A program made the position numbers and the translations under genes. A stretch of DNA of 64,000 nucleotides from positions 1-64,000 of the forward strand of contig CDROCS010005890.1 of NCBI GenBank assembly GCA_977020255.1, given 5' to 3'. Shown here piece after piece: positions 1-64,000 of this stretch. This stretch comes from Obrimoposthia wandeli (taxonomy: Eukaryota). The notes beneath the pieces are model-generated. The model did no database searches, was not told the origin of the DNA, and saw nothing but the letters and a program-made list of their open reading frames with translations. Each line of letters begins with the position of its first letter. Within the stretch, counting starts at the first letter, position 1.

Positions 1-1
1 A

Positions 2-188
2 TGTCCAATTTATGCTGATGATGGAGCGATAAACTTAGCGATCATTAGACAAAAATTATTGAATTTAATCAAGGCGCACCCACTAAAAGATAGTGTTACC
101 GGTAAGATGCAACGCGCATGCTGGGACGCTAAATTCAGAGCTGAGATATTGTTTGGTCAGAAATCAACCAAAGCATAATCCCACCCTG
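2..188 (+). mobile_element. 3' end of an ISAs1-family insertion sequence (transposase C-terminus 2..178 plus right end)
   Basis: Frame 2 reads CPIYADDGAINLAIIRQKLLNLIKAHPLKDSVTGKMQRACWDAKFRAEILFGQKSTKA*, resembling the ISAs1 (H-repeat) transposase C-terminus. It is followed by ...CCACCCTG, i.e. CAGGG on the minus strand, the typical ISAs1 terminus. The left end lies outside the window. Confidence 0.8.
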
Positions 189-263
189 AGCTAAACTCAG
201 TAACAAACTAATCATTATTAAGCCGAGAGTCACCTTTAGTCTTTTCATAACCCGTTCTTTCAT
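189..263 (-). pseudogene. N-terminal stub of a secreted-protein gene interrupted by the ISAs1 element
   Basis: The minus strand has an AAGGA RBS then ATG at 263, giving MKERVMKRLKVTLGLIMISLLLSLA, which is signal-peptide-like. The frame runs directly into the IS end at 188. Confidence 0.55.
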
Positions 264-355
264 ATGCAGTCCTTTAATGTTTATAAATTATTGTTAATCT
301 TCATATCACTGTTTGATGTCATACGAGAGGCATGACATCAAAAATTGGTTGGCTT

Positions 356-546
356 TATGCCCAAGCCACTTGAAGATGAGGGTTGTGCAAGTCGATAAAG
401 CGGTAGCACCAAAGCATTGATTGAAGACGACACCATGGATGGTGAAGGTAGAGCGAAGCCGGATGCCAGAGCCGAGAGTCGTTGTTCCATTGTCGAAATC
501 AATAACGCCACAGATGCCCCTTTATCGTATTGCCCGAAGGGAGCTG
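356..546 (+). repeat. ERIC-like miniature element, copy A (left end plus internal modules; right end missing)
   Basis: Starts TATGCCCAAGCCACTTGAAGATG and is colinear and near-identical to about 12712-12903 over about 190 bp. No right terminus is seen. Confidence 0.9.
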
Positions 547-563
547 AATTATCTAGCGTTCAA

Positions 564-1247
564 CTAAATATCAGTATCGTCAGAGAAGCCAACACCAAAT
601 GAAATACTGTTGCCCTTGCCAATATCAAACTCTACACCTGTTGATAATCTGTAACCAAGTTTCCAAGCGCTATCCTGTTGAGTTTCAACAGCAGAATTAA
701 AGCGATTATTTGCGTTTATCAGGCCAATACTTGCTTGCATGTAAGGGGCTATATTTTCAAATATATGCAGTTTTTTTACATTAACGCTACCAAGTAGAGT
801 AATTTCCTGATATTTACCGTCAATATTTACTGTCCTTTCCGTTCTGTTATCCACTAAGCCATCAGTAAAAGTAAGCTTATGATCAGTCTGGAAATGACCA
901 GAAAAGTTCGTTGTGGCATAATTTATTTCGACACTTTTGCTGATGACCCAATCATGAGTCAGCGTTGTGGTTTTTATTAAGCCAAGGCTAAAAGACTCCG
1001 TTAAACCTTGTTGCTGAACGTCAAAACCTTCCACCCCAATATTTTTATTTTGACCAATACCTAATGAGAAATAAGGCTGATACTCTCTGATATTCATGCT
1101 GCTCATATCTAGTATTAACGATTCATCAAAATCATTATTCGCCAGGCTACTTTCACTAAAGCTCAAAGCTACAGTAAATAAAATGGCGCATAATATGCGA
1201 TTGATTTTTGCACTTATCAAGCGTTGCTGATTATTATAGAGTCTCAT
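564..1247 (-). CDS. Putative outer-membrane beta-barrel / exported hypothetical protein
   Basis: 227 aa with an N-terminal signal-like segment and amphipathic beta-strand patterns (PYFSLGIG, LGYRLSTGVEFDIG, ISFGVGF). Overlaps the stop of the HTH gene. Confidence 0.65.
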   Translation of the reverse strand: MRLYNNQQRLISAKINRILCAILFTVALSFSESSLANNDFDESLILDMSSMNIREYQPYFSLGIGQNKNIGVEGFDVQQQGLTESFSLGLIKTTTLTHDWVISKSVEINYATTNFSGHFQTDHKLTFTDGLVDNRTERTVNIDGKYQEITLLGSVNVKKLHIFENIAPYMQASIGLINANNRFNSAVETQQDSAWKLGYRLSTGVEFDIGKGNSISFGVGFSDDTDI

Positions 1248-1461
1248 TACATTCTTCCCGTTGTTGATAAATTAATATATCGCCTGGTAAACAATTTAAC
1301 GCCTGACAAATAGCATCTAAGGTTGAAAAGCGAATAGCTTTAGCCCGACCACTTTTTAAGACAGACAAGTTTTGCGGCGTAATACCGATAAGTTGTGCTA
1401 GGTCGTTCGACTTCATTTTTCGTTTTGCCAGCATGACGTCTAATTCAATTACTATCGCCAT
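1234..1461 (-). CDS. XRE/Cro-family HTH transcriptional regulator (YozG-like)
   Basis: MAIVIELDVMLAKRKM...LAQLIGITPQNLSVLKSGRAKAIRFSTLDAICQALNCLPGDIL is the typical YozG-like sequence. Translationally coupled to the DUF2975 gene. Confidence 0.92.
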   Translation of the reverse strand: MAIVIELDVMLAKRKMKSNDLAQLIGITPQNLSVLKSGRAKAIRFSTLDAICQALNCLPGDILIYQQREECNETL

Positions 1462-2033
1462 TAGATCACCAACTCTTGCTGCTCTTGAATAAGCATGCCT
1501 TCCTGCATTATCCAGGCAATAACGTAAATAACACCACCGATAAGCAGATAATTAAGCTCAGTTGAGCCGAAGTTGATAATAATAGCTAAGCTGTCACTCA
1601 GCCCTGTAAAGCGAATAAACAATGTCACTAGCACAGGATAAATAAGGTTTAACAGCAACCAAAACAGTAAGGTTTTACCCAACATTTTCAAACAGTAAAT
1701 GGTATTAGATGTGAAAATTTCACCACGTTGATAATAAGAAAACAAACGTAACAAAAAGAAATAGATCAGAAAATAAGGCAGTATCTCCGCTCCGCCTAAA
1801 ATTAATGTCGTATTGAAATGCTCTTCCTGCAGGCTTTTAGCGATATGTTGCCAAGAATGATTAAATTCGATAGTAAAATCGCTATTAAATAAACCAAAAT
1901 TGACAATGGCTTGTTGTCCAACGCCAGTATTTTCACCTAGTGTTGCGACCAGAACAAAAGCCAGTAATTGCAAAGTAGCAAGGATAAAAATCAGATAACG
2001 AATATATTGACTTAAACGTGAAATTTTTGACAT
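1461..2033 (-). CDS. DUF2975-family membrane protein
   Basis: About 4 TM helices, GEIFT motif and C-terminal IAWIMQEG...QEQQELVI. Canonical pairing with a YozG-like HTH gene. Confidence 0.85.
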   Translation of the reverse strand: MSKISRLSQYIRYLIFILATLQLLAFVLVATLGENTGVGQQAIVNFGLFNSDFTIEFNHSWQHIAKSLQEEHFNTTLILGGAEILPYFLIYFFLLRLFSYYQRGEIFTSNTIYCLKMLGKTLLFWLLLNLIYPVLVTLFIRFTGLSDSLAIIINFGSTELNYLLIGGVIYVIAWIMQEGMLIQEQQELVI

Positions 2034-2215
2034 GTAGATGTTAGCTCAAAGTAATAAGTAACCTTAAACTAACATATATAATTATAAAAACAATAAGTAA
2101 TTATCGATTATCGATAAGTTTTAAATCTAAAACAGTCATAAAACGATGAGGCGTTGTAGGCGAAATCCAATGACTGAACAATAAGAAACCAAAAAAAAAC
2201 CAAAAAATATAATAA

Positions 2216-3136
2216 CTATGGCACTGACTGACCGTTTCTAGCTTCTAATAATCGGTACCAATCTTCGCGCGAGTAGTCTAGCGTTAGTGCTTTTTTAGCC
2301 GCGATGATACGCTCAGGTGTGGTTGAGCCTATAATAGGGCAAATATTAGCCGGATGCTTTAACAACCAAGCTAAAATAACTTGCCAGGGAGCACAGCCAT
2401 ACTTTTCACCCTGTTTAGCTAGTTCGTTTTCAATGCGCTGTTCATCGTCAGCTGAAAAGGTATTTCCCCAAGCTGAATAGGCGACACCGCCAAGCGGACA
2501 CCAGGCAATAGGTGTAATACCATGCTGCTGACATTGATCTAACGTGCCATCAAGCAAGGTGTCGATGTTATGAATATTAATTTCAACTTGATTAACCAAC
2601 AAGGGCATTGAAACTTTCGACTTTAATAACTCAAATTGAGAAGGTTTAAAATTACTCACACCAAAATGTTTAACTTTACCACTGGCTTTTAACAGCGCAA
2701 AGGTGTCTGCAACTTCTTCAACATCGAATAAATAATCAGGACGGTGCAGTAAGAACATATCTAAGTGATCAGTGTTTAAACGCAGCAATGAGCCCTCAAC
2801 ACTTTTCATCAAATAACGTTGGCTAAAGTCATAGCGTGTAGGCGCGTAGCTATCCTGATCATTATTTCGTGGACGAATACCTGCTTTAGAGGTCAAAATC
2901 ATTTGCTCACGCAAATGCGGTTTTTCGGCTAACAACTCACCAAATAAACTTTCACATGTGCCAGCACCATAAATGTCTGCATGATCAAAATGATTATAAC
3001 CCGCTTCTAGCGCTGTCATTATCGCTTGCTTACCTTTATTACGATCACTTTCACTATTGTCACCGGCAATACGCATGCAGCCGTAAATCAAACGCGAAGA
3101 TTCGATATCTGAATGAGCTATTGAAATTTTTTTCAT
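2216..3136 (-). CDS. Aldo/keto reductase (YdhF-like)
   Basis: Motifs FDHADIYG, SKAGI, LNTDHLDMFLLHRPD, HFGVSNF, AWCPLGG and PIIGST. Confidence 0.93.
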   Translation of the reverse strand: MKKISIAHSDIESSRLIYGCMRIAGDNSESDRNKGKQAIMTALEAGYNHFDHADIYGAGTCESLFGELLAEKPHLREQMILTSKAGIRPRNNDQDSYAPTRYDFSQRYLMKSVEGSLLRLNTDHLDMFLLHRPDYLFDVEEVADTFALLKASGKVKHFGVSNFKPSQFELLKSKVSMPLLVNQVEINIHNIDTLLDGTLDQCQQHGITPIAWCPLGGVAYSAWGNTFSADDEQRIENELAKQGEKYGCAPWQVILAWLLKHPANICPIIGSTTPERIIAAKKALTLDYSREDWYRLLEARNGQSVP

Positions 3137-3155
3137 TTTTATTCCTAGCCGTTAT

Positions 3156-4997
3156 CTATTTAACTAAAACTAATTGAGCCCATTTGGCTGGTATTTTTAG
3201 CTTAAGTACATCATTTTTTACGGTATATGTTTCGGATGTCATTAGATCTAAAAACTGATATTTGTTCTTAGTAGATAGCTCTATTTCTTTTTCTAAATTC
3301 GAGTTATTAAATATTACCCAGACCTTTTCTCCACGATACTCTCGTTCGTATCCATAGATGTTATTTTCATCATCAATAAGTAAACTTTTAAAGCTACCTA
3401 ACTGCAATGAATGATGGTTATTTCTAATTGAAATCAGTTTCTTATAAAAAGAAATCAACCCATCATTTACCGCCACTATATCTGCAAAATCTTTATTTCT
3501 CACGGTGCCATTTGGTAAGTAACGCTCATTTTCATAGACAATATCATCCCATATCATTGGCTTTCGACTATCAGGATCATTCCCACCCCACATGCCAACT
3601 TCATCACCGTAATAAACCATCGGGGCGCCAACATATGTCATCTGCAAAATAACAAATAGCTTTTGTAGCCGTATTTCTTCTAGATTAGGCTTCCTCACAT
3701 TATATTTAGCATTATTGCCTGCAATTGATGCGTTAAAATATTCACCCCAATTTCTAAAGTTTTCAATACCTCGGTTAACAATATGAGAACCAATTCTATT
3801 CGAGTCATGACTACCAAATAAATTTTGATTAACATATGCCACACCTTCAGGATAAAGATTTCGAAGCTTTTGTAGTTCATTGTCAAATTGAGAAGGTAAA
3901 ATATTCATACCATCGGGATTAAATAAGAATTCAGCCGCTGTAAAAGCAAAGTTATAATTCATTTCACCATCAAATTCATCACCTTGCATATAAGGTTGTA
4001 CATTTTCGGGCTTATCAACAATTTCTGCGGTTAAATATGCTTGCGGGTTAATACTTTTAACCAGCTTACGCCAGTCTTTCCAAAAGGCATGCTCTACTTC
4101 AAAGGCGACATCTAAACGCCAACCATCAATTCCGAATTGACTCCCTTGACCTTTAGGGTTCATCCAACGTTTTGTTGCATTAAAAATATAATCCTTAGGA
4201 CCTTTAACTATTCCCTGATCATTTTCTCGCCATTCAGGCAAGGACTTAACACCAAACCAACCTTCGTAATCAAATGTTGTGCCTTTTTCTTTGTCATCAA
4301 AACTATTAACAGTGAACCAATCTTTATAAGGAGATTTTTGCTGCTTTTCCTTCAAATCTTTAAAAGCAAAACTATTAACACCCATATGATTGAAAACGCC
4401 ATCAAAAATCACTTTAATGTCACGTTTGTGAGCTTCTGCAATTAACTTCAAAGCAAGCTCATCGGCCTTAGTCCATTTCCATGTTGATGGGTCTAATGCT
4501 ATTTCTTTTGACATTATGGCTCTATCACCTTCAGGATCAGGGCCAAAATTAGGGTCTATATGGTGGTAGCTCGCGCCATCATATTTATGCAATGAAGGAG
4601 AATCAAAGACAGGGTTCAAATATACGGCATTAATACCTAGCTCAGCTAAATAGTCTAACTTATCAATAATACCTTGCAAATCACCGCCATACCTTCTGCG
4701 TAATAAATGTTTCCATAACTCAGGTTCACCATTAATTTGTTCGTATGCTTGCCGTTTATACCAATCACTTCCCCAGGAATGCACTTGCCATGCTTTTGGT
4801 GCTTCAACTGGATCAGCACCTAAAATGTCCTTTAATTTTGGGTTGTTATTTACATCACCATCTCGAAATCGTTCTGGAAATATTTGATACCAAATAGCCG
4901 ATTTAGCCCATTGAGGAACAAATTCTTTATCTATTGAACCAGCAGAGCATGAAAAGGCGAGTGATAATAAAGAAATTAACGTTATTTTTTTAAGCAT
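3156..4997 (-). CDS. GH13 neopullulanase/cyclomaltodextrinase-like alpha-glucan hydrolase, exported
   Basis: Motifs WYQIFPERF, YGGDLQGI, YLNPVF, DGVFNH, GIDGWRLDVA (nucleophile), AEI (acid/base) and GSHD. N-terminal signal peptide. Confidence 0.92.
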   Translation of the reverse strand: MLKKITLISLLSLAFSCSAGSIDKEFVPQWAKSAIWYQIFPERFRDGDVNNNPKLKDILGADPVEAPKAWQVHSWGSDWYKRQAYEQINGEPELWKHLLRRRYGGDLQGIIDKLDYLAELGINAVYLNPVFDSPSLHKYDGASYHHIDPNFGPDPEGDRAIMSKEIALDPSTWKWTKADELALKLIAEAHKRDIKVIFDGVFNHMGVNSFAFKDLKEKQQKSPYKDWFTVNSFDDKEKGTTFDYEGWFGVKSLPEWRENDQGIVKGPKDYIFNATKRWMNPKGQGSQFGIDGWRLDVAFEVEHAFWKDWRKLVKSINPQAYLTAEIVDKPENVQPYMQGDEFDGEMNYNFAFTAAEFLFNPDGMNILPSQFDNELQKLRNLYPEGVAYVNQNLFGSHDSNRIGSHIVNRGIENFRNWGEYFNASIAGNNAKYNVRKPNLEEIRLQKLFVILQMTYVGAPMVYYGDEVGMWGGNDPDSRKPMIWDDIVYENERYLPNGTVRNKDFADIVAVNDGLISFYKKLISIRNNHHSLQLGSFKSLLIDDENNIYGYEREYRGEKVWVIFNNSNLEKEIELSTKNKYQFLDLMTSETYTVKNDVLKLKIPAKWAQLVLVK

Positions 4998-5085
4998 ACT
5001 TGTGTTCCATGATTATATGTGATGAATTTTTTATTTTTAAATGTCAAAGCCCCTAAAATAGAGGCTTACTTCACTTACATCCTAG

Positions 5086-7347
5086 CTACTGAAAGAAAGC
5101 TTGTGGTAAATCTAGCACTCCAGCAGGGGCTGAAGATGATATTGCACTGCGATTATTACCGCTTTCCCAAGTCACATTACCAGCGCCATCTTTCAAAATA
5201 TATTTATACTGAAAGCTTGTTCCTTTAGGTACGCTTACGGGAAGGAACCAATCGGAAACATTGGCGGGATCAGGGTTATGAAAGGCATCAATAGCTTTAG
5301 CAGGATCCCAATTACCTAGCTCTGCAATACTGCCGACGACATAAACATTTTGTCCTAATGCCGTATTTTTTTGCACATGAAAAATCATTTGATTTTGATC
5401 TCCTGATAACACATCAAAAATAAAGTTGTTACTCGTTATACTACTTTTTGTCACCGTGACATTGCTTTCTCCTGCTGCCACGTTAGGTACTTTGACTTTA
5501 ATGTGGTCATAACTGTTGGAGAGCACCGTTGCCTGCACTGAGCCAAACTTCACTTGTACATTACCATCAAGACCAGTGCCTGAAATGGTGACTTCATTAT
5601 CCTTGTGACCCGATACCGCGGTCATATCAGCAATACGGGGACTCGTACCAAGATCAGGGTTATAACTCCAAACATTAACTTCTTGCTGGTTCAATTCAAA
5701 AGTAGCTATTTTCCTATTACCGCCGACATTAATAACTGTATTAGTGCTACCGCTTAACTCACCAGTTAAAACATCAGAATAACTCCCCAAGGGTAAACTT
5801 GTTCCTAAATTAGGTACTGTATATGCATTAAAAGGGCTTCGATTAATAGCAATAATCACTTCTTTATCATAGAATTTTCGCGACATGACCAGCACATCGG
5901 CAGTCGAGTATAAAACACTCGTTAAACCATATGCTAACGCATCATTTTGTTGCCTTAGAGCTGATAATTTCTTAATAATTTTAAAAGCACGAGTATTTTC
6001 ATTAAAAGTCTTATCTTTTTGTAAAAAAACACGGCCACCACCTTCACTAGCATTTTGCCCATTAACATATTGCTCAGTACCATAATAAATATTTGGAATG
6101 CCACGGGAGCTCAACGCTGTGGCTAATGCAACTTCTAAGCTACGATGGTCATTATTTACTCTTAAAAACCTTGAAACATCATGATTATCAATAAAAGTAA
6201 CCGTTTGATTTTCGTATCCATAATCATTAGTGGTGTATTGATAAAAGTTGGCTAACGTTTGCATGTCTTCAGAGCCATTACCAAAGACATTAGTCATGGT
6301 ACGGAAAAACTCAAAATCGAGGTTATTAATGGTTGTTCTCTTCGGAAAGGAGGTGTATTCAGCATATTTTGGATCAGGTTTACCAATAAAAAACTCACCA
6401 AAATGAGTAACCGCACCGCCGGCTGCCGAATCAATAGCGTCTCTGAAGCCTTTTGCAAATGCAGGGTTCATATGTAGCGTCGCATCATGACGATAACCGT
6501 CAATACCCTTTTCTTTCCAAAAAATAGCCGCTTGCTCTAAATAGCTTACCACTTCAGGCAGTTCATGAGTAAAGTCGGCTAGCGAGCCTAAATCCCGATA
6601 ACGAAAGCCAAAACGGCTACTATCATTACCTCGGTCACCTTTACGGTGAAACCAATCGGGATTGAGTAAGCCATTGGGATCGGCTTTCAAATTATCAGAT
6701 GAACCATCGTTATTTAAGTCAATCGGATCGCCATTAGCATCAAAAGAAAAATTATTGTTAACGTCTCTATCTGGCTCATATAAACGGCCATTTTCACTAG
6801 CATTATTATTGGTAGGATTTTTCCAACGGCTGGTGTGATTTGAAACAAAATCGATCACAACTTTAATGTTATTAGCATGAAGAGCTGCAACCATATCAGT
6901 AAAATCTTTCATGCCGCCAAAATGAGCATTAGTACGGTAATAATTACTAGCATGGTAACCATGGTAACTAGAATAGATTGTTTGACTACCATCAGGTTGA
7001 TGATCAATTATTGGCTCGTCACGATTAGCATAAGGGGCTGATATCCAAACTGCAGTAATGCCCATATTTTTTAGATAAGGTATTTTGGCGATAATACCTT
7101 TGAAATCACCACCTTGATACAGTTTTAAATCATTGCCTGTACCATCAAATATTTGGCTAGAGGAGCCCACTGGCGTATTATTTGCCACATCACCATCATA
7201 AAAACGATCGGTTAATATTTGATAAACAACATCTTTAGCATTTACTGGCCCTAAACTATTTTCTGCGAATGTTGCACAAGATAGTACCGACAGCGTAAAT
7301 AAACTGCATAATGCTGATATTCTGCTAATTTTTTTTCTCATCATCAA
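5086..7347 (-). CDS. GH13 alpha-amylase/cyclodextrin glucanotransferase-like enzyme with IPT/TIG and CBM20 starch-binding domains, exported
   Basis: Motifs VYQILTDRFYDGD, YQGGDFKG, SYHGYH, DFVSNH, GIDGYRHDA, GEF and FIDNHD. C-terminal TIG-like (VTISGTGL...VKFG) and CBM20 (GQNVYVVGSIAELGNWD...WESGNNR) domains. Confidence 0.9.
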   Translation of the reverse strand: MMMRKKISRISALCSLFTLSVLSCATFAENSLGPVNAKDVVYQILTDRFYDGDVANNTPVGSSSQIFDGTGNDLKLYQGGDFKGIIAKIPYLKNMGITAVWISAPYANRDEPIIDHQPDGSQTIYSSYHGYHASNYYRTNAHFGGMKDFTDMVAALHANNIKVVIDFVSNHTSRWKNPTNNNASENGRLYEPDRDVNNNFSFDANGDPIDLNNDGSSDNLKADPNGLLNPDWFHRKGDRGNDSSRFGFRYRDLGSLADFTHELPEVVSYLEQAAIFWKEKGIDGYRHDATLHMNPAFAKGFRDAIDSAAGGAVTHFGEFFIGKPDPKYAEYTSFPKRTTINNLDFEFFRTMTNVFGNGSEDMQTLANFYQYTTNDYGYENQTVTFIDNHDVSRFLRVNNDHRSLEVALATALSSRGIPNIYYGTEQYVNGQNASEGGGRVFLQKDKTFNENTRAFKIIKKLSALRQQNDALAYGLTSVLYSTADVLVMSRKFYDKEVIIAINRSPFNAYTVPNLGTSLPLGSYSDVLTGELSGSTNTVINVGGNRKIATFELNQQEVNVWSYNPDLGTSPRIADMTAVSGHKDNEVTISGTGLDGNVQVKFGSVQATVLSNSYDHIKVKVPNVAAGESNVTVTKSSITSNNFIFDVLSGDQNQMIFHVQKNTALGQNVYVVGSIAELGNWDPAKAIDAFHNPDPANVSDWFLPVSVPKGTSFQYKYILKDGAGNVTWESGNNRSAISSSAPAGVLDLPQAFFQ

Positions 7348-7481
7348 TCCCTAATATTATTATTGAAAATACTGAAGTAGGTGTTGTGGCGTCAAACAAC
7401 ATTGATGCATTGAGTTTTATAATAGTAATACATCAAAGAGCCTAAATTTAGATTAAGACAATTTAAGCCATTGAGGCAAAA

Positions 7482-7520
7482 GCATGCATACGTATGTATG
7501 AAGTGAATACGTATGCATGC
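7482..7520. promoter_or_regulatory. Two LacI-type palindromes (TGCATACGTATGTA 7485-7498; TGAATACGTATGCA 7504-7517) that together form a terminator-like hairpin
   Basis: The same 14-mer family recurs upstream of the TonB receptor (12102, 12297). The arms GCATGCATACGTAT/ATACGTATGCATGC are a perfect inverted repeat followed by TTTT on the minus strand. Confidence 0.7.
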
Positions 7521-7547
7521 CATTTAACCAACAATAAAAAATTACGT

Positions 7548-9029
7548 TTATATAAACTCTTTATGTGTGGGCATTTGTTCGACAGTTCTATTGATAATTG
7601 TTTTTAAATTATCTAATAAATCTGTTAACTGTTCGGTGCTCAGGGTATCAACAAGTCCGTGGTAATCTTTAGGAATTAGCCCTTGCCCTATCATTACTTG
7701 CTGCCATGCTACTTCTGCAAAGAGTTCATCTTGTTCGCGAAATATTTTTCCTGACTCTTTAAATAACGTCATTTTTCGTGTTAATGATTCAGGAATATCC
7801 ATTTGTTGACATGCACGCCAAAAAGGCGAATCACTACGTTGAGTTTGTTTGTAATGCAGGATGATGAAATCACGAATTCTCAAAGATTCAATGTCAGATT
7901 GACGATTAAATTCATCGATTTCCTCGACTTTAATCCCATTATGTGGAAAAAACTTTAACAAACGCGTTGCGGCTGTTTGGATTAAATGAATATTTGTTGA
8001 TTCCAATGGTTCGAAAAAACCACTCGATAAACCTATTGCAATAACGTTTTTATTCCATTGTTTACGGCGTCTTCCTGTTCGAAAAGGAATCACTTTAGGC
8101 TCTGCTAATGGTTTGCCTTCTATACTATTGAGTAATTTTTCTTTTGCTTGTTCATCCGTTAAATGCTTATTGGAATAGACAATGCCGTTACCCATACGAT
8201 GCTGTAGTGGAATTCGCCATTGCCAACCGGCCTCATGTGCAATAGAGCGTGTGTATGGCGCAATATCACCAACTAATTCACTAGGAACCGCGATGGCTCT
8301 GTTACATGGCAACCAATGCGACCAATCATCGAAGCCTGTGCTTAAGGTTTCTTCAATAAGTAGTGCTTTTAAGCCAGTGCAATCAATGAATAAATCGCCA
8401 TCAATAGTTGTATCATTGTCTAGTATTAAGCTCGTAATATAGCCAGATTTAGGGTCCTGATTGACGGTATTAACAACCCCCTCTATACGTGTTACCCCCT
8501 GCTTTTGAGCATGTTTACGCAACAGTTTTGCATAAAGCCCAGCATCGAAATGATAAGCGTACTCAATTCCAGGTAAGTTAGTGCCTTCTATTGAGTTTAT
8601 TTTGCCAAATTTACCCTGCTTAGCTGCTCGATAGTTTAAAGAGTAATCGCCAAAATCACTATGAATACCAACCTGTTGGCTCTTAACCCAAAAGTGGTAA
8701 AAATCACAAAACGGGAAGTTTTTTCCTACACTACCAAACGCATGCATATATTTACTTTTTTTATCCTTCCAGCCTTCAAATTCAATACCTAATTTATAGG
8801 TCGCTTTAGTTTCTTTAATAAATGTTTGCTCATCAATACCGATTGCATTGTTAAAGTGAATAATGGGAGGGATCGTTGCCTCGCCAACACCAATAATACC
8901 GATGCTATCCGATTCAATTAATGTAACTTTGATAGCGTTACCTAATACTTTAATCATCAAAGCAGCCGTCAACCAACCGGCGGTGCCACCACCAACAATG
9001 ACCAAATGTTCAATTTTTTTCTTATTCAT
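7548..9029 (-). CDS. Flavin-dependent (tryptophan) halogenase-family protein
   Basis: Motifs [42 protein letters not shown] and FFEPLEST. The likely start is the ATG at 9029 (AAGGA RBS); the ORF track starts at 9047. Confidence 0.92.
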
Positions 9030-9083
9030 AATAGTCCTTAAAGCCATGCATGTAGTACAAACACTTTAGATTGCTAAGCCTAT

Positions 9084-9115
9084 AAAAAAGCCCTTGCAAA
9101 AAATGACAAGGGCTT
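9084..9115 (-). terminator. Rho-independent terminator after the TonB-dependent receptor
   Basis: AAGCCCTTG...CAAGGGCTT stem with a T6 tract on the minus strand. Confidence 0.75.
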
Positions 9116-9138
9116 AGCTTATATCAAAAAAACAGTCG

Positions 9139-11967
9139 CTACATTTTGTAACTAAAGCCTAACAAGTATGATTTACCATAATCTTGATAATCACGTACTT
9201 GTAGATCACTATCGCCTTGCAATGACGTAAATGGTTCTTCTGTTAAATTGTAGCCTTGTAAGAATATTGATAGACCTTCTAAGTTCTTATATCCAGCCTC
9301 ACCAAAGTCATAGCCAATCTGCGCATCAATAATGGTTTCACCAAGAATTTTAACTTGTTCTGTGTTAAAACCAATACCGTATACATCACCTTTAAAGTCA
9401 TCGCGTTTTCGCATACTGATACGTGCTTGAAAGCCATTTCGTTCATAGTATCCCGTCACGTTTACAATGCTATCGGATAAACCGGGCAATTCAAAGTCGT
9501 TATCATTCTGATCTTTCATATCCGAATCAACGCCAGTGTAACTTGCGATAAGACCGAAACCGTCAAGGTTTTCATGAACCATTTTGAACGGAAAAGTTAC
9601 AGATACTTCATAGCCAGATAACGTGCCGTCACCACCATTAACTTTACCACTGCCTGTCGCACCAGGGTTTTTCGGGATAAGGCCGGTATTAGGATCGGCA
9701 ACACCGACTAAATCAACTTGATAGTTACCATCAAAAATCCATTGTGATAAGTCCTTCCAGAAATAAGCAACTGAAAAATATCCCTCATCACTAAAATAAT
9801 TTTCATAGGTTAAATCTACACCTAGTGCTTCTTTTGGTTCTAACTGCGGATTACCACCACTAATACTCCACAAGTTTCCATTTCCATCTACTCGATTATT
9901 GACCGATGCACTAACAGAAGCATTCATTTCATCTAAGCGTGCACGTGAGATGGTTTTTGCTACACCAAAGCGTAATTTTTGATCATCATCAAGTTTCATC
10001 GAAAGATTTAAACTTGGTAAAAAGTGACTGTAATCATGGCTAATATCTGTTGGGTTAGAAACGATTTCGCCACTTGAATTTGCACCGCTTGCTGTACCTT
10101 TAGAACGAACATCTGTTTTACTATAACGCAAGCCCACATTACCCGTTACTGGGAAACCTGCTATTTCAGCATCAATGTCAGCTTTAACAAATAATGACAT
10201 TACTTTTTCATTAACTGACCATGATTTAGTTGCATGTGTTGAACTCGCCGTATTTTCATTGGTTAGTTCATAAAACCCATCATTAATCAGAGCTCTGGTA
10301 TCATAAGCAACCATGTTACCCATGCCGATAAAGTCTAGCGACACTGAGCCCTGACGATATTCTTCAGGTATGGTCATTCGCGGTTATCAGGATAAGAGAA
10401 TGAAGATAACGTCATAAAAAAACCTTCAGAGACCTTAGTTTTTTCACGTTCGCGATAAGAAGTACCGTAGGTTATTTGAGAAATAAAATCATTATCAAGT
10501 TCTTGTGTGGCAAAAAACTTTAATGCCTTTAACTCATCATCAATGGAAGGTGCGTTAATAAACCCGTCTTGTGCCTGATTTTCATATTCAGTACCTGTAA
10601 GACCAAATTTATCATTGAGCGCACTACTGGCTCCCCATGATAGAGGTCCACCCAACTTAATTAGGTTATAATCACTGTAATCAAGTCCATGAGAGAATTT
10701 TGCTCCCGTATTTCCACCGTCAAAGGTATAACCTATATTATCGGCTGCACCACGGCTATCACCTCGGCCTGTACCCGAATAACTTTCAACACTGTATGTT
10801 TTACGTTCAACTTTTGAATAACTAGCATCAAACTCTAAATCCCAACGATCAGATAGGTCGTATTTACTATTAAAGCCAAATGACATTAAATCAGCTTTAC
10901 GTTCTTCGAAATCATTTCGAACAACAACTCTTTGACCTTGGGTAATAGCACTTGTGACAAAGCCTGTAGATGGATCTACTGTCGCCGTATCGCCAGAAAT
11001 AGAACCTTGTCCCCATGCAAATGGCACTTCTATACCACGCAATATTTTTTCATCAGAAAAGTCGACATATAAGGCATCAAATGTCATCAAAAGCTTTTCA
11101 CTTTTGCTTGCCGAAAAGCGGCCTTTTAACGCATAGGCAGGGAATCACGCTCTAACGTAGAAGAACGAACAAACGGTTTAGCTCCGCCTAAAATAGATCT
11201 TTTAGTACCATCATTTGCCGTGAAATCTGGGTATCCCCACGCATTCCAGCGTTTTTCCTGATTCGGTGAGCTCATTTTTGAGTATGCAAACGCAACACCG
11301 ACAGTGTCATCCGCAAACTTATCCATATAGGCAAATGTTCCACGAAACCCTGCGTCATCACCATCAGGGTTTAATTTATCGAAACTCGTTTTTTCAAATT
11401 GGCCATTAAATTGTAATACACGCTCAGCTTGACCTAATGGTTTAATGGTTTGCATATCAATAACACCAGCAATACCTTCCCCTTCGAGACTAGCATCCGG
11501 TGTTTTATATACAGTAACTCCACTCATAATCTCTGATGGGTATAAATCAAACTCAACACCACGGTTTTCTCCGATAGAAACCTGCTCACGACCATTAAAA
11601 GTCGTAGCACCTTCATCCTCGCCAAAACCACGAATACTAACTTTACTTGCTCGACCGTCTAATCGTTGTGCCGCTAAGCCAGGTAAACGAGCTAATGATT
11701 CAGCAATAGAAGAGTCTGGTAGTTTACCAATATCTTCAGCTGATATAGATTCGACTACGCTAGATGAATAGCGCTTGGTGTTAATTGACTCTATTAAGCT
11801 TCCACGAAAGCCTTTTACTGTAATGACCTCAATGTCTTCTATTTTAGTTTTTTTTGATTCATCTGCCACTTCTTCAGCAAGAGCTGGCAAACTCAAGGCC
11901 CTGCTCACAGGCAGCCCCACGATGGCAAAACCAAGATTAAAATCGGCTTGGTTTTAAAATTTAACAT
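9139..11967 (-). pseudogene. TonB-dependent receptor (putative maltodextrin/alpha-glucan), split by 3 frameshifts
   Basis: ATG at 11967 (MLNFKTKP...) then ORFs 11126..11920 (plug: IEVITVKGFRGSL, ISAEDIGKLPDSSIAESLARLPG), 10374..11090 and 9139..10377 (barrel: GNPQLEP, C-terminal YLLGFSYKM). The pieces are consecutive parts of one receptor, with frame breaks near 11925, 11090-11130 and 10377. Either a real pseudogene or sequencing error. Confidence 0.88.
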
Positions 11968-12101
11968 TCCTGAACTCCCCCAATACATCCTAACAATTAC
12001 GTATTCAACATTCCTGCGCTTTGGTGTACCTAACTAGCTTATATTTTCTTTGAACTTTTTGGAACATTCTAATAGAGAGAATTGCTACATTGAATACCAC
12101 C

Positions 12102-12115
12102 TGCATACGTATTCA
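12102..12115. promoter_or_regulatory. LacI-type palindromic operator TGCATACGTATTCA upstream of the TonB receptor
   Basis: Central CG palindrome; matches the copies at 7485, 7504 and 12297. Confidence 0.7.
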
Positions 12116-12296
12116 TAAGCTTGCAGTAAAAGCTAACTTATTGAAAAAATATCTAATTATTGTGATGCCCGAGGTACTACAAAAACAGAAAAGTTAATTT
12201 TACACCTTATTAACAGTAACTTAACTACAAATCACTTGATTCACAATGCTTGATTCACAATAGATAGGATGGAAAAATTTCATTTGAATATCGCTC

Positions 12297-12310
12297 TGAA
12301 TACGTATGTA
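12297..12310. promoter_or_regulatory. LacI-type palindromic operator TGAATACGTATGTA
   Basis: Fourth copy of the same 14-mer in this alpha-glucan locus. Confidence 0.65.
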
Positions 12311-12711
12311 ACACGCCAGCATATTTTCACAGTTTTATGTAAGTTACTCTTAATTTTTGCAATTGACTTGACGTTATGAGACCTGAGCTTACTTATACTG
12401 TTTATTATTCATCTAAACTCTACCAGAACTCGATATATGTAGCAGGATTAATCAAGATACATCTTAGATCAAAATATTAACTTTAAAAGATAGAAAATAG
12501 TACTCGACTAATCAGTGTTTTACCTAGATTTTATCATTAAGAAAGAAATCATGAATTGATAAAATAAGCAATTACTCTTATGGGTTATGATGATTTTTTG
12601 ATTTTATTTTGTGCTGACACATTACAAGTATGAATGGAGCTTTAGTATTAGAGGCTTAGTGCTATTGAGCTAACGTTATAACAACGACCCTATACATTCG
12701 TCATACAGTTA

Positions 12712-13259
12712 TACACCCAAGCCACTTGAAGGTGCAGGATTGTGCAAGTCGAGAAAGGGGTAGCGCCAAGGCATTGATTGAAGACGAAACCATGGATGGT
12801 GAAGGTAGAGCGAAGCAGGATGCCAGAGCCGAGAATGGTTGTTCCATTATCAAAATCAATAACGCCACAGATGCCCCTTTATCGCCTTGCCCGAAGGGAG
12901 CTAAGCTAGAAAACCAGCTCCGCGTTGCATACCTGGATATGTACGTAGCTTTTGTCTGGAACAAAAAGCTGTGCATACACGGATGTATGCCCAGCTTTGT
13001 CTGGAACAGCTGTACTTGGATGATGATGTATGTGCCAGCTTTTTGTCTGGAGTCAGCTGATTGCATACACGGATGTATGTACTTAGCTTTTGCCTGGAGC
13101 AAAAAAGCTGTGCATACACGGATGTATGTACTTAGCTTTTGCCTGGAGCAAAAAAGCTGTGCAGCACTTGATAAGGGAATAACCATTGTCTTCGTGCTGC
13201 GCCTTGACCTGATTTCCTAGCTTAGCTCTGAAACTGCATCTTCAAGTGGTTTGGGTATA
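12712..13259 (+). mobile_element. ERIC-like miniature inverted-repeat element, copy B (complete, 548 bp)
   Basis: 26-bp terminal inverted repeats: TACACCCAAGCCACTTGAAGGTGCAG and CTGCATCTTCAAGTGGTTTGGGTATA (3 mismatches), with TA at both ends. No transposase. The interior is shared with copies at 356, 18791 and 56820. Confidence 0.9.
12927..13160 (+). repeat. Five tandem units of 41-49 bp inside element B, each with two GGA motifs, mostly in hairpin loops
   Basis: Units at 12927, 12973, 13014, 13063 and 13112. The last two are identical 49-mers, GCATACACGGATGTATGTACTTAGCTTTTGCCTGGAGCAAAAAAGCTGT. There are no unique spacers. Confidence 0.9.
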
Positions 13260-13277
13260 TGTCAGCTCACAGCGAGG

Positions 13278-13742
13278 TCAGTTAACAGTGAAGGTCAATA
13301 TGTCGGTTTGGCATTGGCAGATACTCATAGGCATATCATTTTTAATAATTTGCAGTGTTTTTTTATTTAACTGTATTTTGTATTTTCCTGAACGTAAACT
13401 GTAAACAGAGCTTAAATCGAGCAAGGTGCCGACATTGCCTCCGGCTCTGATCAACTGATAATCAAACGCGCTAGGTTTAGTGCGATTTTCGACAAGCCCT
13501 TGATACGGAACTGGTTGCTCATACTGGTCTTCGATGATAAATAGTGCGGAATAGAAGCCTTCTAGTGGCGTATTCCAAGTTAGAACAGATAAATCATCCT
13601 CACTATTATTTAATAAAACAAAATCAATAAAAACACCGTCGGCTATATTTTGGCCTGAATTAATGTGTAGTCTATAACTCATAGGGGGTTGTTCAATTTC
13701 AAAGGTCTCACTTTTAGATTCTGCAAGTACAACGGCCGCCAT
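13278..13742 (-). CDS. Hypothetical protein resembling the stand-alone N-terminal (pro)domain of M35/lysine-specific metalloendopeptidases
   Basis: FVLLNNSEDDLSVLTWNTPLEG...PVPYQG...PSAFDYQLIRAG...LDLSSVYSL pattern. No HExxH catalytic domain. AAGGAG RBS. Confidence 0.6.
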   Translation of the reverse strand: MAAVVLAESKSETFEIEQPPMSYRLHINSGQNIADGVFIDFVLLNNSEDDLSVLTWNTPLEGFYSALFIIEDQYEQPVPYQGLVENRTKPSAFDYQLIRAGGNVGTLLDLSSVYSLRSGKYKIQLNKKTLQIIKNDMPMSICQCQTDILTFTVN

Positions 13743-14136
13743 ATTAATTGTGCTCCTTATTTTTACTGAGTAATCACTTGTCCTATAAGCGGTGAAATGC
13801 TAACACTAGCTTTAACGCGTTAGTATCCATCACGACTTAACAGGAAAATTCCATTTACAGGTTAAGTAAAGCACCAATTTTAATAAACGGTACAATTAAT
13901 AGCATTTAATTAAGTCCGAACTGTTTAAGGCCAATGAATACTACAAAGTAAAATTAACAGCCGACTACCGATAAATAACTAAAGATTTATGCAGCACTTG
14001 TTTGAATGTGAATTTGTAGAATGTAAATCAAATTTTAATTATTTTAGTTTTCTTTAATTGTTAGCTGTGGACTTTTCGCTTAAATAACGGCTTAATAAGC
14101 AGTCTTTCCTCTTCTTCTGTAAATAGCATTACCCTG

Positions 14137-15012
14137 ATGAACAGCAATTATTATTATCCTAGTTTACTATTTTATCTCTTGTTACTTTTTAGCTTACCAC
14201 TACAGGCTAGCTCTTTTTCAACCTCAAAAACTAATACTGCAAAAGGCATAACTTATGCTGGCTCTGAGCAAAATGGCTACCCCATTAAGCTTTTAAAGCA
14301 TGCTTTAAGTTATGACAATAGCACCGATTATCGATTTGCCAATTTGGGTAAAAACTTACCAAAAATGCGAGCGTTTAATTTATTAGGTAAAGCTAATGGC
14401 ATAGATGTGGTGGTTGGTGGTGCAACAATGGAGCGTGAACGATTAGCGTTACCCATACGTTTTCCTATCATGCAAGGTTTGTTCGGTTGGCGCATCGCGC
14501 TTGTTCATCAGGACAATAAAAATATGTTTAAAGGTATTAAAAAATTAAAACATTTTAAGAAATTTAGCGCCCTACAGTTTCACACTTGGTCTGACAGCGA
14601 AACGTTACTCTCAAACGACATTAAGCTCATTAAGGGGACTGATGTCGAAGGTTTGTACATGATGTTAGACAAAAAAAGAGCTGATTACTTTCCACGTTCA
14701 GTACTAGAAATTGATGACGACCTAGCCAAACACCAACATTTAGCGATAGAAAAAGAAAGAAACATGCTGATTTGGTATCCAAAAGCGGTTTATTTCTATG
14801 TCGGTAAAAATCAAACTGCATTAGCGGCAAGTATTCGTCAGGGTCTGGAGTTATCGCTTAGTGATGGCAGTTTTAAAGCACTTTTTATGCAATATTACGG
14901 CGATATCATCTCGACATTACAAGCCGAAAAAAGACATGTATTTAAGCTTAACAACCCATTTTTATCACCTTTAACACCGCTAGACCGCGCCGAACTTTGG
15001 TTGAACTTATAG
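14137..15012 (+). CDS. Periplasmic binding protein type-2 fold (transporter substrate-binding domain protein)
   Basis: Signal peptide; PIRFPIMQGLFGWRIALV, MLDKKRADYFPRSVLE and IWYPKAVYFYV, typical of this Alteromonadales-expanded family. Confidence 0.75.
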   Translation: MNSNYYYPSLLFYLLLLFSLPLQASSFSTSKTNTAKGITYAGSEQNGYPIKLLKHALSYDNSTDYRFANLGKNLPKMRAFNLLGKANGIDVVVGGATMERERLALPIRFPIMQGLFGWRIALVHQDNKNMFKGIKKLKHFKKFSALQFHTWSDSETLLSNDIKLIKGTDVEGLYMMLDKKRADYFPRSVLEIDDDLAKHQHLAIEKERNMLIWYPKAVYFYVGKNQTALAASIRQGLELSLSDGSFKALFMQYYGDIISTLQAEKRHVFKLNNPFLSPLTPLDRAELWLNL

Positions 15013-15049
15013 ACTTCACTGCATAAGGATAACGAAAAAATATCATATT

Positions 15050-15086
15050 TATACCAAGTCGCGAAGATGCAGTTTCAAACTGGTAC
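15050..15086. repeat. Degenerate minimal ERIC-like element (fused ends)
   Basis: TATACCAAGTCGCGAAGATGCAG-TTTCAAACTGGTA aligns loosely with the 46-bp minimal copy at 58885. Confidence 0.5.
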
Positions 15087-15606
15087 TCAGATAGTATCTA
15101 TTCAAATCGACTCAATATAATTAACGCCTTATTTGACAACAAATGCCAAGAATAAATATCAATAACAAGCACGCTAAGTGAACGTTGGCGAATCGAAAAT
15201 ATAATTTCAGCGCTCAATACAGTCGACAAATAAGAATGCTCACAAATCAAAAATAGAAATAACGAAATAAATTCATAACAGTGTCTAATACACGAATACT
15301 CCCCCCTTTAAAAAATGTTCACTTACATAACATTTTACAAATTTCAACTTTAAGCGTTTGTTAAATTAACGTAAAATCATCAGTATGTTATAGCTATGAA
15401 TAGCTTGTACCGCATCAATTAAGCATGATATAGGTCACTAGAAATCTATGGTGATGAACAACACCTCATTGTGAAGCAGTATTAATTCCTAAATGAGATA
15501 ATACCTTCAGCGGTTAGATGCATTAGACAATAAATCTATAACTCAATATCGTTAATCGACGTATTTAATAGAATTAACGCAATGGATGATTACAAAAGGA
15601 TAACTT

Positions 15607-16788
15607 GTGAGAACGTCACTAAAATACCGTTTACTATTTTTGCTTATTACCATAACTTGCTACTACTTAGGTTTTAGCTTTATACCTGAGCGCACGGATA
15701 CAGCATTAGGGTTCACCCCAGTTATTGTCGCCAGCGTGATTTATTTCGCTGTGTTACCTGTGCTTTATTGGTTTATGATCATAAAAGCCGGTAAACAAAA
15801 AGCATGGAAGCTGCTAATAATACTCAGCCTTTCTAGCACCGTTGCACGTTATAGCTATCCTGAGGCTATAGCACAATATTTCGACTTTATTCTCTGGCTG
15901 CGCTATCCCATTATGGCCATTTTACTGATCATTGAACTTTATCTTATTGTTATTATTGTCAAAAGTTTGTGGCAAGCGCGTAATCTATCAGGCGATCCAC
16001 GTATCGGTGCCATTGAAAAATATGATGATGATAAAAAACAAGGCTTAGCGCTCACCTTTGCTACAGAGCCTGCCAGTTGGTATTACGCTATCCCTCGCTT
16101 ATCTAGAAAGCATATTAAGTCTGTAGATAACATTATATTATGGTCGGGAAAAGCTTGGCATTTTTTCATGATCTCGGCGTTATTAGTGGCTATTTCGATA
16201 TTGGGTTATCAGTTACTCGTAGATTGGAGCCAGACCGCTGCAATTATGCTTGCCACATTCATTTTATATAGTTTCATTTTACTGACGGCAAACTATCGTT
16301 TGTCTCGTCATCATTCACTTTATATTCAAGACGATAAGCTAGTCATCAACAACAGTATTTTTAACTTTATGGTGGTCCCGCTCGATAGCATTGCTTCTGT
16401 TTCGCTTAATACAAGCCACGAAACAGTTGTTGAAGGAAGCGCTTCTAGCGTTGAAGATAATACTGACCTTGGCACTGAGATTAACACTGACATTATGGCT
16501 GATATTAATGTTGATACTAGTACTGACACTGAAGCTAATGTCGATAAGGCAAATAGCGATTTAAGTGATGACTACGTCGCGCATAATCCCCCTATTGATG
16601 AACGCTTAAAAATTGGTCGGGGTAAGCAACACAATATTAAAATCACCTTCAAACAACCGATAAAATATTGGGGCATGATGGGCTCTTTTGTTGAGTCATT
16701 CGATGAAGTTTTACTCAAGGTTGAACAACCAACACAGGTCATTAACGCTTTGGCACAAATTAATTCACCACAGCCACAAGTTGCTTGA
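15607..16788 (+). CDS. Hypothetical integral membrane protein with an acidic 4-residue repeat insert
   Basis: About 6 hydrophobic segments; NTDL-GTEI-NTDI-MADI-NVDT-STDT repeat encoded at 16459-16530. Confidence 0.8.
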   Translation: MRTSLKYRLLFLLITITCYYLGFSFIPERTDTALGFTPVIVASVIYFAVLPVLYWFMIIKAGKQKAWKLLIILSLSSTVARYSYPEAIAQYFDFILWLRYPIMAILLIIELYLIVIIVKSLWQARNLSGDPRIGAIEKYDDDKKQGLALTFATEPASWYYAIPRLSRKHIKSVDNIILWSGKAWHFFMISALLVAISILGYQLLVDWSQTAAIMLATFILYSFILLTANYRLSRHHSLYIQDDKLVINNSIFNFMVVPLDSIASVSLNTSHETVVEGSASSVEDNTDLGTEINTDIMADINVDTSTDTEANVDKANSDLSDDYVAHNPPIDERLKIGRGKQHNIKITFKQPIKYWGMMGSFVESFDEVLLKVEQPTQVINALAQINSPQPQVA

Positions 16789-16869
16789 TAGAATGTCGCC
16801 ATTAAGCGCTTACTTAACAGGGTAATCGCTTAAGCAACATTCGTCATAAGCAACATTAAGGGTTACGCT

Positions 16870-17658
16870 TTGCAACATTTAGTTTGGGACCTTGATCCCG
16901 TATTTTTCTCCATCGGACCACTGACAGTACATTGGTATGGTGTATTATTCGCTGCCGCTATTTTATCGGGTTTGCAAGTGATGAAGTGGATTTTTCAAAC
17001 CGAAAAACAAGACATCGTCGCACTCGATAATTTATTAGTCTATATCGTCATTGGTGTCATTATTGGCGCGCGTTTAGGGCATTGTTTTTTCTATGATCCT
17101 GGTTATTACTTTGCCAACCCACTGAAAATACTTGCTATTTGGGAAGGAGGCTTAGCCAGCCATGGTGGTGGTTTAGGTGCCATAATTGCTGCGGGTATTT
17201 ACAGTAGAAAGCACCAAATGAACTTTATGTGGTTGCTCGATAGATTAGCTATTTGTACTGCATTATTCGGCTTTTTTGTTCGTAGTGCTAACTTTGTTAA
17301 TTCTGAGATTTTAGGCACAGCAAGTAATGTGCCTTGGGCCGTCATTTTTTCTCGTATCGATAACGTCGCTCGCCACCCTTCTCAACTGTATGAAGCCTTT
17401 GCGTATTTGACCATATTTTTTGTTTTGATGATTTTTTATAAACGTAAAAAAGCACAAACACCACAAGGTTCTATTTTAGGTATTTTCCTAATTCTAATTT
17501 TTACCGCGCGTTTTCTTATTGAAATGTTAAAAGAGAAACAAGCAGCTTACGCCGCTGACATTACATTAACAGCCGGTCAAATGTTAAGTATTCCATTTTT
17601 TATCGCTGGTGTTTTGTTAGTTATTTGGTCAATTAAAAACAACAAACAAGGCAAATAA
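16870..17658 (+). CDS. lgt: Prolipoprotein diacylglyceryl transferase
   Basis: Motifs VHWYG, IGARLGH, WEGGLASHGG, ANFVNSEILG and RHPSQLYEA. Confidence 0.95.
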   Translation: MQHLVWDLDPVFFSIGPLTVHWYGVLFAAAILSGLQVMKWIFQTEKQDIVALDNLLVYIVIGVIIGARLGHCFFYDPGYYFANPLKILAIWEGGLASHGGGLGAIIAAGIYSRKHQMNFMWLLDRLAICTALFGFFVRSANFVNSEILGTASNVPWAVIFSRIDNVARHPSQLYEAFAYLTIFFVLMIFYKRKKAQTPQGSILGIFLILIFTARFLIEMLKEKQAAYAADITLTAGQMLSIPFFIAGVLLVIWSIKNNKQGK

Positions 17659-17743
17659 TCCTAGCGGTTAATATAGATACCCCGGTAGTTAGCACCATTG
17701 GGGAAAAACAAAAGCTTGATTAATAAAATATGGTTATAAATTT

Positions 17744-18541
17744 ATGAGTAAAAAGTATTACGTGGTATGGAAAGGCGCAAAAACCGGTGTATTTGAGCAG
17801 TGGAATGATGTTAAAAGCCATACTCAAGGACGCGCAGATGCACAATATATGGGTTTTCCATCCAAAGCAGAAGCTGAACTTGCTTTTCAATCAACTTATA
17901 CAAAAGCACTCACAAAGCGCTCAATGAGTAAAAGTAGTGGTGCTAAACCTGCAGCTTCTGCAGCATATGTTAAATCTGACAACGCTGGAACAAGCCAGAG
18001 TGCATCGTCAGTAAAACAAGTGGCTGATGTTAATATTTATTGCGATGGTGCCTGCTCACCTAACCCTGGAAAATCAGGAACAGGTATGGCGGTTTACCAA
18101 CAAACGCAGCTTATTGAGCTTTGGTATGGTTTATATGAACCAATGGGAACCAATAATACTGCTGAGCTTAATGGTATGTTAGCGGCTTTTAAATACGCAC
18201 AATCACATATTAAGCAAGGTAAAACGGTACAGGTATTGTCTGATTCTAAGTATTCGATTGATTGCATTACCAAGTGGGCTAAAGGTTGGCAAGCAAAAGG
18301 TTGGACACGTGGTAAAGGCGAAGAAATTAAAAATCTTGAAGTGATCAAGCAATGTTTCACGCTTTATCAAGCATTGAAAGCAAACTTAATTATTAGCCAC
18401 GTCAAAGGACACGCGAATATTGAAGGCAACGAACTTTCTGACAGAATGGCCGTGTTAGCCCGTGTAAAATGTACAAAAGGCTTTGTGCAATACCAAGAGA
18501 CTCTTGATATCAAAACTATCTTAGCGATGGTTTCAGGCTAA
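17744..18541 (+). CDS. rnhA: Ribonuclease HI with an N-terminal hybrid-binding (Cauli_VI/viroplasmin-like) domain
   Basis: N-terminus KKYYVVWKGAKTGVFEQW. RNase H domain with YCDGACSPNPG, TNNTAEL, SDSKY and HVKGH...GNELSD (D-E-D-D intact). Confidence 0.9.
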   Translation: MSKKYYVVWKGAKTGVFEQWNDVKSHTQGRADAQYMGFPSKAEAELAFQSTYTKALTKRSMSKSSGAKPAASAAYVKSDNAGTSQSASSVKQVADVNIYCDGACSPNPGKSGTGMAVYQQTQLIELWYGLYEPMGTNNTAELNGMLAAFKYAQSHIKQGKTVQVLSDSKYSIDCITKWAKGWQAKGWTRGKGEEIKNLEVIKQCFTLYQALKANLIISHVKGHANIEGNELSDRMAVLARVKCTKGFVQYQETLDIKTILAMVSG

Positions 18542-18575
18542 CGCATAAGATAGTTAACATAACTGAACAGTACAT

Positions 18576-18606
18576 AAAAAAGGCAGCTTAATCGCTGCCT
18601 TTTTTA
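18576..18606. terminator. Bidirectional intrinsic terminator
   Basis: A6-AGGCAGC...GCTGCCT-T tract between convergent rnhA and the AhpC-like pseudogene. Confidence 0.85.
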
Positions 18607-18615
18607 TACCAGAAT

Positions 18616-19006
18616 TTACAACTCCGCTAGCACAGCCTTAATATCTTCTGGTGACATGCGCGACTTATTAATCGACTTCTGTTTGCATCGTACGAATAAT
18701 ACCTTGTTGATCAATAATAAAAGCATCTAGCGTAGGGAGTCCATTACCACCTTTACCATTAAACTTTTCAATATCTAAACCATGTTCTTTATACCCAAAG
18801 CATTGATTGAAGACGAAACCATGGATGGTGAAGGTAGGGCGAAGCAGAATGCCAGAGCCGAGAATAGTTGTTCCATTACCGAAGTCAATAACGCCACAGA
18901 TGCTCCTTTATCGTCTTGCTGAGTCCTGTACCTTCAAGTCGCTTGGGTACAAGACAGAAAGTGACAACAGATTAATCATCTTTTTATTGGTAAGTAGCTT
19001 AAGCAT
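18616..19006 (-). pseudogene. AhpC/TSA (peroxiredoxin-like) gene remnant: 5' signal-like stub plus C-terminal 60 codons, with the middle replaced by ERIC-like copy C
   Basis: Minus strand: MLKLLTNKKMINLLSLSVL (19006-18950), then the element, then YKEHGLDIEKFNGKGGNGLPTLDAFIIDQQGIIRTMQTEVD / +1 shift / KSRMSPEDIKAVLAEL* (stop 18616). The C-terminus resembles the ...LPxPATFIIDxxGIIR...DYxxR.xPEDIL end of this family. Confidence 0.65.
18791..18950 (+). mobile_element. ERIC-like element, copy C (160 bp, both ends, internally deleted)
   Basis: TATACCCAA joined directly to AGCATTGATTGAAGACG, then the CCATGGATGG module. Ends CTGTACCTTCAAGTCGCTTGGGTAC. Confidence 0.85.
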
Positions 19007-19052
19007 CACTTTAGACGTTAATTATTATTTTATTTTTCTGACTGTTAATATT

Positions 19053-19285
19053 TAACCTGAACTCTGGATAATGAGTGCTTGATACTTAAGTGAATCAAAA
19101 GCTTAGGTGGCAAAGTAAATGCTATAGCAAGGCGAACATCACGAATAGACACCATCAATGCTTCATTTTATGCCATTTCCAAGGCAAAACGTTGATGAAT
19201 AGCGAGCTATTTATCAACGTTTTAACGCAGATAAGGGGTTAAAAGGGAGGATTGAGCAAGTGCTGCTTATCCAGAGTTCAGGTTA
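19053..19285. mobile_element. Second, unrelated MITE-like element (233 bp including TA flanks)
   Basis: Perfect 19-bp inverted termini TAACCTGAACTCTGGATAA / TTATCCAGAGTTCAGGTTA. Internal hairpin AAAACGTTGATGAATAGC-GA-GCTATTTATCAACGTTTT at 19186-19223. No coding capacity. Confidence 0.8.
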
Positions 19286-19439
19286 TTTATACTTATTCTG
19301 CTTAAACTCGCTCTGTTCTAACTTCTTCTGCTTTGGTTTGATGATTAAGTAGCCCAATGTAACCCAATATACTAAAAGCCCTTGCCTAGCGACCATTATC
19401 TCAGTATTCTACGCGACCTTTTTATCTTTGGAACTCAAC

Positions 19440-20798
19440 ATGATCGGATTTGATTACGGCACTTCAAACTGTGCTGTCGGCGTTATGGAAAATAATAGCC
19501 CAAAACTTTTATCTTTAGGTGATCATGGTCGGTATATACCGTCAACGTTGTATGCCCCAAGTCGTGACATTATTGTTAATTGGCTACATAAGCACTTAAG
19601 CTTATCAGAGCAAAAAAACTTTCAATTACAACGTCAAAGACAAATGCAAAAAGGCCAAAATTCTTTACGAGAGCTAACATTAGATGGCTACCCTACTGAA
19701 TTATCTTTTGGGCAACAAGCATTAAATAATTACTTACAAGAGCCTGATGAAGGCTATTATATTAAGTCGCCAAAATCATTTCTTGGTGCCAGTGGCTTAC
19801 TACCACAACAAGTTGATCTATTTGAAGATATCGTTGCTGCTATGATGAGCAATGTAAAAAAACTTACCGAAGCAGCACTTGGTAGAAGTGTTAGCCAAAC
19901 GGTTATTGGTCGCCCGATTAACTTTCAAGGTCTGCGTGGTGAAGAAAGTAATCAACAAGCACTGAAAATATTAACCAATGCAGCAAAGCGTGTCGGCTTT
20001 ACAGATGTTGAATTTCAATTTGAGCCTGTCGCCGCCGGTTTTGAATATGAAGCTAGTTTAACAAAAGAAACCAAAGTGCTTGTGGTCGATATTGGTGGTG
20101 GTACGACCGATTGCTCGATGTTATTAATGGGGCCAAAACAAGCAATTTTAGCTGACAGAGCCGCCGACTTATTGAGTCACAGTGGTGAACGTGTTGGCGG
20201 TAATGATTTTGATATTGCCTTTGCACTTAGAGGCATTATGCCAAGTTTCGGTTTAGACAGCATGCTAAAAACTGGAAAACCTATGCCGAGTAATAGTTTT
20301 TGGCAGGCTATGGCCATTAACAACATTAATCATCAAACGGAATTTTACAGTGCTGCTAACGGTCGTTTTTTAGAGCAGCTTATTCGCGATGCCAAACAAC
20401 CTGAGTTACTAACGCGTTTATTAACCGTACAACAACAAAAGTTAAGTTATCGCGTGGTCAATGCAGCGGAGCAAAGTAAGATTGCTCTGACGGAGCAAAC
20501 GCAACTACAGATAGATTTATCAGATATCGATAAAGAGCTTGTTGTCGACCTTGATAGAGACAGCTTTGCCACTGCATGTCAGCGTGAACTAAATTCAATA
20601 ACCGCTTTAATGAATGATGCAATAACACAAGCTAACTGTCAGCCTGATGTCGTATTTGTCACGGGTGGTACCGCAAAATCACCGATATTAAATCAGTTTT
20701 TACAACAACAATTTCAGCATACACCTATTGTTATTGGTGATCATTTTGGCAGTGTAACGGCTGGTTTAACTCGCTGGGCCAACAAGATTTATTCCTGA
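19440..20798 (+). CDS. yegD: Hsp70-family chaperone YegD
   Basis: Motifs IGFDYGTSNC, YIKSPKSFLGA, VIGRPINFQG, FQFEPVAAG, VVDIGGGTTD, VTGGTAKSP and FGSVTAGL. Confidence 0.93.
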   Translation: MIGFDYGTSNCAVGVMENNSPKLLSLGDHGRYIPSTLYAPSRDIIVNWLHKHLSLSEQKNFQLQRQRQMQKGQNSLRELTLDGYPTELSFGQQALNNYLQEPDEGYYIKSPKSFLGASGLLPQQVDLFEDIVAAMMSNVKKLTEAALGRSVSQTVIGRPINFQGLRGEESNQQALKILTNAAKRVGFTDVEFQFEPVAAGFEYEASLTKETKVLVVDIGGGTTDCSMLLMGPKQAILADRAADLLSHSGERVGGNDFDIAFALRGIMPSFGLDSMLKTGKPMPSNSFWQAMAINNINHQTEFYSAANGRFLEQLIRDAKQPELLTRLLTVQQQKLSYRVVNAAEQSKIALTEQTQLQIDLSDIDKELVVDLDRDSFATACQRELNSITALMNDAITQANCQPDVVFVTGGTAKSPILNQFLQQQFQHTPIVIGDHFGSVTAGLTRWANKIYS

Positions 20799-20854
20799 TC
20801 CTATTTATTTGAAACAAAACTTATTTAAAACAAGACTTATTCAAAATATTAATA

Positions 20855-20916
20855 TTGTTACGACTTAAGGTGAGCCAATGAGTTCAGTCATATGCTTTTA
20901 CCTTAAGTCGCAACAA
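20855..20916. other. Long intergenic inverted repeat (17-bp arms, 28-nt loop)
   Basis: TTGTTACGACTTAAGGT ... ACCTTAAGTCGCAACAA (16/17 match) between convergent genes. Confidence 0.7.
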
Positions 20917-20969
20917 ATTGTAATGACTTTATAAATAAAGCGCTTAAGTCTTCTATAATCAATAAATAA

Positions 20970-21215
20970 TTAAACTTTATAGCTTAAACCAAATTTTGCT
21001 GTCTGCTCTACGTGATATCCTGCTGATGAGACAGTGTTAGACTCGTTGTAATAAATGCCATAACAGCGATGAATATTGGAAGGGGCAAGTTTGTTTTCTT
21101 TACGCCACTGCACAAGCCGCATGATAGATTCATTCTCAAATGTCAAAGAGCCATGGAGCTCATAAACAGCGACTTTTGTTTTAGTAAAATTGATAATTTC
21201 AACGTTCATATCCAT
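20970..21215 (-). pseudogene. Truncated GyrI-like (AraC effector-binding) domain protein
   Basis: MNVEIINFTKTKVAVYELHG...VQWRKENKL...YGIYYN matches the N-terminal half of the GyrI-like family. It stops at 81 aa, about half the usual length. Confidence 0.65.
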
Positions 21216-21497
21216 TTCTCATAAAATTGAACACTCTGTTTAGCCAAATACTGTCTGCTAGGTCCTAGCATTAAATATTATTTATTAGTTTATAACTAAG
21301 CTGCTAACTAAGCTGCCAAGCATAAGTGATGCATCACCATGCATAAATAAAATTGGCTATTATGTTAGCTGTTAGTCTACTTTAATTGAACAGCAGCAAC
21401 ACTTAATCAAGATTAAAAAGATGTCAAACTACCACGCGTTAGCATTAGTGGTCAGACATGCGTTACAATAGCATTTTTTAAATAACAGCTAGGTTTA

Positions 21498-22028
21498 TTG
21501 ATGAGCGAATATTTAGTATTAACGGCAATGGGGCCAGATCGTACTGGCAGTGTCAGCGACTTAACCAAACTCGCTAGCGAGTGCGGCTGTAATATTATTG
21601 ACAGTAGAATGGCTATATTTGGCTTAGAGTTTACCTTAATTATGTTACTTACTGGTACGAATAAAGCGATTCATCAATTAGAGAGTAAATTGCCGGCAGT
21701 GGCCCATGAACTTGAGCTGATCACCATGATGAAAAGAACTTCAGGCTATCGCGAGCAAGAGTTTGTCCACCACTATCAAGCCGATTATGCGGGTATTGAT
21801 CAACCGGGTGTTTTAAAAGCAGTAACCGCATTCTTTGCTACGCGCAATATCGATATTTCATCATTAAAGTCTGAAATTAATCAAAAAAATAACCATATGA
21901 GCGCATCAGTTTTAATTGCTTTGATGGAAGAAACCAGCATTGAACAGCTTGAAAGTGATTTTGTGCAATTGTGTGAACAGTTTAATGTTCAAGGTTGCAT
22001 AAAAAAGATCTCATCGAATTTGCTATAG
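21498..22028 (+). CDS. gcvR: Glycine cleavage system transcriptional repressor (ACT domains)
   Basis: YLVLTAMGPDRTG...CGCNIIDSRMAIFG EFTLIMLL; lies upstream of bcp as in other gammaproteobacteria. Confidence 0.92.
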   Translation: MMSEYLVLTAMGPDRTGSVSDLTKLASECGCNIIDSRMAIFGLEFTLIMLLTGTNKAIHQLESKLPAVAHELELITMMKRTSGYREQEFVHHYQADYAGIDQPGVLKAVTAFFATRNIDISSLKSEINQKNNHMSASVLIALMEETSIEQLESDFVQLCEQFNVQGCIKKISSNLL

Positions 22029-22076
22029 AAAAACATATTATACTCATATTGAAATTGATAATAAGGAAAGTAATAC

Positions 22077-22535
22077 ATGTTAGCAGTAGGTAAACCCGCA
22101 CCAAAATTCACTCTACAAGATCAAAACGGCTCACCGATATCTTTAGATACATTTGCAGGTAAAAAAGTACTTATCTATTTTTATCCAAGAGCTTCAACGC
22201 CAGGTTGTACGGTACAAGCCTGTGCATTAAGAGATACTAAAGCAGAGCTAGATGCACTAAATGTCGTTGTGTTAGGCATAAGCCCTGATACACCTAAAAA
22301 ATTGACTAACTTTGTCAATAAGCAAGCGTTAAATTTCACATTGCTAGCCGATGAAGATCACGCCATTTGTGAAGCCTATAATGTTTGGCAGTTAAAAAAA
22401 TTCATGGGCCGCGAAAATATGGGAGTGGTAAGAACATCTTTTCTTATCGATGAAGAAGGTAACCTAGCGCATATTTTTAATAAGTTTAAAACGAAAGATC
22501 ACCATGAAGTGGTTTTAGATTACTTACAAAAATAA
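22077..22535 (+). CDS. bcp: Thioredoxin-dependent thiol peroxidase Bcp
   Basis: YFYPRASTPGCTVQAC, GISPD and VVRTSFLIDEEG. Confidence 0.96.
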   Translation: MLAVGKPAPKFTLQDQNGSPISLDTFAGKKVLIYFYPRASTPGCTVQACALRDTKAELDALNVVVLGISPDTPKKLTNFVNKQALNFTLLADEDHAICEAYNVWQLKKFMGRENMGVVRTSFLIDEEGNLAHIFNKFKTKDHHEVVLDYLQK

Positions 22536-22804
22536 CGACTGCCTGCCTATTAAGGGAAATATAAATTCATATTTCCCTACCCAATTAACACGCTAAGATA
22601 ACAAAATTAACGCGCTAAATTAGCTAACTAACGCTATTGTCACAGCCAACAAAGCAAACACTTCGCCGAACATTTCGACTCATTTGTAAATTAAAGCTGT
22701 ATTACATTGTTTTAGTGCACGGCTTCAGAACATAACTTAAGTGCTAAATTTACATGAGTTTTTAAATAGATGCTTTCAGTGTACTCGTCAATTTCAGGGT
22801 AAAT

Positions 22805-22834
22805 AAAAAGGCCTAATAGTCGTCGATTAAGCCT
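22805..22834 (-). terminator. Probable terminator of the nir operon
   Basis: Imperfect AGGC-CTAAT/ATTAA-GCCT stem with a T5 tract on the minus strand, 26 bp past the nirN stop. Confidence 0.5.
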
Positions 22835-22860
22835 GTTATTTTTATTGTGCTAAGCGAGCA

Positions 22861-24531
22861 CTAGTGACTCGTGCCCTTTTCATAATTTATTTTATTAAAA
22901 ACGTTATATTTTCCTGAAGGTTTTTTCATTGGTAAACGTTTAATTTCTTCTAAGGTGTTAGCGTTATAAACAATTAATGCGCCCTCATCATCCCAAATAC
23001 TCAATAAAACATATTGGCCATCTTTGGTAAATTCAACATGAGCGGCGGTTTTACCCGGCACTGGTGTTAACGTTTTAACAATCTCTAGCGTGCTTTTGTT
23101 GATCACGTGCACTTTGTCTTTATTGGGGCCAAAAAAGACATCAACCCAAGCATAAGGTGAATTACTGTGGCTGCGCATAAAAAAACCAGGGCCTTGGGTT
23201 TCTATTTCTTTGATCACTTTCCAATCGGTCATATCAATAACAGACACACGCCCTTCTTTGATATTGGGTGAAGCAAATACAGTGTTGCCTTGATACTGCC
23301 ACGTAATACCAGAGCCTAAATGCGGCATACCTGCCATATCAATTGTGGCTACTTTTTTCTTTGCATCAAGGTTGATCACTTGGCCGTTATGGCTATCACG
23401 AGATGCGCCAATTAAGTTGACGTATTGGGGATCAAAAAAGAAGTCATCTAAATAGTCCGCTGTTTTAATTCGTCTGATCGGAAAATTGTCTTTCACTTGT
23501 GAATTTGCAATTTGTACACTATCACTGTCACTGTCAAAAGTGTCGTCATGAGCTAAATTTTTATCAAGTATCACGCTCGCTTTATCGCTGTAAGGAATTT
23601 CCCATACTTCTTTTACATCTTTTAACGCCACAATAAAACTATTTCTTGGCGGAGCGTTATAAACTGCACTGACACGTGAACTAACGCCATCACTATCGAT
23701 GGTTGCAATAGCTTTAATTGGCGATAAATCTTGTGTGTCGAGAATCACCACATTGTGCGGTAAATAATTCCCCACAATGGCGTATTTACCATCAGAAGAA
23801 ACAGCGAGGTTACGCGTATTAATACCTGCACGCACTTCTGACACTATTTTCATGTTGTAAATGTCATACTTACTTATCCAACCATCTCGAGAAGCAAAAT
23901 AGACATAACGACCGTCAGGTGAATATTTTGGGCCGCCATGTAAAGCAAAACGAGTTTTAAAGCGCGTTATTGGTTCAAATGTATCGCCATTAAGCAGTGT
24001 TGCTGAATGGTCGCCAAGTTCAACAACAATAAACAAATTCATTAAGTCAGCATCAAAGAGCGGTTTATTGCCTAATTTACTTTGATCAAAATGTTGAATG
24101 TTTGTCGCTTTGATATCCGCCATTGTCCACCGTGGTTGGGTTTTCGGCGGCGTATAAATGTAATCAACTAATAACAGTGTTTGCTCTGTTGATAATTGCT
24201 GATTAAACGCCGGCATCTGAGTTGCAGCACGCCCTTGTTGGATAACATCAACAGCTTTATTTTTACGAAGTCTAGAAAGGTTTTCAGGAAACAGTGCCGG
24301 CCCCATAGCACCCATACGCCCAACGCCATGACAGCTTTGGCAATGTTCTTGGTATAGCGATTGGGCATCTTCTTCAGCGTTAATTTTGATGGCTGTTGTT
24401 GGCTCTGCTACACCTGCAATTTTATTCGCTTGTGCCGTGGCACTAAAAATAAATAACAGTATAGAAGAAAACAATGCCTTTTTTACTACCTGCACTAATA
24501 GCGTTTGTATCCGGATATTATTCTTCATCAT
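22861..24531 (-). CDS. nirN: Dihydro-heme d1 dehydrogenase (cytochrome c plus d1-type beta-propeller)
   Basis: CxxCH (HCQSCHG), RFALHGGPKYSPDGRYVYFASRDGW, PHLGSGI, HVEFTKDG and KPSGKYNV. Last gene of the nir biosynthesis operon. Confidence 0.9.
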   Translation of the reverse strand: MMKNNIRIQTLLVQVVKKALFSSILLFIFSATAQANKIAGVAEPTTAIKINAEEDAQSLYQEHCQSCHGVGRMGAMGPALFPENLSRLRKNKAVDVIQQGRAATQMPAFNQQLSTEQTLLLVDYIYTPPKTQPRWTMADIKATNIQHFDQSKLGNKPLFDADLMNLFIVVELGDHSATLLNGDTFEPITRFKTRFALHGGPKYSPDGRYVYFASRDGWISKYDIYNMKIVSEVRAGINTRNLAVSSDGKYAIVGNYLPHNVVILDTQDLSPIKAIATIDSDGVSSRVSAVYNAPPRNSFIVALKDVKEVWEIPYSDKASVILDKNLAHDDTFDSDSDSVQIANSQVKDNFPIRRIKTADYLDDFFFDPQYVNLIGASRDSHNGQVINLDAKKKVATIDMAGMPHLGSGITWQYQGNTVFASPNIKEGRVSVIDMTDWKVIKEIETQGPGFFMRSHSNSPYAWVDVFFGPNKDKVHVINKSTLEIVKTLTPVPGKTAAHVEFTKDGQYVLLSIWDDEGALIVYNANTLEEIKRLPMKKPSGKYNVFNKINYEKGTSH

Positions 24532-24582
24532 GATTTCACATTTTGTCAGTAAATTTACCCATAGAGCTCAGTTTGGCTTCGA

Positions 24583-25464
24583 CTAGCCTACCTTTTCAGC
24601 TAACTGCATTTGTGATTGGTAATGCTTAGCATCTAAAAATCCGGGTTTAGCTAAAGCCGTATCGGTTAATTGATTAACAACATCACCAATAACAATTAAC
24701 GTTGGTGGCGTAACTTTATGTTTAACCACTAAGTCAGCAAGTGAAGATAATGTACCGCGAAATATTTGCTGATCCGGCTGCGTACCTTTGCGAATGAGTG
24801 CTGCGGGGGTATTAGCATCGCGGCCGTGTTTTATTAACTGCTCAGTAATACTAGGTAAAGTATTAATGCCCATATAAAACACCACGGTTTGCGAAGCGCA
24901 GCTTAAGCTCTGCCATGGTAAATTGAGTTGACCATCGTTTTGCATATGACCGGTGATAAAGGTACAGCCCTGTGCAACGCCTCTGTGGGTTAATGGAATA
25001 CCTGCATAGGTTGTACAACCCGATGCTGCTGTAATGCCAGGGCAGACATGACAACTAATACCGTTTTGCAATAAAAATTCAGCCTCTTCACCGCCACGCC
25101 CAAATATAAAAGGGTCGCCACCTTTGAGGCGTAATACTTTTCGCCCTTGTTGTGCATATTGCACTAACAATTCATTAATTTTACCTTGTGGCACACAATG
25201 TTTTGCTTGTTCTTTACCAACATAAAAACGCTCACAGCCTTCGGGTAAAAGCGCCATAATTTCATCACTCACTAAGCGATCATAAATGGCCACATCGGCT
25301 TGCTCGATAAAGCGCAAAGCTCGAATAGTTAATAATTCTGCGTCGCCTGGGCCTGAGCCAACTAGTGCGACTTCACCTGGCTGTAAAGTTGATTTTCTGT
25401 TGATATTATTCAAAACATTGGTACTTAATTGATGTTCATTCGATAGCTGTGTCATGTTGTACAT
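24583..25464 (-). CDS. nirE: Uroporphyrinogen-III C-methyltransferase (heme d1 branch)
   Basis: VALVGSGPGDAELLT, RLKGGDPFIFGRGGEEA and PGITAASG. Position between nirJ and nirN. Confidence 0.9.
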   Translation of the reverse strand: MYNMTQLSNEHQLSTNVLNNINRKSTLQPGEVALVGSGPGDAELLTIRALRFIEQADVAIYDRLVSDEIMALLPEGCERFYVGKEQAKHCVPQGKINELLVQYAQQGRKVLRLKGGDPFIFGRGGEEAEFLLQNGISCHVCPGITAASGCTTYAGIPLTHRGVAQGCTFITGHMQNDGQLNLPWQSLSCASQTVVFYMGINTLPSITEQLIKHGRDANTPAALIRKGTQPDQQIFRGTLSSLADLVVKHKVTPPTLIVIGDVVNQLTDTALAKPGFLDAKHYQSQMQLAEKVG

Positions 25465-25580
25465 TACCTTATTGGCCCTTATTCGATTATAGAATAAAAA
25501 CCACTAATCTTATAAATTATATTTTGCTAAGCTAGTGTTAATTAACCTAAGTTTTTGGTCTGACTTTTTCTATCTGGTTT

Positions 25581-26777
25581 TCACACTGAAATAAAAGGGA
25601 TTTCTTCGCGTACAATTGAGTGACCCACAACGCCTATTTCGCTATCAGTTAAGTAACACCCGGGATCTTCAGCCCAAACATCACCAGATTGTGCAAATGC
25701 TCGAGTTCGAGTATTACCACCACAAATATTGAGGTACTGGCATTGGCTACAACGACCTTTAACTGGACGTGGTTGTTGTCGAAAACCTAACATTAAAGGG
25801 TCTTGAGTGTTTTTCCACACATCAGAAAATTTTTCAGTTTTCACATTACCAATAGGATGTCCCCACCAATAAGTATCCGGATGAATAGTGCCTGTATTAT
25901 CTATATTGGCGACATTAACACCACTGGCGTTACCCCCCCAATTAATTAGTCTTTGCTTTAAATTAGCCATTCTTTCAGGGTACTTTTCACCAAACTCTCG
26001 TTCAACCCATTGTAATAAAAAGGGCCCGTCTGCATCATTATTACCAGTGACAAAATCAGTTTCTATACCTTGCTCAATATGTGACCAAGCACGTTCGTAA
26101 AGCATTATCATGGCGTCTTTTGTCATTTTAAACATCGCATCACTTTCTGCGCTGCGTTTACCTCGACCAGAATAATTCAGATGAGATAAATAAAATTTAT
26201 CAACTTTCTTTTCTTCCATCAGATCGAGTACTTTAGGTAAGTCTTCAAAATTGTCGCGCGTTAAACACAAACGCATGCCAATCTTAATTCCTGCAGCTTT
26301 ACACAAATCAATGGCTTTCATTGATTCTTTAAAGCAACCTTCTTGGCGACGAAACTCATCATGAAAGTCTTCTAAACCATCAATACTGATACCAACATAT
26401 TGATAGTCAGCCGCTTTAATTTTTTCAATGTTATCTTCGGTGATCAACGTACCATTGGTCGACAGCGCAACATAAAAGCCTTTGGCTTTAGCGTAAGCGG
26501 TAATTTCATAAATATCAGGGCGTAGTAATGGCTCTCCTCCCGAGAAAATTAACACTGGAACATTCGCTACTTTCAAATCATCTATTGTTGCTTTTACTTG
26601 CGCTGTTGAAAGTTCATCATTAAATTCCATATCAAGCGATGACGAATAGCAGTGCTTACAACGTAAGTTACAACGTCGTATTAAATTCCATATAACGACT
26701 GGCCCGAGCATTTTATGAGCTTTTTTAGCCGGTAAGTTATCGTGAAATGTTTTTAGTAGCTGTGAAATTCTAAACAT
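25581..26777 (-). CDS. nirJ: Heme d1 biosynthesis radical SAM protein
   Basis: MFRISQ...GPVVIWNLIRRCNLRCKHCY (CX3CX2C) with a C-terminal SPASM-type RCSQCQYLNICGGNTRTRA. Confidence 0.95.
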   Translation of the reverse strand: MFRISQLLKTFHDNLPAKKAHKMLGPVVIWNLIRRCNLRCKHCYSSSLDMEFNDELSTAQVKATIDDLKVANVPVLIFSGGEPLLRPDIYEITAYAKAKGFYVALSTNGTLITEDNIEKIKAADYQYVGISIDGLEDFHDEFRRQEGCFKESMKAIDLCKAAGIKIGMRLCLTRDNFEDLPKVLDLMEEKKVDKFYLSHLNYSGRGKRSAESDAMFKMTKDAMIMLYERAWSHIEQGIETDFVTGNNDADGPFLLQWVEREFGEKYPERMANLKQRLINWGGNASGVNVANIDNTGTIHPDTYWWGHPIGNVKTEKFSDVWKNTQDPLMLGFRQQPRPVKGRCSQCQYLNICGGNTRTRAFAQSGDVWAEDPGCYLTDSEIGVVGHSIVREEIPFISV

Positions 26778-26843
26778 CGGCTTTATCCTTAATAAGATTT
26801 AGCTTCGTCTATCTAACAGTGCAATTAAAATACTTTAATTAAG

Positions 26844-27389
26844 CTAGCGCTTTAATCGCAAGCCTGTTTTTTTCAGTATCTCTGTGCTGGTCAACATATC
26901 ATTAGTTTGGAAGCGGCCCTCATGATCTGGGTCATCATTTCTAGCCTGTAAAACATTAATAAGTAAATCTTTGATTTGGGTTCGGTATTGTTGAACTTCG
27001 TGCTCTGTTTTTCCATGCACCATAGCAAACAAATTATAATTCCAACGAGGCAAGTGTCTTGGCCGTAAATAACAATGACTGACAAAGGGCAACTGTCCTA
27101 TAGCTTTACCATATTCACTGACCGCGCGGTCTTGAACATCCCAGACCGTCATGCCATTAAAGCGATAACCTAGCTTGTAATGATTTGGCACGGCAGCAAT
27201 GCGTCGAATAATGCCACGCTCTTTCAAATCACGTGTCATCGCTAAAACATCAGCTTCTGATATCTCTAGTTGCTGGGCGATAACTTGATAAGGTTTGGCA
27301 ACAATAGGTAAGCCAGATTGAGTTAATAACACATACTGGCGCTCTAGTGGCGATAGTACTTTATTAGGCTGGCAGGTATAATTGGACAT
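26844..27389 (-). CDS. nirH: Siroheme decarboxylase subunit (Lrp/AsnC-like)
   Basis: GIIRRIAAVPNHYKLGY, VSHCYLRP, WNYNLFAMVHG and KKTGLRL. Confidence 0.9.
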   Translation of the reverse strand: MSNYTCQPNKVLSPLERQYVLLTQSGLPIVAKPYQVIAQQLEISEADVLAMTRDLKERGIIRRIAAVPNHYKLGYRFNGMTVWDVQDRAVSEYGKAIGQLPFVSHCYLRPRHLPRWNYNLFAMVHGKTEHEVQQYRTQIKDLLINVLQARNDDPDHEGRFQTNDMLTSTEILKKTGLRLKR

Positions 27390-27849
27390 AGAATTCTTCT
27401 AATTTTGGCGTATTAAGTACTGGTAGAGCGGTTGTTTGCTCAATGCTGTTAATCACTTGGTTAACTTCAGCTTCAGACTCAGCACCAACAACAAACCACA
27501 TGTTAAAATCATGCGTTCTGCGATAATTGTGTGCGACTTCATCAAAGCTATTCACTTGCGCTGCGACCTCATCAAATCTGTCCTCAGGTACTGCTAGTGC
27601 GGCTAATGTAAAAGCGCCCCCTAAGCACACAGCGTCAAACATTGGGCCAAACCGTGTGAGTACTCTAGTGGTCATTAAATGATTTAGACGTGCAAGCACT
27701 TGTTCTTCATTGCTATTTAATTGCTCGGCAATCGCTAAAAATGGCCGTTCTGCAACCGGTAAGCCTAGTTGTAATAAATTAATTAACTGTTTATCTAACT
27801 CACTCAACTCAGCTAATTCCGTGGTTGATTGTCGCGATGATTTATCCAC
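27364..27849 (-). CDS. nirG: Siroheme decarboxylase subunit
   Basis: LTRFGPMFDA...GGAFTLAAL, VAHNYRRTHDFNMWFV. Confidence 0.9.
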   Translation of the reverse strand: MDKSSRQSTTELAELSELDKQLINLLQLGLPVAERPFLAIAEQLNSNEEQVLARLNHLMTTRVLTRFGPMFDAVCLGGAFTLAALAVPEDRFDEVAAQVNSFDEVAHNYRRTHDFNMWFVVGAESEAEVNQVINSIEQTTALPVLNTPKLEEFYVQLYLPA

Positions 27850-28465
27850 TTATATGTCCTTTCTTCCCGTAACGTGCACCCTGTTGCTTATAAGCTTTAA
27901 AACTAAACAAAATATCTTTTTCGATTTGCTCTAAAGAAAACTTTGTCACCATGGCCGCTATTTGCGCGATAACAATGTCTCTATCGGTGCCGTGTATCAT
28001 GCAAAATAAATTGTATGGCCAATCGGGTAAACGTCGAGGGCGGCGATAGCACAATGATACCTCTGAGCAACTAGAAAGCTGCTCAGCAACGTCGTCAACA
28101 TCCTCATCAGCAATATTCCATACCACCATAGCATTAGCTTTAAAGCCTAGTTTTCGATGTTTAACCACCAGTCCAAAACGCTTTATTAAACTGTCTTCTT
28201 GCCAGCGCTGTATTTGCGCTAATATTTGAGCCTCTGTCGTATTGAGCTTTTGAGCTATCACTAAATAAGGTTGTGCGGCATGCGGCAAACCTTTTTCCAA
28301 AATAGCCCGTAATTCCTGCTGTTGACTGAGAGACAATGCGTCGTTTTCTATGTTTTCAGCTATGTTCGACTTAGCAGTCGAAAAAATGCCGGCTGAATCG
28401 TTTTCAGTAACGCTTTGCTCTTGCTCTAATTGATGAAGCTGCTGTGCACTTGATAACTGGCTCAT
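27842..28465 (-). CDS. nirL: Siroheme decarboxylase subunit
   Basis: IKRFGLVVKHRKLGFKANAMVVW, VSLCYRRPRRLPDWPYNLFCMIHG and KQQGARY. The likely start is the ATG at 28465, immediately after the nirD stop; the ORF track starts at 28519. Confidence 0.88.
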   Translation of the reverse strand: MSQLSSAQQLHQLEQEQSVTENDSAGIFSTAKSNIAENIENDALSLSQQQELRAILEKGLPHAAQPYLVIAQKLNTTEAQILAQIQRWQEDSLIKRFGLVVKHRKLGFKANAMVVWNIADEDVDDVAEQLSSCSEVSLCYRRPRRLPDWPYNLFCMIHGTDRDIVIAQIAAMVTKFSLEQIEKDILFSFKAYKQQGARYGKKGHISG

Positions 28466-28466
28466 A

Positions 28467-28949
28467 TTAATGTCGACTCTGTTGTGCAACTGCAAAGTTA
28501 ATATTAAAAGCCAAATCAATGTGATAAGACTCTTCCATGGGTAATATCAATACCGGATAATTGGTTAACTTTTCTATTTCTTCTAGTACCTCAGTCAGCG
28601 CTTTGTCATTATTTGCGGTCGCTACAAACCAGAGGTTATAACGATGCTCACGGCCATAATTATGGTTAACTTGTTCAAACTGATTTACAATTTCTGCAAT
28701 ACTGTCTAATTCACTTTCCGGCACAGCAATAGCAGCTAATGTACTTGCGCCAGCTTTTTTGTGATTAAAAACAGCACCAACACGTGATAAAAACCCTTTT
28801 TCATCTAACACTTGGATCTCACGAAGAACAATATCTTCGGTACTATTAAATTGCTCGGCGAGTGCTTTATAAGGTCGAGAGCAAAGTGGAAAACCTTTTT
28901 GATATTGATTAATAATATCTTGCTGCAACTGTGTCAGTAAAAACGTCAT
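28467..28949 (-). CDS. nirD: Siroheme decarboxylase subunit
   Basis: QKGFPLCSRPY, LSRVGAVF...GASTLAA and VNHNYGREHRYNLWFV. Confidence 0.9.
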   Translation of the reverse strand: MTFLLTQLQQDIINQYQKGFPLCSRPYKALAEQFNSTEDIVLREIQVLDEKGFLSRVGAVFNHKKAGASTLAAIAVPESELDSIAEIVNQFEQVNHNYGREHRYNLWFVATANNDKALTEVLEEIEKLTNYPVLILPMEESYHIDLAFNINFAVAQQSRH

Positions 28950-28951
28950 AG

Positions 28952-30196
28952 CTACAGTCCTATTTGATGCGCGCGGTTGGTAAAGAAAATACCACTGGGA
29001 CTTTTTACCGGTAGCTTATCTATCAGGGTTTGAGTCGCCGTGTCATAAACATGCACTTCATTACTATCGCGAACCGAAATCCACACATTTTCACCACGCG
29101 GCGTAAATTCCATATGTAAAACTGCTGGCCCAGGCGTTAATGTTTTGACCAACTCGAAGGTTTCAGTATTGAAAACTTGAATGGTATTATTGTCTGGGAA
29201 AGCAAAGTTAACCCATATTTGGCGATTATCTGGTTGTGCCATAACAAAAATAGGCTGGCTATGCGCCGGAATTTCAGCAACTTGTAACCAGGTTTTAGTA
29301 TCAACCACCAGCACACTGTGTTTACCTACGGCAGGTAAAAAAGCATAATCTCCAGCCATTGCCCAACCTTCTAGATGAGGCATTTTATAAACCGGTAGTT
29401 TTTTATCGCCTTTACCGTAGTTAGCTAAAATACGACGCACGCCTTTTTCGATATGCCACAAATCGAGTAAAGCTAAACCGTCTTCACCAAACAAACCAGC
29501 AATGTAGTAACGGCCATCGGGGCTAATTAAACCGTCGTAAGGGGCTAAACCAATATTTTCAAATTTCGTTAACTGCATCTCAGTTTGAGAAAAATCAGCA
29601 ATCCATATTTCGTTACTATCAAACAAACTGAACACAAACTTTTGTCCTGGGGCATCGACTAAACCGACCACTTTTGAACGCACCGGCGTGCCGTCTTCAT
29701 TTCTAGGCTTAGCACTGAGTACCGAGCTATCGATAGTAGCCACCAATGCTAACGTGTCACTGTTAAATACTTTGACGCCACCTGGGGTGTAATTCGATAC
29801 GGCGATAAGCTTGCCATCTTGGCTGATAGCACCACCAATACTATTACCTGACTGGATAATACGTTTTGCTATTTTATCTTTTAGCATATCAATTTTTGTT
29901 AAACCGCCATCTCGCGCAAATACATAAGCAAAACGTTGATCTCGAGAATACACAATTGACGCATGAGATAAATCGCCTAAGCCATCAATCTCACTCAACA
30001 TACGGTTGCTACTATGATTAACAATTTGCACTTGAGAGGTTGCTCTTTCGATAATAACACCCAGATCGCCAGTCGCTCGTAACGTTTGAGCCACAACGTC
30101 TCGATCCTGAGGTTTTTCATGTGTTAATGATTGTGTACATGCACTGGTCAGTAGCATTAAAAACAATACCGTTGTTGCGCTATTAAGCTTAATCAT
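28952..30196 (-). CDS. nirF: Heme d1 biosynthesis protein NirF (beta-propeller, lipoprotein-type signal)
   Basis: LRATGDLGVIIER, GLGDLSHAS, YKMPHLEGWA, QIWVNFA and PSGIFFTNRAHQIGL. LTSAC lipobox. Confidence 0.95.
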   Translation of the reverse strand: MIKLNSATTVLFLMLLTSACTQSLTHEKPQDRDVVAQTLRATGDLGVIIERATSQVQIVNHSSNRMLSEIDGLGDLSHASIVYSRDQRFAYVFARDGGLTKIDMLKDKIAKRIIQSGNSIGGAISQDGKLIAVSNYTPGGVKVFNSDTLALVATIDSSVLSAKPRNEDGTPVRSKVVGLVDAPGQKFVFSLFDSNEIWIADFSQTEMQLTKFENIGLAPYDGLISPDGRYYIAGLFGEDGLALLDLWHIEKGVRRILANYGKGDKKLPVYKMPHLEGWAMAGDYAFLPAVGKHSVLVVDTKTWLQVAEIPAHSQPIFVMAQPDNRQIWVNFAFPDNNTIQVFNTETFELVKTLTPGPAVLHMEFTPRGENVWISVRDSNEVHVYDTATQTLIDKLPVKSPSGIFFTNRAHQIGL

Positions 30197-30533
30197 GAGT
30201 TTCTAGCCCTTGTTGTAATTGTTGACTGATCCACAACGCTTCATTTTCAGCCAAAATTGACTGAAATGGCGGCATTGCCGTTCCCGGACGACCAAACAAA
30301 ATGATGTTTTTTATCGTACTTTCGGATAATTTATTCATAGTTTTCGGCAGTAATGTTGGGCCTAAACCACCTTTTAAGGTCATACCATGGCAGGAGCCAC
30401 AGTCTTGTTTTACCATATGGATAAGTTGGGCTTTTTTTTCTGTGCTCAATTTTGCAGCCATTACATCGAGGTTAATACTGAATAACACGCAAACGGTTAA
30501 TAATGCACTTACGCCTTTTATCGTGACTTTCAT
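30189..30533 (-). CDS. nirC: Cytochrome c55X
   Basis: QDCGSCHGMTLKGGLGP...GRPGTAMPPF; signal peptide. Confidence 0.93.
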   Translation of the reverse strand: MKVTIKGVSALLTVCVLFSINLDVMAAKLSTEKKAQLIHMVKQDCGSCHGMTLKGGLGPTLLPKTMNKLSESTIKNIILFGRPGTAMPPFQSILAENEALWISQQLQQGLETHD

Positions 30534-30594
30534 TTTTTGCCCTCATCCATAGCTAAATTGCCGGCTAATATTGGCATAGACGTAATAATTTACT

Positions 30595-30608
30595 TTGATT
30601 TAAATCAC
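30595..30608. promoter_or_regulatory. FNR/DNR-type box upstream of nirC
   Basis: TTGAT-TTAA-ATCAC, one mismatch to TTGAT-N4-ATCAA, 62-75 bp upstream of the nirC ATG. Confidence 0.75.
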
Positions 30609-31103
30609 ATTAAACTAATTTTTGAAAGTTCTAGAACAACGAATGGGCATATCGCTAAGTTAAGTGAACAGGTAATAATGCGCCCCTTCAACCTTAAGAT
30701 TTATGATTGAGTTGCACGCAAGAAAGAAGCTCTTACTTGATACTTAGTCGCTGTTAACGAAGAGCGTAATGCTAGAATATATTGCGAGTGAAAGTAAATT
30801 ATTGATGGTTACAGTAACTGAGGTGTAGCGGTTATTTACTAGAAATTGAGTCTTGGGTCTTGGGCCATTAAAGCACTTAATATCAAGTTGTTTAATTACT
30901 ACCATGAATATGAAGCAGAACAAGAAGTAATAGCTTAAAACCACAATTACCACTAAAAAAAACGCATCTGAAACAAGTGTTTTTGAATTATCAGAAAAAC
31001 GTTTATAGCGATTTATAAACGATTAATTAACTAAGAACTAAATAATGAGGTACGTTCGAGCAATAGGGTTTATAAAGAAATAACACTTTATAAACCCACA
31101 AAT

Positions 31104-32171
31104 TTATTTTACAACTTCATGCTGAGTCGTTGTTGACCAAGCATTAAGCACAGCCTTAACAAGTGTCGCTAATGGAATAGCAAAAAATACCCCCCAAAAA
31201 CCCCACAAGCCACCAAATAATATCACCGCAATAATAATAGTGACTGGATGTAAGTTAACCGCTTCAGAAAAAAGTAAAGGCACCAGCAAATTACCATCTA
31301 ATGCTTGGATGATACCGTACGCGAGCATGACGTAGCCAAATTGCGCACTAGTGCCAAATTGAAATAAAGCGACCAGTAACACCGGCAATGTAACAATTGT
31401 CGCTCCAACATACGGTACTAAAACAGACAAACCCACTAATACCCCCAATAAAACAGGATAATTAAGTCCTAAGGCGATAAATGCAATGGTTGAAGCTGTG
31501 CCTATAATAATAATTTCAATCAATTTACCACGAATATAATTCATGATCTGTTGATTCATTTCACTACCAACTTGTTTTGCCATTCGTCGATCGTTAGGTA
31601 AAAATTGGCGTAAGCTGTCAAACAGAAAGCGCTTATCTTTAAGAAAGAAAAACACCATCAAAGGCACTAAAATGAGGTAAATTAATAATGCTACAACATT
31701 CGAAATAGAGTTAAGGGAAGCTTTCAAAGCCACCTGCCCCCATTCAATTAACTTATCATTAACTAAAGTGATCACATTACCGATTTGCTCAGCACTGACT
31801 AAATGAGGATATTGCTCTGGCAATGCAAGTAAGTAGGTATGTCCTTGCCCAACCATTTGTGGCACTTCTTGTAATAAGTTACTACTTTGTTGCCAAATAA
31901 CTGGCATTAAACCCAAGATACCGATTAACGATAACCCAACAAAGGCGGATACAACCGTGACGACCGCTAAGGTGCGAGATATTCCAATCTGCGAGAGTTT
32001 ATTAACCGGAAGATCTAACAAAAATGCAATAGCAACGGCAACAAATACCGGCATTAATAAGCTACTGAAAAAATAAACAAACAAAAAAGTACAAATTAAA
32101 ATAACTAATAAAGTTACCGCACTTGGATCTGAAAAATTTCTTTTGTACCAATCGCTAAATAGAGAAACCAT
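31104..32171 (-). CDS. perM: AI-2E family permease PerM
   Basis: WYKRNFSDP, YIRGKLIEI, LVPYVGA and DGNLLVPLLFSEAVNLHP. Confidence 0.93.
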   Translation of the reverse strand: MVSLFSDWYKRNFSDPSAVTLLVILICTFLFVYFFSSLLMPVFVAVAIAFLLDLPVNKLSQIGISRTLAVVTVVSAFVGLSLIGILGLMPVIWQQSSNLLQEVPQMVGQGHTYLLALPEQYPHLVSAEQIGNVITLVNDKLIEWGQVALKASLNSISNVVALLIYLILVPLMVFFFLKDKRFLFDSLRQFLPNDRRMAKQVGSEMNQQIMNYIRGKLIEIIIIGTASTIAFIALGLNYPVLLGVLVGLSVLVPYVGATIVTLPVLLVALFQFGTSAQFGYVMLAYGIIQALDGNLLVPLLFSEAVNLHPVTIIIAVILFGGLWGFWGVFFAIPLATLVKAVLNAWSTTTQHEVVK

Positions 32172-32177
32172 AATATT

Positions 32178-32402
32178 TTACTTTTCCATTCTTATCGTTA
32201 ATTCAACAATATGTTCATTAACTTTACGTTGTTCAAAATAAAACCCTTGTTTGATTAACAATTTAGGAATATCTTTTTTAGACCCATTATCGCAAATGCG
32301 TATCAAACAACTATCAACGAACGTTAACTTTCGTAGTAACAAGCGTAAATTAACCAAAGGAACAGGACATTTATCTTGTGTGGCGTCATATTCATATATC
32401 AT
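32178..32402 (-). CDS. TusA/SirA-family small protein
   Basis: MIYEYDATQDKCPVPLV (CPxP motif); the usual neighbour between perM and bepA. Confidence 0.75.
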   Translation of the reverse strand: MIYEYDATQDKCPVPLVNLRLLLRKLTFVDSCLIRICDNGSKKDIPKLLIKQGFYFEQRKVNEHIVELTIRMEK

Positions 32403-32512
32403 AAATAAAAACATGCTCAGTGCTTTCGTTTAATTATCTTATTTGCGACAATTGATTACAATCATATTTATACATTCTTTTGATGTATTTTTTAATAGTG
32501 TAAAGAGGTTAA

Positions 32513-33142
32513 ATGAACGAGCTTTCCGACAATCCAAATCTTAGAGAAATCAATGCCTACAAAAAAAAGATAAATTGGGGTGACATTCCCACTATTTATC
32601 ATTTAGCGATGAGTTCAATTGGTGATCTCGATGGGATTTTAACCCATGGTTTTGATAGTGCATTTAAACAACTACTGGATCAACACAATTGGAATCTTAA
32701 GGTATTAAATGAAGGTGTTATTTCTGTTGATAAAATCAAACTGAACAATAAACCTAAAATATCGCTTTCTCATAGCATAAGTGAGCAAAACTACGAATTG
32801 CATTGTTACCCAATGATTAATGATGAACGAGTGCTGCAAGCTCAGCTCAATAATCCACTGTGTTCTTTTATAAAATGGACCCCTGAGACTATGCAGATGT
32901 TGTTTAGATTGAACTCACTCATTCCATTTATTATCTATACATTGCGTCAAGGTGATAAAGCCGATTACGCGCTTATTCGTTACGCAAACCAACGTGTTGA
33001 CGAATTGATTCAATTATTAGGGGAATCTTTTGATATTATTGGTATCAAAGGTTATTCAATCGCTGAATTTTGTAAAGAAGTTTATCGAAAGCATTCACAA
33101 CCTACTGATAGTGATGAGAAACCAGACGACATGGAAACTTAA
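32513..33142 (+). CDS. Hypothetical soluble protein
   Basis: 209-aa ORF with an AGAGG RBS, ending 2 bp before bepA. I recognise no motif. Confidence 0.75.
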   Translation: MNELSDNPNLREINAYKKKINWGDIPTIYHLAMSSIGDLDGILTHGFDSAFKQLLDQHNWNLKVLNEGVISVDKIKLNNKPKISLSHSISEQNYELHCYPMINDERVLQAQLNNPLCSFIKWTPETMQMLFRLNSLIPFIIYTLRQGDKADYALIRYANQRVDELIQLLGESFDIIGIKGYSIAEFCKEVYRKHSQPTDSDEKPDDMET

Positions 33143-33144
33143 CT

Positions 33145-34602
33145 TTGTTTAAACTAAAGCCAATTATCATTGCATTTGCCCTAGCGACCTCAGTATCAAG
33201 TCAAGTATTAGCGGCAAATACAGAAACGAATAAAAATAAACTTCCTGAAATAGGCTCAGCAGGTGTTACCGCTTTATCAATCGAAAAAGAGCGTCAAATT
33301 GGTGGTGAAATGATGCGCCAAATTAGAGCTACGCAACCGATATTAAATGACCCTGTATTGACTGAGTATATTAATGACTTAGGTAATCGCATGGTGCGCA
33401 ATGCCAAAGATGTAAATTATAGTTTTGAATTTTTTGTCATTCGAAATCAAGAGTTGAATGCTTTTGCCTTCTTTGGCGGCCATATTGCTATTCATAGCGG
33501 CCTGATCACAACTGCTAATACAGAGAGTGAACTTGCTTCCGTTGTTGCTCATGAAATATCGCATGTGACTCAACGCCATTTAGCTAGAAGACTAGAGTCA
33601 CAAAGTCGTTCGCAAGCGTTAAGCACTGCCGGCATGATTTCTAGTATTTTACTGACCCTAATCAACCCAAGTGTTGGAATAGCCGCTTTAAGCACCACAA
33701 TGGCTGCTTCTCAGCAAGCAAGTATTAATTACACCCGTGGCAATGAACAAGAAGCTGACCGTGTTGGTATTGCTTTATTGGCTAACAGTGGTTTTAATCC
33801 TCAGGGTGCGCCCGACTTTTTCTCCATACTGGCTGAAAAATATCGTTATACATCTAAACCACCAGCCATGCTATTAACTCATCCGTTGCCTGAATCACGT
33901 ATTTCTGATGCGAGAATAAGAGCGCATAACTTTTCACCTCGACCGTTAATGCCAAGTTTACAATTTGAATTGGCAAAAGCACGTATAAAAGCTCGATATG
34001 AAGGTAACTCTGCAGATAACATCATTAACTTTCAACTGAGTTTAGATAAAAAACGTTACGCCGTTGAGGCTGCAGCAAAATACGGACTTGCTCTATCTCA
34101 TTATGAAGCTAAAAACTATCAAGTAGCCATCAATCAACTTGAGGCATTGATGCGCGATGACAAGAGAAACTTGTTTTATGCTGATGCGTTAACCGATGCT
34201 TACATTGCCACAAAGGATTTCAATAAAGCGATATCAATGCTAAGTGAATTGAACCTATTAATGCCTAATAATCAAGTGGTAACGTTGAATTACGCCAATG
34301 TATTAAGCGAAGCGAAGCAATACAATAAAGCCGAAGTGCTGCTACAAGATTTTTTAGCCATCAGCCCGAAAAACTTTATTGCCAATGATCTGCTAACTGA
34401 AATTTACAGAAAACAAGATAAAACAGCGCTTATGCATGCCACTAAAGCTGAAGTTTATGCTTTATTAGGCGCTTACCCTAAAGCCGTTGATGAATTGCAA
34501 ACAGGTTATAACTTCGTTGAAGATAACCCTTTATTAAAGAAAAGAATGAAAAGTCGCATATTGCAACTACAAGAACAGCAAGAAAAGCTTAAGCGTCTAT
34601 AA
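33145..34602 (+). CDS. bepA: Beta-barrel assembly-enhancing metalloprotease (M48 plus TPR)
   Basis: LPEIG, NAFAFFGGHI, AHEISHVTQRHLAR (HExxH), EQEADRVG and LLTHPLPESRI. Confidence 0.95.
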   Translation: MFKLKPIIIAFALATSVSSQVLAANTETNKNKLPEIGSAGVTALSIEKERQIGGEMMRQIRATQPILNDPVLTEYINDLGNRMVRNAKDVNYSFEFFVIRNQELNAFAFFGGHIAIHSGLITTANTESELASVVAHEISHVTQRHLARRLESQSRSQALSTAGMISSILLTLINPSVGIAALSTTMAASQQASINYTRGNEQEADRVGIALLANSGFNPQGAPDFFSILAEKYRYTSKPPAMLLTHPLPESRISDARIRAHNFSPRPLMPSLQFELAKARIKARYEGNSADNIINFQLSLDKKRYAVEAAAKYGLALSHYEAKNYQVAINQLEALMRDDKRNLFYADALTDAYIATKDFNKAISMLSELNLLMPNNQVVTLNYANVLSEAKQYNKAEVLLQDFLAISPKNFIANDLLTEIYRKQDKTALMHATKAEVYALLGAYPKAVDELQTGYNFVEDNPLLKKRMKSRILQLQEQQEKLKRL

Positions 34603-34661
34603 AAAATAAGTTAAAATAACGCGATAAACTAGAACTCACTTTTATTACCCAAGAGAAAAAT

Positions 34662-35012
34662 ATGTTAACGATTTATCACAATCCTCGTTGCTCGAAAAGC
34701 CGACAAACCTTAGCGCTGATCGAAGACAAAAATCAGGCTGTCAACATTGTAGAATATTTGAAAACACCACTAACGAGCACAGAAATAGAACAGCTATTGA
34801 CGTTGTTAAAGATATCACCTATCGAGATGATGCGAACTAAAGAAACAGAGTTCAAAGAGCAAAATTTAGCGAATGCTGACGACACCACATTAATTGCGGC
34901 AATGGCTGCAACACCGAAACTGATTGAGCGCCCAATTGTGACCGACGATACTCGCGCCATTATTGGCAGACCGCCAGAGAACGTGCTTGCTCTTATAAGC
35001 TCTGCTGATTAA
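34662..35012 (+). CDS. yfgD: ArsC/YfgD-family reductase
   Basis: TIYHNPRCSKSRQ and PKLIERPIV...AIIGRPPE; position after bepA. Confidence 0.88.
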   Translation: MLTIYHNPRCSKSRQTLALIEDKNQAVNIVEYLKTPLTSTEIEQLLTLLKISPIEMMRTKETEFKEQNLANADDTTLIAAMAATPKLIERPIVTDDTRAIIGRPPENVLALISSAD

Positions 35013-35044
35013 CTGAAACGATAAACTAAGATGATTAACATAAC

Positions 35045-35437
35045 ATGATAAAAGAACCACGTTTTTCCACAACAACACTCAAACGAATCACTTTATTTGG
35101 CTATTTTTCGTTACTTTTTTATATGCCAATCTGGCTAATTTTTGTTAGTACTGATTCGGCTCTATCAATACCTTTAACTATCGTAATGTTTATCCTACCT
35201 TTATTATTTCCATTAAAAGGACTCGTACAAGGCAACCCCTATACCTATGCTTGGTCAAACTTTATTGTGATGATTTATTTCCTACATAGCTTAACAACAT
35301 TATGGGTTTCAGCAGATGAAAAACTGTGGGCTTTAGGTGAGCTATTTTTTGCTAGCGTTATGTTTATTGCTGGTAGTTATTATGCAAAATACCGTGGCCA
35401 AGAATTAGGCTTAAGTATTCGTAAAAAGAAAGAGTAA
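35045..35437 (+). CDS. DUF2069-family membrane protein
   Basis: PLLFPLKGLVQGNPYTYAWSNFIVMIYFLH...YAKYRGQELG. Confidence 0.85.
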   Translation: MIKEPRFSTTTLKRITLFGYFSLLFYMPIWLIFVSTDSALSIPLTIVMFILPLLFPLKGLVQGNPYTYAWSNFIVMIYFLHSLTTLWVSADEKLWALGELFFASVMFIAGSYYAKYRGQELGLSIRKKKE

Positions 35438-35803
35438 TATCATTGCTTTTCAGCAATTACAGTCTTTAACAGCACGACTATTCTGTCATTTCTTAGCACT
35501 TAACAAGGTTTCAACAATTGTGAGTGCTAGTGCTTATTTACTTTTTACACCACGCCAAGTCAAGCACCATTACCATATTCAAAAACCTATCTATACCCGT
35601 CAGTTTATAGCTGTTATCTAGAGTAAATCATAAAAACTTAGATAAAGTATAATGGCAAAACGAAACAGACCTAGTTATATTGTAAATTAACCTTAAATAA
35701 ACATAATACAAACATAATATAAACATAATAATGTACTTTATTAGGAACTTAGTTTAGTTTAAATCGGTCTGTTAATGTACAAGACAATTAAATAGGGACG
35801 CTA

Positions 35804-37792
35804 ATGAATAATTTTCGAATGAAAAAAAAAGGTCTTTTAGGCTCGGTTATTGTACTTACCACGGCATTGCAAGCCTGTGGAGGAGGTGGCTCTGACAGCT
35901 CAAGCCCCAATGAGATTGGTTATACTCCTATCGTTACCGAAACAGGGATAATAGCCTTTGATGATGCGAGCAAAATAGCTCAACCGGTCGATCTATTTCT
36001 TTATTACCCTGACGACACACTTAGCAATATCAATTGGCAACAAACTGCAGGTGATAACGTAGTTTTCCACGCTAAGCGCTCTAAGGGTATCGCTTTTACA
36101 CCAGCAGCCGCTGGTGAATATGACTTTCAAGTTAGCTTTACCCGCAATGGCGTCAGCGAAACGTTGGCACATACAGTTGTTGTGTCCAACGAAAGCAGTC
36201 AAATATCGGCAAGATTAGGCCAAGCTGTATTAGAGGGAAGTAAAATATCGTTAAGTGCTTTCTTAGAAAATTCAGCGCTAACAAGCGATACCATTCAGTG
36301 GCAACAAATATCAGGCCCTACCGTAACCTTTAGTGAAGCAACATTAGGGAAGTCAGCCGTTTTTTTCACCGCTCCGGCTGTAAGCGCTGATAGTTTACTA
36401 GAATTTACATTAAGCGCATCAGATGGCTCTACACGTCATCAAGATACCGTTGCTATATTAGTTGAAAATGCTCCTGATATTGCCAGCAACGACAACATTG
36501 CCTACGACACTAGGCTAGCAACCGTATTCCCATTTAATGCTAATTCTCCTTATGCTGACGTCATCACTCAATGTGTGTACAGTAATAGCATTGATTTACA
36601 AAAAACCTGTCGCTTTAATCAATTACCATTAATCGCCCAAGACAGTGTTTCACCCACAGTAGACGACATTATGAACCATGTTGTGGTTTCTCATCAGTGG
36701 ATGGGAGAAAGGTTTAAAGCCTTTTTAGAAAATAATGATCCGCATGGCGATTTTAAAAACTTACTACGTGCTACCACCGCTATTGTTATTTCATCTGATG
36801 TACGCCCTTCATACTATTGGGCCGTTACTGGTGCTATACACCTTGATCCGAGCGATCTTTGGTTAACACCTGAAGAAAGGGACACCATCAGCCGAGTTCC
36901 GGATTATCGCGCCTCATTTGGTGATACATTAAACTTTGTTATGCCTTGGCGTTATGTAATAAATAACAGTTATGCAAGTTTTTCATACCCTAGTAATGTG
37001 CGGGTTACCCGCGATCAATCTGAAGGCGTGTATGATTTTGCCGCTTTGCTTTATCATGAATTAGCACATGCTAATGATTACTTCCCTCAAAGCGATTGGG
37101 CCAGCATCAATAAGAACGATCGTGTGCTCGATAATGCCAACCAACGACGCGCAGATGGTCTCCCTTCAGATAAATTAAGTGTTGCGTTACCTCTACAAGG
37201 CGATGAAATGTATCGGCTAGCACAAGTGCGATATCAAGGGGAAACGGCAACAGAAACTGAGAAAAGTTATAGTCCAAGTGACGTTGCTGGTTTTTTTAGT
37301 CCTGAACACGCACCAAGCTTTTATAATTATTCAAGCAAACGAGAAGACTACGCCATGCTATTCGACGCGATCATGATGAAGGCGCGATACAACGTAGACC
37401 GAGATATTGCCGTGACCAATCAAGCAGCTTCCTCAGTCGAATTGGTTGTTACCTGGGGGCAACGTGGTCGTATAGGTGAGGAAAACATTAAACCAAGAGT
37501 AGATTACGTCACAAGTCGAATTTTACCTGAGTTTACCCAAGCAAGTAACATTATAAATAATTTAGCGGCGCCAATAGTAATGCAGGCAGGAAGAACTTGG
37601 GCAGAAAACTTAGCGATCACCCCAACGGTTAATCAAATAAATAAAGTCACAGATAGAATTGATACTTCCTCATCAGAGAACTTTTTGTTGGATAATATCA
37701 AAAGCCAAAGAGTCAACGTAAATGGTAAAATGTTTTTTGAAAAGCCTTTACCACCTTCTAAGCAAAAGAAGTTATTTTATTTAGATTTCTAG
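35804..37792 (+). CDS. Hypothetical lipoprotein with Ig/PKD-like repeats and an HExxH motif
   Basis: LQAC lipobox followed by GGGGSDSSS; two WQQ(T/I)xG repeats; LLYHELAHANDY. Confidence 0.8.
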   Translation: MNNFRMKKKGLLGSVIVLTTALQACGGGGSDSSSPNEIGYTPIVTETGIIAFDDASKIAQPVDLFLYYPDDTLSNINWQQTAGDNVVFHAKRSKGIAFTPAAAGEYDFQVSFTRNGVSETLAHTVVVSNESSQISARLGQAVLEGSKISLSAFLENSALTSDTIQWQQISGPTVTFSEATLGKSAVFFTAPAVSADSLLEFTLSASDGSTRHQDTVAILVENAPDIASNDNIAYDTRLATVFPFNANSPYADVITQCVYSNSIDLQKTCRFNQLPLIAQDSVSPTVDDIMNHVVVSHQWMGERFKAFLENNDPHGDFKNLLRATTAIVISSDVRPSYYWAVTGAIHLDPSDLWLTPEERDTISRVPDYRASFGDTLNFVMPWRYVINNSYASFSYPSNVRVTRDQSEGVYDFAALLYHELAHANDYFPQSDWASINKNDRVLDNANQRRADGLPSDKLSVALPLQGDEMYRLAQVRYQGETATETEKSYSPSDVAGFFSPEHAPSFYNYSSKREDYAMLFDAIMMKARYNVDRDIAVTNQAASSVELVVTWGQRGRIGEENIKPRVDYVTSRILPEFTQASNIINNLAAPIVMQAGRTWAENLAITPTVNQINKVTDRIDTSSSENFLLDNIKSQRVNVNGKMFFEKPLPPSKQKKLFYLDF

Positions 37793-37809
37793 CATTCGAG
37801 GAGACGAAT

Positions 37810-37851
37810 AAAAATAGCTAAGTTGAAGTAAAATTCAGCTTAGCTATTTTT
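37810..37851. terminator. Bidirectional terminator between convergent genes
   Basis: AAAAATAGCTAAGTTGAA...TTCAGCTTAGCTATTTTT. Confidence 0.8.
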
Positions 37852-37917
37852 AGTAAAGTTATTTTCAGTGCGATGATAGTTCAGTTAACAGGAACGTTCA
37901 ATGAGAGCATAGTTAAG

Positions 37918-38628
37918 TTAAAAAAGAACATCTTTAATAAAAGGAATCGTAATACGACGCTGTTCTCTTATTGAAGCTTGGTCAAGCTGCTCTAAGGCCT
38001 CAAGTAAACTGGTCATATCGCGCGATAAACGATTAATTAAGAAACTTGCTACATCATCACTTATAAATAAACCACGCTGTTGAGCCCGGTATTGCAAAGC
38101 AAACGATTTTTCTTTATCTGTTAACGGTTTTAATTGCTCGGTTAAACCCCAACTTAACCGCGATACTAAATCAGGTAAACTAATATTTAGCTGTGCAGCG
38201 CTTTGATCACCCGTAATAATTAAGCACTTGTTCTGCTCAACCATGCGGTTATATAAATCAAAAACAGCTTGTTGCCACTGCTTATTACCGGCAATTAATT
38301 GAATATCATCAAGACAAACTAAATCAATGTTTTCCAAACCATCAAGTACATCGACTGAAAGTTGAGTCAGCTCAGAAAAAGATAAACACAAAGATGTAAC
38401 GCCCAACTTATCTGCATAAGTACAACTGGCATGTAATAAGTGGCTTTTTCCAACACCACTTAAGCCAAATAAATATAAGCTGTGCACTTTTTTATGTTCA
38501 TCAACAATGTGGTCAAGAAAGTGAGTGACTTGCTTAACCACCATTTGATTACTTTCACTTTGAAAACTTGCAAAGGTTTCATCATCTGGCAATTGAACCG
38601 AGAGCGTTAACTGGGAGACTTTCTTCAC
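37918..38628 (-). CDS. hda: DnaA regulatory inactivator Hda
   Basis: QLTLSVQLPDDETFASF, GLSGVGKSHLL, LPDLVSRLSWG, RLSRDM and ITIPFIKDVL. Confidence 0.95.
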   Translation of the reverse strand: MKKVSQLTLSVQLPDDETFASFQSESNQMVVKQVTHFLDHIVDEHKKVHSLYLFGLSGVGKSHLLHASCTYADKLGVTSLCLSFSELTQLSVDVLDGLENIDLVCLDDIQLIAGNKQWQQAVFDLYNRMVEQNKCLIITGDQSAAQLNISLPDLVSRLSWGLTEQLKPLTDKEKSFALQYRAQQRGLFISDDVASFLINRLSRDMTSLLEALEQLDQASIREQRRITIPFIKDVLF

Positions 38629-39731
38629 TTTTTACCCCAATAAAAAACCGGCACTTGCTCTATACCTACTGGTGCAGCTAAAGGGTCAACATAGCGGTTC
38701 AATTGCTCACTTAGTTTTAGTGATGCAAAAAACGATTGTTTTGAACCAATTAATGACAATTTAAATCGTCGATTGGTGCCCTGAACACTGACTAATTGTA
38801 CAGACTGCACGGCCGATAATTCACTGAGGAATTCAGATACCGCAATTAATTCGTCTAATGACGCAATATTAGCAATATCAATTTGAAATTCATTATTATT
38901 CGTTGTTGATAACGCGTACTGCTGATAAATAATATCGGTGATGTCTGACAAAGCGTTAATGAGTAATTCGTCAACGTTATCGCCAATATATTGCTCGCTA
39001 AACACTTGGCTATGTTCACGTTGTGCATCTGTCATTAAGCTCCAATCCACCACTAAGCTTTTCGTTTGGCAAAGCGGGCAATCGTTACCATCATTTTGAG
39101 CAGCGAGTAAACTTGAGTTTGACACTCTAATCACAACAACAGCTTCCGCCATATAACGCGCAGACGCTTGGGCAACCGGTTGAGAAAACCGTCCCCAAAC
39201 ATCAGTTAACGTTAAGGCAGTTAAATCAGTTAAATCCATTATCGGCATAACTAACGGCAAGCCACGTAATAAAGAAAAATCATTAATGATATTTGGTAAC
39301 AAAGAATCAGAGGTTGAAGAAATGATTTTACGTTCAAAACCGTCTTCTTCAATTAGCCACACCATCACTTGTGGTCTTAACCGACCCCAAATGGCTAAAT
39401 CACTAGCTTTAAACAGATCGTTAATCTTACTTTCATCAAAGAAAACATCTAATGATGTTTGATCAGCATGACGAACATATTGATATTTCGTCACATAATT
39501 ATTGTAATTTTTTATCGCTTGGCTTATTAATGGATGTTCAACTTCCTTGCCTCCGACTTTCATAAATACAGCACGTAAAGCGTTTTTAAGCGCTTGATTG
39601 CGATCGCTGGTCGATTGCGAAGCAACAGCCACTTTTGCGCTGTATAAGTTTTCGACCTCAATAGCATTAATATTGAGCGGCAGAACTAAAAATAAGCATA
39701 TCAGACAATTTCTGAACATATTTTTGAACAT
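38625..39731 (-). CDS. DUF2066-family exported protein
   Basis: Signal peptide, VENLYSAKVAV, WGRLRPQVMVWL and PLVMPIMDLTD. Standard position between hda and purM in Alteromonadales. Confidence 0.85.
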   Translation of the reverse strand: MFKNMFRNCLICLFLVLPLNINAIEVENLYSAKVAVASQSTSDRNQALKNALRAVFMKVGGKEVEHPLISQAIKNYNNYVTKYQYVRHADQTSLDVFFDESKINDLFKASDLAIWGRLRPQVMVWLIEEDGFERKIISSTSDSLLPNIINDFSLLRGLPLVMPIMDLTDLTALTLTDVWGRFSQPVAQASARYMAEAVVVIRVSNSSLLAAQNDGNDCPLCQTKSLVVDWSLMTDAQREHSQVFSEQYIGDNVDELLINALSDITDIIYQQYALSTTNNNEFQIDIANIASLDELIAVSEFLSELSAVQSVQLVSVQGTNRRFKLSLIGSKQSFFASLKLSEQLNRYVDPLAAPVGIEQVPVFYWGKK

Positions 39732-39899
39732 ATTAGAGTATTAACAAGTGTTTCAATATGAAGATCTTATCATAATGTAGTGGATTTTTATCACATATAA
39801 AAAATAATTTATTTTAAAGATTTTAAGTCCGTCTTTCCACTGGTAGAATGTGCGCCTTTATCGTACAAGTAAACTAACTACATAATAGAGGTTTCCCCC

Positions 39900-40946
39900 G
39901 TGAGCGAAGAAAAACAGTCTTTAAGTTATAAAGATGCTGGCGTTGATATAGATGCAGGTAATGCCCTAGTTGAAAATATTAAAGGTGCGGTAAAACGTAC
40001 TACTCGTCCAGAAGTTATGGGGGGTCTAGGTGGTTTTGGCTCTATCTGCCAACTTCCAACAGGCTATAAAGAGCCTGTGCTAGTTGCTGGCACTGATGGC
40101 GTAGGTACAAAGCTACGCTTAGCCATTGACTTACAAAAGCACGATACTGTTGGTATCGACTTAGTCGCCATGTGTGTAAATGACCTTATTGTACAAGGTG
40201 CTGAGCCACTATTTTTCTTAGATTACTACGCAACAGCAAAACTTGATGTTGATGTAGCATCGGCTGTTGTTTCGGGTATTGCTGATGGTTGTGTGCTTTC
40301 AGGTTGTGCTTTAGTTGGTGGTGAAACCGCTGAAATGCCAGGCATGTACCACAAAGGCGATTACGATATTGCTGGTTTCTGTGTCGGTGTTGCTGAAAAG
40401 TCTCGTGTTATTGACGGTACAAAAGTTGCTGCCGGCGATCAACTGATTGCTTTAGCTTCATCAGGTGCACATTCAAACGGTTTTTCTTTAATTCGTAAAG
40501 TTTTAGAAGTTAATAAAACAGATACTAATGAGTTATTAAACGGTAAATCTATTGGCGATCATTTAATCGAACCAACTAAAATATATGTTAAATCAGTATT
40601 AGAGCTGCTTAAGCAGGTTGATGTTCATGCTTTATCACACATTACTGGTGGTGGTTTTTGGGAAAATATTCCTCGCGTTTTACCAGAAAGTGCTCAAGCT
40701 ATTGTTGATGGTAATAGCTGGGAATGGCCAGCGATATTTGATTGGTTACAGGAAAAAGGCAATATTACGACACATGAAATGTACCGTACCTTTAACTGTG
40801 GCGTTGGTATGATTATCGTTGTACCTGCTGACGCTGTTGCACAAAGTATCGAAATACTTACCGCACAAGGTGAAAATGCTTGGCATATTGGTGCGATTGC
40901 GGACATGCAAGCAGGTCAAGAACAAGTTATTATCAACAAAGGTTAA
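39900..40946 (+). CDS. purM: Phosphoribosylformylglycinamidine cyclo-ligase
   Basis: [40 protein letters not shown] and HITGGG. Confidence 0.98.
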
Positions 40947-40952
40947 TCATTA

Positions 40953-41597
40953 ATGCGAAGCCGAATTGTAGTACTAATTTCCGGCGGCGGCACAAACTTA
41001 CAGGCAATAATTGATGCCAGTAAGCAAGATAACTACAGTGGCGATGTCGTCGCTGTAGTATCTAATAAAGCTGACGTTTATGGATTAACCCGAGCACAAG
41101 ACGCTGCTATAGCAACGTCTGTGCTTTCACATAAAGATTTCGAAACACGCGAGTTATACGATAGCGCGTTGATCAATGAAATTAACAGTCATCAGCCTGA
41201 CTTAATAGTATTAGCCGGTTTTATGCGTATTTTAACGCCAAAATTTGTGCAAACATTTCAAGGGCGTTTGATTAACATTCACCCTTCTTTATTACCTAAA
41301 TATCAAGGTTTACATACGCATCAACGCGCCATTGATGCAGGTGATACTGTACATGGTGTTAGTGTGCATTTTGTTACTGAAGAACTTGATGGCGGACCGG
41401 TAATTTTACAAGCTAAAGTACCTGTTTTCCCAGAAGATAATGCTGACGACTTAGCCCAACGTGTTCATCAACAAGAGCATCGGATTTATCCGATGGTGGT
41501 TAACTGGTGTTGTACTAAACGGGTGACAATGGTTGCAGATAACGCGTTATTTGATGGTGTAATTCTGCCGATTTCAGGGTATGCTAGCGAAGACTAG
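40953..41597 (+). CDS. purN: Phosphoribosylglycinamide formyltransferase
   Basis: VLISGGGTNLQA, LAGFMRIL, NIHPSLLPKY and ELDGGPVILQ. Confidence 0.98.
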   Translation: MRSRIVVLISGGGTNLQAIIDASKQDNYSGDVVAVVSNKADVYGLTRAQDAAIATSVLSHKDFETRELYDSALINEINSHQPDLIVLAGFMRILTPKFVQTFQGRLINIHPSLLPKYQGLHTHQRAIDAGDTVHGVSVHFVTEELDGGPVILQAKVPVFPEDNADDLAQRVHQQEHRIYPMVVNWCCTKRVTMVADNALFDGVILPISGYASED

Positions 41598-41622
41598 CAT
41601 TTACCTTTGAGAACTTATTATT

Positions 41623-42387
41623 ATGTTGAAATCATTAGCTTATATTCCTTTTCTTCTATCTGCTTTAGCCTTTGATGCCATAGCTGCAGATAAAGAAAAC
41701 AACGTAATGGTTCCAGCATTTAATGCCAAATATACCATTTTACGTAAATCGAAAGCTGTTGGTGAAGCCACTCGTCAGTTAACTTATTTAGCTGATGGTT
41801 TTGCACAATACAGTTACCATACAGACATTGAATGGTTTATTTTCTCAGATACTCGCTCAGAAAAATCGGTTGTTAAACTTGAAGGTAGTAAAGTCACACC
41901 GACAAGTTATGAATACAAGCGCGAAGGTACAGGCTCTGATAAGTATTATAAATGGCGTTATGACACCACAAACAATATCGCCGTTGATGAAAAAAAAGAA
42001 AAAACAAAAACAGTCAATTTCCCTGAAAATATTCAAGACCCTCTCAGTTATCATCTGCAACATCGCTTGAACTTAATGAGTAACCCAAAACAAAAGCAAT
42101 TCACTTATCCCGTCATTAAAACATCAGGAGACATTAAAGATTATGTTTACCAGTATGATGGTGAAGAAGAACTGATGTTGCCGTATGGTTTAGTTAAAAC
42201 CATACGACTAAAGCGTGAAATTGTTGAAAAAGAACGTATCACTTATGCCTGGTTTGCTCCTGAATTAGATTATTTATTAGTCAAGTTATATCAAGTTAAA
42301 GAAGGGGTTGAGCAATTTGAAGCGCAATTAAAGTCGGTCACAGCAATGAAGACAACGGAAGCTGCGGGCAATATTGTTAGCCAGTAG
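41623..42387 (+). CDS. DUF3108-family exported protein
   Basis: Signal peptide, QDPLSYHLQHRL and AWFAPELDYLLVKL. Usual neighbour downstream of purN. Confidence 0.85.
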   Translation: MLKSLAYIPFLLSALAFDAIAADKENNVMVPAFNAKYTILRKSKAVGEATRQLTYLADGFAQYSYHTDIEWFIFSDTRSEKSVVKLEGSKVTPTSYEYKREGTGSDKYYKWRYDTTNNIAVDEKKEKTKTVNFPENIQDPLSYHLQHRLNLMSNPKQKQFTYPVIKTSGDIKDYVYQYDGEEELMLPYGLVKTIRLKREIVEKERITYAWFAPELDYLLVKLYQVKEGVEQFEAQLKSVTAMKTTEAAGNIVSQ

Positions 42388-42636
42388 TGATTAATGAAAT
42401 GAACATTGACCTAATTTAAAACTTTTAGGCGATAGATCGCCACTGTTTTCATCACTAAACTCCAGTTGTTAAACTAGGTGCTAAACTACAGATGCTAATA
42501 CCCCCTAAAGTACTTTGCTAAACATTTTAGGAGTTTGCCAGAATATAATCACGCCAACATTATTTTAGCCAAAACCACCCTACTATATTCAACGGTTAGT
42601 CTTGGCTCCCCCAAGCTAAGTAATATCTTTGGTCTA

Positions 42637-43425
42637 TTACTCACTCTGCTTACTTTGGCAAATCAATTGCCCTTTGCAAAATAACAAGCCTTCCCCTGCC
42701 TGCATTTTTTGCCATGTTTCATCATCCGTTAGTGGTTGAGTTGCAATCACAGTAACAATGTCATTTTCAGTAGTTTCTTGATCGAAATTTACCACCATTT
42801 CAGCATCAATCAAACTCGCTTTTCCAAACGGGGCACGTCGTGTAAGCCAATGTAAATTATTGGCGCAATAAACTAAGAGAAAATCGCCATCAGTGAGTAA
42901 TAAATTAAACACGCCTAACTTATTTATTTGCTGGCATAACTCCATGACGAAATGAAAGAGCACTTCTGACTCAGGAACATGATCATCAAACTTATGTAAA
43001 ATCTGCTCCAAAACCCAACAAAAGGCATGCTCACTATCGGTTTCTCCAATAGGTAAATGATATTTTACAGGTAGTTTATTTTTAAAGTCGGCTAATTGGC
43101 CATTGTGGGCATAAGTCCAATTTTTCCCCCACATAGGACGAATAAAAGGATGGGTATTTACCAAAGAAACTTCACCAGAGTTTGCTTGGCGTATATGACA
43201 AACCACCGTTTCACTCTTTATCGGATAATCAGTCACTAATTGCGCAATAGGTGATTGTGCACTCGGCAGTGGATCTTTAAAACTACGACAACCCTTACCT
43301 TCATAGAAAGTGATACCCCAACCATCTTTATGCGGCCCCGTATTACCACCGCGTTGCATTAAACCACTAAAACTAAAACAAATATCCGTGGGTACATTAG
43401 CGCTCATCGCCATTAGTTCACACAT
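42637..43425 (-). CDS. yafJ: Class II glutamine amidotransferase (YafJ-like)
   Basis: MCEL (N-terminal Cys nucleophile), HKDGWGI, NTHPF, AHNGQL and GETDSE. Confidence 0.92.
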   Translation of the reverse strand: MCELMAMSANVPTDICFSFSGLMQRGGNTGPHKDGWGITFYEGKGCRSFKDPLPSAQSPIAQLVTDYPIKSETVVCHIRQANSGEVSLVNTHPFIRPMWGKNWTYAHNGQLADFKNKLPVKYHLPIGETDSEHAFCWVLEQILHKFDDHVPESEVLFHFVMELCQQINKLGVFNLLLTDGDFLLVYCANNLHWLTRRAPFGKASLIDAEMVVNFDQETTENDIVTVIATQPLTDDETWQKMQAGEGLLFCKGQLICQSKQSE

Positions 43426-43731
43426 AAAAAACTATCCATATAAAAATTGAAGGCGCTGCTATCAAAAATAAACTCGATATCAGATGAGTCATAAATCATA
43501 CTTATATATTTAAGTATCGGCACTATTTTTTCCTCTAAACAAGTAGAAAAGCAAGTAAATTGGTATAATACTTTATTGTCGAATCAGATTAATCCATGCT
43601 TGATTCGATAGCGAACAGTTTACGCCTGATAGATTAGCTCTGCGTTGCTATTGAGTTGTTTTTATTTTCTTTGATTGAGGTGATATAAGATTTTACGTTG
43701 TTATGGTTATCAACTCACATTGTTTCTATAC

Positions 43732-43753
43732 TTAACGTAAAAATTTACGTTAA
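43732..43753. promoter_or_regulatory. Perfect palindrome in the yafJ/fadE intergenic region
   Basis: TTAACGTAAA-AA-TTTACGTTAA (10-bp arms). The cognate factor is unknown. Confidence 0.5.
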
Positions 43754-43933
43754 AGAATGGCACAATAATTAATGTAAGCACTGACTACTAAACAAATACC
43801 GACAAAATAAGGGACAATTTAAGCAACAATACCAATAATAAGACAAGGAACCATCGAAGAACCATTTTTCGGGGGCATATTAACAATAAATAATTTGAAT
43901 TTATCAACAAGACGAATTAAGCTTAAGCAATTA

Positions 43934-43950
43934 ATCTGGTCTGACCTCCA
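43934..43950. promoter_or_regulatory. FadR operator upstream of fadE
   Basis: ATCTGGTCTGACCTCCA fits the FadR consensus AACTGGTCnGACCAGTT and closely resembles the E. coli fadE operator. It lies 38 bp before the start. Confidence 0.8.
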
Positions 43951-43988
43951 GTAACTTTAACATCAAATATCAACAGTAAGGAAAAGAT

Positions 43989-46406
43989 GTGGACTACTTA
44001 ACTTGGATACTCATTGCTATCGCATTGTGTGGGTTTATGGCGTACTCGCGCGCTTCACTCGCAACATTTACCGTAGCATTTGCCCTACTTATGATCTTGG
44101 GAACAATTTTCCAAGTGATATCATTCTTCAGCTGGTTACTTTTTGCCATTATCGCCATACCGCTCAATATTTCAGATATTCGTAAACAATATATCTCAAA
44201 TCCATTACTGACGATGTTCAGAGGCATCATGCCTGAAATGTCTAAAACAGAACAAGAAGCTATTGACGCAGGTACTACCTGGTTTGAAGCTGAATTGTTT
44301 CGTGGTACACCAGATTGGAAAAAGCTCCATAACTACCCTAAGCCAAGATTAAGCGCTGAAGAACAAGCCTTCTTAGATGGTCCAGTAGAAGAAGTTTGTC
44401 GTATGACAGATGATTGGCAAACCACACATGAGCTTGCTGATTTAACACCTGAAGTATGGCAATACCTGAAAGACAATAAGTTTTTTGCCATGATTATTAA
44501 AAAGCAATACGGTGGTCTCGAATTTTGTGCTTATGCTCAATCTCGTGTCTTACAAAAACTGTCTAGTATTAGTGCCGTTTTATCATCAACTGTTGGTGTG
44601 CCTAATTCACTCGGCCCGGGCGAGCTATTACAGCATTATGGTACAAAAGAGCAACAAGACTATTACCTACCGCGTCTAGTTAAAGGCGACGAGATCCCTT
44701 GTTTCGCATTAACAAGCCCTGAAGCAGGTTCAGACGCTGGCTCTATTCCTGATTACGGTATTGTTTGTCGTGGTGAGTTTAATGGTGAAGAAGTACTGGG
44801 TATGCGCTTAACGTGGGATAAACGCTACATTACGTTAGCCCCCGTTGCTACTGTACTTGGTCTTGCATTTAAATTACAAGATCCAGACCATTTATTGGGT
44901 GATGAAGAAAACTTAGGTATTACCTGTGCATTAATTCCAACAGATATTGAAGGTGTTATTGCTGGTCGTCGTCATTTCCCATTAAACGTGCCTTTTCAAA
45001 ATGGCCCAACCCAAGGTAATGATGTTTTCGTGCCATTAAGCTTTATCATTGGTGGCCCAGAAATGGCAGGACAAGGCTGGCGTATGCTGGTTGAATGTTT
45101 ATCTGTAGGTCGTGCGATCACATTACCTTCAAACAGCGCAGGTGGCATAAAATCACTAGCATTAGCCACCGGTGCATACAGCCGTATTCGTCGTCAATTT
45201 AAAATATCTATTGGTAAAATGGAAGGCGTTGAAGAAGCATTAGCAAGAATTGGCGGCAATGCCTATTTAATGGATGCTGTAACAACAATGTCGACCGGCG
45301 CTATTGATATGGGCGAAAAGCCGAGTGTTATTTCTGCTATTGCTAAATATCATTTAACCGAGAAAATGCGTAATTGTGTTTCTGATGCTATGGACATTCA
45401 CGGTGGTAAAGGCATATGTATGGGGCCTAATAACTACCTTGCTCGTAGTTACCAAGGTGCTCCGGTTGCTATTACCGTTGAAGGTGCAAATATTTTAACG
45501 CGCAGTATGATTATTTACGGTCAAGGCGCTATTCGCTGTCATCCTTATGTACTTGCTGAGCTATCAGCGGCAAATAATGAAGATCAACAACAAGCGCTAC
45601 ATGACTTTGACCATGCCCTATTTGGTCATATTGGTTTTGCTGTTAGTAATATTTGTCGTAGTGTTTGGTTCTCTTTCACTGGTAGTTACGCGTTAAGTGC
45701 ACCTTACAATGATGAAACTAGACGTTATTACCAATTAATGACTCGCTTTAGTTCAAACTTGGCCATGCTTTCAGATATTGCTATGTTAACGTTAGGTGGT
45801 GATTTAAAACGTAAAGAGCGTATTTCAGCAAGATTAGGCGATATTTTAAGTTATTTATATTTAGCTTCTGCAACCCTTAAACGTTATAACGATGAAGGTC
45901 GCCAAAGCGCCGACTTACCATTGGTGCAATGGGCATTAGAAGATAGCTTGTATAATATTCAACAGGCGATTAATGAGCTTATTAATAACTTTCCTAACCG
46001 CATTGTTGCAGCAGCCTTAAGAGTTATTATTTTGCCATTGGGTTGTTGGTTGCAAAAACCATCAGATAAAACTGATCATAAAGTTGCAGCATTATTACAA
46101 TATCATAATGAAACTCGTTCACGCTTAGGCCAAGGTCAATATCTGACGCGCGAACCTGGAAACATTTTAGGGCAATTAGAGCAAACTCTTGAAGATATTA
46201 TTGCTTGTGAGCCAATTTTTGACAAAATTTGTCGAGAGCTTGGTCAACGCTTACCTTTTTACCAACTTGATTTAGTGGCTCAAAAAGGGCTTGAAGCCAA
46301 TATTATCAACGAAGAAGAAGCCGCACTATTAACGAAAACTGAAATTGCACGAAAAGCAACCATTGACGTTGATGACTTTGACTCTGATTACTTAAAGGCG
46401 AGTTAG
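43989..46406 (+). CDS. fadE: Acyl-CoA dehydrogenase FadE
   Basis: [54 protein letters not shown] and [11 protein letters not shown]; N-terminal membrane anchor. Confidence 0.96.
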
Positions 46407-46446
46407 GTTAAGTAGCTGACAATATTTTCAAAATACAATGATCAAG

Positions 46447-46481
46447 AAGCCATTACTGTTTGTAACAGTAATGGCTTTTTT
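46447..46481 (+). terminator. Intrinsic terminator after fadE
   Basis: AAGCCATTACTGTT-TGT-AACAGTAATGGCTT-TTTT. Confidence 0.88.
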
Positions 46482-46908
46482 ATATCAGCCTTAATCAGAT
46501 GTTAATAAGTTATTAATAACTCCCCCTGTCCCCCTTACACCTGTTAGCAGATTTTGTTAATATGCCCTCGATATACAATTGTAACTAAACTGTAACTACT
46601 AAATTTTATCTAATATTTAATTGAGCACTTGATAATCAACCTCTCATATCTATGTTGAATTAATGGCTTACACAGCGCTATGTGAATAATAGTGGGCTAT
46701 TTATCGATGTGTTAACACTGAGACTCGGATACAAGGAAATATTGAGCAAATACTGCTTACCCCAAATTAGGGTTATTTAGTAAACTAATACAGCAATCAT
46801 TGTCACAACTAAGCAAAGCTCAGAAGTAAAACTTAGCTATAATTGTATAATAACCGACATAATAACCACTAATGACAAATTGGTGGTGTTAACGAGCAAA
46901 TAGAATAG

Positions 46909-47580
46909 ATGTTAGAAGATATTAAACAAATACCAATAAAACGACGTAGTAAAGGTGAAAAAACCAAGCAACTGATCTTAGAGTCAGCCGTTTCAATCCT
47001 TGCTGAGCAAGGCATTAAAGGTACGACTCATCGCGCTGTCGCGTCGCACGCTGATATTCAACTTTCTTTAACAACCTACTATTTCAAAGATATTCACGCC
47101 TTAATTCAGCAAGCTTTTCAATTGAATTCAGAGCGCATCATACAAGCAACACCTTTGTTATGGCAGCCCATTTTAAGTCTGATGGCGCAATACAATAAAG
47201 TAGCATTACGTCGAGTTGGCTTGCGGATAGAACTAAGAGATACGTTAACCGATCTATTTTTGAATTTTATTGCATTAAATACCAGTACTCACCGTAAACA
47301 ACTTATTGTAGAACAACAGTTATTTAATGAAATTCAAGTTGCACCGACATTACGAGACATGGCAGCACATCACTATGCAGCCCAACTTGAACCATGCCAG
47401 CATTTATGCCAGTATTTTAGCCGAAGCAAAGCGGTTGCTAACGCACAAATACTGCTTTCTTTACTAAAACAAATACAATATCGCCAATTACTTTCTGATA
47501 CTGCAGTGATAAAACAGCAAGATATCCGCGTCATGATTCAGCAAACAATGACATTGATACTTGACGTAAAACCATCGTAG
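46909..47580 (+). CDS. TetR/AcrR-family transcriptional regulator
   Basis: N-terminal HTH: ILESAVSILAEQGIKGTTHRAVASHADIQLSLTTYYF. Confidence 0.9.
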   Translation: MLEDIKQIPIKRRSKGEKTKQLILESAVSILAEQGIKGTTHRAVASHADIQLSLTTYYFKDIHALIQQAFQLNSERIIQATPLLWQPILSLMAQYNKVALRRVGLRIELRDTLTDLFLNFIALNTSTHRKQLIVEQQLFNEIQVAPTLRDMAAHHYAAQLEPCQHLCQYFSRSKAVANAQILLSLLKQIQYRQLLSDTAVIKQQDIRVMIQQTMTLILDVKPS

Positions 47581-47661
47581 CAATTCGACTAAAGCTTTGT
47601 ACTCCTAAAGAAAATCAGTTAAATTGAGTCATCGGACCATATAATTTAATCAGGAATACTT

Positions 47662-49029
47662 GTGGATTTTAGTGAACAACTAGCGCAACACCAGTCATTT
47701 TTTGCGACCAATGCTACCCGTGATTTAGCTTGGCGTAAGCATCAACTCCAACAGATCAAACGTTTAGTGATAGAGAATGAAGCGCTTTTTCTCGCGGCCC
47801 TTTTCACTGATTTAGGTAAACCTGCGCAGGAAGCGTGGATCACTGAAGTATCTTATGTAACTGGTGATGTTGACCACGTTTGTAAGCGCCTCAATCGCTG
47901 GGCTAAAAAGCGCTCAGTTGCCACGCCTATTGTTGCACAACCAGGGCGTTCTTATATTCAACCTGAGCCTCAAGGTACGGTACTTATTATTGGTGCATGG
48001 AATTATCCTATGCAGTTGATATTAGCTCCTTTAGTGGCTGTAATAGCCGCTGGTAATTGCGCAATTGTTAAACCTTCTGAGCTTGCACCAGCAACCTCGA
48101 CCTTATTAGCAAACTTGATCCCTAAATACTTAGATAATAGTGCCGTCAGTGTTGTTGAAGGTGCCGTAGAGGCAACAACTGCCCTACTTTCTTTAGCCTT
48201 TGATCATATTATGTATACTGGTAATGGCCAGGTTGGCCGAATTGTGATGACTGCTGCGGCAAAACATTTAACGCCAGTAACGCTAGAGCTAGGCGGCAAA
48301 AGTCCTGTTTATGTTGATGAAAGTGCTGACCTTACTATTACGGCTCAAAGAATTGCTTGGGGGAAGTGGATGAATGCTGGACAAACTTGCATTGCTCCAG
48401 ATTATATTATCACCTCCAAAAAAATGATTGCTCCTTTGGTCGTCGCGCTTAAAAAGCAAATTACCAATATGTTTGGTAAAAATCCAAAAGAAAGTAAAAG
48501 CTATGGTCGAATAATTAATACCCGTCATGCTGAACGTATTAGTGGCTATCTAACAGATCTAGACGTTGAAGTAGGCGGTGAATTTGACATCGAAGAACGT
48601 TATATTGCACCAACCATCGTGCTTAACCCTCCGATTGATAGTGCATTAATGACCGATGAAATATTCGGCGCCATTCTTCCTATCATTGCCATTGAAGACT
48701 TTGATACGGTAAAAGCTTTTGTTAAAGCGCGTGATAAGCCTTTATCTGCTTATATTTTTAGTAAAAACAAAGAACAATGCCAAGCTTGGGTAAATGAAAT
48801 AAGTGCTGGCAGCCAATGTATTAATGATGTAATTATGTTTAATGCGGTACCCGAATTACCCTTTGGCGGCGTGGGCCCAAGTGGTATGGGACAATATAGT
48901 GGTCAAGCCGGCTTTGATAATTTCAGTCATTTAAAATCTGTACTTGTTCGACCCTTTATCAAAGATTTACCGGTTAGGTTTGCCCCTTACAGTAAAATTA
49001 AATTTAAGTTTCTTCGTTGGATCCGTTGA
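47662..49029 (+). CDS. Aldehyde dehydrogenase (class 3 / fatty- or coniferyl-aldehyde type)
   Basis: IIGAWNYP, VKPSE, YTGNGQVG, LELGGKSP, NAGQTCIAPDY, DEIFG and PFGGVGPSGMG. Confidence 0.95.
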   Translation: MDFSEQLAQHQSFFATNATRDLAWRKHQLQQIKRLVIENEALFLAALFTDLGKPAQEAWITEVSYVTGDVDHVCKRLNRWAKKRSVATPIVAQPGRSYIQPEPQGTVLIIGAWNYPMQLILAPLVAVIAAGNCAIVKPSELAPATSTLLANLIPKYLDNSAVSVVEGAVEATTALLSLAFDHIMYTGNGQVGRIVMTAAAKHLTPVTLELGGKSPVYVDESADLTITAQRIAWGKWMNAGQTCIAPDYIITSKKMIAPLVVALKKQITNMFGKNPKESKSYGRIINTRHAERISGYLTDLDVEVGGEFDIEERYIAPTIVLNPPIDSALMTDEIFGAILPIIAIEDFDTVKAFVKARDKPLSAYIFSKNKEQCQAWVNEISAGSQCINDVIMFNAVPELPFGGVGPSGMGQYSGQAGFDNFSHLKSVLVRPFIKDLPVRFAPYSKIKFKFLRWIR

Positions 49030-49091
49030 GCCGCGTTAAACACTCGTTATTGAATAAGTGCCCTTAATTTAAGGGTATTGAGGGTAATATC

Positions 49092-50144
49092 ATGAAGTAT
49101 GTTCAACTAGGTAGCAGTTCACTTAAGGTATCACGTGTTTGTTTAGGCAGTATGACTTGGGGATTACAAAATAATCAAGCTGACGCTAATGCACAACTTA
49201 ATTATGCCCAAATGCAGGGAGTTAACTTTGTCGATACCGCTGAAATGTATGCGGTTCCACCCTCGGCAGAAACTTACGGTAAAACCGAGGAAATTATTGG
49301 TCATTGGCTTAATGGAGATCCATCTCGTCGGCAGAATATCGTTTTAGCTTCAAAGATTGCAGGCCCTGGTTTTTCATATATTCGTGATGGCAGCAATATA
49401 TCTGGAGCCAGTGTCATTGCTGGTGTTGAAACATCGTTAAAACGCCTGCAAACAGATTATATTGACCTTTACCAGCTACATTGGCCTAATCGCCAGTCGC
49501 CACATTTTGGACAACACCAACCCAATCGCATTAACTATAGCCAAGTGAACAGTGCACAACAAACTGAAGAAATGCTGGATATTTTACAAGGTTTAGAACA
49601 CTGTGTGAAAGCGGGAAAAATTCGTTATTGTGGCCTGTCTGATGACACCCCTTGGGGCATTAACCAGTACCTGCGTTTAAGTGCGGAGCATAACCTACCA
49701 CGTATGGTATCAATTCAAAATGAATTCAGTCTGTTACACACCAAAGACTGGCCATATTTAATTGAAAATTGTATTCATGAAGATATTGCCTACTTACCTT
49801 GGTCGCCGTTGGCAACAGGGTCGTTGACCGGTAAATATTTAAATGGGCAACGCCCTAAAGGCAGTCGTTGGACTTTAATGCAACGGCATGGGCTTTTCAG
49901 AGATACCGTACACGCTGACGCCGCAATTCATGCTTATATCGATATTGCTGATAAATACAATATCTCTCCAGCCCATTTAGCCTTGGCATGGTGTGAGCAA
50001 GTTAATGGTGTTACTTCAACCATTATTGGCGCAACAACCATGCAGCAGCTAACAGAAAATATTAACGCCTTTAAAGCACCATTACCTCAGCCGGCACTTG
50101 ACGATATAAGCCAGGTATTGGCACAATATCCTGCACCATTTTAG
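49092..50144 (+). CDS. tas: Aldo/keto reductase (Tas-like)
   Basis: VSRVCLGSMTWG, DTAEMYAVPP, LQTDYIDLYQLHWPNR, SIQNEFSLL and WSPLA. Confidence 0.85.
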   Translation: MKYVQLGSSSLKVSRVCLGSMTWGLQNNQADANAQLNYAQMQGVNFVDTAEMYAVPPSAETYGKTEEIIGHWLNGDPSRRQNIVLASKIAGPGFSYIRDGSNISGASVIAGVETSLKRLQTDYIDLYQLHWPNRQSPHFGQHQPNRINYSQVNSAQQTEEMLDILQGLEHCVKAGKIRYCGLSDDTPWGINQYLRLSAEHNLPRMVSIQNEFSLLHTKDWPYLIENCIHEDIAYLPWSPLATGSLTGKYLNGQRPKGSRWTLMQRHGLFRDTVHADAAIHAYIDIADKYNISPAHLALAWCEQVNGVTSTIIGATTMQQLTENINAFKAPLPQPALDDISQVLAQYPAPF

Positions 50145-50599
50145 CCTTTAAGCTAAAGCCAATAAGTAGTGGAAAAGTAAATCTAGCCTTGCATGCAGCC
50201 ACTTAACAATACAAGTCTGGATTTATTTCAAGCACTCGCAATGGAGGGTTATAGCGGCAAACGGACTAATTCATTGTTCGCCGTTACATACCTTTTACAA
50301 AATCTACCTAACCAGTTTCTACATTGAGCTAATACCCAACAGCCCAGTATTGCGCAATCATACCTTTTGAATGTGGCAAATTCTGTTTCTAGCGTGATAA
50401 ATTTTAAAGAACAAGGCGTTTGATTGATTCTTACTTGATGTAATCGTTTATTATAGAAGCATATTGCCAAGTCATAGTGGGCTATTGAATAGCTAGGCCA
50501 CCTCAAAATGAGCACTTAATTATTAGTATTAACTTAATGAAGAGTACACATTTAATCCGTTTGCTATAACCACAAGTTGAAAGCTCAAGTAGTTCACCT

Positions 50600-50636
50600 A
50601 AAAAAAAACCGTATTTCAATTAGAAATACGGTTTTT
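50600..50636. terminator. Intrinsic terminator (bidirectional) after the acyl-CoA dehydrogenase
   Basis: A-tract-CCGTATTTC-AATTA-GAAATACGG-TTTTT. Confidence 0.82.
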
Positions 50637-50680
50637 AATATTTACTAGCTAGTTTTTACTAGCTAACTAAAACGATAATA

Positions 50681-52501
50681 TTACAAGAAAGATAATAACT
50701 CTTCATCTAACTGCATTAACGTTTTAGGATCAGCCATCATAGTTACCGCTAATGATTTAGTACGTGGTAACAATCTTTCAAAATAGAATTCAGCCGTTTT
50801 AATTTTTGCACGGTAGAAATCTCTATTTTCAACATCTGTCGCTAGTTTTTCATAAGCTGCTTGTGCCATTTGTGCCCAGAAGTAAGCCATAACGATATAA
50901 CCTGAGTACATCAAGAAGTCGACTGAAGCTGAACCAACAACATCACGGTCTTTCTTAGCTTTAAGTCCTAAACGAATAGTATATTGCTGCCATTTAGCAA
51001 CAGTAGTACTTAAAGGCCAGATAAATTTGTTCATTTGACGTCGGTGAGGATTGCTCGACAACATACTTTTATCTTTACAGAAAATAAGCACTTCTTTAGC
51101 AAAAGCATTTAGCAATTTACCACGTGACATTAGAACTTTACGTCCTAATAAATCAAGTGCTTGAATGCCTGTAGTACCTTCATAAAGTGTTGAAATACGA
51201 GTATCACGAACAATTTGCTCCATACCCCATTCTTTAATAAAGCCATGGCCACCAAAAATTTGTAAACCATGGTTTGCACTTTCAGAGCCTAGCTCAGTTA
51301 AAAATGCTTTAAGAATTGGCGTAATAAAACCTAAACGGTCATCCGCTTTTTTACGCTCTTCTTCACTTTTAGCATTTTCAATTTCATCAACAATTTTTGC
51401 CGTGTAATAAATCATGGCACGGCCGCCTTCACTAATGGCTTTTTGGGTCATCAGCATTTTACGCACATCAGGGTGTACAATAATCGGGTCAGCCACTTTA
51501 TCAGGATGTTTAGTCCCTGATAACGAACGCATCGATAAACGCTCTTTTGCGTATATTAGTGAGTTTTGATAAGCCAATTCAGCAGCACAAACACCTTGTA
51601 GTGCAGTACCTACACGGGCCGTATTCATAAAGGTGAACATACATTCTAGACCTTTATTTTCTGGGCCAATCAATACACCTTTAGCATTATCAAAATTAAG
51701 TACTGCCGTTGAAGAACCTTTAATACCCATTTTATGTTCGATAGAGCCACACGAAACATGATTAAACTCGCCAATAGTACCTTGTTCATCTGTTTGCATT
51801 TTCGGGACGATAAACAGTGAAATACCTTTAGTACCGGCAGGTGCACCCGGTAATCGTGCTAATACAATATGAATTATATTATCAGTTAAGTCATGCTCAC
51901 CGGCTGAGATAAAAATTTTGGTACCGGTTACATTATAAGTACCGTCGCCATTTGGCTCAGCTTTAGTTTTTACTTGACCTAAATCTGTACCACATTGCGG
52001 TTCAGTTAAACACATAGTACCTGTCCATGAACCTTCAATAAGACGCGTTAAATACAGTTCTTTTTGCGCGTCAGTACCGTGAGTATGAATAGTGTTCATG
52101 GCGCCATGGCTTAGTCCAGGGTACATCGCCCAAGACCAGTTAGCCGTACCCATCATTTCAGACATTACCATGCCCAATGATGCAGGAAGACCTTGTCCGC
52201 CATGCGCAACGGCATGTGGTAAACTTGGCCAGCCACCCTCGACAAATTTTTCATAAGCGGCTTTAAAGCCTTTTGGTGTTGTAACCACACCATTGTCAAA
52301 GGTACAGCCTTCTTCATCACCGCTTTGATTAAGTGGCAGTAACTCATTTTCACTAAATTTTGCACACTCTTCCATAATGGCATCAACCAAATCGGGTGTC
52401 GCTTCTTCAAATTCAGGATGCTTTTGGTAATGTCCGTAATAATCAAATACATCTTCGAATAAAAATTTGATGTCTGCTATCGGCGCTTTATAACTTAGCA
52501 T
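50681..52501 (-). CDS. Acyl-CoA dehydrogenase (about 600-aa soluble type)
   Basis: GGQGLP, WTGTMCLTEPQCGTDLG, GTKIFISAGEHD, IEHKMGI, QIFGGHGFIKEWGMEQ and LYEGTTGIQALDL. Confidence 0.95.
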   Translation of the reverse strand: MLSYKAPIADIKFLFEDVFDYYGHYQKHPEFEEATPDLVDAIMEECAKFSENELLPLNQSGDEEGCTFDNGVVTTPKGFKAAYEKFVEGGWPSLPHAVAHGGQGLPASLGMVMSEMMGTANWSWAMYPGLSHGAMNTIHTHGTDAQKELYLTRLIEGSWTGTMCLTEPQCGTDLGQVKTKAEPNGDGTYNVTGTKIFISAGEHDLTDNIIHIVLARLPGAPAGTKGISLFIVPKMQTDEQGTIGEFNHVSCGSIEHKMGIKGSSTAVLNFDNAKGVLIGPENKGLECMFTFMNTARVGTALQGVCAAELAYQNSLIYAKERLSMRSLSGTKHPDKVADPIIVHPDVRKMLMTQKAISEGGRAMIYYTAKIVDEIENAKSEEERKKADDRLGFITPILKAFLTELGSESANHGLQIFGGHGFIKEWGMEQIVRDTRISTLYEGTTGIQALDLLGRKVLMSRGKLLNAFAKEVLIFCKDKSMLSSNPHRRQMNKFIWPLSTTVAKWQQYTIRLGLKAKKDRDVVGSASVDFLMYSGYIVMAYFWAQMAQAAYEKLATDVENRDFYRAKIKTAEFYFERLLPRTKSLAVTMMADPKTLMQLDEELLSFL

Positions 52502-52581
52502 GGCTAACTCCTAACACTTTTAATAATAATTTAATTTTTTGCATTTCTGCATAAGTATCATCGAGTATACACAGATCTAAA

Positions 52582-52598
52582 CACTGGTCCAACCACTA
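52582..52598. promoter_or_regulatory. FadR-like operator upstream of the second acyl-CoA dehydrogenase
   Basis: CACTGGTCCAACCACTA (minus strand TAGTGGTTGGACCAGTG), about 80 bp upstream of the ATG at 52501. Confidence 0.65.
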
Positions 52599-52782
52599 TT
52601 TGAAATATCGATATAATTTAGTTTAAAACAATAAATAATCACATTAAAAACAGAGTTTTAGAATGAGAGGATGAAATAGAAAACAAATAGACTGGTTAGC
52701 TTAATAATAAAAAAACGTTAATAATAAACCTTAAAGCAAAAAAAATATCATTAACAATCAAACGGATAGAGGTATACGGGCA

Positions 52783-53202
52783 TTATAACAATGTCCATAC
52801 CTGCTTTAAGCCAATTATATGTACCAACGCCACAATTAAACAAATGCTTGAGCTCCAAAGCCAAAACTCTGCCGTTCTGCCAAGAGGGTGGCTCACCAAG
52901 AAAAAGCCCGCGATACCTCTGAGTAAATAAATAGCACTAATGATAACTAATATAATACGTGCAAATGGTAACTGACTTATCGCACCTGCCGCTGAAAAAG
53001 CATAAAGCGCCCAAACAGCCAACACAAAAGTAATGCTCAAGGTTATAACGGTTGCTTGTATACGTCCTTGCTCCGCCATTATTGCCATTTGCTCACCTGC
53101 GCCTAAAAATCGATACCAAGACGCACCAAAGTAAATACAGCCTAGGTGTAAAATAGCAGCTGTAGTACTCAATAAACCTGCGATAATTAACATTGTATTC
53201 AT
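52783..53202 (-). CDS. Small 4-TM membrane protein
   Basis: MNTMLIIAGLLS...LHLGCIYFGASWYRFLGAGE. AAGGAG RBS before the ATG at 53202; the ORF track starts at 53241. Confidence 0.8.
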   Translation of the reverse strand: MNTMLIIAGLLSTTAAILHLGCIYFGASWYRFLGAGEQMAIMAEQGRIQATVITLSITFVLAVWALYAFSAAGAISQLPFARIILVIISAIYLLRGIAGFFLVSHPLGRTAEFWLWSSSICLIVALVHIIGLKQVWTLL

Positions 53203-53451
53203 GGTTGCTCCTTTACTTTTACTATATATATAATCTAACAAACACTATTTTTACAAGATCGTTATTCAGCAAAAAATCACAAGCAGCCAATTGGCTAACT
53301 ATACAGAGATTATCAGGCTGCTGAATCAACTATTAGCCCTGCGGCCAATTAGTATTGGCCTCTATCAAAGTTGTTGATGGCCAAGTCCGTTACGATTAAA
53401 CAGCAGCCTTTGCTAAATTAGTTATGATAAGGATTAAGAAAATAAAAGGCA

Positions 53452-53466
53452 TATACCCAAGCCACT
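53452..53466. repeat. Isolated terminus of the ERIC-like family
   Basis: TATACCCAAGCCACT, an exact 15-bp match to the family end consensus. Confidence 0.6.
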
Positions 53467-53499
53467 GTTTACAATCGAAATGGTGATTGACCAACCCGC

Positions 53500-54022
53500 T
53501 TAGTCTTCTACTAGCCAGTCAAGGTAACAACCCATAAACATCTGCCAAAAATGCTGACAAGCAGAAGCTTCGATTAATTGCTCTTGTAACCGTGCTAAGG
53601 CCTCTTCATTTGTAAATCGTAGCCATCGGGGAAAAATTGCGCTTATTTCTGCTGACCGTGGTTATCAACGTCAACCAACATAAGCGGTTAAAAGTAATTT
53701 TTGTCACTTGCTCTATTTCCCAACCATTATCACCTAAAAAACCGGTATAGACAGGTAGTTCTGGTTGGCTATTATCAACAAAATATGGATCACCTAATTC
53801 GGTATCACGCGCAAATACTTGCCATGATGGCTGCCACTGTCCTGGTTCTGTACTCGCGGTATCAGTGTTAGCTGCAATTTTCTCTTTGTCACTCACGCCA
53901 AAACCAAGTTGTGCCGCCGTTAACTCACTTTCTGAAGCCACACTTTTAAAGCCTTGAGGGCCAAAATAAACTTCATGATTATTTAAAGCACTCAATGTAC
54001 TTATTATTTTGCTTGCTGTCAT
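53500..54022 (-). pseudogene. Frameshifted hypothetical gene (possible SMI1/KNR4-like immunity-type motif)
   Basis: The ORF 53606..54022 has WQPSWQVFARDTELGDPYFVD. Protein-like text continues in other frames (DNHGQQ, AQFFPD, NEEALARLQEQLIEASACQHFWQMFMGCYLDWLVED*, stop at 53500). Confidence 0.6.
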
Positions 54023-54304
54023 ATCTACCTGATGAATATATAAGATGATAAAAAAACAGGACTTATCACAATATAAGTATAAGTCTCTATTTTAGTGTTA
54101 AATGATTAACTAATATTATGACACAGCAGCTACGATTTTAAGAAATATCCGCTCATACTATCGATAAAAATACGGTAACAATACAGTAACCGTACAATAA
54201 AAATAACGAATACTAGTCATAGATACTGGCTATCAGAGTAAAAGTAGTCGATATAGAAATATATTTCACTTTGGTCCTAGTTATATGGCATATATTCAAT
54301 TATA

Positions 54305-54320
54305 TGGCATAAGTTTTGCT
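54305..54320 (+). promoter_or_regulatory. Sigma-54 (-24/-12) promoter
   Basis: TGGCAT-AAGTT-TTGCT matches TGGCAC-N5-TTGC(A/T), 37 bp upstream of the ATG at 54358. Confidence 0.65.
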
Positions 54321-54357
54321 TTTCATTTCACATGTCAATTTTTTGAAAAAACATAAG

Positions 54358-55101
54358 ATGATTAGCAACTTAAATACCTATAGCTCACTGGCTAACTTAA
54401 CTTCGACCTCACCTTCATCATCTGGTGTAACAGGCACATCGGATGTTGACAACATCATAGCTAAATATAAAGAAAGCACTGAAAAAGCGGTAGCCGTTGA
54501 TAATAATCAAAATAGTTTATATTTATCGAGCAAAGCACAAAAAATAAATGCGATTAGTAAAGAGTTCTTTAGTGGTGGCAGTTTAAATTTTAGTAATATT
54601 GAATCATTAAAAGAACGCGTCTATCAACTTGGCCTAATTTCGAAAGATGAATACGCTAGACTCACAAAAGACTCATCAACTGCCGATGTATCCCCAGCAG
54701 GCAATGAAAATTCGATCGTCGGCTTAACTGACTTTATGGGTGATTTAATCACTCGTTTGCAAACTGATGACAATGAGGGTAGTGCAGAAGAGCCAACTGA
54801 ATCAAAAAAAGAAGCAATAAGCGAAAGCTTAGCAACCTTTATAGCCGCTTTAAAGTCCGCAAAAAGCATGATTAGTAATGTAGAAGATGCAAAGCGTAAA
54901 ACTGACTTTAAGACTACGCTACAAACAACCATAGCAACACTCAAAGCTACGATAGAAGATCCTTCGTTTGATAAAATACCTCTGGACGATAAAGTCGGCC
55001 TGAGTAAAGTATATCAAACCTTAGAGATTGTTGACCAATTATCTCCTCAACGCCTTAATAACGAAAAAATTAATAAGTACATCGACTTATCATTTAGATA
55101 G
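54358..55101 (+). CDS. Hypothetical protein (Ser/Thr-rich N-terminus, helical C-terminus)
   Basis: Long ORF. ATG 54358 is preferred because the TTG at 54316 falls inside the sigma-54 motif. Confidence 0.75.
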   Translation: MISNLNTYSSLANLTSTSPSSSGVTGTSDVDNIIAKYKESTEKAVAVDNNQNSLYLSSKAQKINAISKEFFSGGSLNFSNIESLKERVYQLGLISKDEYARLTKDSSTADVSPAGNENSIVGLTDFMGDLITRLQTDDNEGSAEEPTESKKEAISESLATFIAALKSAKSMISNVEDAKRKTDFKTTLQTTIATLKATIEDPSFDKIPLDDKVGLSKVYQTLEIVDQLSPQRLNNEKINKYIDLSFR

Positions 55102-55278
55102 CCGCACATTAACTTCGACCAAATATATTCGTTTTGTTCTTTTAGACCTGCTCTATTTAAGACGTATTTTGAATCTAGTACCTGCAATAAAACAATCACC
55201 TGATATTGATAGGTAAAAAAAGCACCAATAAAGTAGGTATCTATACGATGAGAGACTACTCGACATAGACAGCATAAA

Positions 55279-55716
55279 TTAATCAATAGCATTTTTAAGT
55301 GGTAAGGTCTGAAAAGCTTTAACTTTTTTCTGTTCCTCGATTAATAAAGGTCCATAAAACCGAGGATAAGGCCAACCGTAACCCCAACGAAACCTTGTTG
55401 GTAAATACGCGCTCCCTCCAACACTAACACCTGTCATCATCAACGCCGCAATTTCAGGCTGACCAACATTAGCGACACATATCTCTAACGCCAGATCTGA
55501 GGCTAATTTTTGCTGATACGTGCCTCCCTGCCAGTATTCATAATCATGCTGAATACAACAATTTAGCCAGAGTTCCTTTTGCTTAATTGTACCATCAGGA
55601 AACATGCTACAACCATCACTAGTAAAAGGTTTTAGTGTATTTCCACCAGGTAAATTTAAGTTAAAAAACCAGATCGTAATGCAGACAACTAAAATTAAAG
55701 TCAGCAGTTTTTTCAT
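55279..55716 (-). CDS. Exported/membrane-anchored protein with a phospholipase A2-like CCxxHDxxY motif
   Basis: N-terminal hydrophobic anchor; FTSDGCS...WLNCCIQHDYEYW...SDLALEICV...RWGYGW. Confidence 0.7.
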   Translation of the reverse strand: MKKLLTLILVVCITIWFFNLNLPGGNTLKPFTSDGCSMFPDGTIKQKELWLNCCIQHDYEYWQGGTYQQKLASDLALEICVANVGQPEIAALMMTGVSVGGSAYLPTRFRWGYGWPYPRFYGPLLIEEQKKVKAFQTLPLKNAID

Positions 55717-55908
55717 GGGAATATCGCTTATATTCTGCCTTACGATACCAATATATTGATAAAGCTAGCACTTGTCGTTCTTTTCTCACAGAGAATTAAG
55801 GCTCATTTCAATTGAAATATACAACACAAATTCATCATAACAAATGATTCATCAGTGAGTAATATTAAGCAAGCACACTTACTCATTAATATTCGAAATA
55901 AGTAAATC

Positions 55909-56136
55909 CTATACCGACCTAGATTGAAGATGCTCGAGCAGTGTTGGTGTTAAGGCTTCAAGTAAACTGATAACCTCATCAGCTAAGTGATTTAATAATA
56001 GCCAACCATCAGTGCCCATCACTTCAATTAACGTGATATCTAGCGATAAAGGTGCTAGATTTTTTTTGCACCACAAGCCTGAAATTCGAAAAACCCCTAA
56101 ATCGGTATCAATACGACTGATAGTAAAATTTTTCAC
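55909..56136 (-). CDS. Small hypothetical protein
   Basis: 75 aa, GTG start after an AGAGG RBS, protein-like composition (DTDLGVFRISG, IEVMGTDGW). Confidence 0.55.
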   Translation of the reverse strand: MKNFTISRIDTDLGVFRISGLWCKKNLAPLSLDITLIEVMGTDGWLLLNHLADEVISLLEALTPTLLEHLQSRSV

Positions 56137-56294
56137 CTATAACCTCTTATTAACAACAATTAACAAAACATAACGGTCAATACGGTTCAGTAATGAACAA
56201 ATGCTTTACATAGAGTAAACCTATCATCCCCTTGGGACAAAACCAAGTCTACTCATTAAGGCCACACAAAGCGCTTATGGTTAGTTTTGTTGTT

Positions 56295-56741
56295 TTAAAG
56301 GGCTGAAAATTTAATTCGAAGCAGCTCAACACGCTCTCTATTAACATTAAGATCAGAATAGCCAACCCTAGAGCCTGAGCGGACATGTATGATTGTCTCC
56401 TTAGTTACTGTATCTGGAATATAAAACTCTACATCATCAACAAAACCAAATATTTTAGAGGTAAATTCAGCTCTAACATAGTTAGGCTCTGTCACCGTAA
56501 TCTTTGTGTTTTCTAATTCAGTAACAATTTTGACAATATCTTTTTCTATTTCGTTACGCTTACCTGTGATGACAATAGGCTCGATAAACTTTTCACTACC
56601 TGTTGCGAAACTATTAACACAGTTCGGCTTATCTGGACATTGCGTTAATTGACCATGACTAATGCCTAAGATAGGAGCCTTTACTGAACACCCCGTTAAT
56701 AATACCAAACTAGTGAAAGCAACTTGAGTAAATTTATTCAT
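56295..56741 (-). CDS. DUF1499-family lipoprotein
   Basis: LTGC lipobox; CPDKPNCVNS, FTSKIFGFVDDVEF and HVRSGSRVGYSDLNVNRERVE. Confidence 0.92.
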   Translation of the reverse strand: MNKFTQVAFTSLVLLTGCSVKAPILGISHGQLTQCPDKPNCVNSFATGSEKFIEPIVITGKRNEIEKDIVKIVTELENTKITVTEPNYVRAEFTSKIFGFVDDVEFYIPDTVTKETIIHVRSGSRVGYSDLNVNRERVELLRIKFSAL

Positions 56742-56819
56742 CGTACATTTTCCTTAAATTAAGAGTTCTATCGAAGATTGGTAATCGTGTTAAGAATCCA
56801 ACGCTAATAGGGGTTGTGC

Positions 56820-57122
56820 CTTATCCAAACCACTTGAATATGCTTTCAAGGCTAAACTGGGAAATCAGTCAAGGCGCAGTACGAAGACAATACTTATGCT
56901 GCACAGCTTTTGCTCAGGCAAAGCTAAGTACATTCCGTGTAATGCAACGCGGAGCTGGTTTTCTAGCAGCTCCCTTCGGGCAAGGCGAAAAGGGCCATCT
57001 CCGGCGTTATGATTTTTTTGACAATATATACGGAACAACCATTTTCTTCAATCAATGCCTTGGTGCTAGCCAGCGCTTTTCTAGACTTGCACAATCCTGC
57101 ACCTTCAAGGTGGCTTGGGTAC
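56820..57122 (-). mobile_element. ERIC-like element, copy D (about 303 bp, inverted relative to B)
   Basis: Reverse complement of B with both ends, only one internal GGA-hairpin unit instead of five, and loss of the CCATGGATGG/GCAGGATGC module. Confidence 0.85.
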
Positions 57123-57146
57123 TCTAACTGTTTTTTTTTGACAATA

Positions 57147-57278
57147 TATACGCGTTACATTTCAAGGTACAGTTTCAAGGTACAGTTTCAAGGTACAGTT
57201 TCCAAGGTACATTTCCAGGTAAGTTTCAAGGTACAGTTTCAGGTACAGTTTCAAGAAGTTTCAAGTGGTTTGGGTATA
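57147..57278 (+). repeat. Mini ERIC-like element, copy E, with a 13-bp unit (TTTCAAGGTACAG) expanded about 8 times
   Basis: TATACGCGTTACA + units at 57160, 57173, 57186, 57199, 57212, 57224, 57237 and 57249 + TTTCAAGTGGTTTGGGTATA. Confidence 0.85.
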
Positions 57279-57444
57279 TGTACAGCCATCATAAAAACAA
57301 ATAAGAAGACTCACTAATAAATGTATATTGAACGAGTTCACACACTCTTTTACTCAATCGTGCTACCACTACTCTATTCTTTGATCTAGGTATTTATAAA
57401 TCACCAAATTTTAAATGTGTTAAGGCCGCCGCTGTTAGGCAAGA

Positions 57445-57828
57445 TTACATTGTGCGAGTTAGGAAATTGACTTGTACACTGTTCAAACACACTTTAGCAT
57501 CCGATACGCCATGTGTTCTTTTTAAACCCACATGTTCGCTAAACTCACACCAATGTTCTGCTGTACCAACTGCTCCAGTAAAAATATCTTCAAAATCAGT
57601 CATGAACTTTAACCAGTTTTTACTACTGATCTGTAGTTTTATGATTATGCTTGTTACTTTAGGATTAATAGCACCACGTTTGTCCTCTCTGAGTATTCAT
57701 CCCATTTCATCAATAAGTGTTAAGTAATCTTGTAAGCTAAAACGAATACCTGTGATTTTATTTTCATGCTCATTACCAATAAAAAAACCGAGTGTTGTGG
57801 GTTGTGTGCATTTTATGGCAGTTTTAAT
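57445..57828 (-). pseudogene. C-terminal fragment of a Y1/HUH (RAYT-like) transposase, with an internal stop
   Basis: Not in the ORF track. It reads IKTAIKCTQPTTLGFFIGNEHENKITGIRFSLQDYLTLIDEMG*ILREDKRGAI...NWLKFMTDFEDIFTGAVGTAEHWCEFSEHVGLKRTHG, resembling the C-terminus of the about 325-aa Alteromonadales tyrosine transposases. TGA at 57697-57699; the HUH/Tyr-bearing N-terminus is absent. Confidence 0.75.
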
Positions 57829-57852
57829 GCATCAAAAATTCAATCTAAGCCG

Positions 57853-58800
57853 TTAAATTTTTTCAAAAACTGTCACTCTCAATTTTCGATCCACATTATC
57901 GTCTGGAAAATCATTTTCACTGGTAAATCGTTCACTTACTTGCAGAGTATTTAATGAGGAGGCAATAATTTCAGCATCTGATTCATCCCACGTTGCATCA
58001 TAAGAATGAAATAAACAAATTAACCATCCCTTAGCGTTTAAAAGCTTCGAGCACATACTAACCAAGCGAGAAAAATCTTGCCCTTTTGGTTGATGATCTG
58101 AATAAGGTGACTTATACACTTTAGGCGGTGGATCTAAAATAATACCGTCGAACATTTGCCCATTTTTTATTGCTTTAGGTAAGTGTTTATAAATATCGCC
58201 TTGTATAAAGCTGCGAGTGCCAATGTCGAGACCATTTTTTTCGTAACTTTTTTGAATACGAGGCAACAAATCTTTTGATTTATCCAAGTGAATAGCAGCT
58301 TTTGCTCCCCCCTTTAAGGCGGCAATACCGAGGCTTCCAGTGAACGAAAATAAATTCAGTACACGTCGTCCTTTACTATTATTAGCTAACCATTTTCGCA
58401 CGGGTCGTGCATCCAAATACAAACCGCAGTTGTGCATTGTATCGGGTAGTAAGCTGTAATATATCCCATATTCCTTAGCAAAACTGGGGGCGTCAGAAAA
58501 GTTGCCATGAAGCGTAAACATTCGATGTTTTAACCTCAATCGACTCGATTGATCACCTTTGGCAACAATTAATGCAAAAGGAAAGCACGTTAAAAGCGCA
58601 TCTTTAATCACCTCAAGGTCGTCACGAATATCATCTTTATATTCAATCAAAGCCATGGAGCCAAACTTTTCAATAACAACACCTTTTGCGCCCTCACTGT
58701 AACCATGAAAAACACGCCAACAGTCAAACTCATCAGACTTATATAAACCGTTTCGATCATGCCATGCTTTTTCGATTAGCTCACGCCATTGTATTATCAA
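57853..58800 (-). CDS. Class I SAM-dependent methyltransferase (RlmI/RlmK-like)
   Basis: WRVFHGYSEG, GLYLDARPVR, RVLNLFSFTGSLG and FDGIILDPP. Confidence 0.88.
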   Translation of the reverse strand: MIIQWRELIEKAWHDRNGLYKSDEFDCWRVFHGYSEGAKGVVIEKFGSMALIEYKDDIRDDLEVIKDALLTCFPFALIVAKGDQSSRLRLKHRMFTLHGNFSDAPSFAKEYGIYYSLLPDTMHNCGLYLDARPVRKWLANNSKGRRVLNLFSFTGSLGIAALKGGAKAAIHLDKSKDLLPRIQKSYEKNGLDIGTRSFIQGDIYKHLPKAIKNGQMFDGIILDPPPKVYKSPYSDHQPKGQDFSRLVSMCSKLLNAKGWLICLFHSYDATWDESDAEIIASSLNTLQVSERFTSENDFPDDNVDRKLRVTVFEKI

Positions 58801-58884
58801 CTTTATATCCTACCTATCAATGTGTTATGCGAATGTATTTATGATTAATTATCTGTATTCAATTTTTACTATCCGTATCTTACT

Positions 58885-58930
58885 TATACCCATTACACTT
58901 CAAGATACAGTTTCAAGTGGTTTGGGTATA
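58885..58930. repeat. Minimal ERIC-like element, copy F (46 bp, two fused ends)
   Basis: TATACCCATTACACTTCAAGATACAG-TTTCAAGTGGTTTGGGTATA; the single-unit version of copy E. Confidence 0.85.
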
Positions 58931-59479
58931 CATAAAATACATATACGTACAGTAGTGGGAAATGGTTCTTCTTGAGAGAGCTATTATATTCTCAAGTTAT
59001 CATCGCTGGCCTGAGAAATAACCATAAATAAAAGCTCTAAAGCCAGTTTTAACTTTTATTATATTTTTCGCGAATATAAGGCATTCTCATAAATTTTCAA
59101 TGCCATTTATTTATCTAGATATTGCAACTTTTAATCTCCATCTTCAATTACCGCCCTCTTTGCTGATAGGCTTTGGCGCTAAAACAGTAGCCTAAAGTCA
59201 ATTATCCAGAATTTCCTTTCTGGCAGAACAATCCTTACGAATAAAATGTCGCGACGAAAAAAAATAACCAAACACAGTGGTAGTACCAGTAGTATGGTTA
59301 GATAATTGTTTTATATATCAAATTATAGCGACAAACACTCTTGTTTTTACCGATTTTAGCCGCAAAACAACGACATTTAGTAAAATGAAATATATTACCT
59401 TGTTTACAAATCGATCAACTTGTGGTGTTATGCATCAGCAAGTAAAATTTGAATAAATACTCTAAAAGGATAACCTCTG

Positions 59480-60661
59480 ATGAAAAAGCTACCCTATTCT
59501 CTAGTGTTATTGCTGTCGATGACCGCATTTGCAAGCCATGCTGTTGCCACAACCATTGCTCAGCCAAAAGAGCTTTCAACTAAAGCTGAAAGCAAGATAA
59601 AGCTTGCGACAAATAAGCGTTTGCTTGCCCAAGATTTTAGTCGTCAGTATCGCAACATATCGACAGTATTACGTAATGAGATAACTGAATATAATCTTAA
59701 AATAGATATTGATCAGTTACAAAATTCACCGTTGATGAATTCAACTCAGCTGCAAAAAAGTGATTTAGCGATTAAATCAGCCAAAGGTTTGGCGCCGGTA
59801 TCTAAATCTCTGGTTGAACTGCGTCTGGCTGATAAATCCATGCTTGCGGGCTGGCAAGCAGGGCAATCGCCACTATTTGCTTTTGCTCCCGATGGCAATG
59901 ACGCGCATTGGGATTATATTGAGGCCTTTGATATCGATGGCAACATTGAATTGCTAGATGTTTATACTATGCCTGAACGTCCGGTTTTTGTGGTTGGTGT
60001 TGATAGCAAACGGGCGTTAGCTGAAGGTATTAAAGTGATGCGCTCTGTTTTTGCTCAAGCAAGCAAGAATAGCCATGGCGCGGTAGCTGCAACATTAGCC
60101 GATGTTTCGGCAAATACTGCTACAGCGGCAGATGATGGTAGCATTTCAACAACAGTGATCAAAACGATTCACTTGAATGACGATCAAGAACCTTGGATTT
60201 CAGGAAAAGCTGAGGTTTATGCGATAGTGAATGGGGTTAACCCGACCAGAGATGAACCTGTGTTGGATATCGTAGAAATGCCTTATTTAGATCATGAAGG
60301 CACGACCTATTCACCTAACCAAGTGGTTATTCATTGGCAGCGTTATCGTTGGACGGCAGCAGATATGATCTTAATGGAGCATGATGATGGCACAAATTAT
60401 AAAACCTTAGCGTCAGCTTTGCTTGAAGCGGCAACGGCTATCATGCGGCTGATCCCTGATCCCGCAGTACAGGGTTATGCCGTTATTCCACAGATAACTA
60501 ATGGTATTATTAGTGCTATGCCAGATGCTTGGTTCACTAATGATGATGACTATATCGATGTTTATTATACCTTGCTTGAAGGTCAGACTTACCATCATCA
60601 TTCAGGTGCTGGTGGTAACGCAACCACCACATTTGAGCCCTTGGTGATTGCCCCTCGTTAA
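59480..60661 (+). CDS. DUF3103-family exported protein
   Basis: Signal peptide; PLFAFAPDGND, IEAFD, DDQEPWISGKAEVYAIV, MPYLDHEG, LMEHDDGTNYK and TNDDDYIDVYY. Confidence 0.8.
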   Translation: MKKLPYSLVLLLSMTAFASHAVATTIAQPKELSTKAESKIKLATNKRLLAQDFSRQYRNISTVLRNEITEYNLKIDIDQLQNSPLMNSTQLQKSDLAIKSAKGLAPVSKSLVELRLADKSMLAGWQAGQSPLFAFAPDGNDAHWDYIEAFDIDGNIELLDVYTMPERPVFVVGVDSKRALAEGIKVMRSVFAQASKNSHGAVAATLADVSANTATAADDGSISTTVIKTIHLNDDQEPWISGKAEVYAIVNGVNPTRDEPVLDIVEMPYLDHEGTTYSPNQVVIHWQRYRWTAADMILMEHDDGTNYKTLASALLEAATAIMRLIPDPAVQGYAVIPQITNGIISAMPDAWFTNDDDYIDVYYTLLEGQTYHHHSGAGGNATTTFEPLVIAPR

Positions 60662-60689
60662 TCGTTGATAATCTGCACTAAAATGCGAT

Positions 60690-60722
60690 AAGCCCCTACT
60701 TTTATCTTAGGGGCTTTTTTTT
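60690..60722 (+). terminator. Intrinsic terminator
   Basis: AAGCCCCT...AGGGGCTT followed by a long T tract. Confidence 0.85.
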
Positions 60723-60771
60723 GCGCTATTTATGGCTCATGCTTAATTCAAGAAAAGAATTTGGACGATAA

Positions 60772-61357
60772 GTTGACCTATATCCCCCTACACAAGTAGC
60801 GACATTCAATCAGCATATCCCACAATTACCTCAACACATTAACTACTTAGTTAATGCCGTAGGATATTTCAAACCAAACAGCTTTCTTGAACATAACCAT
60901 GATATTTACAACCAATACATGGAGCTAAACCGAGCAACATTTTTATCTCACAAGCGGTGGCCAAAAATATGATCAAACATAACGGCGGCGCCATAGTAAA
61001 CATTGGATCTATGTGGGCGAAACAAGCAATAAAAGCGACGCTGTCATCAGCCTATTCAATGGCCAAAGCGGGTTTGCACGCCCTTACTCAGCACATGGCA
61101 ATGGAGTTAGCTGAATATAATATACGCGTTAAGCCGTTGCGCCTGCTGTGGTAAAAACGCCAATTTATCAATCCTTTATTGAGCCAAAAGATATCGACAG
61201 TGCACTAGCCGGTTTTGATGATTTTCATCCTATTGGTAGAATTGGTCAGGCTGACGATATTGCCAACACCATTAGTTTTTTACTGAGCGAGCAAGCTGAC
61301 TGGGTAACGGGGGCTATTTGGGACCATGATGGTGGTGTAATGGCCGGTAGAAATTAA
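60772..61357 (+). pseudogene. SDR-family oxidoreductase remnant (5'-truncated, two frameshifts)
   Basis: VDLY...INYLVNAVGYFKP / FISQAVAKNMIKHNGGAIVNIGS...AYSMAKAGL (YxxxK) / [10 protein letters not shown]...HPIGRIG...[12 protein letters not shown]. The N-terminal GxxxGxG is missing. Confidence 0.85.
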
Positions 61358-61543
61358 GTCCTATATAGTGTTAAAGTGATTTAAAACAAAGTGATGTGTT
61401 GCTGTCATCTAGCAACACATCGAAGCAAATCATGAACATGTAAAACAAATGTCATAAAAATGACCTACAGCATAGACATCATTAATTAAAACTATATTAC
61501 AAAGCCTATTGATGAGTAATAGCAATAAAACTAGCGAGGAAAT

Positions 61544-62245
61544 ATGAAAACAATTGGTCTTTTAGGTGGTATGAGCTGGGAAAGTACAGTGGGATATTAC
61601 CGAGCAATTAATGAAGGTGTTAGAGATGCTTTAGGTGGTCTCCATTCAGCAAAAATTGCCATGTACAGTGTTGATTTTGATGCCATAGAAAAATTACAGC
61701 ACGCTGGTGATTGGCAAGGCACGGCAACCATACTTGCTGATGCAGCCAAAAAAGTAGAACGAGCAGGCGCTGACTTTTTACTGATTTGTACCAACACCAT
61801 GCATAAAGTGGCGCCTCAAATAGCACAGGCGATTAATATTCCGTTACTGCATATAGCTGATGCGACAGCAGAGGTGCTAGTAGAAAAAGGCATTAAAACG
61901 GTCGGATTATTAGGCACCGCTTTTACTATGGAACAAGACTTTTATAAAGGCAGGTTAAAAGAAAGCCATGGTTTAAAAGTAATTGTGCCGGATGAAGCAG
62001 ATAGAAAAATCATTCATGATGTTATTTATCAAGAGCTTTGCCTTGGTAAGATACTGCCTGCTTCCAAAAAAGCATACCTCAGGGTTATTGCCGCTTTAGC
62101 TGAACAAGGTGCAGAGACGGTCATTCTCGGTTGTACTGAAATTGGCATGCTAGTCCAACAAACAGATACTAAAACTCCGCTGCTTGATACTACCTACATT
62201 CATGCTAAAAAAGCCGTTCAGTACGCTATAGCGATGGCAAAATAG
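61544..62245 (+). CDS. Aspartate/glutamate racemase family (YgeA/RacX-like)
   Basis: MKTIGLLGGMSWEST, LICTNTMH, GLLGTAFTME and ILGCTEI. Confidence 0.95.
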   Translation: MKTIGLLGGMSWESTVGYYRAINEGVRDALGGLHSAKIAMYSVDFDAIEKLQHAGDWQGTATILADAAKKVERAGADFLLICTNTMHKVAPQIAQAINIPLLHIADATAEVLVEKGIKTVGLLGTAFTMEQDFYKGRLKESHGLKVIVPDEADRKIIHDVIYQELCLGKILPASKKAYLRVIAALAEQGAETVILGCTEIGMLVQQTDTKTPLLDTTYIHAKKAVQYAIAMAK

Positions 62246-62425
62246 ATAGATAACATATTATTTTCTGGTAGATATAACCTACTGAACACAACTAGATAAT
62301 CAACACTAATAATTTAGTCTAGGCACAAGTTAGATCACTGAAAAGGAAGGTTATAGAATATTACTTGTTGTCTATTTTCGCTGCACTAATTTCTGCCAGC
62401 ACTTCACCTGTAGAAGAGCGTATAT

Positions 62426-62494
62426 ATTTAACAATAGCGCCATCGACACTAAGCAATTTGTTGGCAGTTCGGTTTCAAAGCGGCTTTGTTGGGG
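62426..62494 (-). other. Degenerate attC-like site at the 3' end of the 62475..62858 gene
   Basis: Minus strand CCCCAAC-AAAGC-CGC...GCG-CTATT-GTTAAAT (69 bp). The gene is preceded by GTTAGGG (62870-62864), whose complement CCCTAAC nearly equals the 3' CCCCAAC. Confidence 0.4.
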
Positions 62495-62858
62495 TAAGAC
62501 TAAGCCTAAGTAACCAAGCTAAAAATATAGCCATAAAAATAGCAAAAAAATCAACTAAGTATCCTTGGCCATTTAAGAAATCACCAAAGGAAAAAGAGAT
62601 CGTTATAGGCATAATGTTTGGAACTATATTATCGCCACCTACGCTTCGAACACTTTGAAATAAAAAGAAAAATAGCGAAACGAGTATGGCTCTCGGTTTC
62701 CTAAAGTAAGTCCCGTATGCTCCTAATGCCGGTATTAAGACAAAAAGTATAGCGCTTACTAACATACTTAAATTATTTTCAATATCGGTGTATATCGTTA
62801 TACCCAAACCAATCAGTGCGAATAGTAGCTGAATTGAAGTGGCAACTGTGAATCCCAT
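62475..62858 (-). CDS. Small membrane protein
   Basis: 127 aa with about 4 hydrophobic helices. Confidence 0.7.
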   Translation of the reverse strand: MGFTVATSIQLLFALIGLGITIYTDIENNLSMLVSAILFVLIPALGAYGTYFRKPRAILVSLFFFLFQSVRSVGGDNIVPNIMPITISFSFGDFLNGQGYLVDFFAIFMAIFLAWLLRLSLTPTKPL

Positions 62859-63161
62859 TTTATCCCTAACGAGCCTGTAGAATTAGCTGTTGTTAAAATT
62901 ATGATTAATCCAAATACTCTAACTGGATTATTTTCCTTTGACAATCAAAAACCGTTACCTGTTTGGCGATGTTAATTGATGTTGACAGTAATCACTTAAC
63001 GCATATTCGTGACCAATAGAAGCATAAAATGGTGTTCTAAACTCGGTTGTTATGTTCAATTAGTTAGAGTAAGTGTCAAACTACCCCTCAGGCTCACCCC
63101 ACTTGCACTTAGGGGCGCGCCCATATACAGCTTGTTCTTTTTATTGATAAAATTAACGCTT

Positions 63162-64000
63162 TTAACGGGAGTTCATTTGGCTCTCGAGTCTTTGAAGCCA
63201 CCTTTTAGCAAGAGAAGAATCTGCATCAATTGTCAGTGCTTTTTCGTACATGACCTTAGCATTTTCAAGCTGACCTTGAGTTTGGCGTAAAAGCCCCATG
63301 CCGAGATAAGCGTCCTTCTCTTCAGGATACACGGCTAAGGAATATTGAAAGATTTCTTCTGCGGCAATTAAGTTCTTACTTCTTATAGTGACAAAACCAA
63401 GGTCAAATATGACCGATATAGGTGTCTTGATTTCATACCCGTATCGTTTTGATAAGCTATCGAAATGTTGTATCACTTTATCCAACGATTCCAGATTTTC
63501 ACGGAAATTGAAGGGTTTAAAATCAGGATATAAGGCAAGAAGAAACTGTGTAAAATCCATTGCAGGCACATGACCCTGGTTCACCAATTCATCCACTTTA
63601 TAGGTAAAACGCTCTGATTTATGATCCGCTAAAACACCAGTGAATTCAGTAACGTCATTTGTTAATCCCTCATCATCACTGTAAATGATGTGTAGAAATC
63701 TGTTTTCCGAAAGCGTTTTTAACGGACCTGATTTTATTTTTTGTTGAAGCCCTGTCGACATGTTATAAAGAGACGGACTGCTTGCGAAGTAGCCATTAAA
63801 CAGAAGAGGGTTGTTGAGCAGCGTGTAAACAGTGAAAAAACCACTGTTAGAACCGCCAAAAAGGACTTTAAACGAAGCAGTCCGGTAGTTATTATCAACG
63901 TGCGGTATCAGCTCGGTCTCGAAAAAGTTAATATAATTATCTGGAATTGTTGTGTCTTGATTCTCCCTTGTTGGCAACAAAATACTATTTCCTTCGGGTA
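63162..64000 (-). CDS. Alpha/beta-hydrolase (putative esterase, IroE/Fes-like) with C-terminal TPRs; 5' end outside the window
   Basis: FFETELIPHVDNNYRT, LFGGSNSGFF (GxSxG-like), FNGYFASSPS and TPR-like AYLGMGLL...AKVMYEKAL. The frame stays open to base 64000. Confidence 0.85.
   Translation of the reverse strand, partial: PEGNSILLPTRENQDTTIPDNYINFFETELIPHVDNNYRTASFKVLFGGSNSGFFTVYTLLNNPLLFNGYFASSPSLYNMSTGLQQKIKSGPLKTLSENRFLHIIYSDDEGLTNDVTEFTGVLADHKSERFTYKVDELVNQGHVPAMDFTQFLLALYPDFKPFNFRENLESLDKVIQHFDSLSKRYGYEIKTPISVIFDLGFVTIRSKNLIAAEEIFQYSLAVYPEEKDAYLGMGLLRQTQGQLENAKVMYEKALTIDADSSLAKRWLQRLESQMNSR

Follow-up and report, generated by a model that had tools for sequence, protein, structure and literature searches.

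The 64-kb window analyzed here, by which we mean the whole stretch of 64,000 nucleotides, is densely packed with bacterial open reading frames, has a G+C content of 36-40%, and has among its predicted products a TonB-dependent receptor, an amylase-family enzyme and a flavin halogenase. An 805-residue protein encoded within it is 93-94% identical to its orthologs in the Colwellia/Cognaticolwellia genomes G001-G003 and, judged by this similarity, the window is a contig of a Colwellia-like bacterium lying within the 1.35-Gb assembly of a eukaryotic host (G000; 6912 contigs). Several other bacteria are represented in this assembly, in which six csrA loci were found, and it holds at least one complete Colwelliaceae chromosome (C253, longer than 4.3 Mb) that shares 77% amino acid identity with the window organism. 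The TonB-dependent receptor (TonB-Xanth-Caul type; 9139-11920, minus strand) is split over three consecutive open reading frames, and may be either a pseudogene or a product of frameshift errors in the assembly.

The subject of this report is a short repeated element at 12712-13257, which is antisense to both of its neighboring genes and has further relatives elsewhere in the window. The features are as follows.

355-545, plus strand: truncated family copy, consisting of the 5' half with module M1
12710-12711: left copy of the TA target-site duplication (the empty site in G010 has one TA)
12712-12737, plus strand: left terminal inverted repeat, with the 'G-type' end CCCAAGCCACTTGAAG (part of inverted repeat I1)
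12785-12833, plus strand: module M1, 49 nt, with hairpins ACCA-TGGA-TGGT and GCA-GGA-TGC; present or absent among family members, as seen in the alignment of copies
12898-12920, plus strand: left arm of the inner inverted repeat I2 (23 nt, 87% complementary), which pairs with 13206-13228 and brackets the array
12926-13159, plus strand: M2 tandem array of five units of about 49 nt, from tandem-repeat and repeat-family analysis
13176-13177, plus strand: M3 site, unoccupied in this copy, as seen from the alignment and the listing of copies; M3 is 48-49 nt elsewhere
13206-13228, plus strand: right arm of I2, pairing with 12898-12920
13234-13257, minus strand: right terminal inverted repeat, with the 'A-type' end CCCAAACCACTTGAAG, from inverted-repeat and end-motif analysis
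13258-13259: right copy of the TA target-site duplication (one TA in the empty G010 site)
18795-18949, plus strand: internally deleted family copy, with one M1 GGA mutated to GAA
56822-57121, minus strand: degenerate family copy (D), with one decayed M2 unit

The ends of the element (12711-12737 and 13234-13260) form the 27-nt inverted repeat I1 that is 89% complementary and conserved across the copies of the family, and the boundary sequence is TA/TACACCC...GGGTA/TA. The orthologous site in the complete genome G010, where the flanks are approximately 84% identical, is uninterrupted and has a single TA where the window has TA-element-TA; the window element is therefore an insertion with a TA duplication, and the element proper spans 12712-13257. 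An empty site was also sought in G001-G003 and was not found. The G-type end motif occurs seven times in the window, where 0.05 occurrences are expected, and across the assembly the end motif is matched 263 times, as against 56 times for a control pattern, and the element at least 81 times; the end motif is found on the contigs of the window organism and also on C253. The family comprises approximately 100 copies in the assembly, ranging in size from 217 to 560 bp, and was also found in G001-G003 and in 29 of 61 sampled Colwelliaceae genomes, with copies in G010 being 97-99% identical. The element is thus a non-autonomous, TA-inserting miniature inverted-repeat transposable element (MITE) of the Colwelliaceae with inverted ends of 26-27 nt. 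The first-pass annotation had proposed a complete, TA-flanked, mobile element with terminal repeats of about 26 bp at 12712-13259, and both its completeness and its mobility are borne out; its description as ERIC-like holds for the architecture (inverted ends, TA flanks and size classes set by blocks), and sequence likeness to ERIC forms no part of it.

No autonomous partner carrying the MITE ends was found in a non-exhaustive search, and no end pairs lie 1-1.5 kb apart among the matches listed. Neither of the two 160-residue open reading frames inside the element gave a Pfam domain. An IS630-type element of G003 was considered as the partner and rejected because its ends are unrelated to those of the MITE; this IS630-family insertion sequence (L097-L101) is present in many copies, ends in ...GTAATTGGTATTA, and breaks the G003 assembly at contig ends. 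The family ends also occur on their own. Beside the degenerate copy D, at 57140-57274, a solo family end runs into a tandem repeat of a 13-nt unit, CTTGAAACTGTAC, present in about eight copies and derived from the MITE end itself, and at 58886-58931 there is a 46-bp mini-element that contains little beyond the two inverted ends.

Comparison of 29 complete copies shows that the element is a composite. Its commonest form is a 264-bp core into which three blocks, M1, M2 and M3, can be inserted, all in the same orientation. All four combinations of M1 and M3 presence and absence occur, the number of M2 units ranges from none to five, and about half of the MITE copies have no module. Contigs assembled from marine metatranscriptomes show the same blocks as exact skips of 49 nt for M1 and of 234 nt (between 12925 and 13160) for the array. 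Each M2 unit consists of hairpin A, GCATACA-CGGA-TGTATG, and hairpin B, AGCTTTTGC-CTGGA-GCAAAAAAGCT, with a period of 49; the first three units are degenerate, and the last two, at 13062-13110 and 13111-13159, have the same sequence. M3 likewise has two hairpins, CCTACA-TGGA-TGTAGG and GGTAATGC-AGGA-GCAATTACC. A five-unit array with unit number varying among copies had been noted at 12927-13160, and both parts of that description stand, with the array placed at 12926-13159. The 264-bp core contains no GGA-loop hairpins, and the resemblance to CsrB therefore belongs to the nested modules and not to the MITE itself.

The resemblance arises from the abundance and placement of GGA trinucleotides, which were recounted with the same result as before, 15 on the plus strand and three on the minus strand. 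Ten of the 15 are tandem copies of two sites in the array, and outside it there are five on the plus strand and three on the minus strand. That most lie in hairpin loops also agrees with the folding, in which ten of the 15 plus-strand GGAs, and none of the three on the minus strand, are in loops 3-7 nt long with four or more closing pairs; dinucleotide shuffles of the element gave a mean of 1.9 loop GGAs and a maximum of six, and a copy with a single unit exceeds all but two of 500 shuffles. Summed over 40 copies, loop GGAs number 120 on one strand and six on the other. The sequence ACACGGATGT was located at 12977, 13067 and 13116, as previously reported, and these are the sole WCANGGANGW matches in the 64-kb window, for which the chance expectation is 3.8. 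Because minimum-energy folds of the full-length element pair neighboring units together and do not show the local hairpins, local folds were used. For eight of nine sequence-distinct modules the minimum-energy fold has two hairpins with a GGA in each loop, the GGAs being spaced 24-25 nt apart; the exception is M1, whose two short GGA-loop stems were read from the sequence and did not form in ViennaRNA. CsrA and RsmE recognize the consensus A/U-CANGGANG-U/A, and a spacing of 24-25 nt between GGAs would suit a CsrA dimer. The module sequence ACACGGAUGU is an exact fit to this consensus.

Conservation of the loop GGAs relative to other positions had been named beforehand as a way in which the CsrA reading could fail, and it came out in favor of the GGAs. 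Changes are present at seven of 222 loop GGA cells and at 105 of 1280 other internal cells (odds ratio 0.36, nominal p = 0.0055, which is indicative only because the copies are related), so that the loop GGAs are about 2.6-fold better conserved. Compensatory changes on both sides of a pair occur in the stems of M2 (C-G/T-A and C-G/G-C), of M3 (T-A/C-G) and of a related 51-nt unit described below (four pairs); of the two GGAs in the 51-nt unit, one never varies and the other has a single change among 16 distinct units from three species. As judged from these alignments, some constraint acts on the stems and on the GGA loops. The source of the constraint could be a mobilizing enzyme, the stability of single-strand hairpins, or an RNA-binding protein, and the retention of GGA over nine unrelated stem sequences points to a sequence-specific reader of the loop. 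G-U pairs number ten to eight A-C pairs in the MITE modules and four to seven in the 51-nt units, and since there is no excess of G-U over A-C the structure is not assignable to RNA rather than DNA.

Weak matches to the Rfam CsrB model in G001-G003 led to a second setting for such hairpins, dispersed tandem arrays of a 51-nt unit with hairpins GTTCA-GGA-TGAAC and ACA-NGGA-TGT. Their locations are given below together with those of two csrB-like genes of the same lineage.

L064, 1546-1760: 51-nt array
L065, about 1470-1770, minus strand: 51-nt array
L067, 1520-1720: 51-nt array
L089-L096: 51-nt arrays
L066, 1500-1991, minus strand: csrB-like gene, GacA/UvrY box with one mismatch, rho-independent terminator
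L068, 1500-1990: csrB-like gene, perfect GacA/UvrY box, rho-independent terminator

In 10-11 of 11 loci the array starts right after the T-run in the terminator of a gene that lies upstream and is co-oriented with it, and three pairs of array loci are orthologous between species. The modules are also nested in one another, being found inverted inside 51-nt arrays and inside some copies of the MITE in G003. Two kinds of inverted insertion were seen at L054, L057 and L060 (at about 1740-1800 in each) and at L091, L092 and L094. In one, a module of about 51 nt lies reversed exactly within an ACATGG^ATGT hairpin loop and splits the GGA of its host; three MITE copies that carry such an insertion are still near-identical to one another. 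In the other, an M2-like module has entered the 51-nt unit, inverted, always at the point GGT^ATGTCG. Insertions of both kinds suggest that the doublets can move by themselves, with other doublets as their targets.

Genes for Y1 (RAYT-like) transposases of about 240 residues are present in single copy (L085, L086 and L088), one in each of three searched Colwellia genomes. Those of G001 and G003 are flanked by GGGGTCAGA-type repeats and constitute a separate REP-like system. A RAYT/REP link to the modules was considered and rejected because the RAYT genes are flanked by the GGGGTCAGA repeats and not by GGA hairpins.

To evaluate the element as a Csr sponge we used the properties by which Kulkarni et al. 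(2006; PMC1488887) defined genes for CsrA-sequestering sRNAs. The element is intergenic and dense in loop GGAs, with the ten in short loops set against the shuffle mean given above. A scan of the element for sigma-70 promoters found none, there is no rho-independent terminator at its 3' end (only array hairpins with weak T tracts were called), and no GacA/UvrY box (TGTAAG-N6-CTTACA, allowing up to two mismatches) is positioned to drive any copy. An Rfam scan for Csr/Rsm families had been recommended in the first-pass annotation and gave no gathering-level match in the window and none at E<=10 within 12500-13500. Assignment to any Rfam family was rejected, as the signals were weak microRNA and TwoAYGGAY noise, and the one related match, to TwoAYGGAY, scores 18.9 bits against a gathering score of 43.

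The arrangement of the copies relative to genes was examined using open reading frames from a crude stop-to-stop caller, so that single assignments may be wrong. Among 61 unique copies there is no orientation bias: those that lie between co-directional genes number 16 sense and 12 antisense, the tally with respect to the upstream gene is 34 sense and 24 antisense, and for module-bearing copies, as counted from the orientation listing, it is eight to six. Because the window copy is antisense to both neighbors, read-through from these genes would yield the TCC strand. In either orientation, many MITE copies are no more than 100 nt from the 3' end of a gene, and about half of these are therefore probably carried in sense on 3' UTRs. 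In four marine metatranscriptome runs we found many pieces of the family running into diverse flanks, with depth summed over copies; these are unstranded contigs with possible DNA carry-over.

CsrA and csrB-like genes are present in related genomes. There is one csrA in each of G001-G003 and G010, and as the six csrA loci of the assembly include no ortholog for the window organism (the nearest is on C253, the other Colwelliaceae member), its csrA is inferred from these four close relatives. The csrB-like genes of G002 and G003 are canonical and have a TGTAAG-N6-CTTACA box that is perfect in G002 and near-perfect in G003, about 18-19 GGAs, and a terminator. They score 20.9-23.8 bits on the Rfam CsrB model, far below its gathering score of 71, and therefore go unannotated at Rfam thresholds; a 51-nt array scores 28.3 bits on the same model.

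The element is most likely no dedicated gene for a Csr sponge. The parts of the sponge reading that stand are the fit to the consensus, the conservation of the loop GGAs, and the presence of csrA and csrB-like genes in relatives; a promoter, a terminator, a GacA box and an orientation bias are the parts that do not, and the MITE itself gives the reading no support, its commonest form being a 264-bp core with no GGA hairpin and some of its modules being inverted and splitting GGA loops. We consider it probable that the element is a composite repeat of a selfish kind, with some reader imposing a constraint on its loops. According to this proposal, a 264-bp core MITE would have picked up nested two-hairpin modules of 48-49 nt, and one of these, M2, would have expanded to five copies in tandem, with replication slippage or unequal recombination as the most likely mechanism. 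The modules, which are themselves most likely selfish, would be part of a wider class of small structured two-hairpin (N)GGA-loop repeats in this lineage that sits in the MITE, as arrays right after gene terminators, and nested in either orientation, and the GGA strand would be transcribed only where a copy happens to be in sense within the transcript of a neighbor. Several observations run counter to a selfish origin. The hairpins match the CsrA/RsmE consensus closely and, with ACACGGAUGU, exactly; GGA is kept over the nine unrelated stems; the 51-nt arrays are co-oriented behind terminators at 10-11 of 11 loci and are kept at three orthologous loci; and pieces of the family are present in marine metatranscriptome assemblies, albeit as unstranded contigs. 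Furthermore, no mobilizing enzyme was identified; the RAYT genes lie beside other repeats and the ends of the IS630-type element are unrelated.

A rival reading, in line with the idea of the first-pass annotation, is that the GGA doublets are real CsrA-binding modules, spread by the MITE and by the arrays behind terminators and tunable by copy number, whose transcription in sense within 3' or 5' UTRs or by read-through would titrate CsrA or recruit it to the mRNAs of neighbors. The motif and the paired GGAs at 24-25 nt in each module speak for this, as do loops that are conserved while their stems covary, a lineage that has csrA and a GacA-box csrB-like gene with CAGGATG-type hairpins, 51-nt arrays that outscore that native gene on the CsrB model and are co-oriented with the upstream gene, the many MITE copies within 100 nt of gene 3' ends, and the pieces found in RNA libraries; precedents are provided by TwoAYGGAY RNAs (PMC4333381; bioRxiv 10.64898/2026.09.22.753630) and by a CsrA-binding sRNA from terminator read-through (PMC8144298). 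However, promoter, terminator and GacA box are all absent, the MITE is inserted with no orientation bias and antisense to both neighbors in the window, about half of the copies are module-free, some modules are inverted and split a GGA loop, the G-U and A-C counts (10 to 8 and 4 to 7) give no sign that a plus-strand RNA has been selected, and the RNA-library evidence consists of unstranded contigs that could reflect DNA carry-over. We therefore regard this explanation as unlikely although credible, and binding of CsrA with a regulatory consequence, which no gene-level signal supports, would be plausible at a similarly low level. Alternatively, the hairpins could be signals at the DNA level, read by a mobilizing enzyme (HUH/RAYT-like or other) or simply favored for the stable DNA hairpins that loops of the G-N-A type make, in which case the bias of GGA to one strand would arise from which strand is handled and not from an RNA function. 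Insertion at fixed positions, including the loops of other modules, and in either orientation speaks for this, and the tandem arrays, the strong strand asymmetry (120 loop GGAs to six over 40 copies), the stem covariation with no excess of G-U over A-C, and the Y1 transposase encoded in each of the three searched genomes are consistent with it; but the RAYT genes are flanked by the different repeat GGGGTCAGA..., no enzyme is linked to the modules, and the presence and absence of M1, M2 and M3 is also explicable by deletion across microhomologies of 2-5 nt, and we find this account improbable. That the GGAs came to lie in loops by chance, and were amplified by tandem duplication of one unit, gains something from the derivation of ten of the 15 GGAs from a duplicated unit, the modest five to three outside the array, and the lack of a WCANGGANGW excess in the whole window (three found, 3.8 expected). 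It is nonetheless very improbable, as eight of the nine distinct modules form two GGA-loop hairpins (the short stems of M1 being those that do not fold), a single-unit copy lies above all but two of 500 shuffles, and GGA is conserved beyond its neighbors and is invariant or nearly so in the 16 distinct 51-nt units of three species.

The selfish composite repeat that we favor is of interest with or without a role in Csr regulation. Without one, nine distinct doublets of 49 nt that share loops, nest in one another and sit behind terminators offer a clean case for studying how small repeats move and expand. For annotation, the arrays give rise to false 160-residue open reading frames and to weak false CsrB matches. 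If the modules do bind CsrA, then mobile DNA could rewire a global post-transcriptional regulator by changes in copy number and by insertion, and the proposal that TwoAYGGAY RNAs may act as sponges would gain a second, independent example, in a cultivable marine genus. We put forward only tentatively, and as unlikely, the broader idea that the Colwelliaceae possess tiny mobile two-hairpin modules with real CsrA sites in their conserved GGA loops, and that spread in MITEs, in tandem arrays and behind terminators would provide a dispersed, fast-evolving layer of CsrA titration or recruitment, tunable by copy number, beside the single GacA-controlled csrB.

The Colwellia element can be compared with several known systems. 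Correia elements of Neisseria and the ERIC/IRU elements of Enterobacteria and Vibrio are short non-coding repeats that have TA flanks and inverted ends approximately 26 nt long, are multi-copy, intergenic and found in either orientation, are often co-transcribed with their neighbors, and fall into size classes set apart by internal blocks of approximately 50-70 bp. The likeness of the Colwellia MITE to these is architectural only, and we know of no expandable two-hairpin GGA-loop blocks in either. REP/BIME arrays of enterobacteria and pseudomonads consist of small palindromic units, variable in number and located just downstream of genes, and the Colwellia 51-nt arrays resemble them in sitting directly after terminators; however, the Colwellia units are direct and not alternating, and the resident RAYT genes are flanked by other repeats. 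With CsrB, CsrC, RsmY and RsmZ the modules share many GGA-loop hairpins on one strand, at a density (15 GGAs in 548 nt) that is comparable to that of the native csrB-like genes (about 18-19 in about 310 nt), but the MITE is without a GacA/UvrY box, promoter or terminator, is under threshold on the Rfam models, and is present as approximately 100 dispersed copies in random orientation instead of a single locus.

The first-pass annotation knew of no description of a mobile, tunable Csr sponge, and this needs correction in view of proposals concerning TwoAYGGAY RNAs. Gardner and Eldai predicted in 2015 that these RNAs bind CsrA (PMC4333381), and a 2026 preprint reports that TwoAYGGAY elements are multi-copy, variable among strains and accompanied by REP arrays in Pseudomonas, and proposes them as possible multivalent Csr/Rsm sponges with an expansion like that of mobile elements (bioRxiv 10.64898/2026.09.22.753630). 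A CsrA-binding sRNA that arises from terminator read-through is known from the rrn operons of E. coli (PMC8144298). Repeat-containing intergenic regions were discarded by Kulkarni et al. when predicting Csr sRNAs (PMC1488887), and our searches of the literature for CsrA sites on a classical MITE, and for Colwellia repeats, found no paper. TwoAYGGAY (RF01731) has two hairpins with AYGGAY loops, and hairpin A of the MITE is similar in reading ACGGAT or ATGGAT. It differs in that hairpin B has the loop CUGGAG, which departs from AYGGAY, that no basal stem is predicted in the modules, and that the MITE scores at best 18.9 bits (E = 6.7; gathering score 43), with no match at E<=1 in ten loci. The Colwellia modules are further distinguished from TwoAYGGAY by riding inside a MITE with terminal inverted repeats and TA flanks and by forming head-to-tail arrays.
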